DNA from: an uncultured Actinomycetota bacterium
GTDB taxonomy: Bacteria; Actinomycetota; Actinomycetes; JAHEKZ01
Assembly: GCA_963718235.1 (NCBI GenBank)
Contig: CAVQYR010000001.1
Location: 1,472,001 to 1,536,000, forward strand
Length of the DNA: 64,000 nt
Reading direction: 5' to 3'
The notes below the pieces were generated by a model that saw nothing but the letters and a program-made list of their open reading frames with translations, searched no databases and had not been told where the DNA came from. Positions 1-64,000 of the stretch are shown piece by piece (within the stretch, counting starts at the first letter, position 1; every line of letters begins with the position of its first letter). A program made the position numbers and the translations under genes.

Positions 1-299
1 CGGCGCAGCATGCCCAGGGCGGCGGCTGCGGCCCCCGGCTGGCCGGCGATCAGCGTGTACTGGGCTCGCTCGGCCCGACGTCCGAAGACGATGGTGGCCA
101 GGAGGAGCCCGGAGACCAGTCCGAGGAGCCCGAACATGATCGGGCTGTCGAGGACGAACCCGAGGGCGAGCAGCAGCACGAACGGCAGCAGGAACGCGCC
201 CGCCAACCAGAGGGCGATCTTCGGGTCGGCCTTCTTGGTGACCTTGTAGACCTGAAGGATCTGGGCGATACGACCGGGCTTTCCGTCCTTGCGTGACAT
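1..299 (-). CDS. DUF4191 family membrane protein (runs off the window edge)
   Basis: Manual translation MSRKDGKPGRIAQILQVYKVTKKADPKIALWLAGAFLLPFVLLLALG...IVFGRRAERAQYTLIAGQPGAAAAAL: two TM helices plus GQPGAA motif; usual position downstream of lipA; TAGGCT -10 box 7 nt before ATG. Confidence 0.85.
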   Translation of the reverse strand, partial: MSRKDGKPGRIAQILQVYKVTKKADPKIALWLAGAFLLPFVLLLALGFVLDSPIMFGLLGLVSGLLLATIVFGRRAERAQYTLIAGQPGAAAAALGMLR

Positions 300-317
300 G
301 CGCGCAAGCCTACGGTC

Positions 318-896
318 TCAGCCGATCGGACGGACGCCCACCACCCGCACCCAGCCCCCCGGCCGGATCACTCCCGGCCGCTCGACCCAGCCGGTCACTC
401 CCCTCAGGTGCATCGCCGCCTTCGGGAACTTCTCCGGCAGCGTGCCGTAACGGTCGTGGACGAGCCCGCCCGCGATCGTGCAGGGGTTGTTGGCGCCGAG
501 GACCACGACCACCGCTCCATCGGTGTCCTCGGAGTCGCCTTCGCCCTCGAAAACCAGCCGGGTCATCGGGGCAAGCTGGCTCAGCCGGTCGATGCCCGAG
601 GTGCACACGTTGTCGGCGACCGTGCCCGGGGCCAGCTGGGACAGCCCGAGTTTGGCTGCCACCTGAGCGAGCTCCCCGGCGTCGACAATCGACACCTGCC
701 GGTTGTTGCGGATCTGGGTGCCGGGCTCGTAGAGCCAGCGCTGCCGGACGTCGCTGCTCATGGTGACGCCGTGGTGGCGGTCACCGACCGGACCGCCGAA
801 GTCGAGCTCGAGGGCGCTCACCGCCTGTGGGGCGGAGGCTCCGTGCGGCCACACGTGGACGGCGAGGGTCGTGCCCTCGATGGGGGTGTCGGTCAC
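318..896 (-). CDS. MOSC domain-containing protein
   Basis: G-GDRH, RQVSIV, GTVADNV and NNPC motifs, [17 protein letters not shown]-terminus; GTG overlaps the lipA stop by 4 nt. Confidence 0.8.
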
Positions 897-1822
897 GACG
901 ACGTCCGCGCTGCCGTGGCCTGCTGGTACAGCCGGCCGGCGCGGTACGACGAGCGCACCAGTGGACCGCTCATGACACCGAGGAAGCCCAGCTGCAGCGC
1001 GTGCCGTCCGAAGGTGTCGAACTCGTCAGGCTCCACCCACCGCTCGACGGGGTGGTGGCGCTCGCTCGGTCGCAGGTACTGGGTGATCGTCAGCAGGTCA
1101 CAGCCCGCCTCGCGGAGGTCGCTCATGGTCTGCTCGACCTCCTCGGGGGTCTCGCCCATGCCGAGGATGAGGTTGGACTTGGTCACCAGGCCGGCCGCCC
1201 GCGCGGCGTCGATGACCGCGAGCGAGCGGTCGTAGCGGAAGCCCGGCCGGATCCTCCGGAAGACGCGACGGACCGTCTCGACGTTGTGCGCGAAGACCTC
1301 CGGTGCCGCGTCGAAGACCTCCTGCAGCAGCTCAGGTCGCCCTGAGAAGTCGGGGGCGAGCAGCTCGACGCCGCTGTCGGGGTTCAGCGCATGGATCTGG
1401 CGCACGGTCTCGGCGTACAGCCAGGCACCTTCGTCGTCGAGGTCGTCGCGTGCGACGCCGGTGACGGTCGCGTACCGCAGTCCCATCGTGGCGACACTCT
1501 CGGCGACCCGCCGGGGCTCGTCGCGGTCGAGCGCGGCCGGTCGTCCGGTGTCGATCTGGCAGAAGTCACAACGCCGAGTGCACTGGTCGCCACCGATCAG
1601 GAACGTCGCCTCACGGTCCTCCCAGCACTCGAAGATGTTGGGGCAGGCCGCTGCCTCGCACACGGTGTGCAGGCCCTCGTCGCGAACAAGCCCCTTGATC
1701 TCCGTGTACGCCGGACCGGTGCGCAGCCGGGTCTTGATCCACGGCGGCTTGTGCTCGATCGGGGTCTCGGCGTTGCGGACCTCCAGGCGCAGCAGCCTAC
1801 GTCCTTCGGGGGCGACGGTCAC
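893..1822 (-). CDS. lipA: Lipoyl synthase
   Basis: [12 protein letters not shown] and CTRRCDFC cluster motifs, C-terminal PLVRSSYRA. Confidence 0.98.
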
Positions 1823-1907
1823 GGGTCCACCTTACGTCGCCGGACTGGCGCCGGCCCGTCCGCCGGGAGTGGTGCTGGGGTCGCATGCGGCGCACGGCCG
1901 CACCGTG

Positions 1908-2600
1908 TCAGCGGGTGCGGATGAGCCCGTCGAGCCGCGCCTCGACGAGGGGGAGCACGTCTCGGACGCCAAGGGGACGGCCCAGCTCGTTGGACAGGGT
2001 CGTGACCCCGGCGTCGGCGATTCCGCACGGGACGATCGCGCCGTAGGACGACAGGTCGCAGTCGGCGTTGATCGCGAACCCGTGCATGGCAACCCCGCGC
2101 GAGACCCGGAGCCCGATCGCAGCCACCTTGCGGTCGGGACCTCGGTCGTCAGCCGGGATCCAGACTCCGCTGCGCCCTTCGACCCGGGCGGTGTGCAGGC
2201 CCAGCTCGTCGCAGACGTCGATGAGCAGCTGTTCGATCCTGCGCACGAAGGCGACGACGTCGATCGGGTCGGCAAGGCGCACGATCGGGTACCCGACGAG
2301 CTGTCCGGGCCCGTGCCAGGTGATCTTGCCGCCGCGGTCGACATCGACCACGGGCGTCGTCGTCACGCCCGGCTGGGGGCGGTCCCAGGAGTTGGTGCGC
2401 TTTCCGGCGGTGTAGACCGGTTCGTGCTCCAGCAGCAGCACCGTGTCGGGCGTAGCCCCGGACACGACCCCGCTGTGGATCTCGCGCTGCACGGCCCAGC
2501 CGGTCTCGTAGGGCACGAGATCGGGCGCGAAGCCCAGGTGCACGACGCGCAGCGCGCTGCCGGTGGACGTCGGAGAGGCGGACGTCGTCGTCGATGTCAC
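1908..2600 (-). CDS. lipB: Octanoyltransferase
   Basis: [43 protein letters not shown]. Confidence 0.97.
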
Positions 2601-2713
2601 AGGCCCCAGGCTACGCGTCGCCGTCTCGCGCCCGATCGCGCCCGAAACTGGTACTGATCGGGCGAGAAACCTGGGCGAGCGGGCTGACTGGCGCGTCAGT
2701 AGGCTCCCGGCCC

Positions 2714-5086
2714 ATGGAGCAGCAGCGCACGAAGCAGGCCCGCGGAGCCGTCTGGATCGCCCTGGCCGTCATCCTCGGCTGGTTCGCCCTGGGCTCGGTG
2801 ATCGGCCCGGCCGCGGGCCAGCTGTCCAGCGCCCAGGAGAACGACAACGCGACCTTCCTGCCCGCCGACGCCGAGTCGACCCTGGTCATCGACAAGCAGG
2901 CCACCTTCGCCGAAGAGTCGACCCTGCCCGTCATCGTGCTGTTCTCCGACGACGGGGCCCTGACCGAGGACCAGCTCGCCGCGGTGAGTGCCTTCGCTGC
3001 GGACGCTCCGGACCTTCCGGTGGAGATCGGCCCATCGGGTCCGGCCACGGTCTCGGAGTTCCTCGGCACCGCACCGATCACCGTGGTCCCCTCCGAGGAC
3101 GGCGAAGCCGCCCTGGTCACCGTGGCGCTGGCCGAGGACAAGGTCACCGACGCCCTGGAGAACGGTGAGTCGCCCGTGCTCGCGGTGGTCGAGTCACTGA
3201 CCGACGGAGCCGCCGAAGCGGCCAGTCCGGTCGGCCTGCGGGCCTACGTGACGGGCCCGGGGGGCATCCTCGCCGACCTGATCTCGGTGTTCGGGGACAT
3301 CGACGGCACGCTGCTTCTGGCCACCGCGCTGGTGGTCACGGTGATCCTGATCCTGGTCTACCGCAGCCCGTTCCTGTGGGTCATCCCGTTGGTCAGCGCC
3401 GGGTTCGCGCTCAGCGTCGCCAGCGCCGTCGTGTACTTCCTGGCGAAGGCCGACATCGTCCAGCTGAACGGCCAGAGCCAGGGGATCCTCACCGTCCTGG
3501 TGTTCGGGTGCGGGACCGACTACGCCCTGCTCACCGTCAGCCGATACCGCGAGGAGCTGCACCTGCACGAGAGTCCCGTCGACGCGCTCAAGGCGGCATG
3601 GCGGGGCACCGTCGAGCCGATCGCCGCATCGGCCGGCACGGCATCGATCGGTCTGCTGATGCTGTTGTTCTCCGACCTCAACTCCAACAAGTCGACTGGG
3701 CCGGTTGCGGCGGTCGGCATCGTGTCCGCACTTGTCGTGATGCTCACCTTCCTTCCCGCTCTTCTTCTGGTGCCGGCCGCCGCGTTGCCGCTGGGCGCCC
3801 TGCTCGGCGTCTTGATCCCGGGCATCGTGCTCGACCTGCTCTTCGGCGTCTCGCTGACCCCGTTCGCGATCGTGGGCGGAGTGCTTGCCCTGGTCACCCT
3901 GGTCGGCGTCGTGGTGGGCGGCATCCTGCGCCTCGTCTACCGACACGGCGGCGGTCCGGCGTTCGTGCGCTGGCCGGCCGTGCGCTGGGCCTTCTGGCCG
4001 AAGGTGCCCCACGCGGACAGCGTCGACGAGAAGCTGTCCGGAGGCTGGTCGAAGGTGGCGGACGGGATCGGACGGCGTCCGAGGCTGGTCTGGATCGGCG
4101 CGGCCGGGGCCCTCCTCGTGCTCGCCGCCTTCAGCAGCACGCTGGACTCCAACGGGATCGCTACGACCGAGGCGTTCGTCGAGGACGTCGACTCGGTGGC
4201 CGGCCAGACCGAGCTGGCCAACCACTTCCCGGCCGGGGCCGGCAGTCCGGCGATCGTCATCGGACCTGCCGACCAGCTCGACGCGATGACCGCCACGCTC
4301 AGCGGGCTGGACGGCGTGGCCGCCGTCGTGCCGTTCACCGGCCAGCAGAGTGGTCCGCCCGACCCCGAGGCGCCCACTCCCGAGCCTGTGGTGGTCGACG
4401 GGCTCGTGCAGCTGCAGGTGACGCTCTCCGACCCCGCTGACTCAGCCGCTGCCGAGGACACGCTGGTCCAGATGCGGGCCGAGCTCGACGACGTCGCCGG
4501 CGGCGAGGCGCTGGTCGGTGGCACGACGGCGGTGAACTACGACACCCAGCAGGCCAGCAAGCGCGACAACCGCGTGGTCATCCCTCTCGTGCTCGCCGTG
4601 ATCTTCATCATCCTGATGATCCTGCTGAGGTCGCTGCTGGCCCCGGTGCTGCTGATCGGAACCGTCGTGCTGTCCTACTTCGCCACCCTTGGGCTGTCGG
4701 CCATCGCGTTCGACCTCAAGGGCTTCCCGGGCTCGGACGCCTCGTTCCCCTTGTTCACCTTCGTGTTCCTCGTCGCGCTCGGCATCGACTACAACATCTT
4801 CTTGATGACCCGGGTGCGCGAGGAGTCGTTCAAGCTCGGCACCCGGGCCGGGATCCTGCGCGGCCTCACCGTCACCGGCGGGGTGATCACCAGCGCGGGC
4901 GTCGTGCTCGCAGCGACCTTCCTCGTGCTCGGGATCCTGCCCCTCGTCTTCTTGCAGCAGATCGGTTTCGCGGTGGCCGCCGGCGTCCTGCTCGACACGC
5001 TGATCGTGCGATCGCTGCTCGTACCGGCGCTGAGCTACGACATCGGGCCCCCGATCTGGTGGCCCTCCGCACTCGCCAAGAAGTGA
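2714..5086 (+). CDS. MMPL/RND family transporter
   Basis: Two MMPL repeats (TGPGG...GTDYALL..RYREEL; GGTTA...[15 protein letters not shown]); start placed at ATG 2714 after TAGGCT -10. Confidence 0.93.
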
Positions 5087-5102
5087 CCTCCGTCGTGTCG
5101 GC

Positions 5103-6239
5103 ATGAGCCAGCTCGGCTCACCCGCCCGCGACCGACGGGCCTACGCGTCCCTGCTGACGCTGGGCGTGGTCGACGCCGCCGCGTACTCGGTCATCGGGCC
5201 GGTGCTGCCGGTCATCGCCGAGGAGAACGGCGCCTCGGCGAGCACGATGGGTGTGTTCGCCGCCGTCTTTCCCCTCGTCATGCTGGTCGGCCTGGCTGCG
5301 TCCGGGCACCAGATCCGGCACGGGCGGCTGCGCCACGTGCTGGGGGTGTCGCTGGCCCTGCTCGCGGTCGGCGCGGGCGCGTTCGTGGTCACGTCGGACC
5401 TCGCCTGGCTGTTCGTCGCCCGGGCGGTGATGGGCCTGGGCTCCGGCGGTCTGTGGATGGGCGTCACGTTCCGGACGCTGGAGTACTGGCCCGGCCGCGA
5501 GTACCGGTGCATGAGCCGGATCTACGCCGCGTACTCGGTGGGGGCGCTCGTCGGGCCGGCGCTTGGCGCCCTTCCGGGCTCGCACCTGCCGTTCGCTGCG
5601 TACCTGGTCGTCCTGCTCGCGGTCTCCCCGCTCCTGCACTTCCTGCCCGAGCCTCTGGAGGCGCGCCCCTACGTCACCGACCACTCGTGGCGACGTCTGC
5701 CCGGCTTCTGGTACGCCGCCGGCGGCATCATGCTCGGCATGCTGGCCGTCGGGATGGTCGACGGCGTGCTCCCGCTGCACTTCAGCACGCTGCTCAGCCA
5801 GACCCAGATCGGGCTGGCGTACGTTGCGACTGCAGTGGTCACGGCGGCGGCCGCGGTCGCCTCGGGCCACCTGCGGCCGGGGGTGGCTCTGCTGCTGGGC
5901 GGCGTCGCGATGACCCTCGGCGTCACCGGCGCGGGGGCCACTACTGCGGTCAACGCGTGGCTGGTGGCCCTGGCCCTCATCGGCTTCGGCGGGGGTGCCG
6001 CCCAGACCGGTTCGACCGGGGTGCTGCTCGAGGAGATCCCCACGGACCGCATCGTCAGTGCGATGACGGTGTGGTCCCAGCTCGGGATCATGGGCTACTT
6101 CATCGCCCCTGCAGTGGGCGGCCCGATGGCCGAGCACCTCGGCTATGCCTCACTGGGTCTGGTGCCACTCGCGCTGGGGGCGCTCACCCTGGTTCTGGGC
6201 ATCGTGACCAAGCGCTCGGACCGTTACGCGCAGCCTTAG
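5103..6239 (+). CDS. MFS transporter
   Basis: About 12 hydrophobic segments, ARAVMGLGSG and VGPALG motifs. Confidence 0.85.
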   Translation: MSQLGSPARDRRAYASLLTLGVVDAAAYSVIGPVLPVIAEENGASASTMGVFAAVFPLVMLVGLAASGHQIRHGRLRHVLGVSLALLAVGAGAFVVTSDLAWLFVARAVMGLGSGGLWMGVTFRTLEYWPGREYRCMSRIYAAYSVGALVGPALGALPGSHLPFAAYLVVLLAVSPLLHFLPEPLEARPYVTDHSWRRLPGFWYAAGGIMLGMLAVGMVDGVLPLHFSTLLSQTQIGLAYVATAVVTAAAAVASGHLRPGVALLLGGVAMTLGVTGAGATTAVNAWLVALALIGFGGGAAQTGSTGVLLEEIPTDRIVSAMTVWSQLGIMGYFIAPAVGGPMAEHLGYASLGLVPLALGALTLVLGIVTKRSDRYAQP

Positions 6240-6257
6240 CGTCACGGGGCGGTTCGC

Positions 6258-6983
6258 TCAGACCGCCCCGACCGGCAGTCGGGTCTCCACCGCGTCGTTC
6301 CCGACCCGCTCGACCCGGTAGGCGGCGGGTCCGTCGTCCGTGACGGTCTCGTCGGACAGGACGGCGACGGGCTCGACGCCTTCGTAGAGCACGCCGATCC
6401 CGTCGTCGGTGGCGTAGGACAGGGGCAGCGTGGCGTCGGCGACCAGGGAGTGGAGCAACGGACGTCGCTGCGGCTCGCTGTCGTAGTGCACGCCGTTGCC
6501 GTAGGGAAGCAGTGCGAGCCCGTCCGTGACGGCTCGCAGCTGAGGTCCGAACGAGTCGGTGGTGCCCCCGACGTGCCAACACAGGGAACCGGCGCTCACC
6601 CCGGCGAGCACGATGCCGGCGTCCCACGCTTCGGCGAACAGCGTGTCCAGTCCATGCGTGCGCCAAACCGCCAGCAGGTTGGCGACCGATCCTCCGCCGA
6701 CCCACACGAGGTCGGACCCGAGGATCGCATCGCGTGGCTCGAGGTTCGGCTGGGAGAACAGCTCGAGGTGCGAGACGTCGACCGACCATCCGCTCAATGC
6801 GGAGTAAGTGCGCGCCAGGTAGCCGCGGTCGTCGCCGCTGGCGGTCATCACCAGCGTGAGCCGCGGCCGCGACTTTCCGGTGAGTCGAAGCGCCTCGGCC
6901 ATGAGCCCCCCGGGACGCGCGACGTTCCAACGGTCGGTGGGCAGGAAGCCGCCACTCGTGGCGAGGATTCGTCGGGGGGTCAT
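6258..6983 (-). CDS. Peptidase E (S51 family)
   Basis: TASGD, WVGGGSVANL, GVSAGSLCW nucleophile elbow, GVHYDSE; ATG at 6983 overlaps the upstream stop. Confidence 0.9.
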   Translation of the reverse strand: MTPRRILATSGGFLPTDRWNVARPGGLMAEALRLTGKSRPRLTLVMTASGDDRGYLARTYSALSGWSVDVSHLELFSQPNLEPRDAILGSDLVWVGGGSVANLLAVWRTHGLDTLFAEAWDAGIVLAGVSAGSLCWHVGGTTDSFGPQLRAVTDGLALLPYGNGVHYDSEPQRRPLLHSLVADATLPLSYATDDGIGVLYEGVEPVAVLSDETVTDDGPAAYRVERVGNDAVETRLPVGAV

Positions 6984-8239
6984 GAGTCTCCTCGGTCGGC
7001 CAGGACGGCGTCGGCTGCGCGACGGCCGGAGACCATCGCACCCTGGATGGACGACGAGTCTCGGTGGTCTCCCGCGACGAACAGCCCCGGCTCGAGCCGC
7101 ACGGGACGTCGGAAGTCGTGCGGGGGAGCCATCGCCGGGAGGGCGCCGGCGATCGGGTACACGGCGACGTCGTCCCATGCACTCGTGTCGCACCCGTAGA
7201 GCACGGCGAGGTGTTGGCGGACTGCGGTCGCGGCGTGCGGGCCGGTGTCGGTGCCGAGCACCGACGACGAGACCAAGGCCTTGCCCGTCGGCGCGTATGA
7301 CGCCGAGGCATGGTTGATCACCACCGTGTTGACGACCGGTCCGCTGTGGTCGCCGTCCACGGAGAGCAACGGCTCCCCGTCGGCCAGCATGACGTCGTTG
7401 CTCGCGTGGTACCACGTGGTGACCTGATTCATGTCCGGCACGGCCAGTCCGGGCAACAGATCGGCAGCCGTGGTCGGGTCAGTGGCCACGACGACGGCCC
7501 GCGCCCGACGGACGCCGTCGTCGGTGGTGACCGTCCCGGGGGTCACGCTGTGCACCGGTGTGTTCAGCGTGACCGCTCCGTCTGGGAGCGGCGACGCAAG
7601 CTGCTCGGGGATCTGCTGCATGCCGAGCGCGGGGACCGACGGGGTTCCGCGCAGGAAGGTGCGGACCACGAGGTCGGCGAAGCGACGCGACGTCGTGAGG
7701 TCGGCCTCCAGGAACACGCCGCTGAGGAACGGGCGCAGCACGCAGTCGATGAAGCGTTCGGACAGCCCGAGACCTCGCAGGTGCTGCTCGGTGGTCGTGT
7801 CGAGCTCGTCGACGATGGCGCGAGGGTCGCGTCGCGCCTGGCGCACGACCCACGCCGCCAGGCGGGCCCGGTCACCGACGCCGCCGACCGGCGCCCGCAG
7901 CCCCTCCCAGACCCAGGTCGGGTGCTCGCGCGGGTCGCCCAGCCTCCAGCTGCGTCCCTGCAGTGCCACCTGCAGCCCGCGGCTCAGTGGTCGCAGATCA
8001 AGCGCAACGTGGTCGAGGACCCGTCGTCCCTCCGGGTAGGCGGGGTTGTACAGCTGGAAGCCGCGGTCGAGCCGGAAGCCGTCGACGACGTCGGTTCGGA
8101 CCCGACCTCCGACCGCGTCGGAGGCCTCGAGCACCTGGACGTCGAGGCCGGCCTCGTGCAGGACCCGTGCTGCGCACAGCCCGGCCAGGCCGGCGCCCAC
8201 GACGATGACGTCGTGCTCGCTCCCTCGTTCTGTGGTCAA
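6980..8239 (-). CDS. FAD-dependent oxidoreductase (amine oxidase/protoporphyrinogen oxidase-like)
   Basis: VVGAGLAGL dinucleotide motif, EASDAVGGRVRT, DRGFQ, AGDH..SIQGAMVSGRRAA. Confidence 0.9.
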   Translation of the reverse strand: MTTERGSEHDVIVVGAGLAGLCAARVLHEAGLDVQVLEASDAVGGRVRTDVVDGFRLDRGFQLYNPAYPEGRRVLDHVALDLRPLSRGLQVALQGRSWRLGDPREHPTWVWEGLRAPVGGVGDRARLAAWVVRQARRDPRAIVDELDTTTEQHLRGLGLSERFIDCVLRPFLSGVFLEADLTTSRRFADLVVRTFLRGTPSVPALGMQQIPEQLASPLPDGAVTLNTPVHSVTPGTVTTDDGVRRARAVVVATDPTTAADLLPGLAVPDMNQVTTWYHASNDVMLADGEPLLSVDGDHSGPVVNTVVINHASASYAPTGKALVSSSVLGTDTGPHAATAVRQHLAVLYGCDTSAWDDVAVYPIAGALPAMAPPHDFRRPVRLEPGLFVAGDHRDSSSIQGAMVSGRRAADAVLADRGDS

Positions 8240-8245
8240 CGCGCG

Positions 8246-8290
8246 CTCACCCCGCCCTCACCGGCTCTCACCCGGCTCTCACCTCTCACC
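8246..8290. repeat. Five short CTCACC direct repeats
   Basis: Copies at 8246, 8257, 8267, 8278 and 8285. Confidence 0.6.
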
Positions 8291-8392
8291 CGGCCCCCGG
8301 TCGCTTCGCCGTCGGAGGCTAGCGGGGTCGACGCTCCGGCGGCTGTGGATGGCGGCGGTCGTCGTTCCTCCCGATGCCTGACCCTTGGCGCC

Positions 8393-8797
8393 ATGAGTGG
8401 CGAGACCGACCCGCTGTGGCCGCTGCCGCACCTGCTGTCGGTGACCCGGCTCAGCCCCGACCAGCGTCGCACCGTGCTCGTGGGCGTCGTACTCGCCGTG
8501 GCTGCGGCTCACCGTCAGCGCCGTCCGGTGGGTCCGCTGCATCTCACCCATGTCGAGGTCGACGCCGGCGGGCGACCCACCCTGCGTGCGAGCGGCGTGC
8601 CTGAGGGCTGGACGGTCGACGACGACCTGCAGGCGGTCCGGCGGCTGGCCCGCTCACTGGGCTGCGCTGTCGCCACCGTCGGCGATCTCGAGGCGTTGGT
8701 GGTCGAGCTGCTGGCGGCGGGGGTCGAGCCGTTGCCCATCAGGCCGCGGCCAGCGCACCGGCGAGCGCGTCCTCGATGGTGGGGTCGTCGAAGGTGA
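8393..8797 (+). CDS. Hypothetical protein, possibly a degenerate kinase C-lobe fragment
   Basis: MSGETDPLWPLPHLL...AVAAAHRQRRPVGPLHLTHVEVDAGGRPTL; fills the intergenic gap; 3' end overlaps the TIGR01777 gene on the opposite strand. Confidence 0.45.
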   Translation: MSGETDPLWPLPHLLSVTRLSPDQRRTVLVGVVLAVAAAHRQRRPVGPLHLTHVEVDAGGRPTLRASGVPEGWTVDDDLQAVRRLARSLGCAVATVGDLEALVVELLAAGVEPLPIRPRPAHRRARPRWWGRRR

Positions 8798-9634
8798 ACC
8801 CGGCCTCCAGCAGCCGCGCCGGGAGCACGCGCGCGCTGCCGAGCACCTCCTGGGACATCTCGCCGAGCACCGCCTTGAGCGCGAAGGAGGGCACCGGGAG
8901 CACCGTGGGTCGGTGCAGCAGCGCGCCCATCGCCTTGGTGACCTCGGCGTTCGTCGCGGGGTTCGGCGCGGTGAGGTTGTAGGCGCCGGACAGCGGCTCT
9001 TGGTCGATGAGGAAGCGCAGTGCGCGCACCTCGTCGTGCAGCGAGATCCAGCTCCACCACTGGCTCCCGGAGCCGAGCCGACCTCCGACGCCGAGCCGGA
9101 ACAGCGGCCACATCCGGCCCCAGGCTCCCCCCTTGCCGGCCACCACCAGGCCGGACCTGGAGTGGACCACCCGGATCCCGGCGTCCGAGGCGGGCCGGGT
9201 GGAGGCCTCCCACGCCGTGACGACCTCGGCGAGGAACCCCTCACCGGGCGGGTCGGCCTCGGTGACCGCTCGGTCACCGGGACTGCCGTAGTAGCCGATG
9301 GCCGAGCCGCACACGAACACCGCGGGCAACGGGTCGAGTGCGGCAGCGGCCCGGGCGAGAGTGGCCGTGCCGACGACCCGACTGTCGCGGATCTCGCGCT
9401 TGTAGGACTCGCTCCAGCGCCTGTCCCCGACGCCGGGACCCGCGAGGTGAACGACCGCCTCGGTCCCGGCCAGGGCGTCCAGGTCGACCGTGCCGACCAT
9501 GGGGTCCCACGACACCTCGCCGACGCCGTGGTGGGCCGACGGACCAGTCGCAGAACCTCGTGGCCGTCGCCGACCAGCGACGCCGACAGAGCACTGCCGA
9601 TCAGACCAGATGCCCCAGAGATCGCGATCCTCAT
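8739..9634 (-). CDS. TIGR01777 family NAD-dependent epimerase, frameshifted near 9525
   Basis: N-terminus MRIAISGASGLIG in one frame; EVSWDP..VHLAG..GSAIGYYG..WSWISLHD in another; one base missing in ACGGC. Confidence 0.88.
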
Positions 9635-9660
9635 GGGCTCATCGTGTCGCGATGCCGGCG

Positions 9661-9695
9661 CCGGGGCTACTCGGGGCTACTCGGGGCTACTCGGG
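9661..9695. repeat. 10-bp tandem repeat (CGGGGCTACT) x ~3.5
   Basis: ccggggctac tcggggctac tcggggctac tcggg. Confidence 0.9.
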
Positions 9696-9708
9696 CACCG
9701 CCGTCTTT

Positions 9709-9770
9709 GTTGATCATGGAGAAGATGACGCCGTTCGGGCCCGAGAGTGGACATCATGTGCATGATCAAC
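9709..9770. repeat. Imperfect hairpin bounded by GTTGATCATG/CATGATCAAC (REP-like element or terminator)
   Basis: Perfect 10-bp terminal inverted repeat with a central TCGGGCCCGA palindrome; just downstream of the sucB stop. Confidence 0.7.
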
Positions 9771-9778
9771 TTGGGGGG

Positions 9779-11584
9779 TCAGAGCCCGAGGTCGGACTCG
9801 AAGGCGGCCTCCTCCAGCCGGTCCTTGACCGCGACGAGGAAGCGGGCCGCCTCGGCACCGTCGACCAGCCGGTGGTCGTAGGTGAGGGCGAGGAACACCA
9901 TGGACCGCACGGCGATCACATCGCCACCGGTGTCATCGGTGACGACGACCGGGCGCTTCACGACCGACCCCGTGCCGAGGATGCCCACCTCAGGCTGGTT
10001 GATGATCGGCGTGTCGAACAGGGCCCCTCGGCTGCCCGTGTTGGTGAGGGTGAACGTGCCCCCGGCCAGCTCGTCCGGGGTGATCTTGCTCTCGCGGGTG
10101 CGCGAGGCCAGGTCGGCGATCCGCTTGGCGAGCCCGGCGACGTTGAGGTCGCCGGCCTGGTGGATCACCGGCACGAGCAGCCCGCGCTCGGTGTCCACGG
10201 CGATCCCGAGGTTCTCGGCATCGTGGTAGGTGACAGTGCCCGCGTCGGTGTCGATCGTGGCGTTGACCACTGGGTACTGCTTGAGCGCCTCGACCGTCGC
10301 CTTGGCGAAGAACGGCAGGAAGCTGAGCTTCACGCCCTCGCGCTCCTCGAACTCGCGCTTGGCCCGCTGCCGCAGCGCGGCAACCCGGGTCACGTCGACC
10401 TCGACGACGGTGGTCAGCTGGGCCGAGGTCTGCAGCGACTGCACCATGCGGGCGGCGATCACCTTGCGCAGTCGGGACATCTTCTCGGTGCGCGCGCCGG
10501 TGGTGCCGGCGAGCGAGCTGCCGGTCCCAGTAGGTGCCGGAGTAGGTGCCGGAGCGGGTACCGGGGTGGAGGCCGCAGGGGGCGACGCCGCGGTCTGGGC
10601 GGCGCGGGCCTGGGCCACGACCTTGGCGGCCTCGAGCACGTCGTCCTTGCGGATGCGCCCACCCACCCCGGTGCCAGTGACCGACGCGAGGTCGACGCCG
10701 TACTCGGCCGCGAGCTTGCGTACCAGCGGCGTGACGTAGCCGACGTCGGAGCCGCCTGAGGTGTCTGCGGGCGCCGGCGTCGAGACCGGCGCTGACCCGG
10801 GTTCGGCCGCGGACTCGGCCGGGGGTTCGGGTGCGGGGGAGGGAGGCGCTGGTGCCGGCGGCTCAGGAGCCGGAGCCACCGCACCGACGGCCGCAGATGC
10901 GATGACCCCCAGCTCGCCGCCGACGTCGACGACACCGTCCTCGGGAACGGTGATCGCGGTGAGCGTGCCTGCGACCGGTGAGGGGATCTCGGTGTCGACC
11001 TTGTCGGTGGAGACCTCGACGAGCGGCTCGTCCAGCGCGACCGGGTCGCCGACGGCCTTGAGCCATCGGGTGACCGTGCCCTCGGTGACGCTCTCGCCGA
11101 GAGCGGGGAGCACGACTGAGGTCGACCCGGACGCAGTGGGCTCCGCGGCTGGGGCCGTAGTGGGTCGGGCTGCCGCGGCTGGGGCCGCAGTGGGTTCCGC
11201 GGCTGGGGCCGCAGTGGGTTCCGCGGCTGGGGCCGCAGTGGGTTCCGCGGCTGGGGTCTCGGGGATCGGCGCGGTCTCCTCCTGCGCCGGCACCGGGTCC
11301 TCCTCCGCAGCCGGGGCCGATGCCTGGGGCCGAAGGGGCGCCTCGTTCAGCGCCCCGATGACGGCGAGCTCGGCCCCGACGGCCACCGTGTCGTCCTCCT
11401 GGGCGAGGATCCGGAGCAGGACGCCGGACGTCGGCGCCGGGATCTCGGTGTCGACCTTGTCGGTGGAGACCTCGAGCAACGGCTCGTCGGCGGCGATCTC
11501 GTCGCCCTCCTTCTTCAGCCAGCGGGTGATCGTGCCCTCGGTCACGCTCTCGCCGAGCTGGGGCATGGTTACCGACACCGACAT
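9779..11584 (-). CDS. sucB: 2-oxoacid dehydrogenase E2 (DlaT/SucB) with two lipoyl domains
   Basis: Two [12 protein letters not shown] lipoyl motifs, [11 protein letters not shown]3-binding domain, YDHRLVDG catalytic motif. Confidence 0.96.
11133..11256. repeat. 24-bp coding tandem repeat (AAEPTAAP) in the SucB linker
   Basis: CCGCGGCTGGGGCCGCAGTGGGTT at 11173, 11197 and 11221 plus partial or degenerate flanking copies. Confidence 0.9.
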
Positions 11585-11609
11585 CGCAGATCCCTTTCGC
11601 AGACGACGG

Positions 11610-13016
11610 TCACGAGTGAGCGTGCAACGGTTTGCCCGCGAGCGCCAGGTGAGCCTCACCCATTGCTTCGGACTGCGTGGGGTGGGCATGAAGCAAAGAG
11701 GCCACGTCGTCGGCGTGGGCCTCCCAGTTGTAGATCAGCTGCCCCTCGGCGAGCAGCTCTCCGACCCGGCTGCCGACCAGGTGCACGCCGACGACCGGAC
11801 CCACGGTGTCGCCACTGCGGACGGCGACCAGCTTGACCAGCCCGGCCGTCTTGAGGATCTGGCTCTTGCCGTTGCCGGCGAGGTCGTACGTGGTGGTCAC
11901 GACCGCGTCGCCGTACTTCTCCCGGGCCTGGGCCTCGGTCAGGCCGACGGCTGCCACCTCGGGCTCGGAGTAGGTGATCCGCGGGACTCCGGCGTAGTCG
12001 ATCGGCCGGGGGTCCAGCCCTGCAACCTGCTCGGAGACGAAGATCCCCTCGGCGAAGCCGACGTGGGCCAGCTGCAAGGTCGGGATGAGGTCGCCCACGG
12101 CGTAGATGCGGGGCACGTTGGTGCGGCAGTGGTCGTCCACCAGGACGTAGCCCCGGTCCATGGCGACGCCGGTCTCGGCGTAGCCGAGGCCCTCGGAGAC
12201 CGGCCCTCGGCCGACCGCGACCAGCAGCAGGTCCGCTTCGAGCGTCTTGCCGTTCTCCAGGGCGACACTCACGCCGGCCGCGGTGTGCTCGACGCCGGCG
12301 AACCTTACCCCGAGCTCGTAGGCGATCCCGCGGCGGCGGAACTGGCGCTCGAGCTGCTTGCTCAGTGCCTCGTCGTCGGCGGGGAGCAGGTGGGGGAGCG
12401 CCTCGACGATGGTGACGCCGGCGCCGAAGGAGGCCCACACGCTGGCGAACTCGACCCCGATGACGCCGCCGCCCAGGATCACCACCGATCGGGGCACGTA
12501 GTCCAGCTGGAGCGCCTGGTCGCTGGTGATCACGCGCGCGCCGTCGATCTCCAGCCCCGGCAGCGACTTCGGGACCGAACCGGTGGCCAGGACGACGTTG
12601 CGTCCGTGGTAGGTGGCGTCGCCGACCGTGACAGCGTCCGGGGCGACCAGGCGTCCCTCGCCGGTGACGTAGGTGATGCCGCGGCTCTTCACCAGTCCTT
12701 GAAGGCCCTTGTGCAGCCGGGAGACCACGGCGTCTTTGTACGAGTTGACCGCCGGCATGTCGATTCCCTCGAACGACGCGTTGACGCCGAACTGGGCGCT
12801 CTCCTTGGTGGCGTCGGCCACCTCCGCGGAGTGCAGCAGTGCCTTGGTCGGGATGCAGCCACGGTGCAGGCAGGTACCGCCGAGCTTGTCCTTCTCGATG
12901 AGCACCACCGACAGGCCGAGCTGGGCTCCGCGCAGAGCGCAGGCGTAGCCCCCGCTGCCTCCGCCGAGCACCACGATGTCGTAGACGGTCTCGGTGGTGC
13001 TCTTGGTCTCGGTCAC
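11610..13016 (-). CDS. lpdA: Dihydrolipoyl dehydrogenase
   Basis: [19 protein letters not shown] redox disulfide, HAHPTQSE; GTG start after GAGGAG. Confidence 0.97.
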
Positions 13017-13084
13017 ACCAACTCCTCGGGAGGGCGAAGGGTCCGGACGCATCCTTTCACTCCCAACCCTCACCCCGACACCAT

Positions 13085-13100
13085 GGTCAGGAACCTGACC
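13085..13100. promoter_or_regulatory. Perfect inverted repeat GGTCAGG-AA-CCTGACC, possible operator
   Basis: Lies in the divergent intergenic region upstream of lpdA. Confidence 0.35.
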
Positions 13101-13196
13101 TGCGGGTCGGGCACGCGTAGCGTGGTCACGTTCGTTGGTGGAGGCGACTGGCCGATCCGAGCCGGCTCATCGGTCGACACGTTCAGGAGGAGTGCG

Positions 13197-13505
13197 ATGG
13201 GCCTGTTTCGTCGACGCAAGAAGCCCGGCAGCGCGGGCTCCGGTCGTTCGGCGAGCGGTACCGACCGGGCCTACCTGGAGGAGTGGTCGTCCGCCCGCCG
13301 GGGGGTCGAGGCGTTCGTGGAGCTACGCACCTCGCTGAACCCACCATCGGTCCTGCTCGTGGCCCACGACGGGGAGTGGACCCGGCGTGCGGTCCCCAGC
13401 GAGCAGACCGCCTTCGACTGGGCGAGGGGCTACGGGATCCCCTGCTACGACGCGTCCCTGGTCGGGTATCCCCAGCGGATGCGCGACTGGCGCCCGGGAG
13501 CCTGA
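13197..13505 (+). CDS. Conserved actinobacterial small protein of the lpdA/pepA region
   Basis: AGGAGG RBS; MGLFRRRK...GVEAFVE..T....SVLLVAHDGEWTRR...GYPQRMRDW. Confidence 0.85.
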   Translation: MGLFRRRKKPGSAGSGRSASGTDRAYLEEWSSARRGVEAFVELRTSLNPPSVLLVAHDGEWTRRAVPSEQTAFDWARGYGIPCYDASLVGYPQRMRDWRPGA

Positions 13506-13522
13506 CCGCACGGCAGCACCAC

Positions 13523-13558
13523 GCGAAGCGGCCGCACCCGAGGGTGCGGCCGCTTCGC
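13523..13558. terminator. 17-bp perfect hairpin, probably a bidirectional terminator
   Basis: GCGAAGCGGCCGCACCC-GA-GGGTGCGGCCGCTTCGC. Confidence 0.85.
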
Positions 13559-13742
13559 TGATGGCCCGGATCCGGCAACGGTGCCGATGCGACCGGGGGG
13601 GAGTGGTCGCAGCGACGGGACGTTCCGGTGAAGCGGCGCTGGGGGGGCGGGGATCGGGGGGCGGCGCGTCGACCGGGGGTCGGACCATCAGGTCTGAATC
13701 GTGTTCAGTTGTGAGTCCCGGGGGGAGGGACGTGGTGTTGAC
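13523..13742 (-). ncRNA. Candidate sRNA with several C-rich-loop hairpins (6C-like architecture)
   Basis: TACCTT -10 at 13755-13750; hairpins GUCCC-UCCCCCC-GGGAC, CGACC-CCC-GGUCG and UGCGACC-ACUCCCCCCC-GGUCGCA; ends in the terminator; no credible ORF. Confidence 0.55.
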
Positions 13743-13831
13743 AACCCCTAAGGTAGTCACACTCTCGACAAATGGGTAGTCATCTCACCCGGTCGGACTA
13801 GTCCGTGTGAACCAGGTCGGTGCTGCTCGCT

Positions 13832-15313
13832 CTAGCCGAGGTCCTCGACCAGGCGGACCAGGGTGCGCACGGCGGCCCCCGTGCCGCCCTTGGGGGTGTA
13901 CCCGTAGGCGTCGCCCTCGTTGAAGGACGGGCCAGCGATGTCCAGGTGGGCCCACGGCGTGCCGTCGGGCACGAACTCCTGGAGGAAAAGGCCGGCCGAG
14001 AGCATGCCGCCGTACCGGTTCCCGATGTTGGCGATGTCGGCGATCGGGCTGTCGAGGCTCTTGCGCAGCTCAGGGGGCAGCGGCATCGGCCACATCGACT
14101 CCCCGACCTCGGTGGCCAGGGCGAAGATCTGCTCTCGCAGCTCGTCGTCGTTGCTCATGATCCCCGAGACCCGAGCGCCGAGCGCGACCAGCTGGGCCCC
14201 GGTCAAGGTGGCGACGTCGACGATGACGTCCGGCTCCTCCTCACCGGCGCGGACGATGGCGTCGGCCAGCACGAGTCGACCCTCGGCGTCGGTGTTGAGC
14301 ACCTCGACCGTTCGTCCGCCGTAGATCGTGATCACGTCACCGGGCCGCTGCGCTGCTCCCGAGGGCATGTTCTCCGCGATCGCCATCCAGCCGGTGACGT
14401 TGACCGCCGGCTTCAGCCGAGCCACGGCCACGAGGGCACCGAGGACCGCGGCGGCCCCGCCCATGTCGGACTTCATCCACTCCATGGCGGTGGCCGGCTT
14501 GAGGGACAGCCCGCCCGAGTCGAAGGTGATCCCCTTGCCGACCAGGGCGATGCTGCGGGTCGCCTTGGGGTGCCGGTAGCCCAGGCGCACGAGTCGAGGA
14601 CCGTGCGTCGACCCCTGGCCCACGGCCGTGAGCCCTCCGTAGCCGCCACGACGCAGGGCCTTGTCGTCGGTGACCTCGAGGTCGAGCTTGACGCTGCGGG
14701 CCGCCTTGCGGGCCGCCTCGGCCAGGTCGGCCGGTCGCAGGTCAGAGGGCGGGGTGTTCACCAGATCTCGGGTCAGCGTGACCGACCGGGCCAGGACCTG
14801 GGCCCGGGTGAGCGCCGCCTTGGCGCCCTTCGTCCGCGCGGCGGGGGTCACCAGCTCGAAGGCCTTGACCGGTGCCTTGTGGTCTGCGGCGCTGGACGAC
14901 CGGTAGCTGCGGAAGGCGTAGGCCCCGAACAAGGCGCCCTCCGCGACGGCGTCGACCTCCGCCGGGCTGGAGGCGGGCAGCCCGAGCACCACCGTGCCGG
15001 AGCCGGCGAGGGCCCGCGCGGCGGCCCCGGCCGCCCTGCGCAGAGTCTCCAGGTCGTCGGCCGCGCCGAGCCCGACCGCCACGATCAGCGGCGCAGCGAC
15101 CGACCCGGCCGACGGCAGCTTCACGAGGTCCTGCGGCTTGCCCGTGGCTCCCATGGCCTGCAGGACCTTGCGCAAGGTCCCTCCGTACGCCTCGTCGACC
15201 GCGGCCGCGCCCTCGGCGAGCGTGATGCCGCGCGCTCCGGTCAGAACTCCGATGACGACGGCATCGGCCTTGGCTCGGGCCGGGTTCGCTGAGCTGAGCG
15301 AGAGGGTGGTCAC
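13832..15313 (-). CDS. pepA: Leucyl aminopeptidase (M17)
   Basis: [35 protein letters not shown]. Confidence 0.97.
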
Positions 15314-15403
15314 GCGTGCCTCACAGTCGTCGGAAGGGTCGGGAGCGGCGAGCCAGCCGATCGTAGGCGACGTCCCCCCGGGCGGCGCAGTAGGTTCCCC
15401 GGC

Positions 15404-16504
15404 ATGACCGACTCACTTCGCCGTTCGCCCCTCCACTCCCGGCACGCCGCGCTCGGGGCGAAGCTGGCCGACTTCGGCGGCTGGCTGATGCCGATCGAGT
15501 ACCCGGACGGCGGCGTGCTCAAGGAGCATGCGGCGGTCCGCGACGCGGTCGGGCTGTTCGACGTGTCGCACCTGGGGAAGATGCGGGTCGTCGGGCCGGG
15601 CGCGGCCGGTTTCGTCAACACGATGCTGACCAACGACCTCGGACGGATCACGGCCGGCCAGGCGCAGTACTCGCTGCTGTGCGACCCCGATGGCGGTGTC
15701 GTCGACGACCTGATCGTTTACCTGAGGGGCGACGACGAGGTGTTCATCGTCCCCAACGCGGCGAACACTGCTGCGGTCGTTGCGACCCTGGCGGGTGCGG
15801 CACCGCCCGGGATCACGGTCACCGACGAGCACGAGCAGTTCGCGGTGCTCGCGGTGCAGGGGCCCCGGTCGGCCGCGGTGCTCGACGCTCTGGGTCTGCC
15901 GTCCGGCCACGACTACATGGAGTTCGTCGACACGACGTGGGACGGGCGCCCCCTGGTCGTGTGCCGTACCGGCTACACCGGAGAGCACGGGTACGAGCTG
16001 CTGCCCCGTTGGGGCGACGCCGAGGCGGTCTGGGACGCCGTGGTGGCCGCTGGTGGACCGATGGGTCTGCGCCCGGCCGGCCTCGGGGCGCGCGACACCC
16101 TGCGCACGGAGATGGGCTACCCGCTGCACGGGCAGGACCTCGGACCCACGATCACGCCGGTGCAGGCGCGGGTGGGCTGGGCCGTCGGCTGGGCCAAGCC
16201 GCAGTTCGTCGGTCGCGACGTGCTGGTCGCCCAGCGCGAGGCCGGCGCGGACCGGGTGCTCCGTGGGGTCAAGGCGAATGACCGCGGCATTCCCCGCCCG
16301 CAGATGGCGGTCACGACCCCGTCCGGAGAGGTGGTCGGTGAGGTCACCAGCGGCACCTTCTCGCCGACCCTTCGGGTGGGGATCGGGCTGGCCCTGCTCG
16401 ACGCCTCGGTGCAGGAGGGAGACGAGGTCCAGGTCGACGTGCGCGGGCGGCCGTCGTCGATGACCGTCGTCCGGCCACCGTTCGTGCACCCGTCCACCCG
16501 CTGA
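15404..16504 (+). CDS. gcvT: Glycine cleavage system aminomethyltransferase T
   Basis: [32 protein letters not shown]. Confidence 0.97.
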
Positions 16505-16619
16505 GCCGGCGAACCTCCCTTCACAGACGCCACCTACGTAGCGGCCAGCACGGGCACAGGCGTGCGGGCCAACGTGTCTTTCGTGCCCGACAACGGGCGA
16601 ACGACACGAAGGAGCACTC

Positions 16620-17045
16620 ATGTCCGAGGAGACACCGAAGCGTCGACTGACCCCGTACCTGTCCGCAGCTGCCCTCGTGGCCGCCGGCCTGGTGGGCGGG
16701 GCCGTCCTGGCCGGGACGATGGCGGCCAGCGCGAGCGAGGACGGCAGCGGCAGCAACGGCAGCGAGGACAGCATCGCGGTCGACACCCGTTCCGGCTCTG
16801 GCATGGCCGAGGTCGACCCGAGCCAGCCGATGCGCGACGACGAGGAGCTGCTGACCGGGGAGACCGCGACCCGGGTGACCGACGTCGTCACCGCCGCCTA
16901 CCCCGACGCCACGATCCAGCGGGTCGAGACCGACAGCGACGGGGTGTACGAGGCGCACATCGTGACCGCCGAAGGGAGCGAGCTCATCGTCATGGTGGGC
17001 AAGGACTTCTCGATCACCGGCACCGGGGAGATGGGCCCGCGCTGA
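16620..17045 (+). CDS. Exported protein with PepSY-like C-terminal domain
   Basis: AAGGAG RBS, signal-like hydrophobic stretch, YPDATIQRVETDSDGVYEAHIV. Confidence 0.75.
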   Translation: MSEETPKRRLTPYLSAAALVAAGLVGGAVLAGTMAASASEDGSGSNGSEDSIAVDTRSGSGMAEVDPSQPMRDDEELLTGETATRVTDVVTAAYPDATIQRVETDSDGVYEAHIVTAEGSELIVMVGKDFSITGTGEMGPR

Positions 17046-17046
17046 A

Positions 17047-17829
17047 TCAGCGCACGCAGATCACGAACACGAAGGTCATGAAAGCCACTTCGGCGGCGGC
17101 ACCGAGCACATCACCGGTGACGCCGCCGAAGCGGCTCACGGCCCGCCGCACGAGCAGCTGACTGGCCAGGAGGGCAAGCGCCCCGGCAACCAAGACGTGC
17201 CAGACGAACGACGAAACGACGTCGTCCTCCCACAGCCCGAGGAGCACGAGGAAGCCGGCGACAGCGGCGGTGACCAACAGCAGCGGCAACGATCTCACCG
17301 TCGACGCGACCGACGCGCCCAGGCCGTCGTCCGTCGCCGCCGGCACGGAGGTACGGGTCGACCAGGTGAGCGCGAGTCGGCTGACCACCACCCCGCCGAG
17401 CAGGGCTACCGTGCCGCGACCGCGCAGCAGCGCGACGTCCAGGGCGGCGACGTCGACCAGGACGACCAGCACGAGCGTGGCGACGCCGAAGGGCCCGACG
17501 TCGGAACGTCGCATGACGGCCAACGCCTCAGCGCCGCGTCGTCCGCTGCCGAGACCGTCCGCCGTGTCGGCCAGCCCGTCGAGGTGCAGCGCGCGGGTGA
17601 GCAGGGCGAGCGTGGCGACGGCCACCGCGGCCACGAGGAAGCGGTCGGTGGTCCCGGGCACGAGCCAGCGAACGGAGAGCGCAGCGGCCTCCGCGCCGAG
17701 CCCGAGCAGCACCCCCACCACGGGCGCGAGCAGCATCGCCTGCGCGGCGACCCGACGGTCGACGCGTCTGGGAGCAGGGACCCGGACGGCGGTCAGCGTG
17801 CCCAGGGCCAGGCGAAGGCCGTCGGTCAT
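17047..17829 (-). CDS. cobS: Adenosylcobinamide-GDP ribazoletransferase (cobalamin synthase)
   Basis: [33 protein letters not shown]. Confidence 0.96.
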
Positions 17830-18932
17830 GCGTCGTCGGCAGCCGGCTCGCCGGGCGGCGTCTGGACGTCGGCCCGGTCGGTGACCCCGGCGCCGTCGAA
17901 GGTCGCCATGTCCGCCAGGGCGCTCTGCGCGGCGCGGAGCACCGGGAGGGCGACGACTGCGCCGGTGCCCTCACCGAGCCGCAGTCCGAAGTCGACGATC
18001 GGCTCGAGCTGGAGCTTGCGCAGGGCCAGGTGGTGCGCCGGTTCCACCGATCGGTGCCCTGCCTGCCACCACGACGACGCCCGGAAGGCGACCCGGTGGG
18101 CCACGAGGGCGCAGGCACCGGACACGAGCCCGTCGAGCAGGACCGGGGTCCGGCGCGCGGCGGACTGCAGCAGCATCCCTGTCATAGCCGCGAAGTCGGC
18201 GCCACCACACCAGGCCAAGAGGTCGAGCGGGTCGGACAGGTGCGGACGGGAGTGCCGCATGGAGTCGCGCACGGCGGCGGCCTTGCGCATCCAGGCCTCG
18301 TCGTCCACTCCGGTCCCGCGTCCCGTCACTGCCACGGCGTCACTCCCGGTGAGCAGGGCGACGATCACCGCAGCAGGCGTGGTGTTGCCGATCCCCATGT
18401 CTCCGGTCAGCAGGATGTCCGCGCCCGCGTCGATCTCCTCGTCAGCGATCGCCATCCCGGCCCGGAACGCCTGCTCGCACTCGGCCCGGGTCAGCGCCGG
18501 TCCGACACTGATGTCGTCGCTCCCGCGGCGGACCTTGTACCGGGTGACCTCGGCCGGGAGGTCGTCGAGGTCGGCGTCGACCGACAGGTCGACCACCCGC
18601 ACCCCCACCGCGCTCACCCGGGCCAACGCGTTGACCGCGGCACCTCCGGCCTGGAAGTTGCGCACCATCTGGGCCGTCACCTCCGCGGGGTAGGCCGAGA
18701 CCCCACTACGGGTGACTCCGTGGTCGCCCGCGAAGACGACGACGCGCGCGCGGTCCAAGGGCCGCGGTGGGCACTGCCCCTGCACCGCCGACAGCCAGCT
18801 CGCCAGCTCCTCCAGGCGCCCCAGCGACCCAGGCGGCTTGGTGAGGTGCCGCTGGCGCGCAGTGGCCTCCTCGGCCGCCGCCTCGTCCGGGCGCTCGATC
18901 CGCTCGCGGACCTCCAGCAGGTCGACACTCAT
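17826..18932 (-). CDS. cobT: Nicotinate-nucleotide-dimethylbenzimidazole phosphoribosyltransferase
   Basis: [36 protein letters not shown]. Confidence 0.97.
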
Positions 18933-20284
18933 GAAGGGCGCCTCCGGTCGAGGGAGAGGGTGCGTCCGGCCACGACGAGACGGACGTCGGTGCTGGCCTC
19001 GGCGAGGCGGGCGTTCAGCACCCCCTGCAGGTCACGGAAGGCCCGGCCGGACCATGTGGCCGGCACGATGCCCGAGCCGACCTCGTTGCTGACCCCCACG
19101 AGGTCACCCTTGGACGTGCGCCACGCCTCGACGACGGAGTCGATCCGCTTGATGGCCAGAGTCGTGTCCTGGGTCTGCCAGGCGTCGGTGTCGTCGAGCA
19201 CCCGGGCCAGCCAGGTCGTGAAGCAGTCGACCAGCACGACCTCGCCGACGCCCACCTGATCGAGGACCGACTCGAGGTCGGTGGTCTCGAGGGTGACCCA
19301 CTGCGCTGGCCGACGAGCCCGGTGGACAGCCACGCGCTCGGCCATCTCGGGGTCATCCACGGCCGCGGTGGCGACGTAGGTCACCCGCGCGTGGTCACTG
19401 ACGAGCTGTTCGGCCGCAGTCGACTTGCCCGAGCGGGCGCCACCGAGCAGCAGCACCCGGGACACCGGGGTCGGGTCCACGTGGTCGGTGCTGATCCGGG
19501 AGCCGTCGGGAAGCACCTCCGCCCCGACCTCGGCGAGGCGTCGCCGCAGGACGGGCAGGGGAGGGTTGTGGTGGCTGAGGTGCACGGCGACGACCCGCCC
19601 CCGCGGGCCGATCGCATCGCATGCGCGCAGGGCGCGGGACGTCGTCGCGAACGAGTCGAGGTCGTGGTGGTCGGTTCCGTGGCCGGTGCGCTCGCCGAAC
19701 GTCTCCTCGAGCAGCACGACGTCGAACCGTCGTCCGGCGACCGCGGTCCAGGTGGCGTCGGTGAACGGTCCGGTGTCACTGGCGTGGAACAGGCGGGCGC
19801 CGGACGACGACTCGACGTCGTACAGCAACGCGTCGCTCGAGGACTCCCCGTGGTGGGCGGCATGCAGGGCCCGGACCCGGTAGCCGTCCCAGTCGAGGAC
19901 GTCGCCGCCGGCCAGCGGGTGCAGGGTCACCGGGCCACCTGGTTCGACCCACGGCTCCACCTGGTCGAGGGCCGCGCCCGGCCCGGCGACGACGAGCGGC
20001 CGGGCTCGCTCGGCCCACTGGTGCGCCAGCAGGGCGAGCCCGTCGACGTGGTCGGGATGGGCGTGGGTGATCAGCAGCAGCCCGACGTCGTGCAGTGGTG
20101 CCCGGTGACGCTCCGCTGCCCTGGGGACGTCGGGCCCGCAGTCGATGAGCAGCCGGTCGTCGACCAGCGCCGAGGTGTGACCGCGGACGACACCTGCCCG
20201 TCGGGCGTCGAGGCACGACGGACACGAGCAGAACGGGTTGGGCCAGCCGTCGGCGGACCCGGTGCCCAGCAGGACGACGTCCAC
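18929..20284 (-). CDS. cobU: Fusion of an N-terminal PhnP-like MBL-fold phosphoesterase and C-terminal adenosylcobinamide kinase/guanylyltransferase
   Basis: LGTG-ADGWP-CSCPSC, THAHPDH, SDTG, HLSHH; then [39 protein letters not shown] in a single ORF. Confidence 0.9.
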
Positions 20285-20291
20285 GACCCGG

Positions 20292-21116
20292 TCAGCCCCC
20301 GACGACGACGTCGGGCTCGACGAACGAGACCGGGGCCGCGAAGGCGGCCCGTCGGGCGGTACGACGCAGGGTACGCAGGACGGGGGCGCCGAGGACGAGC
20401 ACCAGCACCGTGTTGCCGACTGCGCGCGGGATGTCGAAACCGAGGGACGTCGCGAGCGTGTAGGCGAGCAGGCGGCCGGCGTTGTCGCCCACCGGGGCCC
20501 CCGCCACGAACGCGAGGTCGCCGCCCGTCGCGACGAACGGCCAGAACCAGAGGTTGAGCAGCAGCCCGTAGACCAGCCCCCCGACCCCCGCGTACCCGGC
20601 GACGAGAGCCACCTCTCGACGTCCGGTCGCGCGCGGCAGGAGTCCCGCCCCCAGACCGAGCCAGGCTGCGGCGAACATCTGGAACGGCAGCCAGGGGCCG
20701 ACCCCGCCAGTCACCAGCGCCGAGGCCAGCGTCGACGTGGCCCCGAGGGTGAACCCGAAGCCCGGCCCGAAGGCGCGACCGGCGAGCACGATCACCACGA
20801 ACATCGGCTGGAACCCGGTGACGCCCCCGCTCAGCGGCCGCAGCACGGCGGCCAGCGCGGACAGCACCCCCAGCAGCGCCACCGCCTTGGCGTCCATCGC
20901 ACCGTCGGCGACCTCGGCGAGCACCACGGCCAGCAGCATGGGCAGCAGCAGCACGAACAGCCATGCGCCGTCCGGCTGCTGCGCGAGCAGCGCGCCGTCG
21001 TCGACCAGGAACGGCCAGCCGAACGCGAGCAGCCCGACGGCAGACACGAGGCCGATCACCAGGGTGGACCGACGGCCGAGGCGGACGGCGCGCACTGGCG
21101 CCAGGCGGGGACTCAT
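20292..21116 (-). CDS. ECF transporter S component (CbrT-like)
   Basis: DAKAVALLGVL, GRAFGPGFGF, TGGVGPWLPFQM; ATG overlaps the ATPase stop. Confidence 0.88.
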   Translation of the reverse strand: MSPRLAPVRAVRLGRRSTLVIGLVSAVGLLAFGWPFLVDDGALLAQQPDGAWLFVLLLPMLLAVVLAEVADGAMDAKAVALLGVLSALAAVLRPLSGGVTGFQPMFVVIVLAGRAFGPGFGFTLGATSTLASALVTGGVGPWLPFQMFAAAWLGLGAGLLPRATGRREVALVAGYAGVGGLVYGLLLNLWFWPFVATGGDLAFVAGAPVGDNAGRLLAYTLATSLGFDIPRAVGNTVLVLVLGAPVLRTLRRTARRAAFAAPVSFVEPDVVVGG

Positions 21117-22762
21117 CCGGCCTCCCTCAGGCTCGTCGCGACCTCGCGGACGGTCAGCCACGGCAGGGGGGCCAGCACCTTGGCCACCTGGGGCGCGAAC
21201 TGCGGCGACGCCAGCAGGACCTCGCGAACCGGACCGTCGGCGACGACCTCCCCGTCGGCGAGGACCACGACCCGGGTGGCGGCCTCGGCGACGAGCTCGA
21301 CGTCGTGGGTGGCCAGGACGACCGACCGGCCGGCGGCGGCTCGCTGGGTCAGCAGGTCGACCAGGCGGGACTTGGTCGGGTAGTCCAGGCCCCGGGTCGG
21401 CTCGTCCAGGAGCAGCAGGGGTGGGTCTGCGGCCACGATCACGGCGAGGGCGAGCGCCAGCCGCTGCCCCTCGGACAGGTCGCGCGGGTGGGTGGTGTCC
21501 TCGACGCCCGGGGCCAGGGTCTCGAGCAGCCGCCGGGTGGTTCCTCGGGTGACCGCGGCGTCGTGGTCGGCGTCGGCACACTCGTGCCCGACGGTCTCCG
21601 ACCACAACAGGTCGGCCGGCTCCTGTGGCACCAGCCCGACCAGGCGCACGAGCGCGACCGGCGACAGCGCTGCCGGGTCGTCGGCTCCGACCCGAAGGCT
21701 GCCGCCCGAGGGGTGCGTCAGCCCCACGCAGGTGCGCATCAGGGTGCTCTTGCCCGCGCCGTTGCGGCCCATCAGGGCCACGACCTCGCCCGGGTGCACC
21801 TGCAGGTCGACCTGGTCGAGGGCCGTGGTGGCACCCAAGGTGACGCACAGCCGAGACGCGGTCAGCGACGCGGCGGTCGAGCCGCCCAGGGCCGCCCCTC
21901 GGTCGACCACGGCCGGCGGCGCGAGCTCGTCCAGCCGGGCCCGCAGGAGGGTCGACTGACGGCGGGCGTCGCGCACGCTCACCGGGAGGGGTGCCCAGCC
22001 ATGGGCCCGGGCCAGCTCGACGACCGGCGGCACGATCGGGAGGTCCGGCAGCATCTCGGCCGTCGGGCCGGAGGACACCGTGCCCGAGCCGTCGACCAGG
22101 ATCACCCGGTCGGCGAACTGCACGACCCGCTCGAGCCGGTGCTCGGCGAGCAGGACGGTGAGTCCGAGGTCGTGCACGAGGCGGTGCACGGCCGCCAGCA
22201 CCTCCTCCGCCGCGTTGGGGTCCAGAGCCGAGGTCGGTTCGTCGAGCACGAGCACCTTGGGATGGGTCGTGAGCACCGATCCGATGGCGACCCGCTGCTG
22301 CTGCCCTCCGGAGAGGCTGCGCAGTGGTCGGTCGCGCAGCTCCTGCAGACCGAGCAGGTCGAGGGTCTCCTCGACGCGGCGGCGCATGACGTCCGGCGCG
22401 AGACCGATCGCCTCCATGGCGTAGGCCAGCTCGTCCTCGACGGTGTCCGTGACGAACCCGGCCCGCGGGTCCTGCAGGACGACGCCCACGACGTCGGCCA
22501 GCTCGCGGGGCGGGTGGGTGCGGGTGTCGCGACCGTCGACGGTCACCCGCCCGTGCAGGACGCCGCCGGTGAAGTGGGGGACGAGTCCGTTGACCGCGCG
22601 CAGGAGGGTCGACTTGCCGGCCCCGGTACGACCGACGACCAGCGCGAGCTCACCTTCGGGGACGGTGAACGAGACGTCGCGCAGCACCGGGGCGACCTCC
22701 GGGCCGCTTCGTGGCTGGGCGGGGTCGGGGTAGACCACGGTGACCCGGTCGAAGGTGATCAC
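21113..22762 (-). CDS. ECF transporter double-ATPase subunit
   Basis: Two Walker A motifs (GRTGAGKS, GRNGAGKS), LSGGQQQR and LSEGQ signatures, two DEPT motifs. Confidence 0.93.
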   Translation of the reverse strand: MITFDRVTVVYPDPAQPRSGPEVAPVLRDVSFTVPEGELALVVGRTGAGKSTLLRAVNGLVPHFTGGVLHGRVTVDGRDTRTHPPRELADVVGVVLQDPRAGFVTDTVEDELAYAMEAIGLAPDVMRRRVEETLDLLGLQELRDRPLRSLSGGQQQRVAIGSVLTTHPKVLVLDEPTSALDPNAAEEVLAAVHRLVHDLGLTVLLAEHRLERVVQFADRVILVDGSGTVSSGPTAEMLPDLPIVPPVVELARAHGWAPLPVSVRDARRQSTLLRARLDELAPPAVVDRGAALGGSTAASLTASRLCVTLGATTALDQVDLQVHPGEVVALMGRNGAGKSTLMRTCVGLTHPSGGSLRVGADDPAALSPVALVRLVGLVPQEPADLLWSETVGHECADADHDAAVTRGTTRRLLETLAPGVEDTTHPRDLSEGQRLALALAVIVAADPPLLLLDEPTRGLDYPTKSRLVDLLTQRAAAGRSVVLATHDVELVAEAATRVVVLADGEVVADGPVREVLLASPQFAPQVAKVLAPLPWLTVREVATSLREAG

Positions 22763-23896
22763 ACGACCACCTCGGAGCGGTCAGTCGAGACGGCCGGGGT
22801 GCGTCGCGGGGGGGCAGACCGGTGCTCGACCTGGGCCCGCACAGGCGCTGGAGCCACCCACGCCGGCAGCAGGGCGACCAGGATGCACAGCGAAGGCCAC
22901 GACCGGCAGTGGTGGCCAGGTGCCGGCCGGGGGAGCAAGCACCGACGCCCCCTGTGCCGCCAACCCGGACACCACGACTGCGGGCAGGAGTCCCGACCCG
23001 GCGGTGACCCACTCCGGCCACGCCCACGGGTCGGGTCGGTAGACGGTGCGCACATGTCGTCGTCCGGCCCGGGCCATGCCCCCGACTGCCGACACCGAGC
23101 CGAACAGCACCAGGCCCAGCCCGACCAGCCCGGGGCGGGAGGCGTCGAGCAGGCCGTAGGTGCCCACGAGCACCCCGATCAGTCCACCGATCACCAGGCC
23201 CCCGGTGACCCAGCGTTCGCGGGGTGGCAGGTGCCTCGATCGGCCGTAGCCTCGGGAGTCGAGCGCCGCGGCCAGCAGCAGGGACCGTTCGAGGGCGGCG
23301 TCGAGCACCGGGCGGGCGGTCGCTGCCCAGGCGCGGACCCCGGTGTCGCTGCGGCCCCGCAGACGCCGGGCGTGACGCACCTGCTGGACGTGGCTGACCG
23401 TCTGCGGAACGACCGTCAGCGCGACGACGAGAGCGACGCCGACCTCGTACAGGGCGCCCGGCACCGACTTGAGCAGTCGGGTGGGCGCCGCGAGGGCGCT
23501 CGCTGCGCCGACGCAGACCAGGATCGTGGCCAGCTGCAGTCCGGCGTACACCGCGCCCACGAGCGCCTCCACGGTGACCGGACCGCCGAGGCGTGCGCCG
23601 GCCATCCAGTCCGGCAGGGTGGCCGAGGGCAGGGTGAAGGCGACCGTGCCGGGGACCTCCGGACCGAACAGGGCCTCGAACACCACGCGCACGACGAGGA
23701 CGAGCCCGCCGATCATCACGAATGCCTTGAACGACGACGCCCACGGTGCGTCGGTGCGTCGAGCAGCGACGACGAACCCGGCCACGACGATCAGGGTCAG
23801 CAGGAGCAGGGGGTTCAGCGTCCGCGTGGCGGTGGCGGCCAGACCGAGCGCCCACAGCCACCAGGCCCCGGCGTGCAGGGTCCGCTGGCGGCTCAC
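22759..23896 (-). CDS. ECF transmembrane T component (CbiQ/EcfT), frameshifted near 22890
   Basis: LHAGAWW, ARRLRG, ALDSRGYG motifs; the C-terminus continues in the frame ending at 22759, which overlaps the ATPase GTG. Confidence 0.85.
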
Positions 23897-24819
23897 GCCC
23901 GGGCCCGTCTGCGTCGGGACACCAGCAGCGCGGCGCCGCCCAGAGCGGAGAGGGCGACCACCGCGACGACGACACCGGTCGGGCTGCCGGCCGTGGGCGC
24001 CGGGGGAGTGGTCACGGTCGCGGCGGCGACCGGCGTGGCTTCTGGACCTGACGGGTCCGGGGGAGAGGACCCGGCAGTGCCGGCCGACCCAGGGTTGGCC
24101 CGGTCCGGCTTCCCGGTTGGGTCGTCGGTGCGACCGGGCGAGGTCTTCGGCTGCGGGTGCGGGTCGTTGGTGCGCTCGCCGCTGCCGGCGGAGCCGCCCT
24201 GGGACGCCCCACCGGTGGCTCCCGGAGAGCCGGTGCCCGAGCCTGACCCCGGGCCGGCGCCCGCACCACCGTCGTCGGTGGGCGGATCGCTGACCGGCTC
24301 GCCACAGCCGCGAGCGGGGTAGCCACCGATACCGCAGACCAGGCCGGACTCGACTCGCAGGCTGGCGTAGTCGTCGAGCACGGCGTAGCCGTTGGCCGAG
24401 GTCGGCACGACGGCGCAGTGGGTGACGACCCCTGCTGGGGGGGTCACTCCTGGTGGCGCGTCGGACGCCGAGCCGTAGTCCACGACGAGCGCGACCCGCT
24501 TGCTCCCCGCGACCGGCGGGGTCGAGCCGCACACTGCCGAGAACCCCTTGGCCGTCCGCGGGGGCGCCGTCGACGTGCTGGCCGCGCTCACCGCGAACCG
24601 CCAGCCCTCGACCGCGCCGTCGGCCGGCACCCGTGACGCCCCCACGGTGGCGAAGGACCAGCCGGAGTCGCCGCCGGTCCAGTAGGTCCAGAAGCGGTAG
24701 CTCGTGGCCTCCGCCTCGCCCGGGCCGGCCACGATGCCGACCAGCGCAGCGGCCATCGCGAGCAGCACGACCACCCCGACCCGGGCCGGCCGGGGCGAGG
24801 CGCTGGCGTCAGTGCGCAT
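23893..24819 (-). CDS. SCO2322-family surface-anchored protein (DUF4430/transcobalamin beta-domain-like)
   Basis: Signal peptide, YRFWTYW...DGAVEGWRF, VALVVDYG, LVCGIGGYP, Pro/Gly linker, C-terminal TM helix with RRRR tail. Confidence 0.8.
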   Translation of the reverse strand: MRTDASASPRPARVGVVVLLAMAAALVGIVAGPGEAEATSYRFWTYWTGGDSGWSFATVGASRVPADGAVEGWRFAVSAASTSTAPPRTAKGFSAVCGSTPPVAGSKRVALVVDYGSASDAPPGVTPPAGVVTHCAVVPTSANGYAVLDDYASLRVESGLVCGIGGYPARGCGEPVSDPPTDDGGAGAGPGSGSGTGSPGATGGASQGGSAGSGERTNDPHPQPKTSPGRTDDPTGKPDRANPGSAGTAGSSPPDPSGPEATPVAAATVTTPPAPTAGSPTGVVVAVVALSALGGAALLVSRRRRARA

Positions 24820-24834
24820 GTCCTGGCCTCGCTG

Positions 24835-25933
24835 TCACGACGTGATCGACCCCTGGATGCGGGACACGAGGTCGACACCGTTGACGTCGCGGGCGTCGCC
24901 TCGGGTCGCCCGTTCGGTCAGGACGAGCAGGGCGGCCGCACCGGGCAGCACGAACCGGTTCTTGTCCAGCACGAAGACGCGGACGTCTCGTTCGAGGACG
25001 GCACTGGCCACCCGGACCTGCCGCGGGGCGGTCTGGGCTGCGACGAGTGACAGCACGGCGTTGGCGGTGCTGCCGTAGTCGACCCCCGGGCCGAACACCG
25101 CCGGGATCGTCCCACCGTTGGCCCGCAGCCGGGACGCCAGGTAGGCGGCCGCGGCCTGCCGGGTCGACCCGCGGGAAGCGCCCTTGGCGCAGTCCAGGGG
25201 GGTCGGGGCGGACCAGCTGCGGGCCGGGCGAACCGGAAGCGAGGCCCGGGCCAGGGCTTGCGTGGCCTGGGCCGTGGCGAAGTCGTTGGGCTGGGGGGTC
25301 GCCTGGAGCTGGTAGTCCAGGGCGCCGCGGCTCTCGACCGGCGCGGAGCAGCGCAGCTGGGCCTGACGCAGGAACCCGAACCCCGTCCCGTTGTTGGTCA
25401 CGCTGGCCGGCCCGACCCCCATCGCGACCAGGGCCTGCAGGGCCAGACCGGTGGAGTTCGTGTCCGCGCCCCATCCGCTGCTGTACTCCCACCCACCGCC
25501 ATCGAGCTGGGTGCGCTCCAGCCAGTCGGAGCCCGCGCGTGGCGGCACCGTCACGGCCGAGCCGGTGCAGGGCGATGACCGCGAGGGCAGTCGCGTTGGA
25601 GTCACCGGCCGCGCAGGGGAGGGTCAGGTCCGGACGAAAGGACGTCCAGCGCCCGTTCGGGCACTGCTGGCGCAGCAACCAGCGGACCGCGGCCGGGTCG
25701 ACCCGGCCGCGCGCGGCATGCAGCGCGATCAGGCTGATGCTCTGCCGGTACACGCCGTCGTAGGTGGGGTCCTGCCGACCGTAGAGGCCGGACCGGCTGG
25801 GGTCTGAGACCGCTCGGGGCGCGGACTGCGGTGCCGTCGCGTCCGCGGGGGTGGCGACGACGAGCAGGGTGGCGACGACGGCGAGCGCCATCGTCGCCAG
25901 GGGGCCGGACAACCGGCCGACGGTGCTGTGCAC
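24835..25933 (-). CDS. Secreted prenyltransferase/squalene-oxidase-repeat (alpha/alpha barrel) protein, frameshifted near 25529
   Basis: AGAAAGG RBS and GTG start; LYG-QDPTYDGVYRQS, WLLRQQC-NG, DSNATALA, Q-DGGW, DTNSTGLALQAL. Confidence 0.8.
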
Positions 25934-26094
25934 GGGCGGGCCTTTCTGGTGAGCGATCCCGGACGAGGGCCCGAGAACGCCGCTCACGAGAACGCCCCTG
26001 CCGCCATGGGCTGGCGACAAGGGGCGCGGACTCGGGCTCGGCAGCCCGGGCTCCGCCCCGTGAACCTCGACGGTGTTGGGGAGCCGCTCGTCGG

Positions 26095-26192
26095 CGCCAG
26101 GTGCTCCGGCTCGCCATGTCGCCTGGGGGCGCACGGCCTACGGTTGCGGGTCAGCGCCGGCTTCTGACCGGCTTCCCCTGGACGTCGACGCA
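26095..26192 (-). ncRNA. Cobalamin riboswitch
   Basis: Minus strand reads AGGGGAAGCCGGUCAGAAGCCGGCGCUGACCCGCAACCGU...GAGCCGGAGCACCUGG (B12-element core); upstream of ECF and cob genes. Confidence 0.9.
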
Positions 26193-26299
26193 GTGGAGTT
26201 GTGGTCCGCATCCGACCACGCCAGGGTGGGCCGCGTCAAAGGACTCCCCGAGCGCGGCGCGGGCCGCCGGGGCCTCGGACACGGTCGGCGGGAGCTGCG

Positions 26300-26512
26300 A
26301 TGGACTGGCGTTGGAGATTCGAGACCGCGGACGGAGTCGTCGTCGAGCCAGACGTCGTGCTCGCCGAGCCCTGGCCCTCGCAGGCCGACGCCGAGACCTG
26401 GCTCGGGGAGCACTGGCGGGTCCTGCTGGACGCCGGCGTGGACCAGGTCGTGCTGATGGAGCTCGACCGCGAGGTGTACGGCCCGATGACCCTGCACCCC
26501 CCGACGAGCTGA
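26300..26512 (+). CDS. Small conserved hypothetical protein
   Basis: GGAG RBS; MDWRWRFETADG...SQADAETWLGEHW...YGPMTL. Confidence 0.75.
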   Translation: MDWRWRFETADGVVVEPDVVLAEPWPSQADAETWLGEHWRVLLDAGVDQVVLMELDREVYGPMTLHPPTS

Positions 26513-26525
26513 CCGTCTGCGGACT

Positions 26526-27248
26526 TCACTGGTCGGACGCCCGGCCGGCGATGTCGGCGAGGACCGCGGCGAGCTCCAGCGGGCGCGACCACATCGGCCA
26601 GTGGCTCGTCGGCAGATCGACGTAGGTGACGTCGGACAGCTCGGCGAGCCCGCCGATCCAGGGGTAGCCCTCCCGGACGGCCGCGCGGACCTGCTCGGAC
26701 GGGAAGCCGGTGCAGATCACCGTGGTCGGCACCGCCCGGCGCGCGTCGTTGACCAGGTCGGCCCTCCCGCGCAGGGCCGCGCCCGGCTGGGGCACCGCCC
26801 GGCTCCGGAACGTCTCTAGCTGCTCCTGCGTGAGCCCGTCGAGGTTCTCCTCCTGGGCGAGCTGCTCCAGCGGGGGAAGCGGGAGCTCGGTGGCGTCGAA
26901 GCCCGGGTCGAGTGCTCCCTTGGCCGGGCCGGAGTCGACGTAGACCATCGCGGCGACCTGCTCGGGGACCCGGTCGGTGGCTGCGTAGCCCGGAGCGCCG
27001 GCCCCGCTGTGCACGGCCAGGACGACGGGGCTCCGCGCCGACGCTGCCGCTGCCGCCACCGCGGCACAGATCGCGTCCACGTGGTCGGTGAAGACGACCG
27101 TGGACCGGTCGGTCTCCAGCGACTCGAGGCCGGGCAGGGTCAGCGCGGTGACGAGGTGCCCGTCGGCGCGCAGCGCGTCGGCGACCTCGTCCCACGCCCA
27201 GGCGCCGAGCCAGAACCCGGGGACGAGGACGACCGGTGCGCGGGTCAT
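26526..27248 (-). CDS. Alpha/beta hydrolase
   Basis: VLVPGFWLGAWAW, VHSGAG nucleophile elbow, LPTSHWPMWS. Confidence 0.88.
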   Translation of the reverse strand: MTRAPVVLVPGFWLGAWAWDEVADALRADGHLVTALTLPGLESLETDRSTVVFTDHVDAICAAVAAAAASARSPVVLAVHSGAGAPGYAATDRVPEQVAAMVYVDSGPAKGALDPGFDATELPLPPLEQLAQEENLDGLTQEQLETFRSRAVPQPGAALRGRADLVNDARRAVPTTVICTGFPSEQVRAAVREGYPWIGGLAELSDVTYVDLPTSHWPMWSRPLELAAVLADIAGRASDQ

Positions 27249-27254
27249 GGGCCG

Positions 27255-27276
27255 ACCCTAGGGGTGTGGCCCGACA
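27255..27276 (-). promoter_or_regulatory. PafBC/RecA-NDp-type promoter
   Basis: TGTCGG-gccacacccc-TAGGGT, 6 nt before the ATG. Confidence 0.7.
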
Positions 27277-27286
27277 CTGGCACCGG

Positions 27287-28285
27287 TCAGGCGCGGGGGT
27301 TGGGCGACTCGGTGAGCGCGGGGTCGCGCTCGGCCACGGGGGCCAGCACCGCGTCGATCTGGGCCAGCACGGACGGGTCGAGGGTGAGGCCGGACGCCTT
27401 GGCGTTCTCCCGGATCTGCTCCGGCCGCGACGCACCGACGATGGCGGCTGCGACGTTGGGGTTCTGCAGCACCCAGGCGACCGCCAGCGTGGCCATCGAG
27501 ACCCCGACCTCGTCGGCGATCGGGCGAAGGCCCTGGACGGCGGTGAGCACCTCGTCGGTGAGGTAGTCGGCGAGGAAGCCCCCGGCCTCGGGGTCTGCAC
27601 CGCGCGACCCTTCGGGCGGTGTCTGCCCCGGGAGGTACTTGCCGGTCAGCACCCCCTGGGCCATCGGTGACCACACGATCTGGGACAGCCCCAGCTCGTC
27701 GCAGGTCGGCACGACCTCGGCCTCGATGACCCTCCAGAGCATCGAGTACTCCGGCTGGCTGGACACGAACCGGTCGCAGCCGAGCGTGTCCTGCAGCTCG
27801 ACGCCGTCCCGGATCTGGCCGGCTCGCCACTCCGACACCCCGACGTACAGCACCTTCCCCTGACGGATGAGGTCGTCGAAGGCCCTGACCACCTCGTCCA
27901 GCGGGGCCTCGTGGTCGAAGCGGTGCGCCTGGTACAGGTCGAGGTAGTCGGTGCCCAGTCGCTTCAGTGAGGCGTGGCAGGACTCCATGATGTGCTTGCG
28001 CGACAGACCGCGGTCGTTCACGCCAGGACCGGTCGGCCAGTACACCTTGCTGAAGATCTCCAGCCCCTCCCGACGCTGCCCTTGCAGCGCGTAGCCGAGC
28101 GCGGTCTCCGCCCTGCCCTGGGAGTAGACGTCGGCCGTGTCGAAGGTGGTGATGCCGACGTCGAGCGCGGCATGGACCACGTCACGTGCTGCGGTGTCGT
28201 CGATCTGGGCGCCGTGGGTGAGCCAGTTTCCGTAGGTGATCTCACTGATCTTCAGGCCGCTGCGGCCGAGGCGTCGGTGCTCCAT
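27287..28285 (-). CDS. Aldo/keto reductase
   Basis: DTADVY, GLSRKHI, DLYQAHR, GVSEW, WSPMAQGVLTGKY. Confidence 0.95.
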   Translation of the reverse strand: MEHRRLGRSGLKISEITYGNWLTHGAQIDDTAARDVVHAALDVGITTFDTADVYSQGRAETALGYALQGQRREGLEIFSKVYWPTGPGVNDRGLSRKHIMESCHASLKRLGTDYLDLYQAHRFDHEAPLDEVVRAFDDLIRQGKVLYVGVSEWRAGQIRDGVELQDTLGCDRFVSSQPEYSMLWRVIEAEVVPTCDELGLSQIVWSPMAQGVLTGKYLPGQTPPEGSRGADPEAGGFLADYLTDEVLTAVQGLRPIADEVGVSMATLAVAWVLQNPNVAAAIVGASRPEQIRENAKASGLTLDPSVLAQIDAVLAPVAERDPALTESPNPRA

Positions 28286-28309
28286 GACGCGACCCTAGGG
28301 CGGTGGCTC

Positions 28310-28918
28310 TCACGGCGCGAGCGGGTCGACCTCGCCCTTCAGGGCCTTGCGGCTCCAGCCCACCGCGACCGTGGGCGGGGGCATGCGCCGTTTGCGTGAC
28401 TGGATGGAGCGCTGGAAGGCGTACGGCAGGGTGCCGCGACGGTCGACCTTGTCCGGCACCTCACGCTTCAGCACGCGGCTGAGCCCGGTGAGGGCGATCA
28501 CCGTGTCGACGATGATCAGCAGGTAGTAGCCGAGCAGGAACCACATCGCGAACGCCTTGACCTCCTCGACCGGAAAGACGAGCAGGATCAGGGCGATGAT
28601 CACGGCGGGCCAGAAGAACTCCCCGGCCCCCCGGCGTCCGTCGACGTAGCGACGGGCGATCTTGCGCGACGGACCCTGGTCGCGGGCCGGGAAACGGCGC
28701 TCGTCGCCGGCCTTGATCGCGGCCGTCTGCTCCTCGCGCTCCCGGGTGCGCTCGGCGCGCTCGCGGGCCCGGGCCTCCTTGCGGTCCTTGGGTGGAGCGG
28801 TGCGCTGGCGTCGCGCGGCCTCGGCGTCGCGTCGTTTCGGCGTCGGGTGCCCCTTGCCTTGCGGCTTCTCGAGGCCCTCGACGGCCGGTTCCACGGGGGT
28901 CGTACGGCGTCCGAACAC
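28310..28918 (-). CDS. DUF3043 family membrane protein
   Basis: GKGHPTPKRRDA, GDER-FPARDQGP, YVD-RR, two TM helices, R-RRMPPP. Confidence 0.88.
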   Translation of the reverse strand: MFGRRTTPVEPAVEGLEKPQGKGHPTPKRRDAEAARRQRTAPPKDRKEARARERAERTREREEQTAAIKAGDERRFPARDQGPSRKIARRYVDGRRGAGEFFWPAVIIALILLVFPVEEVKAFAMWFLLGYYLLIIVDTVIALTGLSRVLKREVPDKVDRRGTLPYAFQRSIQSRKRRMPPPTVAVGWSRKALKGEVDPLAP

Positions 28919-29022
28919 CTGCCCAGGCTAGCCCGCCGCACCGCGGGCCCGTACCACCAGCCCGTCCGGGCCGGGCTTAGGCTGAAAACGTCTCGGCGGC
29001 AACGACACTGGAGCGGAGCACG

Positions 29023-30585
29023 ATGCGCGTCACCACGATCGGGCATGCAGGGCTTCACGTGCAGACCACAGCGGGTTCGATCGTGTGCGACCCGTGGTTC
29101 AACCCGGCCTACTTCTGCTCGTGGTACCCGTTCCCAGCCAACGACGGGCTGGACATGGAGGAGCTGGGTCGCTCGGAGTACCTCTACGTGTCACACCTGC
29201 ATCGCGACCACTTCGACCCTGAGTGGCTGGACCGCTGGATGGACAAGGACACCACGGTCCTGCTGCCGGACTACGGCGTCACCGACCTTCGTGACGCGCT
29301 GTCCGACCTCGGGTTCCACCGGTTCCTCCAGACGACCAACGCCGAGCCCTTCGAGCACGAGGGGCTGACCCTGATGATCGTCGCCATGACCGCGCCGAAC
29401 GACGGGCCGCTCGGCGACTCCTGCCTCGCGGTCGACGACGGGACGGCGGCGATCCTCAACCAGAACGACGGCCGGCCCACCGACCTGGAGGCCCTCGTCC
29501 AGTTCGGCGCCTACGACGCGCACTTCCTGCAGTACAGCGGCGCGATCTGGTTCCCGATGGTCTACGACATCCCCGAGCACGTGAAGCAGGGTCTCGGCGA
29601 GCGCAAGCGGCTCAACGGCATGGAGCGCGCCCGGCGGTACGCCGAGGCGGTCGGGGCGCGGTGGATCGTGCCCGACGCCGGTCCCCCCGCGTTCTTGGAC
29701 GACGACCTGTTCGCCATCAACGACTTCGGGCAGAAGGGCAACGTCTTCCCCGACCAGCCGGTCTTCCTGGAGTACGTGCGCTCGATGGGCACCGACAACG
29801 CACTGCTCATGACCACCGGCTCGACGGTCGAGCTGCAGCGTGGGGTCGCTGAGGCCCACGTGACCCACCCTGGCCCTGACTCCGAGGTCATGGTCCCGTT
29901 CCTGGACAAGCGCGAGTACCTCACCGCCTACGCCGCCCGCACGAAGGCCGACCGTGAGGCACGCAAGGCGCTGTGGCCGACGGGCCGCACGCCGCTGCTG
30001 CCGGTCATCAAGGAGTGGTGGGAGCCGCTGATGCAGCTGATGCCCACCCTGTGCGGGCGGCTGGGCGACCGGATCCTGCTCGAGACCGAGCATGAGCAGA
30101 TCGTCGTCGACTTCGTCGACCAGCAGGTCGTGCCGTTCGACGGGCAGGAGTACCGCTACCGCCTGTACGCCAAGGACACCCTGGTCCGCAGCTGCGTCGA
30201 GCAGCGGCTGCCCGACTGGGTCAACGAGCTCTTCTTGTCGTGCCGGTTCGAGGCCAGCCGGAAGGGTCCGTACAACGAGCACGTCTACACCTGGTTCAAG
30301 TCCCTGTCCCCAGAACATGCCCGCTACGTCGAGAACTGGCTCACCAGTGACCGCGAGAGCCAGGAGATGTGGCGGTTCGGTGACCACCTCGTGCAGCGTC
30401 ACTGCCCGCACCTCGGAGCCGACCTGGCGCGGTTCGGTGAGGTCGAGGGGACGACCCTCACCTGCCAGCTGCACGGGTGGCAGTACGACCTCGACACCGG
30501 ACGGTGCCTGACGTCGGACGACGTCGAGCTGCGCACCAAGCGGATCGTCCACCGTGACGCCGAGGACGTCGCAGCCGCGACCTGA
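29023..30585 (+). CDS. MBL-fold protein with C-terminal Rieske domain (Rv3818-like)
   Basis: GHAG, DPWFNPAY, SHLHRDHFD; C-terminal CPH...CQLHGW. Confidence 0.85.
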   Translation: MRVTTIGHAGLHVQTTAGSIVCDPWFNPAYFCSWYPFPANDGLDMEELGRSEYLYVSHLHRDHFDPEWLDRWMDKDTTVLLPDYGVTDLRDALSDLGFHRFLQTTNAEPFEHEGLTLMIVAMTAPNDGPLGDSCLAVDDGTAAILNQNDGRPTDLEALVQFGAYDAHFLQYSGAIWFPMVYDIPEHVKQGLGERKRLNGMERARRYAEAVGARWIVPDAGPPAFLDDDLFAINDFGQKGNVFPDQPVFLEYVRSMGTDNALLMTTGSTVELQRGVAEAHVTHPGPDSEVMVPFLDKREYLTAYAARTKADREARKALWPTGRTPLLPVIKEWWEPLMQLMPTLCGRLGDRILLETEHEQIVVDFVDQQVVPFDGQEYRYRLYAKDTLVRSCVEQRLPDWVNELFLSCRFEASRKGPYNEHVYTWFKSLSPEHARYVENWLTSDRESQEMWRFGDHLVQRHCPHLGADLARFGEVEGTTLTCQLHGWQYDLDTGRCLTSDDVELRTKRIVHRDAEDVAAAT

Positions 30586-30605
30586 CCCACATCGCCACTG
30601 ACACC

Positions 30606-31700
30606 GTGCGCGTCCTCGTCGCCCCCGACAAGTTCGCCGGCACGCTGACCGCGGCGGAGGCCGCTGCGGCGATGGGTCGTGGCTGGCGCGTCACGCGGCC
30701 CGACGACGCCGTCGACCTGGCGCCGATGGCCGATGGCGGGCCCGGGTTCCTCGGGGTCCTGCGGTCGGCGCTGGGCGGCCACGTGCTGCGGGTGGGGTCC
30801 ACCGGCCCGCTGGGGCGACCACTGGTGGCCGACGTCCTGGTGGTCAGCGAGGCGCAGGTGTCCACGGCCTACGTGGAGGCCGCCTCGGTCTGTGGCCTGC
30901 CCGCTGCCACGCAGTCGCGTCGCCCGATGGAGGCCTCGACCGAGGGGCTGGTCGCGGTGCTGCGGGCGGCGGCCGACGCCGTGGGTCGAGCAGGACCGGA
31001 CGTCGAGGTTCGCCGCGTCGTCGTGGGCGTGGGAGGAACCGCCAGCACCGATGGCGGTCGCCCGGTGGTCGAGGCCCTCACCACCGGCTGGCCGACCGGA
31101 GTCGACCTAGTCGCAGCGGTCGACGTCGGGTGTCCGCTGCTCGGACCTTCGGGTGCCGCGCGGACCTTCGGGCCGCAGAAGGGGGCCACACCAGCCGAGG
31201 TCGAGCGGCTCGAGGAGCGCCTGGCCAACTGGGCCGCCACGACCGGCGCCGACCCGTGCGTACCCGGAGTCGGTGCGGGTGGCGGTCTGGGGTTCGGCCT
31301 GGCCCTCCTCGGGGCCCGACTGCAGCGTGGCGCCGCGGTGGTCGCCGCAGCCGTGCACCTGCGCGAGCGGGTGGGGGCCGCCGACCTGGTGCTCACCGGT
31401 GAGGGTCGCCTGGACGAGACCACGTGGGCGGGCAAGGTGGTCGCCGAAGTAGCCAGCACCGCGCGTGACCACCAGACGCCGTGCTGGGCGCTGGTCGGCC
31501 AATGCACGCTCGACGACCTCGACGCGGCCGGGCACGGCCTGTCGAGGGTCTGGTCGCTCAGCGAGCAGGTCGGCCCCGGCCCGGCGACGGCGGAGCCGCT
31601 CGGCTCGCTGTCGACGCTTGCGTCCCGGGCCGGCGCGAGCTGGCTCAACCGGCCGAGCTGGCCGAGCCATGACCCGGACCACCAGGCCCCGCGGGAATGA
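30606..31700 (+). CDS. Glycerate kinase
   Basis: APDKFAGTL, PMADGG, GGTASTDGG, FGPQKGA, TGEGRLD. Confidence 0.9.
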   Translation: MRVLVAPDKFAGTLTAAEAAAAMGRGWRVTRPDDAVDLAPMADGGPGFLGVLRSALGGHVLRVGSTGPLGRPLVADVLVVSEAQVSTAYVEAASVCGLPAATQSRRPMEASTEGLVAVLRAAADAVGRAGPDVEVRRVVVGVGGTASTDGGRPVVEALTTGWPTGVDLVAAVDVGCPLLGPSGAARTFGPQKGATPAEVERLEERLANWAATTGADPCVPGVGAGGGLGFGLALLGARLQRGAAVVAAAVHLRERVGAADLVLTGEGRLDETTWAGKVVAEVASTARDHQTPCWALVGQCTLDDLDAAGHGLSRVWSLSEQVGPGPATAEPLGSLSTLASRAGASWLNRPSWPSHDPDHQAPRE

Positions 31701-31765
31701 ATCCACCCCTTTCCTGTGTCACCATGGAGAACCGCACCGAACCGTCTCGATGAGCAGGAGCTGCC

Positions 31766-32113
31766 ATGTCCGTCCAGGACGACACCACGACCGGGGTCAT
31801 CCTCACCGATACCGCCGCCACGAAGGTGAAGGCGCTGCTCGAGAGCGAGGGCCGGACCGACCTCGCACTGAGGGTGGCGGTCCAGCCCGGCGGCTGCTCC
31901 GGCCTTCGCTACCAGCTGTTCTTCGACGACCGGACCCTCGACGGCGACGTCGCCGCGGACTACGAGGGCTTCTCCGTGGTCGTCGACCGGATGAGCGTGC
32001 CCTACCTGCTCGGGGCGTCGATCGACTTCGTCGACACGATCGAGAAGCAGGGGTTCACGATCGACAACCCCAATGCGACGGGCTCCTGCGCGTGCGGGGA
32101 CTCCTTCAACTGA
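31766..32113 (+). CDS. HesB/IscA/ErpA Fe-S carrier protein
   Basis: GGCSG and NPNATGSCACGDSF. Confidence 0.96.
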   Translation: MSVQDDTTTGVILTDTAATKVKALLESEGRTDLALRVAVQPGGCSGLRYQLFFDDRTLDGDVAADYEGFSVVVDRMSVPYLLGASIDFVDTIEKQGFTIDNPNATGSCACGDSFN

Positions 32114-32263
32114 CGTTCGGTTGACGATCCGATCCGGGTCGGGACCGCTGCGCAGAAGTCAGGCCCCGGTTTCCGGGCGTTTCGCCCCGTGGGCAGGTCC
32201 GATAGGGGCAGACTGACCGAGGGACCGGGGAGCTCGGCCCGATGCCGACCTGGGGAGTCCGCT

Positions 32264-33424
32264 GTGCTCACGCCTTCACGACTTGCAGCCGCGCTGTGCG
32301 GAACCGTCCTCGTCTTCTCCGCAGTGGCGCTGGTGGCACCGGCCGGAGCCGCCGACCCGGAGGGGACCCCGCAGACCTTCGGCTCGAACACCTTCGGCCA
32401 GCTGGGCGACGGTTCGCCGTCCGCCACCGTTCGGACCAGCCCGGGTCCGGTCAGCGGTCTGACCGACGTCACCCAGGTGGCAGGTGGTCGCGAGCACGTC
32501 CTTGCCCTGCGCAGCAACGGCACGGTGTCGGCCTGGGGCAGTAACGCGAAGGGCCAGATCGGCGACGGGACCACCGTGTCGACCCGGACCCGCCCGGTGG
32601 CGGTACCGGGGCTGAGCGGCATCACCCAGGTGGCCACCGGGCACTACCACTCGCTGGCCCGACGCTCCGACGGCACGGCCTGGGCCTGGGGGTACAACGG
32701 CCTGGGCCAGCTCGGCGACGGGACTTCGACGAACCGACGGACCCCGCAACGCTATGGCTCCTTCACCACGGTCACCCAGGTCGCGGGCGGACGTGACATG
32801 AGCCTGGTGCTCCTCGGCAACGGCACGGTGTGGTGCTCGGGGAACAACGCGCTGGGGGAGTGCGGCGACGGCACGACGGCCCGGCGACGGTCTCCGGTTC
32901 AGGTCCGCGGGCTCACCGACGTCGTCGAGGTCGCTGGTGGGCGCAACCATGCACTGGCCCTGCTGTCCGACGGCACGGTGTGGGCCTGGGGTCTGAACAG
33001 CTCGGGCCAGCTGGGCGACGGCACGACCACCACCCGCACGGTGCCCGTCCAGGTCACTGGCCTGAGCAACGTGGTGGAGGTGGCCGCCGGCGCGAACCAC
33101 AGCCTGGCCCTCCTGGCCAACGGCACGGTGCGGGCCTGGGGCGAGAACTCCCGCGGCAACCTCGGCCTGGGGACGACGGCCGACCAGCGCACGCCGGTCG
33201 CCGTGCCAGGCATCTCCAACGCGGACGTCGTCGAGGCCGGGCGCGACCACACGATGGTGATCACCGACACGGGCGCTCTGTACGTGTGGGGATGGAACGT
33301 CTACGGCCAGGCCGGACTGTCGACACTGGTCAACGTGAAGTCGCCGCGGCTCGTCCCCGGGGTGAGCGGTGCCACCTCGGTGGGTGGCGGCCAGGCCTAC
33401 ACGGTGGTGCTGACGACCGGGTAG
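32264..33424 (+). CDS. Secreted RCC1/BLIP-II-like beta-propeller protein
   Basis: Signal peptide followed by about seven repeats of GTV-AWG-N--GQLGDG; GGGGAG RBS before GTG. Confidence 0.88.
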   Translation: MLTPSRLAAALCGTVLVFSAVALVAPAGAADPEGTPQTFGSNTFGQLGDGSPSATVRTSPGPVSGLTDVTQVAGGREHVLALRSNGTVSAWGSNAKGQIGDGTTVSTRTRPVAVPGLSGITQVATGHYHSLARRSDGTAWAWGYNGLGQLGDGTSTNRRTPQRYGSFTTVTQVAGGRDMSLVLLGNGTVWCSGNNALGECGDGTTARRRSPVQVRGLTDVVEVAGGRNHALALLSDGTVWAWGLNSSGQLGDGTTTTRTVPVQVTGLSNVVEVAAGANHSLALLANGTVRAWGENSRGNLGLGTTADQRTPVAVPGISNADVVEAGRDHTMVITDTGALYVWGWNVYGQAGLSTLVNVKSPRLVPGVSGATSVGGGQAYTVVLTTG

Positions 33425-33472
33425 CCACCGACCAGGGACCGGGAGGCAGCAGGGCTGGCTACGCTGCGGGCC

Positions 33473-34456
33473 ATGCGCATCGCCGTCACCGGGTCCATCG
33501 CGACCGACCACCTCATGACCTTCCCCGGGCGGTTCACCGACTCGCTGGTCGCCGACCAGCTGGACAAGGTGTCCCTGTCGTTCCTGGTGAACCACCTCGA
33601 GATCCGCCGGGGTGGGGTAGCCGCCAACATCGCCTTCGGGATGGGGTGCCTCGGGCTGCGGCCCGTGCTCGTCGGGGCGGTCGGTGCCGACTTCGCCGAC
33701 TACCGCTCGTGGTTGGAACGGCACGGCGTGGACACCGCCTCGGTGCATGTCTCCGACGTCAGCCACACGGCGCGGTTCATCTGCACCACCGACGAGGCCC
33801 AGAACCAGATCGCCTCGTTCTACCCGGGTGCGATGTCCGAAGCCCGAGCGATCGAGTTCGGGCCGATCCTGGAGCGGCTGGGCGGGCTGGACCTCGTGCT
33901 GATCGGGCCGGACGACCCCGACGCGATGCTCCGGCACACCGAGGAGTGCCGGCAGCGGGGGATCCCCTTCGCCGCGGACCCGTCCCAGCAGCTGGCCCGG
34001 ATGGACGGCCCCGACATCCGTCGCCTCGTCGACGGTGCGACCTACCTGTTCACCAACGAGTACGAGGCTGCTCTGACCGAGCAGAAGACCGGCTGGAGCG
34101 GCGCCGAGATCCTCAGTCGGGTGCAGACCCGGGTCACCACGCACGGACCGAAGGGCGCCGTGGTGGAGTCCGCCGATCAGCAGCCGGTCAGCGTGGCGGT
34201 GCCGGTCGAGGAGCGCAAGGCCGACCCGACGGGCGTGGGTGACGGGTTCCGGGCCGGTTTCGTCGCCGGGTTGGCCTGGAACCTGTCGCCCCGGCGCAGC
34301 GCCGAGCTGGGCTGCCTGCTCGCCACGTATGTGCTCGAGACGGTCGGTACCCAGGAGTACCGGTTCGACCGGTCCGGCTTCGTCGAACGGTTCGCCCAGG
34401 CGTACGGCGCCGAGGCCGCGGACCAGCTGGCCCCCCACCTGGTCCGCGTGACCTGA
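33473..34456 (+). CDS. adoK: PfkB-family kinase (actinobacterial adenosine kinase)
   Basis: VTGSIATDHLM, SLSFLV, DPSQQL, DPTGVGDGFRAG. Confidence 0.88.
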   Translation: MRIAVTGSIATDHLMTFPGRFTDSLVADQLDKVSLSFLVNHLEIRRGGVAANIAFGMGCLGLRPVLVGAVGADFADYRSWLERHGVDTASVHVSDVSHTARFICTTDEAQNQIASFYPGAMSEARAIEFGPILERLGGLDLVLIGPDDPDAMLRHTEECRQRGIPFAADPSQQLARMDGPDIRRLVDGATYLFTNEYEAALTEQKTGWSGAEILSRVQTRVTTHGPKGAVVESADQQPVSVAVPVEERKADPTGVGDGFRAGFVAGLAWNLSPRRSAELGCLLATYVLETVGTQEYRFDRSGFVERFAQAYGAEAADQLAPHLVRVT

Positions 34457-34471
34457 GCGGGGCCTTCGACC

Positions 34472-35218
34472 GTGGTCGACCCAGCCTCCGACCGTCCTGC
34501 GTGGCCGCGGATCCCACCGCCCACGACCTGGCGGCTGCCCGACGCCGGGTCACTGCCGGAGGACCTCGACGGACAGGACCTGGTCGCGCTCGGCGCCGAC
34601 CTCGAGCCGGGGACGCTGCTCGCGGCATACACCCAGGGGCTGTTCCCGATGGGCGTCGAGCATGAGCTCGGCTGGTGGTCACCCGACCCGCGGGGACTGC
34701 TGCCCCTGGATGACCTGGTGGTGAGCCGTTCGCTGCGGTCGGCGTGCCGCCGGTTCCGGGTGACCGTGGACGCCGCCTTCGGCGACGTCGTCGACGGGTG
34801 CGCTCACCCCGACGTCCGAGGTGACCGGGGCGGCCGGTGGATCACGCCCCACTTCATCGCTGCCTACTCCCGGCTGCACGACCTCGGGTGGGCGCACAGC
34901 ATCGAGGTCTGGGACGACGAGGGCGGTCTCGCCGGTGGTCTCTACGGCGTCGCGGTCCGCGGGCTGTTCGCCGGGGAGTCGATGTTCCACCGACGCCGGG
35001 ACGCCTCGAAGGTCGCCCTGGCCGCGCTGGTCCGCCTGCTCGCGGGGGACGGCGCCCAGCGCCTGCTCGACGTCCAGTGGCTGACCCCGCACCTGCAGAG
35101 CCTCGGTGCCTGCGAGGTGCCGCGCGCGGACTACGGGCGGCTCCTCCGGTCGGCGCTGGCCCTACCGCTTCCCGAGGCCTTCGCCCGCCCCTCCCACGGC
35201 CTCGTTATCGAGCCGTGA
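34472..35218 (+). CDS. aat: Leucyl/phenylalanyl-tRNA-protein transferase
   Basis: AY-GLFPM, WWSPDPRG, AHSIEVW, GESMFH, DASKVAL, HLQSLGA. Confidence 0.93.
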   Translation: MVDPASDRPAWPRIPPPTTWRLPDAGSLPEDLDGQDLVALGADLEPGTLLAAYTQGLFPMGVEHELGWWSPDPRGLLPLDDLVVSRSLRSACRRFRVTVDAAFGDVVDGCAHPDVRGDRGGRWITPHFIAAYSRLHDLGWAHSIEVWDDEGGLAGGLYGVAVRGLFAGESMFHRRRDASKVALAALVRLLAGDGAQRLLDVQWLTPHLQSLGACEVPRADYGRLLRSALALPLPEAFARPSHGLVIEP

Positions 35219-35391
35219 CCTGAGGGCGGCGGCACCTCCCGGACCCGGTGGTCAAGACGCCGGGGGCGACATCGCCCCCTACCGGGAAACGCGTCGATCG
35301 CTGCGCTAACGTGTGCTCGGCAACACCCTGGAACCACCGGCTCGGGGCGCCGACACGCGCGCCGTCCGGTCCTCCTCGAAGAAGGCGCCCT

Positions 35392-36270
35392 GTGACCTCG
35401 ACCCGCCCTGCCGGCCACCCCCGCCGGCGGCTTGCGGTAGCCGGCATCGCCGGATCGGTGCTCCTCACCGCCACCGGTTGCTCGATGCAGGATGTCCCGC
35501 CCCAGCTGTCGATCCCCGACCCCGCCTCTGACAGTGGAGAGATCATCTACTCGCTGTGGCAGGGCTCGTGGGTCGCGCTGTGGCTGGTAGGCCTGTTCAC
35601 CTGGGCCCTGATCCTGGGAGCAGCGTTCTGGTACCGACGTCGGCACGGCGAGCACGTGCCGGCCCAGACCCGGTACAACCTGCCGATCGAGGTTCTCTAC
35701 ACGATCACCCCGCTGGTGCTGATCGCCGGCTTCTTCTACTTCACCGCGCGCGACGAGGCAGCCATCACCAAGGTCAGCGACGACCAGGACCTCACCGTCA
35801 ACGTGGTCGGCTACCAGTGGAACTGGGGCTTCAACTACCTCGACTCCGACGTCTTCGAAGCCGGCACGCCGCAACAGCTGCCGACCCTGTACCTGCCGGA
35901 GGACCAGAAGGTCCGCTTCGTGCTCACCTCTCCTGACGTCATCCACTCGTTCTGGGTGCCCAAGTTCCTGTTCAAGATGGACGTCGTGCCGGGGCGGGCC
36001 AACCAGTTCGAGCTGACCCCCACCGAGCAGGGCACCTTCGCCGGCAAGTGCGCCGAGATGTGTGGCACGTACCACTCGCAGATGCTGTTCTGGGTCAAGG
36101 TCGTGAGTCCCGAGGAGTACGAGCAGCACATGCAGGAGCTCGCCGCCGCCGGGCAGACCGGCCTTCTGGCCACCGGGCGGGCCAACGACGATGCACAGGA
36201 CCAGGGCAACACCCGGTTCGGCTCCGGGGGCCAGAACGACCTCACCAACCCGTTGGGAGACCAAGAGTGA
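35392..36270 (+). CDS. ctaC: Cytochrome c oxidase subunit II
   Basis: Lipobox [26 protein letters not shown] CuA site; start uncertain. Confidence 0.95.
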
Positions 36271-38021
36271 CGATCCTCAACGAGCGGGTCACGGAGCCGG
36301 CTCCGCAAGCGGCCAAGCGTCCGATGTCCAAGGGTCGCCTGGTCGTGAGCTGGATCACGAGCACCGACCACAAGGTGATCGGCAACCTGTACTTCATCAC
36401 GTCGTTCTTCTTCTTCCTGGTCGCCGGCGCGATGGCGCTGATCATCCGCGCCGAGCTCGCCTCGCCAGAGCTGCAGTTCGTGTCGCTGGAGCAGTACAAC
36501 CAGCTGTTCACCATGCACGGGACGCTCATGCTGTTCCTGTTCGCTACCCCGCTCTTCTCGGCTTTCGCCAACGCGATCATGCCGCTGCAGATCGGCTCGC
36601 CCGACGTGGCGTTCCCGCGGCTGAACATGCTGGCCTATTGGCTGTTCGCCATCGGTGGGTTCATCGTGCTGGCGAGCCTGCTGACGCCGGGTGGTGCAGC
36701 GTCCTTCGGCTGGACCGCGTACGCACCGCTGAGCGATGCCGTCAGGTCGCCCGGCGTCGGGTCGGACATGTGGATCATGGGCCTGGCCATGGGCGGTCTG
36801 GGCACCATCCTCGGTGCGGTGAACTTCATCACCACGATCGCGGGCATGCGCGCTCCCGGCATGACCATGTTCCGGATGCCGCTGTTCACCTGGACCGTGC
36901 TTCTCACCAGCATCCTGGTGCTGATGGCCTTCCCGGTCCTCGCAGCTGCGCTCATCGTGCTGGAGTTCGACCGGCAGTTCGGCACCTTGGTGTTCGACCC
37001 GAGCCTGGGCGGGGCGATCCTGTGGCAGCACCTGTTCTGGTTCTTCGGGCATCCTGAGGTCTACATCCTCGCCCTACCGTTCTTCGGCATCATCAGCGAG
37101 ATCCTGCCGGTGTTCAGCCGCAAGCCGATCTTCGGCTACAAGGGGCTGGTCTTCGCGACGATCGCGATCGCGGCCCTCTCGGTGGCTGTGTGGGCCCACC
37201 ACATGTTCGTCACCGGAGCGGTGCTGCTGCCGTTCTTCGCCTTCATGACGATGCTCATCGCCGTACCGACCGGCGTGAAGTTCTTCAACTGGATCGGCAC
37301 GATGTGGGGCGGGTCGATCACCTTCGAGACGCCGATGCTGTTCTCCCTCGGGTTCCTCGTGACGTTCCTGTTCGGTGGGCTGACCGGGATCATCCTGGCG
37401 TCGCCGCCGCTGGACTTCCACGTGTCGGACTCCTACTTCGTGGTGGCCCACTTCCACTACACGGTGTTCGGCACGGTCGTGTTCTTGATGTTCGCCGGCT
37501 TCTACTTCTGGTGGCCGAAACTGACCGGGAAGCGACTCGACGAGCGGTTGGGACAAGTCCACTTCTGGCTGTTGTTCATCGGCTTCCAGGTCACGTTCTT
37601 GATCCAGCACTGGCTGGGGGTCAAGGGCTTCCCCCGTCGGTACGGTGACTACCTGCCCGGGGACGGCTACACCTTCATGAACCAGGTGTCCACGGTCGGC
37701 TCGATCCTGCTGGGTCTGTCGACCCTGGTGTACCTCTACAACGTCTGGCGCACTGCGAAGAAGGGTGAGCTCGTCAACACCGACGACCCGTGGGGCTATG
37801 GTCGGTCGCTGGAGTGGGCCACGTCGTGCCCGCCGCCTCGGCACAACTTCACCTCGATCCCCAAGATCCGCTCGGAGTCCCCGGCGTTCGACCTGCACTA
37901 CCCCGAGATCGTCGCCCTCGAGCGAGCCTCGCTGGCCGGTGCCGCCGCGGCACCCGCTGCGGTCGCATCGTCCGACTCGCCGTCCGGCTCGCCGACCGGC
38001 ACCGACGGCAAGGAGGCCTGA
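36267..38021 (+). CDS. ctaD: Cytochrome c oxidase subunit I
   Basis: [20 protein letters not shown]. Confidence 0.98.
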
Positions 38022-38024
38022 GCC

Positions 38025-38426
38025 ATGCGAGTCACGGGTCGGCTCTTCGGGATCATTGCGGTCTTCTTCGCCCTGATCGGTGCGATCTACTGGTGGTTGG
38101 CCAAGGAGCCCGCGGGGACGGCAGCCCTGGTGTTCACCGGAGGGCTCGGCTTCCTCGTGGCCTTCTACTTCCTGTTCACCGCCGGCCGGGTCGAGCCCCT
38201 GCCGGAGGACGACGAGGAGGGGAACATCGAGGACTTCGCCGGGGAGTACGGCTTCTTCAGTCCGCACAGCTGGTGGCCGCTGCCGATCGGCATCGGGGCG
38301 GGAATCACCGGCGTGGGATTCTGCTACCACTCGTGGTGGCTGATCCTCCTCGGGGCCTTCGTGGTCGTCCTGGGTACGGTGGGGATGCTCTTCGAGTACT
38401 ACGTGGGTGAGTTCGCCCGCGAGTAG
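38025..38426 (+). CDS. ctaF: Cytochrome c oxidase subunit 4
   Basis: EPAG, PED, GFFSPHSWWP, FEYY. Confidence 0.92.
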   Translation: MRVTGRLFGIIAVFFALIGAIYWWLAKEPAGTAALVFTGGLGFLVAFYFLFTAGRVEPLPEDDEEGNIEDFAGEYGFFSPHSWWPLPIGIGAGITGVGFCYHSWWLILLGAFVVVLGTVGMLFEYYVGEFARE

Positions 38427-38507
38427 AGGTTCAGGTCCAACGGCGGGTCAGGTTCTCACCCTGACTTGCCGATGCTGGGCGAGACCGGTCACCATGTGAC
38501 TTCGCCC

Positions 38508-39698
38508 ATGACGGGGGTTCGTTTGATCGCGGTCCGCTCCGCCCGGATGCGTGCTGGCCTGCTCGGCCTGGCCGCAGCCGCGCTTCTGGCCGCCTGCACC
38601 CCCGCCGGCGCCGAGAGCGACCAGTCGCCTGCTGCGAGCCGGTCGGCCGCCGTGATCAGCATCCGACCCGTCGCCGGAGACGTGTGGCGTCCCGACCGGC
38701 CCATCACCGTCGATGTCGTGGCCGGGACCTTCGACGACGTCGACGTGCGCACCGCCGACGGTCGGGAGGTCCGGGGTCGGCTCAGCCGCGACGGTACCCA
38801 GTGGCGGTCCACCGTCGACCTGCTGCGCTTCGACACCCGCTACGTCGTGCGAGCCCAGGCCCGCGACGAGGCCGGCCTTCTGGCGCGCCGGACCAGTGCC
38901 TTTCGCACCGAGAAGCCCAAGGCCCTCGTCCACTCGTCGATCCTCCCGGGCTCGGGCGCGCTGGTCGGCGTCGGGATGCCCGTGATCGTGACGTTCGACG
39001 AGCCGGTGCCCAACCGCGGTGCGGCCGAGCGCGGGCTCAGCGTGACCGCCACCCCTCGTCAGCCCGGTGGCTGGTACTGGGTCAGCGACACGATGGTCCG
39101 CTATCGCCCGAAGACCTACTGGAAGCCCGGTTCCCAGGTGCGGGTCGACGTCGCGCTCGACGGGGTCAAGCTGGGCGACCGGATCTGGGGTGACGACGAC
39201 GACTCCGTGCGCTTCGACGTCGGTGACGCGGTGGTGAGCACGGTCGACATCGGCGACCACATGATGACCGTGCGGCGCAACGGAGAGGTGATCCGCACGA
39301 TTCCGGTCACCACCGGCAAGCCGGGATGGGACACCAGGGCCGGGACCAAGATCATCATCTCCAAGGACCGCAAGGTCGTCATGGACGCTGCCACGATCGA
39401 CGTCGCCGAGGCAGACCCGGAGTACTACCGGCTCGACGTCGAGTACGCGATGCGGCTCACCTGGAGCGGTGAGTACCTCCACGCCGCACCGTGGTCGGTG
39501 AGCGACCAGGGTGAGGACAACGTGAGCCACGGCTGCACGGGGATGAGCAACGAAGACGCGGCCTGGCTGTACGAGCTGTCCCAGGTGGGTGACGTCGTCG
39601 AGTACGTCGACGGCGTGCGCTCGATGGAGGCGTGGAACGGCTACACCGACTGGGAGATCCCCTGGTCGCAGTGGCGGTCCGGCAGCGCCTTGAGCTAG
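38508..39698 (+). CDS. L,D-transpeptidase lipoprotein
   Basis: LAAC lipobox, VGVGMP Ig-like domain, HAAPWS...SHGC active site; start uncertain. Confidence 0.92.
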   Translation: MTGVRLIAVRSARMRAGLLGLAAAALLAACTPAGAESDQSPAASRSAAVISIRPVAGDVWRPDRPITVDVVAGTFDDVDVRTADGREVRGRLSRDGTQWRSTVDLLRFDTRYVVRAQARDEAGLLARRTSAFRTEKPKALVHSSILPGSGALVGVGMPVIVTFDEPVPNRGAAERGLSVTATPRQPGGWYWVSDTMVRYRPKTYWKPGSQVRVDVALDGVKLGDRIWGDDDDSVRFDVGDAVVSTVDIGDHMMTVRRNGEVIRTIPVTTGKPGWDTRAGTKIIISKDRKVVMDAATIDVAEADPEYYRLDVEYAMRLTWSGEYLHAAPWSVSDQGEDNVSHGCTGMSNEDAAWLYELSQVGDVVEYVDGVRSMEAWNGYTDWEIPWSQWRSGSALS

Positions 39699-39702
39699 TC
39701 GG

Positions 39703-40251
39703 ATGTCTGCCTCGGAGGTCCGGGTGGCCGCCCCAGGTGACTCCCGGTCGCTCGCCACCATCAAGGTGGCCGGCTGGCGCGCGGCGTACCGCGGGCTGCT
39801 GCCCGACTCGGTCCTGGACGGCCTCGACGTCGACCGGACCACCGACCTCTGGGCCACGTCGATCGGATCGCTGACCGCGCCCTCTGGCTGTCTGGTGGTG
39901 CTCGATCGTGACGTCGTCGCCGGGTACGCAGCGTTCGGTCCCTACCGCTGGGAGGAGCCGGACGACCCGATGCTGAGGCAGGCGGGGGAGATCTACGCCT
40001 TCTACGTCGACCCGGGCCGTTGGGGACGCGGTCTGGGCCGCAGGCTCATGACCGCCACCCAGGAGCGCCTGGAGGACGCAGGACTGGACGACCAGGCCCT
40101 GTGGGTGCTCGAGACCAACCAGGCGGGCCGGCGCTTCTACGAGGCCCTGGGCTGGTCCTGGGACGGTGCTCGCGGCGACCGGTGCGAGCTGGACGACGCA
40201 CCCGAGGTCCGCTACCGCAACGCGCGGTCCGGCCCGACAGCGCCGACCTGA
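39703..40251 (+). CDS. GNAT family N-acetyltransferase
   Basis: YVDP-RWGRGLG, WVLETN--GRRFYE-LGW. Confidence 0.88.
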   Translation: MSASEVRVAAPGDSRSLATIKVAGWRAAYRGLLPDSVLDGLDVDRTTDLWATSIGSLTAPSGCLVVLDRDVVAGYAAFGPYRWEEPDDPMLRQAGEIYAFYVDPGRWGRGLGRRLMTATQERLEDAGLDDQALWVLETNQAGRRFYEALGWSWDGARGDRCELDDAPEVRYRNARSGPTAPT

Positions 40252-40275
40252 GGGTCCCGCTGACCGGCCCTCAGG
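40247..40275. terminator. Hairpin between convergent GNAT and qcrB genes
   Basis: CCTGAGGG...CCCTCAGG 8-bp stem. Confidence 0.5.
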
Positions 40276-40281
40276 CGCAGC

Positions 40282-41964
40282 TCAGCTGTCGTCGCCCCCA
40301 CGCGGCGCCAGGGCCTTGTCCCGGGAGTCGTCGATCTCATGGTCGTGCTCGGCCATCGCGTCGGCCTCGTGGTGCTGGGCGGCCTCGATCTCAGCGGGGG
40401 TCGGGGCCTGGATGTCGTCGCTGTAGTAGAAGTGCGACAGCTTCGACCGCAGGGCCTTGATCCGGTAGTGGGGGGTCCGGATCCCCTTCGCGTCGGTCTT
40501 GTCGGGCATCGGCAGCGGCTGGAGCCCCTTGCGGCTCTCCAGGACCGACTGCTCGTCGCGACTGATCGGCTGGTGCACCTCGTAGTACTCACCGCTGGGC
40601 AGGCGCTTGACGACTCCGGACTCGTACCCGTGCAGCAGCTTGTCTCGGTCGCGGCGCTGCAGGCCCAGGCAGATCCGTTTGGTGGCGAGGTAGACCAAGG
40701 GTGGCACGACGAAGATGGCGATCCGGAAGAACCAGGTGATCGCGTTGACGTTGAGGGCGAAGACGTTGGCGATGATGTCGTTGCCACCCTCGACCCACAG
40801 CATCAGGTAGAAGCTCAGCGCCATCGCACCGAGCGCGGTTCTCGTGGGTGCGTTGCGCGGGCGGTCGAGCAGATGGTGGTACCGGCGGTCGCCGGTAGCC
40901 CACTGCTCGATCCACGGGTAGAGCGCCATGACCGTGAAGATGATCCCGGGCAGGATCAGCGCGGGGAACAAGATGTTCAGGCTGATCGTGTTGCCGAAGA
41001 AGGGGATCTCCCAGTTGGGCATGAGCCGCAGCCCACCCTCGAGCCAACCGATGTACCAGTCGGGCTGGGAGCCGGCCGTCACCTGGTCGGGAACGTACGG
41101 GCCATACACCCAGATCGGGTTGATCTGGAAGAGACCGCCCATCAGCGCGGTGACGCCGAAGACGACGAAGAAGAAGCCGCCGGCCTTGGCGGTGTACACG
41201 GGGAACAGCGGGAAGCCGACCACATTGCGCTCGGTGCGACCCGGCCCGGGGAACTGGGTGTGCTTCTGGTACCAGACGAGCATCAGGTGCACGGTGATCA
41301 AGGCCAGGATGATCCCGGGTACCAGGAGCACGTGGACGGTGTAGAGGCGGGCGATGAAGTCGTTTCCGGGGAACTCGCCGCCGAACACGAGGAACGACAG
41401 CCAGGTTCCGACCAGTGGGATGGAGAGCATGATGCCCTCCGCGATCCGCAGTCCGGTGCCGGAGAGCAGGTCGTCGGGGAGTGAGTACCCGGCGAAGCCC
41501 TCGAGCAGGGCCAGGGTCAGCAGGCCGACGCCGATGACCCAGTTGATCTCGCGCGGCTTGCGGAACGCACCGGTGAAGAACACCCGCAGCAGGTGGACCG
41601 AGATCGCACCCACGAAGAACAGAGCGGCCCAGTGGTGGATCTGCCTCATGAGCAGTCCGCCCTGGACGTCGAAGCTGATGTCCAGGGTGGTGGCGTAGGC
41701 CTCGGACATGGCCACACCGTTGAGCGGCAGGAAGCTGCCGTCGTAGATGACCTCAACCATCGAGGGCTTGAACCACAGCGACAGGAACGTCCCTGACAAC
41801 AGCAGGATGATGAAGCTGTACAGGGCGATCTCGCCCAGCATGAACGACCAGTGGTCGGGGAAGACCTTGCGCAGGTTCTTCTTCAGGAAGACCGACGAGG
41901 AGACCCGGTCGTCGACCCATCCGTAGAGCGCCCCACCGACGCCGCCCGGCTTGCTCGTACTCAT
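40282..41964 (-). CDS. qcrB: Cytochrome bc1 cytochrome b subunit
   Basis: VFPDHWSFMLGE, RQIHHWAA, QPDWY. Confidence 0.97.
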   Translation of the reverse strand: MSTSKPGGVGGALYGWVDDRVSSSVFLKKNLRKVFPDHWSFMLGEIALYSFIILLLSGTFLSLWFKPSMVEVIYDGSFLPLNGVAMSEAYATTLDISFDVQGGLLMRQIHHWAALFFVGAISVHLLRVFFTGAFRKPREINWVIGVGLLTLALLEGFAGYSLPDDLLSGTGLRIAEGIMLSIPLVGTWLSFLVFGGEFPGNDFIARLYTVHVLLVPGIILALITVHLMLVWYQKHTQFPGPGRTERNVVGFPLFPVYTAKAGGFFFVVFGVTALMGGLFQINPIWVYGPYVPDQVTAGSQPDWYIGWLEGGLRLMPNWEIPFFGNTISLNILFPALILPGIIFTVMALYPWIEQWATGDRRYHHLLDRPRNAPTRTALGAMALSFYLMLWVEGGNDIIANVFALNVNAITWFFRIAIFVVPPLVYLATKRICLGLQRRDRDKLLHGYESGVVKRLPSGEYYEVHQPISRDEQSVLESRKGLQPLPMPDKTDAKGIRTPHYRIKALRSKLSHFYYSDDIQAPTPAEIEAAQHHEADAMAEHDHEIDDSRDKALAPRGGDDS

Positions 41965-42986
41965 CCGCGCTCCCAGAAACTCGGCCCCACAGGAACTGCG
42001 AAGTCGCCCTGCGCGACCAAGTATCCGTCGTCATCCACGGTTATCGCGAGTTGAGGAAGGTTGCGGGCGGCCGGACCGAAGACCACCTCGGCGCTGTCGG
42101 CCAGGTCGAAGGTCGACTGGTGGCACGGGCAGAGGAGGTGGTGGGTCTGCTGCTCGTACAGGTTGATCGGGCAGCCCACGTGGGTGCAGATCTTGGAGAA
42201 GCACAGGATGCCTTCGTAGTCCCAGCCCTCGCCCTGCTGGGTCTTGATGTCCTCGGGGTCCATCCGGACCAGGATGACCGGTGCCTTGGCCAGCTCGTCG
42301 AGGGTCTTCTCCTCCTCGAGCACGAGGTCGATGCCCTCCGGTACAGCGGAGATCAAGGTGCCGATCGTCATGTCCTGGGGACGGATCGGCTGCTTGGTCT
42401 CCGCAATCAGGATCCGCATGCCCTCGGTCCACATCGTGTGGTAGAGCGTGTCCCCAGGGGCCGGACCGAGGTCGCGCAGCAGCACGATCGCGGGGAGGCC
42501 AGCCATGGCCAGCGCGGCGACCATCGTTCCGCCGATGAAGGGGCGGCGCAGGATCCCGCTCTCCTCCGTGCCGCTGCGGAACTCCTCCATCGTCACGTCG
42601 AGGGCCTCGGGCGGCGGGCCCTCCTTCTGACGCTCGGAGACGATCTCGACGTCGGGCATCAGCTTCTTGGCCCAGTGGATGGCCGCTGCCCCGATGGCGA
42701 ACAGCGCGACTCCCATGGCCAGACCGAGTGCCAGGTTCGCCGCAAGGGTCTCGCCGAACGGTGGGACCCGGATCAGCTCGTCCTTGGGGATCGCGAAGAA
42801 CGCCACGATGAACAGGAGGCTGCCTAACGCCGAGAGCAGGAAGAGCAGGCCGACCTGACGTTCGGCACGCTTGGCCGCGCGGGGGTCGACGTCGCTACGA
42901 CGAGGGCGGTGCTCGGGCATGGGAGACGCACCGGCCGGTACCGGGGCGTTGTCGGGTTCGTGGCCAGACGGGGGAGGAGTGCTCAC
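41961..42986 (-). CDS. qcrA: Cytochrome bc1 Rieske subunit
   Basis: CTHVGC...CPCHQS, three N-terminal TM segments. Confidence 0.97.
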   Translation of the reverse strand: MSTPPPSGHEPDNAPVPAGASPMPEHRPRRSDVDPRAAKRAERQVGLLFLLSALGSLLFIVAFFAIPKDELIRVPPFGETLAANLALGLAMGVALFAIGAAAIHWAKKLMPDVEIVSERQKEGPPPEALDVTMEEFRSGTEESGILRRPFIGGTMVAALAMAGLPAIVLLRDLGPAPGDTLYHTMWTEGMRILIAETKQPIRPQDMTIGTLISAVPEGIDLVLEEEKTLDELAKAPVILVRMDPEDIKTQQGEGWDYEGILCFSKICTHVGCPINLYEQQTHHLLCPCHQSTFDLADSAEVVFGPAARNLPQLAITVDDDGYLVAQGDFAVPVGPSFWERG

Positions 42987-43102
42987 CGGGTGTTGTCCTT
43001 GTCCGAGAGGTCGATCGACTCGACTGAGAGGGGCGTGGGGCCGGGGTGGCTGCCGAGCCGACTGAGGGGGCCGGTGAGGAGTGCCGGAGCTGACACGTCA
43101 GG

Positions 43103-43912
43103 TCACCGCGCCTTGACACCGATCCAGACCGCGGCGGCGATCAGGGCGCCGATGCCGACGATCCAGAAGAGGAGCCCCTCGGTGACCGGGCCGAGGCGAC
43201 CGAGGTCGATCCCGCCGGGGTTGGCTTGGTCCTGCAGGCTGTTCACGTAGGCCAGGATGGCCTGTTTGTCCTCGACCCGCAGCGTGGAGTTGGGGAACAC
43301 CGGCATGTTCTGCGGACCGGTGAGCATGGCCTCCCAGATGTGCTTGTCGGTGCTCTCGACCATCGACGGGGCGTACTTGCCGAAGGTCAGCGCACCGCCC
43401 TCGCCAGCGAAGTTGTGGCAGGACGAGCAGTTCGCCCGGAACAGGTTGCCGCCCAGGGCGAGGTCGGCGTCGCTGAAGTCAAGCTCCTCGGCAGTCGGGA
43501 TGGCCGGGCCTGGGGAGAACGAGGCCACGTAGGCGGCCAGGGCCTCGACCTCGGCGTCGGTGTAGATCACCGGCTTGGCCGGTGCCTGAGGACCAGGAGC
43601 GGCCAGCGGCATCCGCCCGGTCCCGACCTGGAAGTCGACTGAGGCAGCACCGACGCCGATCAGCGGTGGCCCGGCCACCGTGCCGTCGGGCTGCTGGGCG
43701 CCCTCGAGCCCGAGGCCGTGACAGGAGGAGCACCCCTCCAGGTACAGCTTCTTGCCCTGGTCCAGCACCGTGCTGGTGGCGTTGTGCGGTGACGCCTCGG
43801 CGCGTCCCGAGCCGGACACCAGGGCGTACAGGCCCCCGACGGCGAGCAGGCCGAGCAGCAGGACGACAGCCGTGGCGAAGGGGCTGCGGCGGCGGGCGAG
43901 CAGTGCGGTCAC
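43103..43912 (-). CDS. qcrC: Cytochrome bc1 diheme cytochrome c subunit
   Basis: Two CSSCH motifs. Confidence 0.97.
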   Translation of the reverse strand: MTALLARRRSPFATAVVLLLGLLAVGGLYALVSGSGRAEASPHNATSTVLDQGKKLYLEGCSSCHGLGLEGAQQPDGTVAGPPLIGVGAASVDFQVGTGRMPLAAPGPQAPAKPVIYTDAEVEALAAYVASFSPGPAIPTAEELDFSDADLALGGNLFRANCSSCHNFAGEGGALTFGKYAPSMVESTDKHIWEAMLTGPQNMPVFPNSTLRVEDKQAILAYVNSLQDQANPGGIDLGRLGPVTEGLLFWIVGIGALIAAAVWIGVKAR

Positions 43913-43958
43913 GAGTGAGTCCCTGGTCGGTGGCTGCGGGTTCGGGGGTGCGCGGTGC

Positions 43959-44564
43959 CTACTGGAGGAAGTAGATGGTGAAGAACAGGGCGATCCAGAC
44001 GACGTCGACGAAGTGCCAGTAGTACGAGACGACGATGGCTCGCGTGGCCTGGTCGTGGTCGAAGCGCCGGGCGACGTAGGTGGTGGCCAGCACGAGCAGG
44101 AAGGCGACCAGCCCTCCGGTCACGTGCGCTGCGTGGAAGCCGGTCGTGAGGTAGAAGACCGAGCCGTACCCCGACGAGGACAGGGTCAGTCCCTCGTGGG
44201 TCAGCTCGGTGTACTCGAACACCTGACCGGACACGAAGAAGGCGCCCATCAGGTAGGTGATGATGAACCACTTGCGCAGGCCGCGGACGTCGCCCTTCTC
44301 TGCGGCGAACACCCCCAGCTGACAGGTGATCGACGACGAGACGAGGACGAGGGTGTTCACCGTCGCGAACACGACGTTGAGCCGCACGTCCTCCGGCGGC
44401 CAGTTGTCGGCGCCGGTGACCTGCCGCACCGTGAAGTACATCGCGAACAAGGCCGCGAAGAACATCAGCTCGGAGGACAGCCAGACGATGGTTCCGACGC
44501 TGACCAGGTTGGGACGGCTCGGGGCCGGAACGTGGGCGGTCGATGCCGCGGTTGCTGTCGCCAC
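43959..44564 (-). CDS. ctaE: Cytochrome c oxidase subunit III
   Basis: [26 protein letters not shown]; CATAAT -10 7 nt before GTG (alternative ATG at 44573). Confidence 0.95.
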
Positions 44565-44721
44565 GGGCGGCATTATGCCGAGGTCGGAGCGGGTTGGACC
44601 CCCCGACCCCCCGACTCGTTTCCCAGGGGTCTGTTCCGTGACCGGACCGTGACCTGGCTCGGCCGCCCGGTAGCCGGTGCCACGCTGCGCCGTCCCGGAC
44701 GAGCCCCGGTAGCATCGCGGC

Positions 44722-45198
44722 ATGTCTTCGGCGAGATCCAGGTCCGCGGCAACCCCCCAGCCGCCCGCTGGGGGTGGGTCGGACGAGCTGACGGTGCTCG
44801 TGTACAGCGACGACGCCACCACCCGGCAGCGGGTCCTGCTCGCGCTCGGCCGACGGGTCGCCGCCGACCTCCCGCCGCTGCAGTTCGTCGAGGTGGCCAC
44901 CGAGTCCGCCGTGCTGAAGCAGGTCCGCTCCGGCGACGTCGACCTCGTGATCCTCGACGGTGAGGCCACCCCGGTCGGTGGCATCGGGCTGTGCCGAACG
45001 CTCAAGGACGAGGTCTTCCAGGCTCCACCGGTGATGGTCGTCCTGGGTCGCCCGCAAGACGACTGGCTGGCCGCCTGGTCGCGCGCCGACGGGGTGGCGG
45101 CGCACCCGATCGACCCGGCCGCCCTGGCCGCGGCCACCGAGCGCCTGCTCCGCGCGTTCGTTCCCGTGGTCGGTGCCGACCTCGCCGTCCGCGGCTGA
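44722..45198 (+). CDS. Stand-alone atypical receiver-domain protein
   Basis: [29 protein letters not shown]; conserved between ctaE and trpD. Confidence 0.8.
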
Positions 45199-45250
45199 CG
45201 GCCCCTTCGCGCCCGTGGCCGATCACGCCACCACACCCGGCCACCCGGCG

Positions 45251-46318
45251 ATGACGACCCCCTCGACCAGCTGGCCCGACGTCCTGTCGGCGCTGCTGGC
45301 TGGGGAGTCGCTGGACGTCGACCAGACCGCCTGGGCCATGGACCAGGTCATGCGCGGGGACGCGACGCCGGCCCAGGTCGCCGGCTTCGTGGTCGCCCTG
45401 CGGGCCAAGGGCGAGACGGCCGAGGAGATGGCCGGGCTGGTTCGAGCGATGCTCGGGCACGCCCACCGGATCGAGGTCCCCGGACCCGTGGTCGACGTCG
45501 TCGGCACCGGAGGCGACCGAGCCCACACGGTCAACATCTCGACCATGGCGGCCCTGGTCGTGGCCGGCACGGGGGCCCGGGTCGTCAAGCACGGCAACCG
45601 GGCCGCGTCGTCGGCGTGCGGTGCGGCCGACGTGCTGGAGGAGCTCGGGCTGGTCCTGACGCTGACCCCGCAGCAGGTCGCCGACGTCGCGTCGCGGGCC
45701 GGGATCACGTTCTGCTTCGCGCAGGTCTTCCACCCGGCGATGCGCCATGCCGCAGCAGCTCGCCGCGAGCTGGGCGTGCCTACGGCGTTCAACTTCCTGG
45801 GTCCGCTGACGAACCCGGCCCAGCCGCAGGCCCAGGCGGTCGGCTGCGCCGATCCGCGGATGGCCCAGGTGATGGCGTCGGTCTTCGCCGACCGAGGGGT
45901 CTCGGCACTGGTCGTGCGCGGGGACGACGGCCTCGACGAGGTCACCGTCACCACGACGACCACGGTGCACGACGTGCGGGACGGCGTGGTCGAGACGCTG
46001 ACCCTCGACCCGCGTGAGCTCGGCCTCGCCTTCGCCGCGCCGGAGTCGCTGCGCGGTGGTGACCGGGCCTTCAACGCGGCCGTCGTCCGGGCGGTCGTCG
46101 AGGGGCGCGAGCACGGCCCGATCCGCGACGCCGTACTGCTGAACGCCGCGGCCGCCCTGGCGGCGTTGGCGCCGTCGGGCCAGCTCGTGCCACGGCTGGC
46201 CGGCGGCCTGGCCGCGGCGGCGCAGTCGATCGACTCGGGAGCCGCAGCCCGGTCGCTGCGTCACTGGGTGGCCACCACCCAGGCCCTCTCTGCTGCAGCG
46301 CACGATCAGCAAACCTGA
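45251..46318 (+). CDS. trpD: Anthranilate phosphoribosyltransferase
   Basis: [23 protein letters not shown]. Confidence 0.97.
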
Positions 46319-46347
46319 TCGTGCGCCGGAAGGAGGGGGAGCGGGGG

Positions 46348-46626
46348 TCAGGTGAGGCCGAGGGAGAAGGCTGCCTCGAGGTCGTGGCGGCTGTAGGCGC
46401 GGAAGGCCACGTGGGTCTCGGTCGAGACCACGCCGGCCACCGCGTTGACGTGCTCGGTGACCACGGTCGCGACGTCGTCGATGCTCGGTACCCGGACCAT
46501 CACCACGAGGTCGATCGTCCCCGTGACGCTGTAGACCTCGCTGACCCCGTCGAGGTCGGCCAGGGCCGCGGCAGCACTCGGTACGGCGTCGACCTGGGTC
46601 TTGACGAACACGATCGCGGTGATCAC
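46348..46626 (-). CDS. Lrp/AsnC ligand-binding domain protein
   Basis: GAAGGAG RBS; ITAIVFV...GVSEVYSVTG..DL...TETHVAF-AYS-HDLEAAF. Confidence 0.9.
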   Translation of the reverse strand: MITAIVFVKTQVDAVPSAAAALADLDGVSEVYSVTGTIDLVVMVRVPSIDDVATVVTEHVNAVAGVVSTETHVAFRAYSRHDLEAAFSLGLT

Positions 46627-46687
46627 TGAGGCTCCTTCGGGGCCGATGGCGAGCGGACCGACCCAGGTCATGCTGGCACTGCCGCCC

Positions 46688-48445
46688 TCACTCGGGGAAG
46701 GGCACGACCGGACCCACGGGCGACCCGCTGAGCCTGGCCAGCGTGGCGCCGGCGCCCTTGGCCGGCGACGTCCACCGCCCGTCGACCTGGACCAGGCGCA
46801 CGCCCTCGCTGTCGAGCCAGCGCAGCACGCACTCGGTCTCCTCGGCGGTGGCCGCCGGGGTGGGCCCGGGCCCGGGCTCGGCGGTCTCACCCCCGGTGAC
46901 CAGCGCGTGGACCGTGGGCCACGGGTCGAGACCGCGCTCGACCGCGCCGGTGGCGCTCAACCGGCCGTGCCGCACGACGACGACGTGCCATCCCTGGTCG
47001 GGCGTGGGTCGGGCGGCGACGACCAGCGGCAGGCCGGTGAAGGCAGCCAGCCGCTGACCTCGCGCAGCCGCACGCAGGAAGGTCAGCATCCGGTCGCGGT
47101 GGGTGGCGGCGTCCTCGAACCGCTCGGCGGCCACGAGCGGCTGGATCCTCGCCGTGGTGGCGGTCACCACGGCGTCCGGGTCGAGCGTCATCGCGACCCG
47201 GACGGCCGCGACGTGCCGTGCGTAGGAGTCGACGCTCTCGCCCCCCTCGCACGGTGCGCCGCAGCGCCCCAACCCGGCCAGGAGGCATGCGCTGGTGACG
47301 GTACGAGGGGACAGCTTCGCGGTGCACTGGCGCAGCGGCACCGCCTCGTGCAGCGCTGCCGTGGCCTGCTCGGCGGCGCGGGCCGACCCGAACGGGCCCA
47401 GGTAGGTGGCGCCGTCGTCGCGAACCTGGCGCACGGTCGACAGCCGAGGGAAGGCCTCGACGGTGAGCTTGACGAAACAGACCTTCTCCGGGAACTTCGA
47501 GCGTCGGTTGTACGGCGGCTTGTGCTCGGCGATCAGCCGCAGCTCACGGACCTCGGCCTCCAGGGGCGTGGGGCACGGGATCGCGACGACCTCCTCGGCG
47601 GCGGCCACCATCTCGGCCATCCGCCGCCGTTGCTCGGCGGCGGTGAAGTACTGGCGCACCCGAGCCCGCAGGTCGACCGACTTGCCCACGTAGAGCACCC
47701 GACCGCGACCGTCGCGGAACAGGTAGACGCCGGGGACCGAAGGGATGCCCTCAGCCAGGTGCCGCTTGCGCCGCTGGGCCGGGTGGACCCGGGAAGAGAA
47801 GGTGCCCACCTCCTCCAGCGTGGTGACCCCGTGGCAGCCGAGCCGCTCGAAGAGCCCGTGCAGGACGTCGACCGTGGCGCGGGCGTCGTGCAGGGCGCGG
47901 TGGTCCGGCTCGCTCGTGGCCCGAAACAGCCGGGCCAGCGTGGACAGCTTGCAGTTGGGGGCCTCGTCGCGGGTCAGGGTGCGGCGGGCCAGGCGCGCCG
48001 TGTCGACGACGTCGAAGCGCGGCCAGGGGAGCTCCAGCTGCTCGGCTGCCGCCCGCAGGAAGCCGACGTCGAACGGCGCGTTGTGGGCGACGAGCACGGC
48101 TCCGCGCGCGAACTCCAGGAACGCGGGGAGCACGCTGGCGATCCGCGGCGCTGCGGCGACCATGGAGTCGGTGATCCCGGTGAGCACCGCGATGAACGCG
48201 GGGATCGACTCACCGGGGTTGACCAGGGTCTGGAACTCACCGATCACCTCACCCCCACGGACTTTCACCGCGCCGATCTCGGTGATGCCGCACGAGGCGG
48301 GGGACCCGCCCGTGGTCTCCAGGTCGACGACCACGAACGTCACCTCGAGCAGCGGCGTGCCCACGTCGTCGAAGGAGGTCTGCACCCCGCGGGGAACCGG
48401 GGCGGGCCCGCTGACCGGGGCGGGGTGGGACTCCACGGCGGTCAT
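46688..48445 (-). CDS. DEDDh exonuclease-GIY-YIG (UvrC-like) fusion, Rv2191-like
   Basis: VVDLETTG, HNAPFD, HRALHDA, PGVYLF, YVGKS, PPYN. Confidence 0.92.
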   Translation of the reverse strand: MTAVESHPAPVSGPAPVPRGVQTSFDDVGTPLLEVTFVVVDLETTGGSPASCGITEIGAVKVRGGEVIGEFQTLVNPGESIPAFIAVLTGITDSMVAAAPRIASVLPAFLEFARGAVLVAHNAPFDVGFLRAAAEQLELPWPRFDVVDTARLARRTLTRDEAPNCKLSTLARLFRATSEPDHRALHDARATVDVLHGLFERLGCHGVTTLEEVGTFSSRVHPAQRRKRHLAEGIPSVPGVYLFRDGRGRVLYVGKSVDLRARVRQYFTAAEQRRRMAEMVAAAEEVVAIPCPTPLEAEVRELRLIAEHKPPYNRRSKFPEKVCFVKLTVEAFPRLSTVRQVRDDGATYLGPFGSARAAEQATAALHEAVPLRQCTAKLSPRTVTSACLLAGLGRCGAPCEGGESVDSYARHVAAVRVAMTLDPDAVVTATTARIQPLVAAERFEDAATHRDRMLTFLRAAARGQRLAAFTGLPLVVAARPTPDQGWHVVVVRHGRLSATGAVERGLDPWPTVHALVTGGETAEPGPGPTPAATAEETECVLRWLDSEGVRLVQVDGRWTSPAKGAGATLARLSGSPVGPVVPFPE

Positions 48446-48452
48446 GGCCTCG

Positions 48453-48474
48453 ACGGTAGGGGCCGGGTCCGACA
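48453..48474 (-). promoter_or_regulatory. PafBC/RecA-NDp-type promoter
   Basis: TGTCGG-acccggcccc-TACCGT, 7 nt before the exonuclease ATG. Confidence 0.8.
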
Positions 48475-48562
48475 GCCCGGGCCCGCCGCGCCGCAGGCAC
48501 CTCGGTGGCGCCCCGGTGGCGCCTCCGGCCGGGCGGTCGACCACCTCGGTAGCCTCACTGCC

Positions 48563-48872
48563 GTGACCGACTCACCCGACGCGGCACCTCAACCCCTCCC
48601 CCGACCGCCCCGACCGACTCCAGGAACCCGCTGGCGCTGCGCTGCGTGCGGCAACCTCACCCGGTTCGACGTCGTCCGCAGCAGCCGGGTGCGGGAGTAC
48701 TGGCACCTGGACCTGTCCGGCGAGCCGACCATCGAGGAGTCCACCGCGCTGGAGGAGTCGGTCGAGGAGGTGACGCTGCCGGTGGTGCGGCGGTGTCGAC
48801 ACGGTCGAGCTGGTCGCGCGCCCGCAGGCCGATCACCCGGTGGGCCCGGGGAGTGTCGGACCCTCCGCCTAG
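48563..48872 (+). CDS. Small zinc-ribbon protein, frameshifted near 48775
   Basis: RWRCAACGNLTRFDV...DLSGE; after a one-base shift it reads CRWCG...VELVARP; TAGCCT -10 before GTG. Confidence 0.75.
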
Positions 48873-48875
48873 CGT
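48854..48875 (+). promoter_or_regulatory. PafBC/RecA-NDp-type promoter
   Basis: TGTCGG-accctccgcc-TAGCGT upstream of the ORF at 48926. Confidence 0.65.
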
Positions 48876-48925
48876 CGCGTCCGCACGAGTGGTGGTGGTC
48901 ACCACGCCAGTGACGGAGGCCTTCC

Positions 48926-49243
48926 ATGATCATCGACTGCGCGACCTGCCCGGTCCGGGGCAGCGGCTGCTCCGACTGCGTCGTCGCAGCTGTGCTCCAG
49001 CTGCCCGCGCTCCCCTCCGGGCCACCGGTCCGCACCGGACCGGCCGGCGTCGACGAGCTGCTCGTCCGGGGCGCCGGGCTGCCGGTCGAGGGGGCCTGGC
49101 TGGACGCCGAGGAACGGCGGGCGCTGACCGTCCTCGTCCGGGCCGGGATCGTCCCGGCGATGACGCTGCACGCCGTCCCGGGCGCCCAGGACATGGTCGG
49201 TGTGACCGACGACACACCCCCGCCCAGTCGGCGGGCTGTTTGA
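48926..49243 (+). CDS. Small Cys-rich hypothetical protein
   Basis: GGAGG RBS; MIIDCATCPVRGSGCSDCVV...LDAEERRAL-VL-RAGIVP. Confidence 0.8.
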   Translation: MIIDCATCPVRGSGCSDCVVAAVLQLPALPSGPPVRTGPAGVDELLVRGAGLPVEGAWLDAEERRALTVLVRAGIVPAMTLHAVPGAQDMVGVTDDTPPPSRRAV

Positions 49244-49320
49244 GTTCGTTGCCCGAACGTTACTAAGGTGACCCCCGGGTCATCGTTCGTTGGTCGTTCG
49301 TTCAGAACGGTCACGGTGGC

Positions 49321-49465
49321 CCCCGCCTAGTCCGGTCGAACCCCTGAGGGTCCGTCCGGAGCCGGGGACCCAGGTCCCAGGGGCGAATCGGTTGGCGCCG
49401 GCACCTGCGGCGGCGACCGTAGGGCGCTTCCCCGCCCGAGCCCGTCAGCTCACCCGGTACGCGGT
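49321..49465 (+). ncRNA. c-di-AMP (ydaO/yuaA) riboswitch
   Basis: CCGCCUAGUCC...GGAGCCGGGGACCCA...GGGGCGAAUC...GUAGGG...CCCGAGCCCGUCAGCUCACCCGGUACGCGG; upstream of a cell-wall hydrolase. Confidence 0.88.
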
Positions 49466-49489
49466 TGAGGGAGAAGGAGAGCCGCCTTC

Positions 49490-50569
49490 GTGGCGACCCG
49501 CCGATTCGCATCCGTGCTGCGCCTGCGCAGCACCCAGGTCCTGGCCCTGCTCGTGACGGCTGTCGCCATGACGGTCGTCGTCCCGGCCGTGGGCCACGCC
49601 GACCCCAACCTGACCATCGAGCAGGCCCAGAGCCGCGTCGACGCCTTGTACGAGGAGGCCGAGCAGGCCACCGAGCGCGCCCACACCGCGCAGGTCCAGG
49701 TCGACTCGACCAAGGCCGAGCTCGACCGGGTCCAGCGCCAGCTGCAGCGCGAGCGAGACCAGGTGGCCGCCCTCGACGCGGCCATGGGCCAGTACGCCGC
49801 GGCGCTGTACACCAGCGGTGGCATGGACCCGACCCTGCAGGTGATCCTCGCCGACGACCCGGCCGACTTCTTGTCCCAGGCCGGTGCGCTGGACCAGGTC
49901 GCCCGCACCCAGGACGCCGCCTTCCGCGAGGCCCAGGTGGCCCGCCAGCAGCTGGCCCAGACCCAGGCCGTGGTCGACCAGAAGCTGGCCAAGCTGCGTG
50001 AGCTCGAGGCCCAGGCCGCCAAGGAGCAGGCGGCCGCCGACGCCAAGCTCGCCGAGGCCAAGGACGTCCTGGCGAACCTCAAGGCCGAGGAGCGCCAGCG
50101 CCTGGCCGACCTGGCCGCGCAGCGCGCAGCCGACGCCCAGCAGGCCTCCCGGGACAACATCGCCTCGGTCCCAGCCCCCAGCGGCGGAGGAGGCTCGCCC
50201 GGTTCGGTCGACGGTCGGGCCGGGAGCGCGGTCGCGTACGCCTACGCCCAGCTCGGCAAGCCCTACGTCTTCGGGGCCGCCGGGCCCAGCGCCTTCGACT
50301 GCTCCGGCCTCACGATGGCCGCCTGGGGACAGGTGGGGGTCTACCTGCCGCACGCATCGAGCCAGCAGTACGCGATGACCTCCCGGGTCTCGTCGTCTGA
50401 CCTGCAGCCCGGCGACCTCGTCTTCTTCTACAGCGGGATCTCCCACGTCGGGATCTACGTCGGCGGCGGTGTGTTCGTGCACGCGGCCAACCCGACCGAC
50501 GGCGTGGTCGCCGACCAGCTGTTCAGCAGCTACTGGCAGTCGGTCTACGTCGGTGCCGGTCGGGTCTGA
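49490..50569 (+). CDS. NlpC/P60 (C40) cell-wall endopeptidase with coiled-coil
   Basis: Signal peptide, coiled coil, GKPYVFGA-GP-FDCSG, HVGIY. Confidence 0.95.
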   Translation: MATRRFASVLRLRSTQVLALLVTAVAMTVVVPAVGHADPNLTIEQAQSRVDALYEEAEQATERAHTAQVQVDSTKAELDRVQRQLQRERDQVAALDAAMGQYAAALYTSGGMDPTLQVILADDPADFLSQAGALDQVARTQDAAFREAQVARQQLAQTQAVVDQKLAKLRELEAQAAKEQAAADAKLAEAKDVLANLKAEERQRLADLAAQRAADAQQASRDNIASVPAPSGGGGSPGSVDGRAGSAVAYAYAQLGKPYVFGAAGPSAFDCSGLTMAAWGQVGVYLPHASSQQYAMTSRVSSSDLQPGDLVFFYSGISHVGIYVGGGVFVHAANPTDGVVADQLFSSYWQSVYVGAGRV

Positions 50570-50578
50570 CCCCGCGCG

Positions 50579-51838
50579 GTGAGCCGCGCGGGCACCCTGG
50601 TGGCGGCCGCGGCCGTCGCCACGGTTCTGGGGCTGCTCGGGCCCGCTCAGTCTGGCCACGCGTCCAGCCCAGCCACCCCGGCCTGGTTCGACCGATCGGT
50701 GCACGGCGTCACCGATGCCGTGCTGGGGGCATTGGCCACCGGCCAGCTCGACCAGGTGGTGGCCCGCCGGGCCCGGGCCGTGCAGGACAAGGACGCGGCC
50801 GCCTTCGTCGCTGACGCCAGGCCGTTCGCCGTCCCTTCGGCGCGCGCCGCCGCTCGGGGACTGCGCGCGGTTCCCTTCCAGCGCTACGCACTGCGGGTGG
50901 TGTCCGTCACGTCGGACGACGTGCGGGCCGGAGTGCTCGACGGTCAGGTGCGCCTGCGCTACCGCCTGCCCGGTGACACCACGGATGTGGTCCGCGACGT
51001 CGCGGTCGGCCTGCGCCGCGAGGGCGCACGCTGGTCGCTGGCCCGGTGGACCCCCGAGCAGGCCGACCTGTGGGACCTCGGCCCGGTCGCGGTCTCCCGG
51101 CGTGGCGCTGCCCTCGTCCTCGGCTCGGCGCGGACGTTCGACCGGGCCGAGCTGGACGGGCTGGCCGACCTGACCGCTGCTGCCCTGCGTTCCGTGGACG
51201 ACGTGTGGCCGTACCGCTGGGCACGCCGGGCCACCGTGGTCCTCCCGGCCGACACCCGGGCCATGGTCGCCCTGCTCGATGCCGGTTCCGACGTGTCCGG
51301 ACTCGCCGGGATCACCACGGTCGAGCGTGCCCATCGAGGTGTCGCAGTGCGGGTCACGGTCAACCCTCGCTTCTACCCGACCCTGGCACCGGTGGCCCGG
51401 CAGATCGTGCTGCGGCACGAGCTGACCCACGTGGCGCAGTTCGGGCTGGACCGGGCGGGGGTCCCGCAGTGGCTGGTCGAGGGGCTGGCCGAGCACGTGG
51501 GCTACGCCGGCAGCGGGGTGTCCCGGTCCTACGTCGCCGCCGACCTGCTCGGCCAGGTGCGCTCGGGAAACACCCCCAAGCAGCTTCCGGACGACGACGC
51601 CTTCGCCTTCGCGGCGAGCCGGGCGGCGCGAGGGCTGGCCTACCGCAGCGGGTGGACGGCGTGTGAGTTCATCTCCGACACCTTCGGCGAAGCGCAGCTG
51701 ATCCGCTTCTACCGTGCCGTCGCAGCGGGTTCGGGGTCCTCAGCCAGGCGGGTGCGTCAGGCGAGTCGGGACATCCTGTCGCTGACGACTGCGCAGCTCA
51801 CGTCCGGCTGGCAGTCGTGGCTGCGGGAGCTCGCGTGA
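50579..51838 (+). CDS. Exported HEXXH (gluzincin-like) protein
   Basis: Signal peptide; LRHELTH...PQWLVEGLAE. Confidence 0.8.
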   Translation: MSRAGTLVAAAAVATVLGLLGPAQSGHASSPATPAWFDRSVHGVTDAVLGALATGQLDQVVARRARAVQDKDAAAFVADARPFAVPSARAAARGLRAVPFQRYALRVVSVTSDDVRAGVLDGQVRLRYRLPGDTTDVVRDVAVGLRREGARWSLARWTPEQADLWDLGPVAVSRRGAALVLGSARTFDRAELDGLADLTAAALRSVDDVWPYRWARRATVVLPADTRAMVALLDAGSDVSGLAGITTVERAHRGVAVRVTVNPRFYPTLAPVARQIVLRHELTHVAQFGLDRAGVPQWLVEGLAEHVGYAGSGVSRSYVAADLLGQVRSGNTPKQLPDDDAFAFAASRAARGLAYRSGWTACEFISDTFGEAQLIRFYRAVAAGSGSSARRVRQASRDILSLTTAQLTSGWQSWLRELA

Positions 51839-53139
51839 CCCCGCGCGCGGCCGCCGTGCTGGTGCTCGCCGTCCTGGTGCCCCTGCTGGCCCTCGCGATC
51901 CTGCTGCTGACGCCGTGGCGTCCCATGGGCGACGTCTCGTCGGCCGACCGCGTGGCCCCCCGGGTGGCGGGCGACTTCACCGAGCAGGAGGTGGCCACGG
52001 GGGAGTCCTTCGCTTCTGCGATCAGGGTTCCGGGCTATCTGGCCCTGGCCACCGGGCTGCTGGTCGGGGCGGTGCTGGGGTTCACGCCGCTGGGCGCTCG
52101 GCTGGTCACCGCGGCGGCGCGCCCGGTCGGGGGCGGCTGGCTGGCCCAGGTGCTGCTCGGCGGGCTGGCGGTGCTCCTGGTCGTGCGCCTGGCCACCCTT
52201 CCGTTCGGGTTCTGGGCTGAGTCCCTGCGTCGGTCGGCCGGCCTGTCGACCCGGTCGTGGGGGGACTGGACGCTCGACGTCGCGAAGGGTTTCGGGGTCA
52301 ACGCGGTCCTGATGCTGCTCATCCTGACCGCGTTGGTCGGGCTGGCCCGGGCTCTGCCTCGGTGGTGGTGGGCTCCGGCCGCACTGGGCGCGGCGACCCT
52401 CGTGGTCGTCGTGTCGTTCGCGTACCCGCTGGTCGTGGAGCCGGTGTTCAACCGCTTCACCCCGATGGCCGACGGTCCCCTGCGGACCTCGCTGCTCCAG
52501 CTCGCCGACGACGACGGTGTCAGCGTCGACGACGTGCTGGTCGCCGACGCCAGCCGACGCACGTCGACGTTGAACGCCTACGTCTCGGGGTTCGCCGGGA
52601 GCCGTCGGATCGTCGTCTACGACACGTTGCTGGACCAGGCGCCTGCCGACGAGGTGCGGCTGGTCGTGGCTCACGAGCTCGGGCACGCCAAGGAGCACGA
52701 TGTGGCCAAGGGCACGGCGTTGGGGGCCTTGGGCGCTGCGGTGACGGTGGTCGCGCTGTACCTGCTGCTGGCCTGGCGGCCGCTGCTCGACGCGTCTGGT
52801 GCGCAGTCGGCCGGAGACCCCCGGGTCCTCGCGCTGGTGCTGTCGCTGATCGCGATCGGGACGTTCGTCACCGCACCCGTCCAGGCCGTGGTGAGCCGTC
52901 AGGTCGAGGCCCGTGCGGACGTCCACGCGTTGGACCTCACCCACGACCCGACGACGTTCGCCCTGATGCAGAAGCGGCTGGCGGTCACGGCGCGCGCCGA
53001 CTTGACGCCGCCTTCCCTGGGCTTCTTCTGGTTCGGGTCGCACCCCACGGCTCCGCAACGCATCGCCTTGTCCCGAACCTGGGCCAACGTCCACGGGGTG
53101 CCCGAGCCGGGACCGCTGCTGGAGGAGGCGAACCGTTGA
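51835..53139 (+). CDS. M48/Ste24 membrane metalloprotease
   Basis: P-FNRFTP, NAYVSG, RIVVYDTL, HELGH, EARAD, SHP..QRI. Confidence 0.92.
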   Translation: MTPRAAAVLVLAVLVPLLALAILLLTPWRPMGDVSSADRVAPRVAGDFTEQEVATGESFASAIRVPGYLALATGLLVGAVLGFTPLGARLVTAAARPVGGGWLAQVLLGGLAVLLVVRLATLPFGFWAESLRRSAGLSTRSWGDWTLDVAKGFGVNAVLMLLILTALVGLARALPRWWWAPAALGAATLVVVVSFAYPLVVEPVFNRFTPMADGPLRTSLLQLADDDGVSVDDVLVADASRRTSTLNAYVSGFAGSRRIVVYDTLLDQAPADEVRLVVAHELGHAKEHDVAKGTALGALGAAVTVVALYLLLAWRPLLDASGAQSAGDPRVLALVLSLIAIGTFVTAPVQAVVSRQVEARADVHALDLTHDPTTFALMQKRLAVTARADLTPPSLGFFWFGSHPTAPQRIALSRTWANVHGVPEPGPLLEEANR

Positions 53140-54275
53140 CCCGGGTCCTGGTCGTCACCAACGACTTCCCGCCCCGGTCCGGGGGGATCCAGACCTTCGT
53201 GCACGAGCTGGTGCGCCGGCTTCCGCCCGACGGCGTCGTCGTGTACACGTCGAAGTGGCGTGGCTGGGAGGCGTTCGACGCCGAGCAGGCGTTCCCCGTG
53301 GTCCGCGAGGACACCAAGGTGCTGCTGCCGACCCCCGGTGCGCGGCGTCGCGCGGTGTCGCTCCTCCAGCAGCACGGGTGCGACGCGGTGCTCTTCGGCG
53401 CGGCGGCGCCCCTCGGGCTGCTCGGTCCTTCGCTGCGCAACGCCGGGGCTCAGCGCGTGGTGGCGCTGACCCACGGGCACGAGGCGGGGTGGGCCCAGCT
53501 GCCCGGTCCCCGCCAGGTGCTCCGGAGGATCGGAGACGGCGTCGACACCGTCACGTACCTGGGTGAGTACACCCGCACCCGGATCGCCTCCGCGCTCACT
53601 CCGGCGGCGGCTGCGCAGATGGTGCGGCTGACCCCCGGCGTCGACACCACGGTGTTCCGCCCCGACCCGTTGGGGCGGGCTCGCGTCCGCGCCCGGCACG
53701 GACTGGGGGACCGTCCCGTGGTCGTGTGCGTGTCGCGCCTCATGCCACGCAAGGGTCAGGACGTGCTGGTGCGGGTCTGGCCGCAGGTGGTGCGGTCAGT
53801 CCCGGGCGCCGCCCTGCTCGTCGTCGGGGGAGGGCCCTACCGCAAGCGGCTGCGGCGGATGGTGGCCGACCGCGGTCTGACCAGCGACGTGGTGCTGACC
53901 GGCGGCGTGCCCTTCGAGGAGCTGCCCGCCCACTTCGCGGCCGGTGACGTCTTCGCGATGCCGGCGCGCACCCGCAACCGTGGCCTGGACGTCGAGGGGC
54001 TGGGAATCGTCTACCTCGAGGCCTCGGCCACGATGCTCCCGGTGATCGCCGGGGACTCCGGCGGTGCCCCCGACGCCGTGCTCCCCGAGCAGACGGGGGT
54101 GGTGGTCGACGGTCACTCCGACTCGGCGGTCTGCCAACAGGTCGTCGGCTTGCTCACCGACCCCGAGCGGCGGGCTCGGATGGGGGTTCGGGGGCGGGCC
54201 TGGGTCGAGGAGCAGTGGAGCTGGGACCAGCAGGCGCGGGTGCTGGCCGGCCTGCTCGACCCGGCGTCGCGCTAG
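53136..54275 (+). CDS. pimB: GT4 glycosyltransferase (PimB'-like mannosyltransferase)
   Basis: VTNDFPPRSGGIQ, THGHE, SRL-PRKGQD, EGLGIVYLEA; TTG start overlaps the upstream stop. Confidence 0.85.
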   Translation: MTRVLVVTNDFPPRSGGIQTFVHELVRRLPPDGVVVYTSKWRGWEAFDAEQAFPVVREDTKVLLPTPGARRRAVSLLQQHGCDAVLFGAAAPLGLLGPSLRNAGAQRVVALTHGHEAGWAQLPGPRQVLRRIGDGVDTVTYLGEYTRTRIASALTPAAAAQMVRLTPGVDTTVFRPDPLGRARVRARHGLGDRPVVVCVSRLMPRKGQDVLVRVWPQVVRSVPGAALLVVGGGPYRKRLRRMVADRGLTSDVVLTGGVPFEELPAHFAAGDVFAMPARTRNRGLDVEGLGIVYLEASATMLPVIAGDSGGAPDAVLPEQTGVVVDGHSDSAVCQQVVGLLTDPERRARMGVRGRAWVEEQWSWDQQARVLAGLLDPASR

Positions 54276-54339
54276 CGGTGCGGCCCAGGACGCCGGTCGA
54301 GCGGCTGCCGAGAGAGGCGGTCCCGACGGTGGGTGGGGT

Positions 54340-55851
54340 CTAGCCGCCGGAGACGGTGGTCACGACTCGGGCGCGGGTGGTGGGCTGCTGCCACAGCCGC
54401 CAGGTGTCCGCCAGGCTCAGTCCGGCCCAGGCCACGAACGGAAGCACGAGCAGCAGCGGCGCCCACCACAGGTCGGTGAGTGAGACCCCGCTGAACAGCA
54501 ACCCGGTGCACGTCGTCATCCCGGCGAGCTTGACCGAGTACACGACGGTGGCCCCGGGCGGTGCGGGGGTGTCCCGGTTGCCCAGCAGGTCGGCCCGGTG
54601 CGGGTGCAGGACCGACGAGCGCTGGGCGCTGGCGACGACCAGCGCGGTGCAGGCGAGCCCGCAGCCCACGGTGGCGGTCACCTGGGCCACCGACTCCGGC
54701 GTCGGGGCGCGCAGCGAGCCGCTGATCAGCGCCACCCCCACCGCGAGCAGAGTCGTCTCGGCGGTGACGTAGGTCTTCGCCACGAAGGCTGGGCGCATCC
54801 ATCCGGGCAACGTGGACAGCCACAGGGCACCGCTGGAGTCGAGCGCGAACACGTTGATCCCGAACACCAGTCCGGCGCCCGCGGCGACCAGTCCCGGCAG
54901 CAGGACCAGCGACTGCCAGGACAAGGCTGCGGCCGCTGCCACCGCGCCCGGCAGCAGCAGCAGCACGATCAGCCCGCGGCGCAGGGGTGGTGCCCTCCAG
55001 ACGCTCGCCCGGTCGACGGCGATCAGCTCGGCCAGCGGCGACGAGCCGGGTCGCCGGCGGGCGACCCGGCTGGCGCTGGTGAGCCGGTGCTGGTCACCCG
55101 GGCGCCGCAGGGCCCAGGCGCTGAGCCGGCTGCCGGCGTAGAAGGCCAGGATCGACCCCACCACCAGGACGCAGAGGCCGAACCACCAGGAGAGCCAGTC
55201 CCCGCGGTAGCCGGCGACGGCGGTGTTCAGCGCCTGCGTCGTCGGGGAGTGGTTGAGCACCGGCACGGTCAGCCCTGCCCGGGCCGAGTACAGGACGACG
55301 ACACCGAGCAGCGCGGCCAGGAACCAGGTGCCGACCCGGCCGGCCCGTCGTTGCCGCAGGCCGATGATCAGCCAGGCGGTCGCCTGGCCGAGCAGGGTCA
55401 CGCAGGTCACGTAGACCAGCGACGTGGCCACCGGGAGCACGGTGAACCCCGACAGCGGGCCGGCGGCCAGACCCGTGACCACGATCACGGCGACGACGTT
55501 GAGCAACCAGGCGAGGTTGGCCGGCACCAGGGCCAGCGCGGTCAGGAACTGGGTGTGGGCGCGGGTCGGGTAGGCCACGAGCTGGTCGGCCGGGTACAGC
55601 ACGTTTCCTCCCCCGGCGGCCAGGGGTGCGAGAACGGCCAGGACGACGAAGGCCAGGTAGAGGGTCGGTGCGGACACGGCGAGGGTCAACGCCACCTGCT
55701 GGGGGACGAACCCGGACAGAAGCACACCGGAGAGGGTCAGGAGGACAGGCAGGGTGGCCAGGAGCACCAGTCCGATCCGCAGGGGGTGGCTTCGGATCAT
55801 CGTCCAGCGCAGCCTGACCAGGGCCACCAGCTGCGACGACGAGCGGGTCAT
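54340..55851 (-). CDS. Multi-TM membrane protein, probable ABC permease
   Basis: Many hydrophobic segments; ATG overlaps the stop of the ABC ATPase. Confidence 0.75.
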   Translation of the reverse strand: MTRSSSQLVALVRLRWTMIRSHPLRIGLVLLATLPVLLTLSGVLLSGFVPQQVALTLAVSAPTLYLAFVVLAVLAPLAAGGGNVLYPADQLVAYPTRAHTQFLTALALVPANLAWLLNVVAVIVVTGLAAGPLSGFTVLPVATSLVYVTCVTLLGQATAWLIIGLRQRRAGRVGTWFLAALLGVVVLYSARAGLTVPVLNHSPTTQALNTAVAGYRGDWLSWWFGLCVLVVGSILAFYAGSRLSAWALRRPGDQHRLTSASRVARRRPGSSPLAELIAVDRASVWRAPPLRRGLIVLLLLPGAVAAAAALSWQSLVLLPGLVAAGAGLVFGINVFALDSSGALWLSTLPGWMRPAFVAKTYVTAETTLLAVGVALISGSLRAPTPESVAQVTATVGCGLACTALVVASAQRSSVLHPHRADLLGNRDTPAPPGATVVYSVKLAGMTTCTGLLFSGVSLTDLWWAPLLLVLPFVAWAGLSLADTWRLWQQPTTRARVVTTVSGG

Positions 55852-56567
55852 GACAGCAGCGACCGGTAGCGCTCGGCGCCCTGGTCGCCGGCGAGCTCGG
55901 CCACGGGTGCGGCGGCCACCACCTGTCCGCGACGCAGAACCACGGCCTCGTCGCAGGCCTGCACGGCCAGGGGGAGCAGGTGGGTGGAGACCACGACCGC
56001 CGAGCCGTTGGCGCGCAGCTCGTCGATCAGGGTCATGGTGGCCTCGACGCCGATCGGGTCGACCCCGTCGAAGGGCTCGTCGAGCAGCAGCACCTCGGGT
56101 TCGTGGAACGCGGCCAGCAGGACCGACATCCGACGCCCCATGCCGTGGGAGAAGCCCGCGGTGATCCGGTCGCTCTCGCCGCCGAGGTCGAACCGGTCGA
56201 GCAGCTGGCGGGCCCGGGACTGCCAGCCGGAGCCGGTACCCCGCAGTCGCGCAGCCAGCTCGAGGTGCTCCCACGGGGTGGCCCGAGGGATGAGGCCCCC
56301 GACGTCTGGGCAGTAGCCGACCCGCTCCCTCACCCCGTCGGGGTCCGACGCCACGTCGACCCCACCCACCCGAACGCCTCCGGACGTGGGCGGCAGCACC
56401 CCGGCGAGGACCTTGAGGGTGGTCGACTTGCCTGCGCCGTTGCGCCCCACCAGGGCTACCGACGCACCGGCGGGCACCGACAGGTCGAACCCGGACACGG
56501 CAAGGACCGGGCCGAACGACACCGTCAGGCCCGAGACGTCGAGTACGGGGGTCATCGCCGCGTCCAT
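55848..56567 (-). CDS. ABC transporter ATP-binding protein
   Basis: GRNGAGKS, FSHGM, LLLDEPFDG; start uncertain (56555-56585). Confidence 0.92.
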   Translation of the reverse strand: MDAAMTPVLDVSGLTVSFGPVLAVSGFDLSVPAGASVALVGRNGAGKSTTLKVLAGVLPPTSGGVRVGGVDVASDPDGVRERVGYCPDVGGLIPRATPWEHLELAARLRGTGSGWQSRARQLLDRFDLGGESDRITAGFSHGMGRRMSVLLAAFHEPEVLLLDEPFDGVDPIGVEATMTLIDELRANGSAVVVSTHLLPLAVQACDEAVVLRRGQVVAAAPVAELAGDQGAERYRSLLS

Positions 56568-56626
56568 CGGCGCAACCATCGGCACGGGGGCGGTCGGTCT
56601 GAACGTGGCGTTCGGACGAACAACGG

Positions 56627-58417
56627 TCAGGAGTACAGCGCGTCGATCTCCTCGGCGAACTCCGCGGCCACGGCTTGGCGGCGCACCTTGAGGGTCGGGG
56701 TGAGATGGCCGGCGCCTTCGGTGAGGTCGACCGGCAGCACGGTGAAGCGCTTGATCGCCTCGGCGCGCGAGACCGCATGGTTGGCCTCGGCGACCGCGTC
56801 GGCGATCGCGGCCCGGATCTCCTCGTCGTCGACCAGCGCGCGTGGGTCGGTGAAGGGTCGGCCGTGCTCGTCGAGCCAGTGCGGCAGCGCCTCGGCGTCC
56901 AGGGTGACCAGAGCAGCGACATAGGGCCGGCCGTCACCGACGACCATGGCCTGGCTGACGAGGGGGTGGGCCCGCAGGCGGTCCTCCAGCGCTGCCGGGG
57001 CGACGTTCTTGCCCCCCGAGGTGACCAGGATCTCCTTGAGCCGACCGGTGATCGACAGGTACCCCTCGTCGTCCAACGTGCCCAGGTCGCCGGTCCGGAG
57101 CCAGCCGTCGGGGTCGATGGCTGCGTCGCTGGCGTGCCCGTTGTTCCAGTACCCACGCATGATGTGCGGCCCGCGCAGCCACACCTCGCCGTCGTCGGAG
57201 ATGGCGACCTCAGTCCCCGGGAGCGGTCGCCCGACACTGCCGATCCGCTGGTGGGTGGGCGTGTTGACGGTGGCTGCTGCCGTCGTCTCGGTGAGGCCGT
57301 ACCCCTCGAGCACGGTGACACCGACACCGCGGAAGAAGTGAGCCAGCCGCGGGCCGAGGGCGGCACCCCCTGAGATCGCCCACGACACGTTGCCGCCCAT
57401 GGCCGCGCGCAGCTTCCGGTAGACGAGGCGGTCCAGCAGCGCGTGCCGGATCCGAAGCGACGTCGAGACCGTCTCGGCATCAAGTGCCCGGCTGTACTCG
57501 AGGGCGACCCGGGTGGCCTCGGCGAAGATCCGGCCCTTGCCCTCGCTCACGGCTCGTTGCTCGGCCCCGCTGTAGATCTTCTCGAACACGCGGGGGACGG
57601 CGAGGACGAAGGAGGGTCGGATCTGCGCGAGCTGCTCGGCCAGCACCCGAGGGTCGGGGCAGTGGGCGACCCGGATCCCCGCGCTGACGCAGGCCACGGC
57701 GATGTCGCGGGCGAACACGTGGGCGAGGGGAAGGAACAGCAGCGTGGAGGCGTCGGGGACGTCGAAGAGCGCGTCGAGGGCGCTGATCGCACTGGCTGAG
57801 TCGAACAGGAGGTTGCCGTGGGTGAGCTCGACCCCCTTGGGCCGCCCCGTCGTCCCCGAGGTGTAGATCAGCGTGGCCAGCGAGCTGCGGTCGAGGGCGG
57901 CACGCCGGTCCGCGAGCGGCGCAGGGTCCTGGCCGGCTCCGTTCGTGGCGAGGTCGTCCACGGCGCCCGCGTCGATCGACCACACCGAACGCAGGTCTGG
58001 GCACCGGGACCGCACGTCGGCGACCAGCTGATCGTGCGCGGTCGTCTCGACCACCACGCCCACGGCACCGGAGTCGGACAGGATCCACTGCACCTGCTCG
58101 GCCGACGAGGTCTCGTAGATCGGCACCGGCACGGCTCCCGCCGTCCACAGTGCGAAGTCGACCAAGGTCCACTCGTAGCGGGTGCGGGACAAGACGCCCA
58201 CCCGGTCACCGGGTTCGACCCCGGCCGCCACGAACCCCAGGGCCACCTGCTCGACCTGCTGCGCCCAGGCCTGCGCCGTGACCGGGTTCCAACGACCGCC
58301 CTGGGGGCGTTCGAACAGGACGAGGCCGGGTCGGGAGCGGGCGATCCGGTGCACCAGGTCGCCGAGGGCGTCGTGCGGGGCTCCGGACACGGGGGCTGGC
58401 GACGACGCGGTACGCAC
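56627..58417 (-). CDS. Long-chain fatty acyl-CoA ligase (FadD15-like)
   Basis: YTSGTTGRPKG, GYGLTET, TGDLG, TPTLK; GGGAGG RBS. Confidence 0.93.
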   Translation of the reverse strand: MRTASSPAPVSGAPHDALGDLVHRIARSRPGLVLFERPQGGRWNPVTAQAWAQQVEQVALGFVAAGVEPGDRVGVLSRTRYEWTLVDFALWTAGAVPVPIYETSSAEQVQWILSDSGAVGVVVETTAHDQLVADVRSRCPDLRSVWSIDAGAVDDLATNGAGQDPAPLADRRAALDRSSLATLIYTSGTTGRPKGVELTHGNLLFDSASAISALDALFDVPDASTLLFLPLAHVFARDIAVACVSAGIRVAHCPDPRVLAEQLAQIRPSFVLAVPRVFEKIYSGAEQRAVSEGKGRIFAEATRVALEYSRALDAETVSTSLRIRHALLDRLVYRKLRAAMGGNVSWAISGGAALGPRLAHFFRGVGVTVLEGYGLTETTAAATVNTPTHQRIGSVGRPLPGTEVAISDDGEVWLRGPHIMRGYWNNGHASDAAIDPDGWLRTGDLGTLDDEGYLSITGRLKEILVTSGGKNVAPAALEDRLRAHPLVSQAMVVGDGRPYVAALVTLDAEALPHWLDEHGRPFTDPRALVDDEEIRAAIADAVAEANHAVSRAEAIKRFTVLPVDLTEGAGHLTPTLKVRRQAVAAEFAEEIDALYS

Positions 58418-58525
58418 GGCTTCCTCCCAGAGGTCAGTCAGGGACCTCCGGACGCTACCCGGTGGAGGGCCGGCTCGCGCGGGTGACGATTCAAGGGAGT
58501 TCGGCCAGACGCCGACGAAACGCTC

Positions 58526-58969
58526 ATGACGTCTTCCACGCAGCTCGCCTGCTCCCAGTGCGGGGCCCTGGCGCGTCCGGACGCCGACTGGTGCTCGCTG
58601 TGCCTCCACCCCCTGCGCGCACCCGTGGTCGAGGCGCCGCTGGACCCGCTGACCGCGCCGCTCGACCAGCTGGTGGGCGAGCCGGTCGCCGTCCCCGTGG
58701 CCGAGCCGCCCCCGGTGGCCGACCACTGGGCGTCGGAGACCACGGACCCGCCCGGGCCCGTGGCCCCAGCACCTGGACCGCCGGACCCCGACACCGTCGA
58801 GGTCATGCTCGCGATGCTGGCCGCCGAGACCCGCAACGGCGACCCCGTCGCACCCCTGGCCGGAAGGCTCAGCGACAAGGGGACCCGGGTGGCGGTGACC
58901 ATCGCCGGCATCGCCGTGATGACGGTGGTCTCGTTGGCCGTGCTCCTCGTGGTCGGCGCGCTCACCTGA
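58526..58969 (+). CDS. Hypothetical protein with N-terminal zinc ribbon and C-terminal TM helix
   Basis: CSQC...CSLC, Pro-rich middle, hydrophobic C-terminus. Confidence 0.7.
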   Translation: MTSSTQLACSQCGALARPDADWCSLCLHPLRAPVVEAPLDPLTAPLDQLVGEPVAVPVAEPPPVADHWASETTDPPGPVAPAPGPPDPDTVEVMLAMLAAETRNGDPVAPLAGRLSDKGTRVAVTIAGIAVMTVVSLAVLLVVGALT

Positions 58970-59053
58970 CCGAGGGGCCCGGGACTTCGGCTCGCTAGGG
59001 TTCGACCGTCGGCATTGACACCGCCGTCCGAGTCGAGCCGCTGAGAGGACCCC

Positions 59054-59494
59054 ATGGCCGAGCGAACCACGTCGCACATCTCCATCGCAGCGCCTGCGTC
59101 GCAGATCATGGCCGTGATCGCGGACCTCGAGGCGTACCCGGAGTGGACCGGTTCGGTGAAGTCCGTGGAGATCCTCAGCGTCTTCGACGACGAGGACGAA
59201 CGCCCGGCCGAGGCCACCTTCGTGCTGGATGCGGGGGCGATCAAGGACACCTACACCCTCGCCTACGAGTGGGAGGACGACACCTTGGTCAGCTGGACCC
59301 TGGTCCGCGGCGAGATCCTCACCGCGATGACCGGCAGCTACCGGCTCACCGACAACGGCGACGGCACGACCGACGTCGCGTACGCCCTGGAGCTGGACAT
59401 CAAGATCCCGATGATCGGCCTGCTGCGCCGCAAGGCCGAGAAGGTGATCACCGACACCGCGTTGAAGGAGCTGCAGAAGCGGGTCAGCAGCTGA
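59054..59494 (+). CDS. SRPBCC/START family protein
   Basis: IAD-EAYPEW, IKDTYTLAYEW, RRKAEKVITDTALKEL. Confidence 0.92.
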   Translation: MAERTTSHISIAAPASQIMAVIADLEAYPEWTGSVKSVEILSVFDDEDERPAEATFVLDAGAIKDTYTLAYEWEDDTLVSWTLVRGEILTAMTGSYRLTDNGDGTTDVAYALELDIKIPMIGLLRRKAEKVITDTALKELQKRVSS

Positions 59495-59519
59495 CCCGGA
59501 AGGCCGGTAGCCTCGCCGG

Positions 59520-60713
59520 GTGCGCGTCGTGATGTTCACCGGCAAGGGCGGGGTCGGAAAGACCACCGCGGCTGCCGGCGCCGCCGTGCTCGCGGCCCAC
59601 CGCGGACTCAAGACCCTCGTGCTGTCGACCGACCCCGCACACTCGCTGGCCGATGCCTTGGCGGTCCCCGTCCGGGCCGAGCCGGACGAGGCGCTGCCCG
59701 GCCTGTTCGTGCAGCAGGTCGACTCGCAGCGCCGGCTCGAGCACTCGTGGCGGGAGATCCAGGAGTACCTCATGGCCGTGCTCGACGGGGCGGGCTTCGA
59801 CGCCGTCGCGGCCGAGGAGCTCACCGTGCTGCCCGGGGCGGAGGAGGTCCTGGCCCTGCTCGAGGTGCGTGACCAGGTGCGCTCGGGGCGGTGGGACGTC
59901 GTGGTCCTCGACTGTGCGCCCACCGCGGAGACCCTGCGGCTCCTGGCCCTGCCCGAGGCGCTTCAGTGGTACCTCGACCGGATGGCTCCGGTGCGCCGCC
60001 AGGTGGCGCGCTCGCTCCGGCCGATCCTGGGTCGGATGCTCGACACCAGCGGCGCCCCGGTCCCCGACCCACACGTGCTCGACGCCGTCGGGAGGCTCCA
60101 ACGCGAGCTGGCCGAGGTCCATGAGGTGCTCACCGCCCCTGGCACCTCGGTCCGGCTGGTCCTGACCCCGGAGTCGGTGGTGGTGGCTGAGGCCCGGCGC
60201 ACGCTGACCACCTTGGCGCTGTACGGCTACCGGGTCGACGGGGTGGTCGCGAACCGGGTGTTCCCCCAGGACGGGGCAGACGACTGGCGCGCCGGGTGGG
60301 TGGCCGCGCAGACGCCGGTCCTCGCCGAGGTCGAGGCGTCGTTCGCCCCGCTGCCGCTGTACCGCTCGCCCTACCAGCCGGCCGAGCCGATCGGGCCGGA
60401 CGCACTGCTGGCGCTGACCGAGACGGTGTACCGCGACGCCGACCCGTTCGCCGTCCCGACCGCCCAGGACCTGATGACCGTGGACCGTGACGGCACCGAC
60501 TTCGTGCTGCGCCTGGCGCTGCCTCTGGCCAGCCGCAGCGACCTCGAGCTCACTCGGGTCGCCGACGACCTGGTCGTGACCGTGGGCGCGTACCGGCGGG
60601 TCCTGGCCCTGCCGGGCGCGCTCAAGCGGTGCGAGGTCACCTCGGCGGCACTGGACGACGGCCGGCTCAGCGTCACCTTCCGGCCCGACCCCTCGCTGTG
60701 GAGGTCGTCGTGA
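59520..60713 (+). CDS. ArsA/Get3-family ATPase with HSP20-like C-terminus
   Basis: GKGGVGKTT, STDPAHSL, DCAPT, VLTPE. Confidence 0.92.
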   Translation: MRVVMFTGKGGVGKTTAAAGAAVLAAHRGLKTLVLSTDPAHSLADALAVPVRAEPDEALPGLFVQQVDSQRRLEHSWREIQEYLMAVLDGAGFDAVAAEELTVLPGAEEVLALLEVRDQVRSGRWDVVVLDCAPTAETLRLLALPEALQWYLDRMAPVRRQVARSLRPILGRMLDTSGAPVPDPHVLDAVGRLQRELAEVHEVLTAPGTSVRLVLTPESVVVAEARRTLTTLALYGYRVDGVVANRVFPQDGADDWRAGWVAAQTPVLAEVEASFAPLPLYRSPYQPAEPIGPDALLALTETVYRDADPFAVPTAQDLMTVDRDGTDFVLRLALPLASRSDLELTRVADDLVVTVGAYRRVLALPGALKRCEVTSAALDDGRLSVTFRPDPSLWRSS

Positions 60714-61027
60714 GCGCCGGGGCCGAGGAGCCCCTCGGGTCCGCGGCGGAGGAGGCCGCCCGGCTGGCCGACGCGGTCGGCTCCTGGCTCAACGACCACC
60801 TGGCCGACGGGTCGTCGTCGTGCTCGGTGTGCCCGGTCTGTCAGCTGGTGACCGTCCTGCGCGAGACGCAGCCGGAGATCGCCGAGCACCTGACGAGGGC
60901 CGGTGAGTCGCTGGTCGCCGCCCTGCGTGCCGCCACCGCGTCGCACGAGCGGGCGTGGGCCCGGCCGGACCGACCGACCGTGCAGCGGATCGACATCGAC
61001 CCGCACGAAGCCGGTCCGGCAGAGTAG
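60710..61027 (+). CDS. Conserved hypothetical protein (CxxCPxC) between arsA-like and glucokinase genes
   Basis: LGSAAEEAARL, CSVCPVCQL, VQRIDI. Confidence 0.8.
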   Translation: MSAGAEEPLGSAAEEAARLADAVGSWLNDHLADGSSSCSVCPVCQLVTVLRETQPEIAEHLTRAGESLVAALRAATASHERAWARPDRPTVQRIDIDPHEAGPAE

Positions 61028-61033
61028 CCCGCC

Positions 61034-61933
61034 ATGGGGTACACGGTCGGGGTCGACGTCGGGGGCACCAAGGTGGCCGCGGTGCTCGTCGACGCCGCCG
61101 GCGTGGTGGCCGGTCGTACCCGGCGGCCCAGCACGACCGATGACTTCGCCGGGTTCGTCGACGCCATCGCCGGAGCCGTGGAGGACCTCCGGGCGCAGGC
61201 ACCCGTCGACGCCGTGGGTGTGGCCGTCGCCGGGAACGTGTCCGCCGACCGGTCGCGCGTCGTCACCAGCCCGAACCTGCCCCCGCTGAAGGGTCAACCG
61301 CTGCGCGACGAGCTCCAGGTGCGCCTCGGGCTCCCGGTCGTGCTGGACAACGACGCCAACGCGGCGGCCTGGGCGGAGTACCGCTTCGGCCCCTGGTCGC
61401 TGCACCAGGACATCGTCGTCATCACCGTCGGTACCGGGCTGGGCGGCGGGGTCATCCTGGATGGCCAGCTGCGCCGGGGGGCGCACGGGTTCGCCGGCGA
61501 GCCCGGGCACGTGCCGGTGGTCCCCGACGGCCGTCGCTGTCCCTGTGGCGGGCGCGGCTGCTGGGAGCAGTACGCCAGCGGCACCGCGCTGCTGCGCTAC
61601 TTCCGTGACGCCGGTGGGGACCCCCGCCTCGACGGTCCCGCGGTGACCGCCGCAGCGCAGGCGGGCGACCCGCACGCGCTGGCTGCCTTCGACGAGGTCG
61701 GACGCTGGCTGGGCTTCGGCCTTGCGGGGGTCGTCGCTTTGCTGGACCCGGCGTTCCTCGTGCTCGGCGGCGGGGTGGCCGACGCGGGGGAGCTGCTCCT
61801 GGAGCCGACCCGGCTGGGGTTCGCCCGGTCCATGGCCTGGGACACCGACCGGGTGCACCCGGACATCGTGGCTGCGGTCCTGGGCAACGAGGCGGGCGCT
61901 GTGGGTGCCGCTGCCCTGGCCACGTTGCGGTGA
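61034..61933 (+). CDS. glkA: ROK family glucokinase
   Basis: GVDVGGTK, NDANAAAWAE, GTGLGGG, CPCGGRGCWEQYASG. Confidence 0.9.
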   Translation: MGYTVGVDVGGTKVAAVLVDAAGVVAGRTRRPSTTDDFAGFVDAIAGAVEDLRAQAPVDAVGVAVAGNVSADRSRVVTSPNLPPLKGQPLRDELQVRLGLPVVLDNDANAAAWAEYRFGPWSLHQDIVVITVGTGLGGGVILDGQLRRGAHGFAGEPGHVPVVPDGRRCPCGGRGCWEQYASGTALLRYFRDAGGDPRLDGPAVTAAAQAGDPHALAAFDEVGRWLGFGLAGVVALLDPAFLVLGGGVADAGELLLEPTRLGFARSMAWDTDRVHPDIVAAVLGNEAGAVGAAALATLR

Positions 61934-62620
61934 ACGAACCCGGTCGCAGCCGGCTGCGGATCGTGTCGTGGAACGTCCGGTCACTGCGGGACGACCGGGC
62001 AGCCGTGGTGGCCGTGCTGCGCAGCCTCGACCCGGACGTCGTCGCCCTGCAGGAGGCTCCGCGGTTCCTGCGCAGTCGCACGCGGCTGGCCGCGCTGGCC
62101 CGGGAGTCGGGGCTGCTCTACTGCTGCGGCGGTCGGGCCAGTGCGGGGACCGCGCTGCTGACCGCCCTGAGGATCGACGTCGTGCGCTCCTCGGAGGCCC
62201 TGCTGCCGCCCTCCCCGAGGCTGCACCGACGCGGGGTCGCGCTGGCGGAGGTGCGTGCCGGCCGGCGCAGCGTCCGCGTGGGTGGTCACCAGCGTCCACC
62301 TCGGGCTCGACGCCGACGAGCGGGTTCGCCATGCCGAGGTCGTGCGTGAGCTCGTCGCCGCCTACCAGGGCGAGCGCGGCGTCATCGCCGGCGATCTCAA
62401 CGAGCGACCGGGTGGGCGAGCCTGGTCCACGCTGAGCCATGGGTTCGGTGACCCCGGGCGAACCGCCGACGCGCCGACCTACCCCGCCCGGGGTCCGGCG
62501 AGTCGGATCGATGTCGTGTTCGTCCCAGACGGCGTCGACGCAACCAGCCGCGTGGTCACCGGGCCTGCGGTGGTGGCCGCCAGCGACCACTGCCCCGTCG
62601 TGGTCGACGTCGTCGCCTGA
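61930..62620 (+). CDS. Endonuclease/exonuclease/phosphatase family protein, frameshifted near 62281
   Basis: SWNVRS, LQEAP in the first frame; SVHL, AGDLNE, RID, SDHCPV in the second; extra G in GTGGGTG. Confidence 0.85.
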
Positions 62621-62711
62621 TCCGCCGGCGCCGGCCCCTACGGTCGGCGACCGCTTCGCCCGATGAACCGGATGCGTGGTTTGCTACCGGTGGGGACGAG
62701 AGGAGCCGAGG

Positions 62712-64000
62712 ATGGATCTGGCGACCCTCGTTCGCCGGACGCCGCCGCGCCTGCTGCTGCCCCAGACGGCGACCGATGCCTACCCCCCGGACCGCCTGGA
62801 GCTGCTCGCCTCGCTGGCCGTGCCGACCTCGGGTCCGCGGGTCGAGCTGGCCGTGCTCGTCGACCCCGACGAGGGTGTGCACGTGGTGCCGCTCGTGGTC
62901 GAGGGCGAGTGGGTCCGGCCGGCTCGGGCCGGCGACGGTCTGGCGGTGGGCGTCGTCGAGCTGATCGACTCAGGGGCCAGCACCGGCCCCTTCGACATCC
63001 GGCGCCATGACGGGGGCGGCCTCGACCTCGTTGACGCCCGCAGCGAGCAGGTCGTGGCCAGCAGCGACGACACCGAGCGCTGGCTGGTGGCGGACCGGCT
63101 GGTGGTCACCGTGCACCGTCGACCGGCGGTCTACGGCGCCCCGCCGGTCGACCTGGTCGCCCACCTGCTGGCGGCCGGGTTCGGCGGGCTCCGTCGAGAC
63201 CACGGCGACCTGGGGCTGGTGGTCTCCGAGGACCTCCTCGGCGGCCAGGTCGAACTGTCGGCCGGTTGGGTCGGCCCCCTGGCCCACGTGACCGCTGCCG
63301 ACCCTGGCGCGCTGGTGCTGCGCGATGCGTTCACCGCCGCGCTGCTGACCGACATCCGTGGCGGAGGCACGCCGCGTGCAGTGTCCCTCGCGCAGCGCCT
63401 GGGATCCCTCGTGGCTGAGTACCACCTGGCCGGTGCGCGACCCACCCACCATCTGGCCGACCCGGTCACGTCGGCCGACCCGACCGTCGTCGCGTCCTGG
63501 CGCCGCGACACCGCAGACGCCGTCGCCGCCGCGTCGGTCCTGGCCGAGTCCGGCCCGGCGCAGCGGCTGCGTGCCGGGCGCGACCAGGTCCGAGACGCCG
63601 TGCGCTCCTTCGATGAGGCACTGGGCTGCGCCGTGCTTCCCGGTGAGGCACTGCCCGGTCTCGATGCGTTCCTCGCCGACCCCGACGAGACGTTGGTGCT
63701 GCATCCCGACGTGCTCGTCGCGACCCCGCAGGGGCACGCTGCTGCGCAGGACCTGGCCGTCGTCCTTCGGGGGGTCGGACACCTCGCGTGGATGACCCAT
63801 CGGCGGCTGGTGTTCGCCGGCGAGCCGATCCCGGCCGAGCTGATCGCCGACTGGGAGAACGGGGTCCGCGAGACGCTGGTCGACACCTACGTGCGGAACC
63901 TCGAGGATGCTGGTCGCGGCGAGCTGTTCGTGCCGGAGCTGCTGACGGCCTTCGAGGTCCAGGCCGAGTGCCAGGCCGTGGTGCGGGCAGCGCGCACGCT
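62712..64000 (+). CDS. Maltokinase/glucosamine-kinase-like (APH fold) protein with degenerate catalytic motifs; runs off the window edge
   Basis: GAGGAG upstream; open frame to the window end; RPARAGDG, HLLAAGF, LGSLVAEYH, QDLAVVLRGVGH; no HGDLH or DFD/E motif seen. Confidence 0.6.
   Translation, partial: MDLATLVRRTPPRLLLPQTATDAYPPDRLELLASLAVPTSGPRVELAVLVDPDEGVHVVPLVVEGEWVRPARAGDGLAVGVVELIDSGASTGPFDIRRHDGGGLDLVDARSEQVVASSDDTERWLVADRLVVTVHRRPAVYGAPPVDLVAHLLAAGFGGLRRDHGDLGLVVSEDLLGGQVELSAGWVGPLAHVTAADPGALVLRDAFTAALLTDIRGGGTPRAVSLAQRLGSLVAEYHLAGARPTHHLADPVTSADPTVVASWRRDTADAVAAASVLAESGPAQRLRAGRDQVRDAVRSFDEALGCAVLPGEALPGLDAFLADPDETLVLHPDVLVATPQGHAAAQDLAVVLRGVGHLAWMTHRRLVFAGEPIPAELIADWENGVRETLVDTYVRNLEDAGRGELFVPELLTAFEVQAECQAVVRAART

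Follow-up and report, generated by a model that had tools for sequence, protein, structure and literature searches.

A PhnP-like metallo-β-lactamase-fold module fused to CobU in an actinobacterial corrinoid-salvage operon: a candidate cobamide-remodelling hydrolase

A 451-aa open reading frame with a GTG start, located at 18929-20284 of the window (the whole 64,000-nucleotide stretch from an uncultured Actinomycetota bacterium that was analysed), encodes a PhnP-like metallo-β-lactamase (MBL)-fold hydrolase (aa 1-265) followed by a complete CobU (aa 277-444 by Pfam). Observed directly are the two-part architecture, its conserved catalytic residues, the surrounding operon, a salvager genotype and linkage to importers. 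On this basis, the MBL module may act as a phosphodiesterase on imported cobamides, opening their nucleotide loop and supplying the fused CobU, a reading to which we give close to an even chance. The substrate, the bond cut and channelling between the modules we infer.

Cross-feeding in soils, waters and guts is shaped by which cobamides each microbe can use. To our knowledge, no enzymes other than CbiZ, CbiR and certain CobS proteins let cells rebuild unsuitable cobamides. In the fusion, a conserved catalytic domain stands where B12 uptake meets nucleotide-loop assembly, and it occurs in thousands of proteins from actinobacteria. Public annotations of the homologues name the CobU half alone, and the MBL domain has been overlooked because of this naming. 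Searches of openly available full text found neither an MBL-CobU fusion nor any cobamide enzyme of MBL fold described, and for cobamide remodelling they gave known systems alone. New here are the importer linkage in Rhodococcus and Dietzia, the rarity of the domain in the phylum and the MBL-CobT fusions.

The fused gene and its operon

The reading frame is open solely on the minus strand, which the preliminary description of this DNA had left unstated. All the motifs claimed there for the MBL and CobU parts are present in the translation, and its assignment of a PhnP-like MBL domain and an intact CobU is borne out by Pfam, NCBIfam and fold matches. Nor is the fusion an indel artefact. The two parts share a single frame with no intervening stop at 73 of 80 related genome loci, which were gathered with an alignment of 10 closer sequences; the frame differs at one locus and the CobU part is missing at six. 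Both Pfam domains (Lactamase_B_2 and CobU) are present in all of the best 120 homologues listed. The domain junction is also bridged, at 19407-19577 with 0 differences and 0 gaps, by a near-identical metagenome contig (run X3, record 18) that may stem from the same sample as the window assembly. DNA read support over the window consists of small-share freshwater metagenome contigs with patchy cover, and no RNA data set was listed as containing this stretch.

The operon runs from a weak cobalamin riboswitch through two surface proteins and an ECF transporter to MBL-CobU, CobT and CobS. Its features are:

26099-26178, minus strand: cobalamin riboswitch-like element at the operon head, sub-threshold (RF00174, 26.5 bits against a gathering score of 31.5; E 6.8e-4 in a 5-kb search)
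24835-25975, minus strand: SCO2321-family secreted/membrane protein gene, in two frames (NCBIfam NF053823, 110.5 bits, C-terminal part only)
23893-24819, minus strand: SCO2322-family protein (NCBIfam NF040672, 158.3 bits, cut-off 85)
22781-23884, minus strand: ECF transporter T component, start approximate (weak Pfam CbiQ match, 20.3 bits, below the cut-off of 25; GC3 frame plot)
21113-22762, minus strand: ECF transporter double ATPase, an A-A' fusion (Pfam ABC_tran, two stretches, 187.3 bits)
20292-21110, minus strand: ECF transporter S (substrate-specific) component, start approximate (Pfam ECF_trnsprt, 50.2 bits, cut-off 30.7)
19490-20284, minus strand: PhnP-like MBL-fold metallo-hydrolase domain, aa 1-265 (Pfam PF12706, alignment to PhnP 3g1p, Foldseek, invariant residues)
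18929-19456, minus strand: CobU domain, aa 277-451, adenosylcobinamide kinase/adenosylcobinamide-phosphate guanylyltransferase (Pfam, NF004469, solved-chain alignments, fold)
17826-18932, minus strand: CobT, nicotinate-nucleotide:base phosphoribosyltransferase (Pfam DBI_PRT, 440.9 bits)
17047-17829, minus strand: CobS, cobamide 5'-phosphate synthase (Pfam CobS, 144.5 bits)

The genes for the ECF transporter, MBL-CobU, CobT and CobS overlap or nearly abut: the stop of the S component lies 7 nt ahead of the MBL-CobU start, and the ATG of CobT overlaps the MBL-CobU stop (ATGA). The T component homologue at one related locus (L094) aligns to 23884-22886. For the S component, only the generic Pfam ECF model scored above its cut-off, accompanied by a sub-threshold folate-type match; the transporter probably carries corrinoids. 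Apart from the riboswitch-like element, RF00174 has no match at E<=0.01 anywhere in the genome. At the matching place, RF00174 scored above gathering in five of the ten ECF-type related loci scanned (L039, L103, L094, L086 and L068), and the Rhodococcus riboswitch, like that of the window, falls below the Rfam gathering score.

An apparent frameshift near 25527-25539 interrupts the SCO2321-family gene. Intact homologues (L039, L103 and L094) align in frame -3 (25975-25526) and then in frame -1 (25539-24841), and the base at 25527 is missing in one low-depth contig of run X3. The SCO2322-family protein comprises a signal peptide, a domain of about 140 aa, a Pro/Gly-rich spacer and a C-terminal membrane helix. 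Its AF2 model is of high confidence in the core (aa 40-178), and fold searches with the model found no relatives by Foldseek at E<=0.001 or by VIA-align at Z>=5. Neither surface protein gave a match in Pfam.

Predicted activities of the two modules

The Lactamase_B_2 (PF12706) match of the N-terminal domain spans aa 44-235 and scores 68 bits against a cut-off of 27. E. coli PhnP (3g1p) is the closest solved relative by sequence, with a full-length alignment (E 3e-8), and it is also the top Foldseek match of the MBL-CobU model (pLDDT 91.9; E 1e-16, TMt 0.76, identity 24%). Further structural neighbours are PqqB, the PhnP-family diphosphatase 6b9v, RNase Z and a Brucella MBL protein solved with GMP/AMP (3md7, 3qh8). 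The modelled domain has the alpha-beta/beta-alpha sandwich of the MBL fold and matches PhnP, PqqB and RNase Z. In an alignment of 34 fused and stand-alone MBL sequences, C19, C24, H74, D78, H79, H144, D170, H206, H235 and D260 are invariant and C21, H76 and H238 nearly so, and every metal and Zn-knuckle residue that aligns with PhnP is among the invariant or nearly invariant ones. The domain carries the HxHxDH motif and the downstream His/Asp/His metal ligands of the PhnP-RNase Z branch, together with a Cys3-His knuckle (C19, C21, C24 and H238), the cysteines of which align with the Cys-x-Cys-x-x-Cys of PhnP (3g1p, 3p2u); from the PhnP structure, we take these four residues to be Zn ligands. 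We predict the N-terminal module to be a hydrolase with a binuclear metal site that belongs to the PhnP/RNase Z branch of MBL proteins. As 6b9v is titled a diphosphatase of the PhnP family, the branch is not restricted to simple diesters; a full-text search found no literature on 6b9v.

PhnP of E. coli is the 5-phospho-alpha-D-ribosyl 1,2-cyclic phosphate phosphodiesterase of the C-P lyase pathway. The possibility that the MBL domain is a PhnP orthologue was rejected, the TIGR03307 equivalog scoring 45.9 bits against a cut-off of 272.25. The neighbours at this locus are ECF transporter genes, cobT and cobS, and neither here nor at the 80 related loci does the gene belong to a phn (C-P lyase) operon. 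Given the low identity, the sub-cut-off TIGR03307 score, the cob/ECF context and the fusion to CobU, the domain is very unlikely to share the substrate of PhnP. CobC, the alpha-ribazole-phosphate/AdoCbl-5'-phosphate phosphatase, belongs to the His_Phos_1 family, and Pfam and NCBIfam profiles gave no match to His_Phos_1 or TIGR03162 (CobC) in the MBL-CobU protein. No Pfam match to AP_endonuc_2 (pfam01261) was obtained in it at E<=0.01.

The CobU match (PF02283, aa 277-444) scores 171.4 bits against a cut-off of 27 and covers profile positions 1-167 of 168; the NCBIfam CobU equivalog NF004469 scores 163.6 bits against 161. The domain aligns over its full length with the solved CobU chains 7tm8, 1c9k and 8yep (165-170 residues aligned), and its fold matches 8yes, 8ykc and 1c9k with Foldseek TMt values of 0.85-0.88. 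The P-loop GGARSGKS occupies aa 281-288. Across 49 fused sequences, S285-G286-K287-S288 and H321 do not vary, and the P-loop and H321, presumably the residue that carries the guanylyl group, align with the solved chains. The C-terminal module is a normal CobU, predicted to phosphorylate cobinamide and to guanylylate cobinamide-phosphate. These 175 aa resemble CobU of the Salmonella/Klebsiella type (1c9k, 1cbu, 7tm8, 8yes) throughout, whereas the canonical enzyme lacks the 265-aa N-terminal MBL hydrolase borne by the fusion.

Host genotype and distribution of the MBL domain

In the organism's own genome (95% complete), a profile search found no CbiB, CbiC, CbiZ or BluB above cut-off, and five B12-binding domains scored above cut-off. 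The organism thus appears to be a corrinoid salvager, predicted to need B12 and to be unable to make the corrin ring or cobinamide-phosphate. With BluB missing, any 'preferred' base would have to come from outside. Searches of the same genome with Rhodococcus queries found no BtuF or FecCD homologues. CbiB was above cut-off in none of 20 genomes of the order, 17 of which have the MBL domain, and in none of five other ECF-type genomes.

Among the 76 related loci at which the gene directly upstream could be assessed, it encodes an ECF S component at 33 and a BtuD-like ATPase at 18. At the remaining 25 no transporter gene is directly upstream, the neighbours including GroEL, PLP enzymes, an aldo-keto reductase and NadA. 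The BtuD-like ATPase ends a Peripla_BP_2/FecCD/ATPase set in L036 and L066 (Pfam), and the same three importer genes were found by tblastn in the other 16 loci of the ATPase type. In Rhodococcus the MBL-CobU fusion is placed after a BtuFCD-type importer. One Rhodococcus genome (G424) has CbiB and a second, stand-alone CobU; the MBL domain sits on the importer-linked CobU copy and is absent from the stand-alone one. In Dietzia a 272-aa stand-alone MBL protein lies behind BtuF-FecCD-ATPase, while a CobU-CobT fusion and CobS are located elsewhere, and the Dietzia sequences nest within the importer-linked fused clade of Rhodococcus in a quick tree. CobT is not nearby in the type B loci (Nocardioidaceae) or in the Rhodococcus loci. 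Two representative proteins (P0154 and P0169) are MBL-CobT fusions.

The single-frame MBL-CobU fusion is kept across at least 12 named actinobacterial lineages, and solitary MBL or MBL-CobU genes occur amid housekeeping genes in Prescottella, Mycolicibacter and Mycolicibacillus. The MBL domain was present at E<1e-30 in four of 401 sampled genomes of the phylum and CobS in 203 of 401, a tally that takes in the unpublished genomes G082 and G268; the domain is therefore accessory to loop assembly and not part of its core. More distant stand-alone homologues (about 30% identity; L113-L115, three genomes) have no cob, ECF or Btu neighbours, which confines the cob link to the close clade, and in the quick tree a long, fully supported branch separates the cob-linked clade from the distant homologues.

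Possible roles of the MBL module

The preliminary description had proposed cobamide remodelling, and this idea is partly upheld: the operon, the salvager genotype, the linkage to two unrelated kinds of importer and the rarity of the domain among CobS-bearing genomes fit it. It is the reading we favour, with cobamide cleavage itself a prediction. The B12-repressed operon would import corrinoids through the two surface proteins and the ECF transporter. The MBL module would hydrolyse the loop phosphodiester of complete imported cobamides, most likely at the ribose 3'-O as with RNase Z-type enzymes, to yield cobinamide-phosphate and an alpha-riboside. The cobinamide-phosphate would be usable at once by the fused guanylyltransferase. 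CobS would then attach an alpha-ribotide made by CobT from any base at hand, so that CobU, CobT and CobS would together rebuild the loop. The loci without an upstream transporter (25 of 76), the riboswitches below gathering in the window and in Rhodococcus, the missing BluB, the merely generic match of the S component, the diphosphatase title of 6b9v and the distant homologues outside cob contexts were counted against remodelling. The MBL-CobT fusions also weaken a strict argument that the module feeds CobU.

The main rival is that the MBL module replaces CobC, stripping the 5'-phosphate from adenosylcobalamin-5'-phosphate (or alpha-ribazole-5'-phosphate) as the last step of loop assembly, which we consider unlikely. 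The operon has CobU, CobT and CobS with no CobC-type gene, as would suit such a role, and the MBL-CobT fusions and the non-diester chemistry of 6b9v are also in keeping with it. Even the best-scoring His_Phos_1 protein of the genome falls short of the CobC equivalog cut-off (127.7 against 162.9). The absence of CobC from the operon, remarked on in the preliminary description, is real yet uninformative: no His_Phos_1 gene lies within any of the 80 related loci, and the genome has candidates elsewhere, namely a bifunctional RNase H/acid phosphatase of the Rv2228c type (NF005567, with 493 bits against a cut-off of 326) and five further His_Phos_1 proteins with weaker CobC-like scores, all outside the operon. 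Loop assembly in the phylum generally proceeds without the MBL domain, as the counts for CobS and MBL indicate. Moreover, the Dietzia MBL stays beside the importer, away from CobU-CobT-CobS, and the Rhodococcus MBL is on the importer-linked CobU. The enzymes characterised in the PhnP/RNase Z branch act mostly on diesters, and cobC mutants of Salmonella have a leaky phenotype, both of which argue against a replacement of CobC.

Also decidedly unlikely are other activities on imported corrinoids or lower-ligand precursors, such as a cut on the aminopropanol side (giving cobinamide and a riboside 3'-phosphate) or the processing of conjugates or cyclic phosphates, and a housekeeping nucleotide/RNA phosphodiesterase activity with an incidental fusion. 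The bond cut is not readable from sequence, and the loci without an adjoining transporter, the solitary genes amid housekeeping genes and the distant members unrelated to cob genes could be attributed to such roles. An incidental fusion, however, would not stay in a single frame in so many named lineages or re-associate with two different B12-type importers, and the long branch to the distant homologues sets the cob-linked clade apart. There is only a small chance that the module acts on a different phosphodiester or phosphoanhydride of loop assembly, for instance converting alpha-DMB adenine dinucleotide to alpha-ribazole-5'-phosphate and AMP or removing mis-made cobinamide-GDP or nucleotide by-products as proof-reading. 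The dinucleotide reportedly arises when CobT uses NAD+, as Maggio-Hall and Escalante-Semerena are said to have described in 2003. The fusions P0154 and P0169 would suit this activity, as would the neighbours 6b9v and the GMP/AMP-bound Brucella protein. Most members are fused to CobU instead of CobT (73 of 80 loci), the type B and Rhodococcus loci have no CobT nearby, the stand-alone Dietzia protein is tied to an importer, and there is no known need for such a step limited to these lineages, all of which speak against it.

Under the remodelling reading, the cob-linked PhnP-like MBL clade would join CbiZ and CbiR as a third class of hydrolase that remodels cobamides, structurally unrelated to either. 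It would be mostly fused to CobU, with direct hand-over to guanylylation of the cobinamide-phosphate freed from an imported 'wrong' cobamide, and coupled to uptake by ECF or BtuFCD systems; we hold this tentatively, at somewhat less than an even chance. If true, remodellers would have to be added as a separate category when 'cobinamide salvagers' are predicted from genomes, and the clade would cleanly exemplify convergent evolution of enzymes, with the substrate hand-over built in. Remodelling would also be a routine trait in many soil and freshwater Actinomycetota, including Rhodococcus, Dietzia, Nocardioidaceae, Nanopelagicales-labelled MAGs and this small-genome salvager order.

Of the known systems, CbiZ (adenosylcobinamide amidohydrolase) opens the loop, as is proposed for the MBL module; its route requires CbiB, and both genes were among those not found in the organism's own genome. 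CbiR is a stand-alone AP endonuclease 2 TIM barrel with demonstrated activity, whereas the MBL domain has an unrelated fold, is fused to CobU and has a predicted activity; the two would be analogous and not homologous. The reaction proposed here is that of CbiR of Akkermansia muciniphila, which according to PMC7733943 cleaves AdoCbl to AdoCbi-P and alpha-ribazole and has a like neighbourhood of loop genes and often transporters. In the same paper, 80% of CbiR homologues are encoded next to cobamide genes and 25% next to transporters, and CbiZ homologues are also often coupled to transporters (PMC7733943).

The MBL-CobU protein and its operon

The interval 18929-20284 is open on the minus strand only and encodes a 451-aa protein with a GTG start (P0001). 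Pfam assigned aa 44-235 to Lactamase_B_2 (68 bits) and aa 277-444 to CobU (171.4 bits). The NCBIfam CobU equivalog was barely passed (163.6 vs a cut-off of 161), and the PhnP equivalog was failed by a wide margin (45.9 vs 272). The nearest solved structure by sequence was E. coli PhnP (3g1p, E 3e-8), the alignment spanning residues 3-265. An AlphaFold2 model built from 49 fused homologues was of high confidence (pLDDT 91.9, pTM 0.75). In Foldseek searches the best match of its N-terminal half was PhnP (E 1e-16, TMt 0.76), ahead of PqqB, 6b9v ('diphosphatase from the PhnP family') and RNase Z, and its C-terminal half matched CobU structures with TMt of 0.85-0.88. The C-terminal half is a CobU family member in every testable feature, and the N-terminal half belongs to the Lactamase_B_2/PhnP-like branch of the metallo-hydrolases (MBL). 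These Pfam, alignment and model results confirm the domain call of the preliminary description, PhnP-type MBL and CobU in one ORF, and the motifs it cited were all found in the translation. An identity as PhnP proper was ruled out by equivalog score and operon context; a CbiR, CbiZ or CobC homologue was ruled out on homology.

Across the window domain and 33 stand-alone members, C19, C24, R34, H74, D78, H79, H144, D170, H206, H235 and D260 of the MBL domain were invariant, and C21, H76 and H238 nearly so. These positions align with the metal ligands and Cys knuckle of PhnP, so the domain appears able to catalyse a reaction. On the CobU side, the P-loop and H321 were invariant in 49/49 fused sequences. 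The gene lies in the following operon.

Features of the operon in the window
26099-26178, operon head: cobalamin-riboswitch-like element (26.5 bits, under the Rfam gathering threshold of 31.5)
24835-25975, minus: SCO2321-family gene in two frames, just downstream of the riboswitch and upstream of the T component
23893-24819, minus: SCO2322-family protein, upstream of the T component
minus: ECF T component, upstream of the double ATPase
minus: double ABC ATPase, upstream of the S component
minus: ECF S component, stop 7 nt upstream of MBL-CobU
minus: CobT, directly after MBL-CobU (ATGA overlap)
minus: CobS, after CobT

The riboswitch-like element is the sole such match in the genome; of 10 scanned ECF-type related loci, five carry a cobalamin riboswitch above gathering at the equivalent place. 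Intact SCO2321-family homologues (379-466 aa) follow frame -3 to ~25526, then frame -1 from ~25539. One low-depth contig (depth 2.2) of the metagenome run X3 lacks a base at 25527, so the frame shift may reflect misassembly or variation between strains instead of an inactivated gene. The SCO2322-family protein had no Pfam match, and its model no significant fold match. Few rows of a Foldseek-independent search cover its core (aa 103-177). Four of these are cobalamin-carrier beta-domains, with Z far below meaningful (intrinsic factor 2pmv, 2.8; transcobalamin 5no0, 2.7, and 2bb6, 2.5; haptocorrin 4kkj, 2.7), only a hint that the protein might bind corrinoids.

An aldo-keto reductase gene (27287-28285, minus) lies just past the riboswitch; at a related locus without ECF genes (L062), one lies directly upstream of MBL-CobU (L062:8632-9630). 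It looks as though the riboswitch, together with the surface-protein and ECF genes, forms a cassette that some loci have between these two genes and others lack. A c-di-AMP riboswitch (RF00379) was also seen at 49335-49478, plus strand (54.4 bits, gathering 38).

Distribution and gene contexts

A word-seeded protein search scored 8000 candidates, 4472 of them at E<=1e-5. Both Pfam domains were present in 120/120 of the best of these 4472; source names among the 120, where given, mention CobU only, and one cluster among them holds 333 sequences, from Rhodococcus. With the MBL part alone, 2065 representatives reached E<=0.001 in a full HMMER scan, and 77 of them reached E<=1e-30. Among the matches listed, 41 of 149 newly listed MBL proteins also have the CobU part, and many of the remainder are complete stand-alone MBL proteins of 250-290 aa. 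Two metagenome representatives, P0154 (585 aa) and P0169 (612 aa), have MBL fused to CobT (DBI_PRT), not CobU.

Scanning a single genome for each species confirmed at least 381 relatives among 600 pattern matches, and the best 80 were used for locus analyses. These come from Rhodococcus, Prescottella, Dietzia, Mycolicibacter, Mycolicibacillus and Mycobacterium spp., and from Nocardioidaceae, Propionibacteriales, Motilibacteraceae, Sporichthyaceae, Frankiaceae, Jiangellales and Nanopelagicales-labelled MAGs. By a strict test, MBL and CobU share a single ORF at 62/80 loci. At 11 others the frame is shared as well, and the tblastn alignment overruns the stop by 3-15 nt. The exceptions are L087, with CobU in a different frame, and six loci without a CobU part. 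A near-identical metagenome contig bridges the domain junction in the window with zero differences. The fusion is real and widespread: the indel artefact considered in the preliminary description is contradicted by the one frame in most of the 80 loci and by the bridging contig. On L059, a Mycobacterium sp. MAG contig of 4351 nt, two convergent, part-overlapping MBL-CobU copies lie on opposite strands, perhaps through an inverted duplication or through misassembly.

Gene architectures at the 80 loci
ECF transporter, MBL-CobU, CobT, CobS
ECF transporter, MBL-CobU, CobS, without CobT (Nocardioidaceae)
BtuF-like binding protein, FecCD permease, ATPase, MBL-CobU with ATGA overlap (Rhodococcus)
BtuF-like/FecCD/ATPase importer, then stand-alone 272-aa MBL (three Dietzia loci)
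MBL-CobU, CobT, CobS, no transporter
MBL-CobU or MBL alone, with unrelated genes on either side (Prescottella, Mycolicibacter, Mycolicibacillus)

The gene directly upstream was an ECF S component at 33, a BtuD-like ATPase at 18 and neither at 25 of the 76 loci with enough upstream sequence. A weak riboswitch match (25.5 bits) precedes the Rhodococcus importer, and one Rhodococcus genome (G424) has a second, stand-alone CobU. Dietzia carries a CobU-CobT fusion and CobS, without MBL, at the usual gcvT/pepA locus; in Dietzia natronolimnaea G420 the fusion has 614 aa (L116:7354-9198) and is followed by CobS, gcvT and pepA. In a quick tree the stand-alone Dietzia MBL nests inside the importer-linked Rhodococcus clade, and distant homologues (~30% identity), which had no cob neighbours in three genomes, are separated by a long, fully supported branch. 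L035 and L036, titled Rhodococcus, are labelled Chroococcidiopsidaceae / Cyanobacteriota in the tree taxonomy, apparently through mismatched labels in the table behind it.

In an even phylum sample, the MBL domain was found at E<1e-30 in 4/401 genomes (next best match 6e-17) and CobS in 203/401, a tally that includes the unpublished G082 and G268. No description of the fusion was found in the open full-text literature searched. New here are the BtuFCD-linked and stand-alone MBL forms, the MBL-CobT fusions, the second Rhodococcus CobU, the CbiB contrast between ECF-type and Mycobacteriales genomes, the count of 4 vs 203 genomes and the boundary of the cob-linked clade.

Corrinoid salvage and the role of the MBL domain

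The organism's own genome (3.17 Mb, 95% complete) has five B12-binding domains above cut-off and one CobU copy; no CbiB, CbiC or CbiZ was found, nor BluB above cut-off, and BtuF/FecCD homologues were not detectable with Rhodococcus queries. From this gene content, the organism needs corrinoids and is unable to make the ring or cobinamide-phosphate. It is thus a corrinoid salvager, with the MBL-CobU operon as its only recognisable, predicted route of uptake and assembly. The MBL domain occurs in 17/20 genomes of the order. CbiB above cut-off was found in 0/20 of these and CbiB in 0/5 other ECF-type genomes, in contrast to 5/5 Mycobacteriales genomes tested.

Because it persists in genomes with only CobU, CobT and CobS, the MBL domain is assigned to salvage or loop assembly rather than to synthesis of the ring or of aminopropanol. 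It is accessory rather than a core step, as it is missing from ~98% of the CobS-bearing genomes sampled. Besides CobU, the partner most regularly found with it is an importer, of two unrelated types, and when split from CobU in Dietzia it remains beside the importer. Most enzymes in the PhnP/RNase Z branch of the MBL superfamily are phosphodiesterases; the substrate of PhnP is a cyclic ribosyl phosphate, and cleavage by RNase Z yields a 3'-OH and a 5'-phosphate. In an imported cobamide the sole phosphodiester lies between the aminopropanol phosphate and the ribose 3'-O. Cleavage at this oxygen in the manner of RNase Z would release an alpha-riboside and cobinamide-phosphate, which would be the substrate of the fused guanylyltransferase. 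The MBL domain is tentatively read, at a little under even confidence, as such a cobamide loop phosphodiesterase supplying CobU.

The CobC-like phosphatase offered as an alternative in the preliminary description keeps the observation behind it, as His_Phos_1 genes are absent from 80/80 loci, but this absence is independent of MBL. The own genome, moreover, has an RNase H/acid phosphatase of the Rv2228c type (493 bits, with the cut-off at 326) as well as further His_Phos_1 proteins; these, with the rarity of the MBL domain and its linkage to importers, make such a role unlikely. Cleavage of another diester or anhydride, e.g. alpha-DAD or AdoCbi-GDP, would agree with the MBL-CobT fusions and the diphosphatase among the structural neighbours, but it does not match the Dietzia and Rhodococcus arrangements and is judged improbable. 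That the domain acts on imported corrinoids in some other way, or has a housekeeping function incidental to the fusion, is given a small chance.

Cleavage of the cobamide loop by the MBL domain would suit the genome, which lacks CbiZ and also the CbiB on which the CbiZ route depends. It would be the reaction that CbiR, of unrelated fold, carries out, from cobamide to cobinamide-phosphate and alpha-riboside (PMC7733943).
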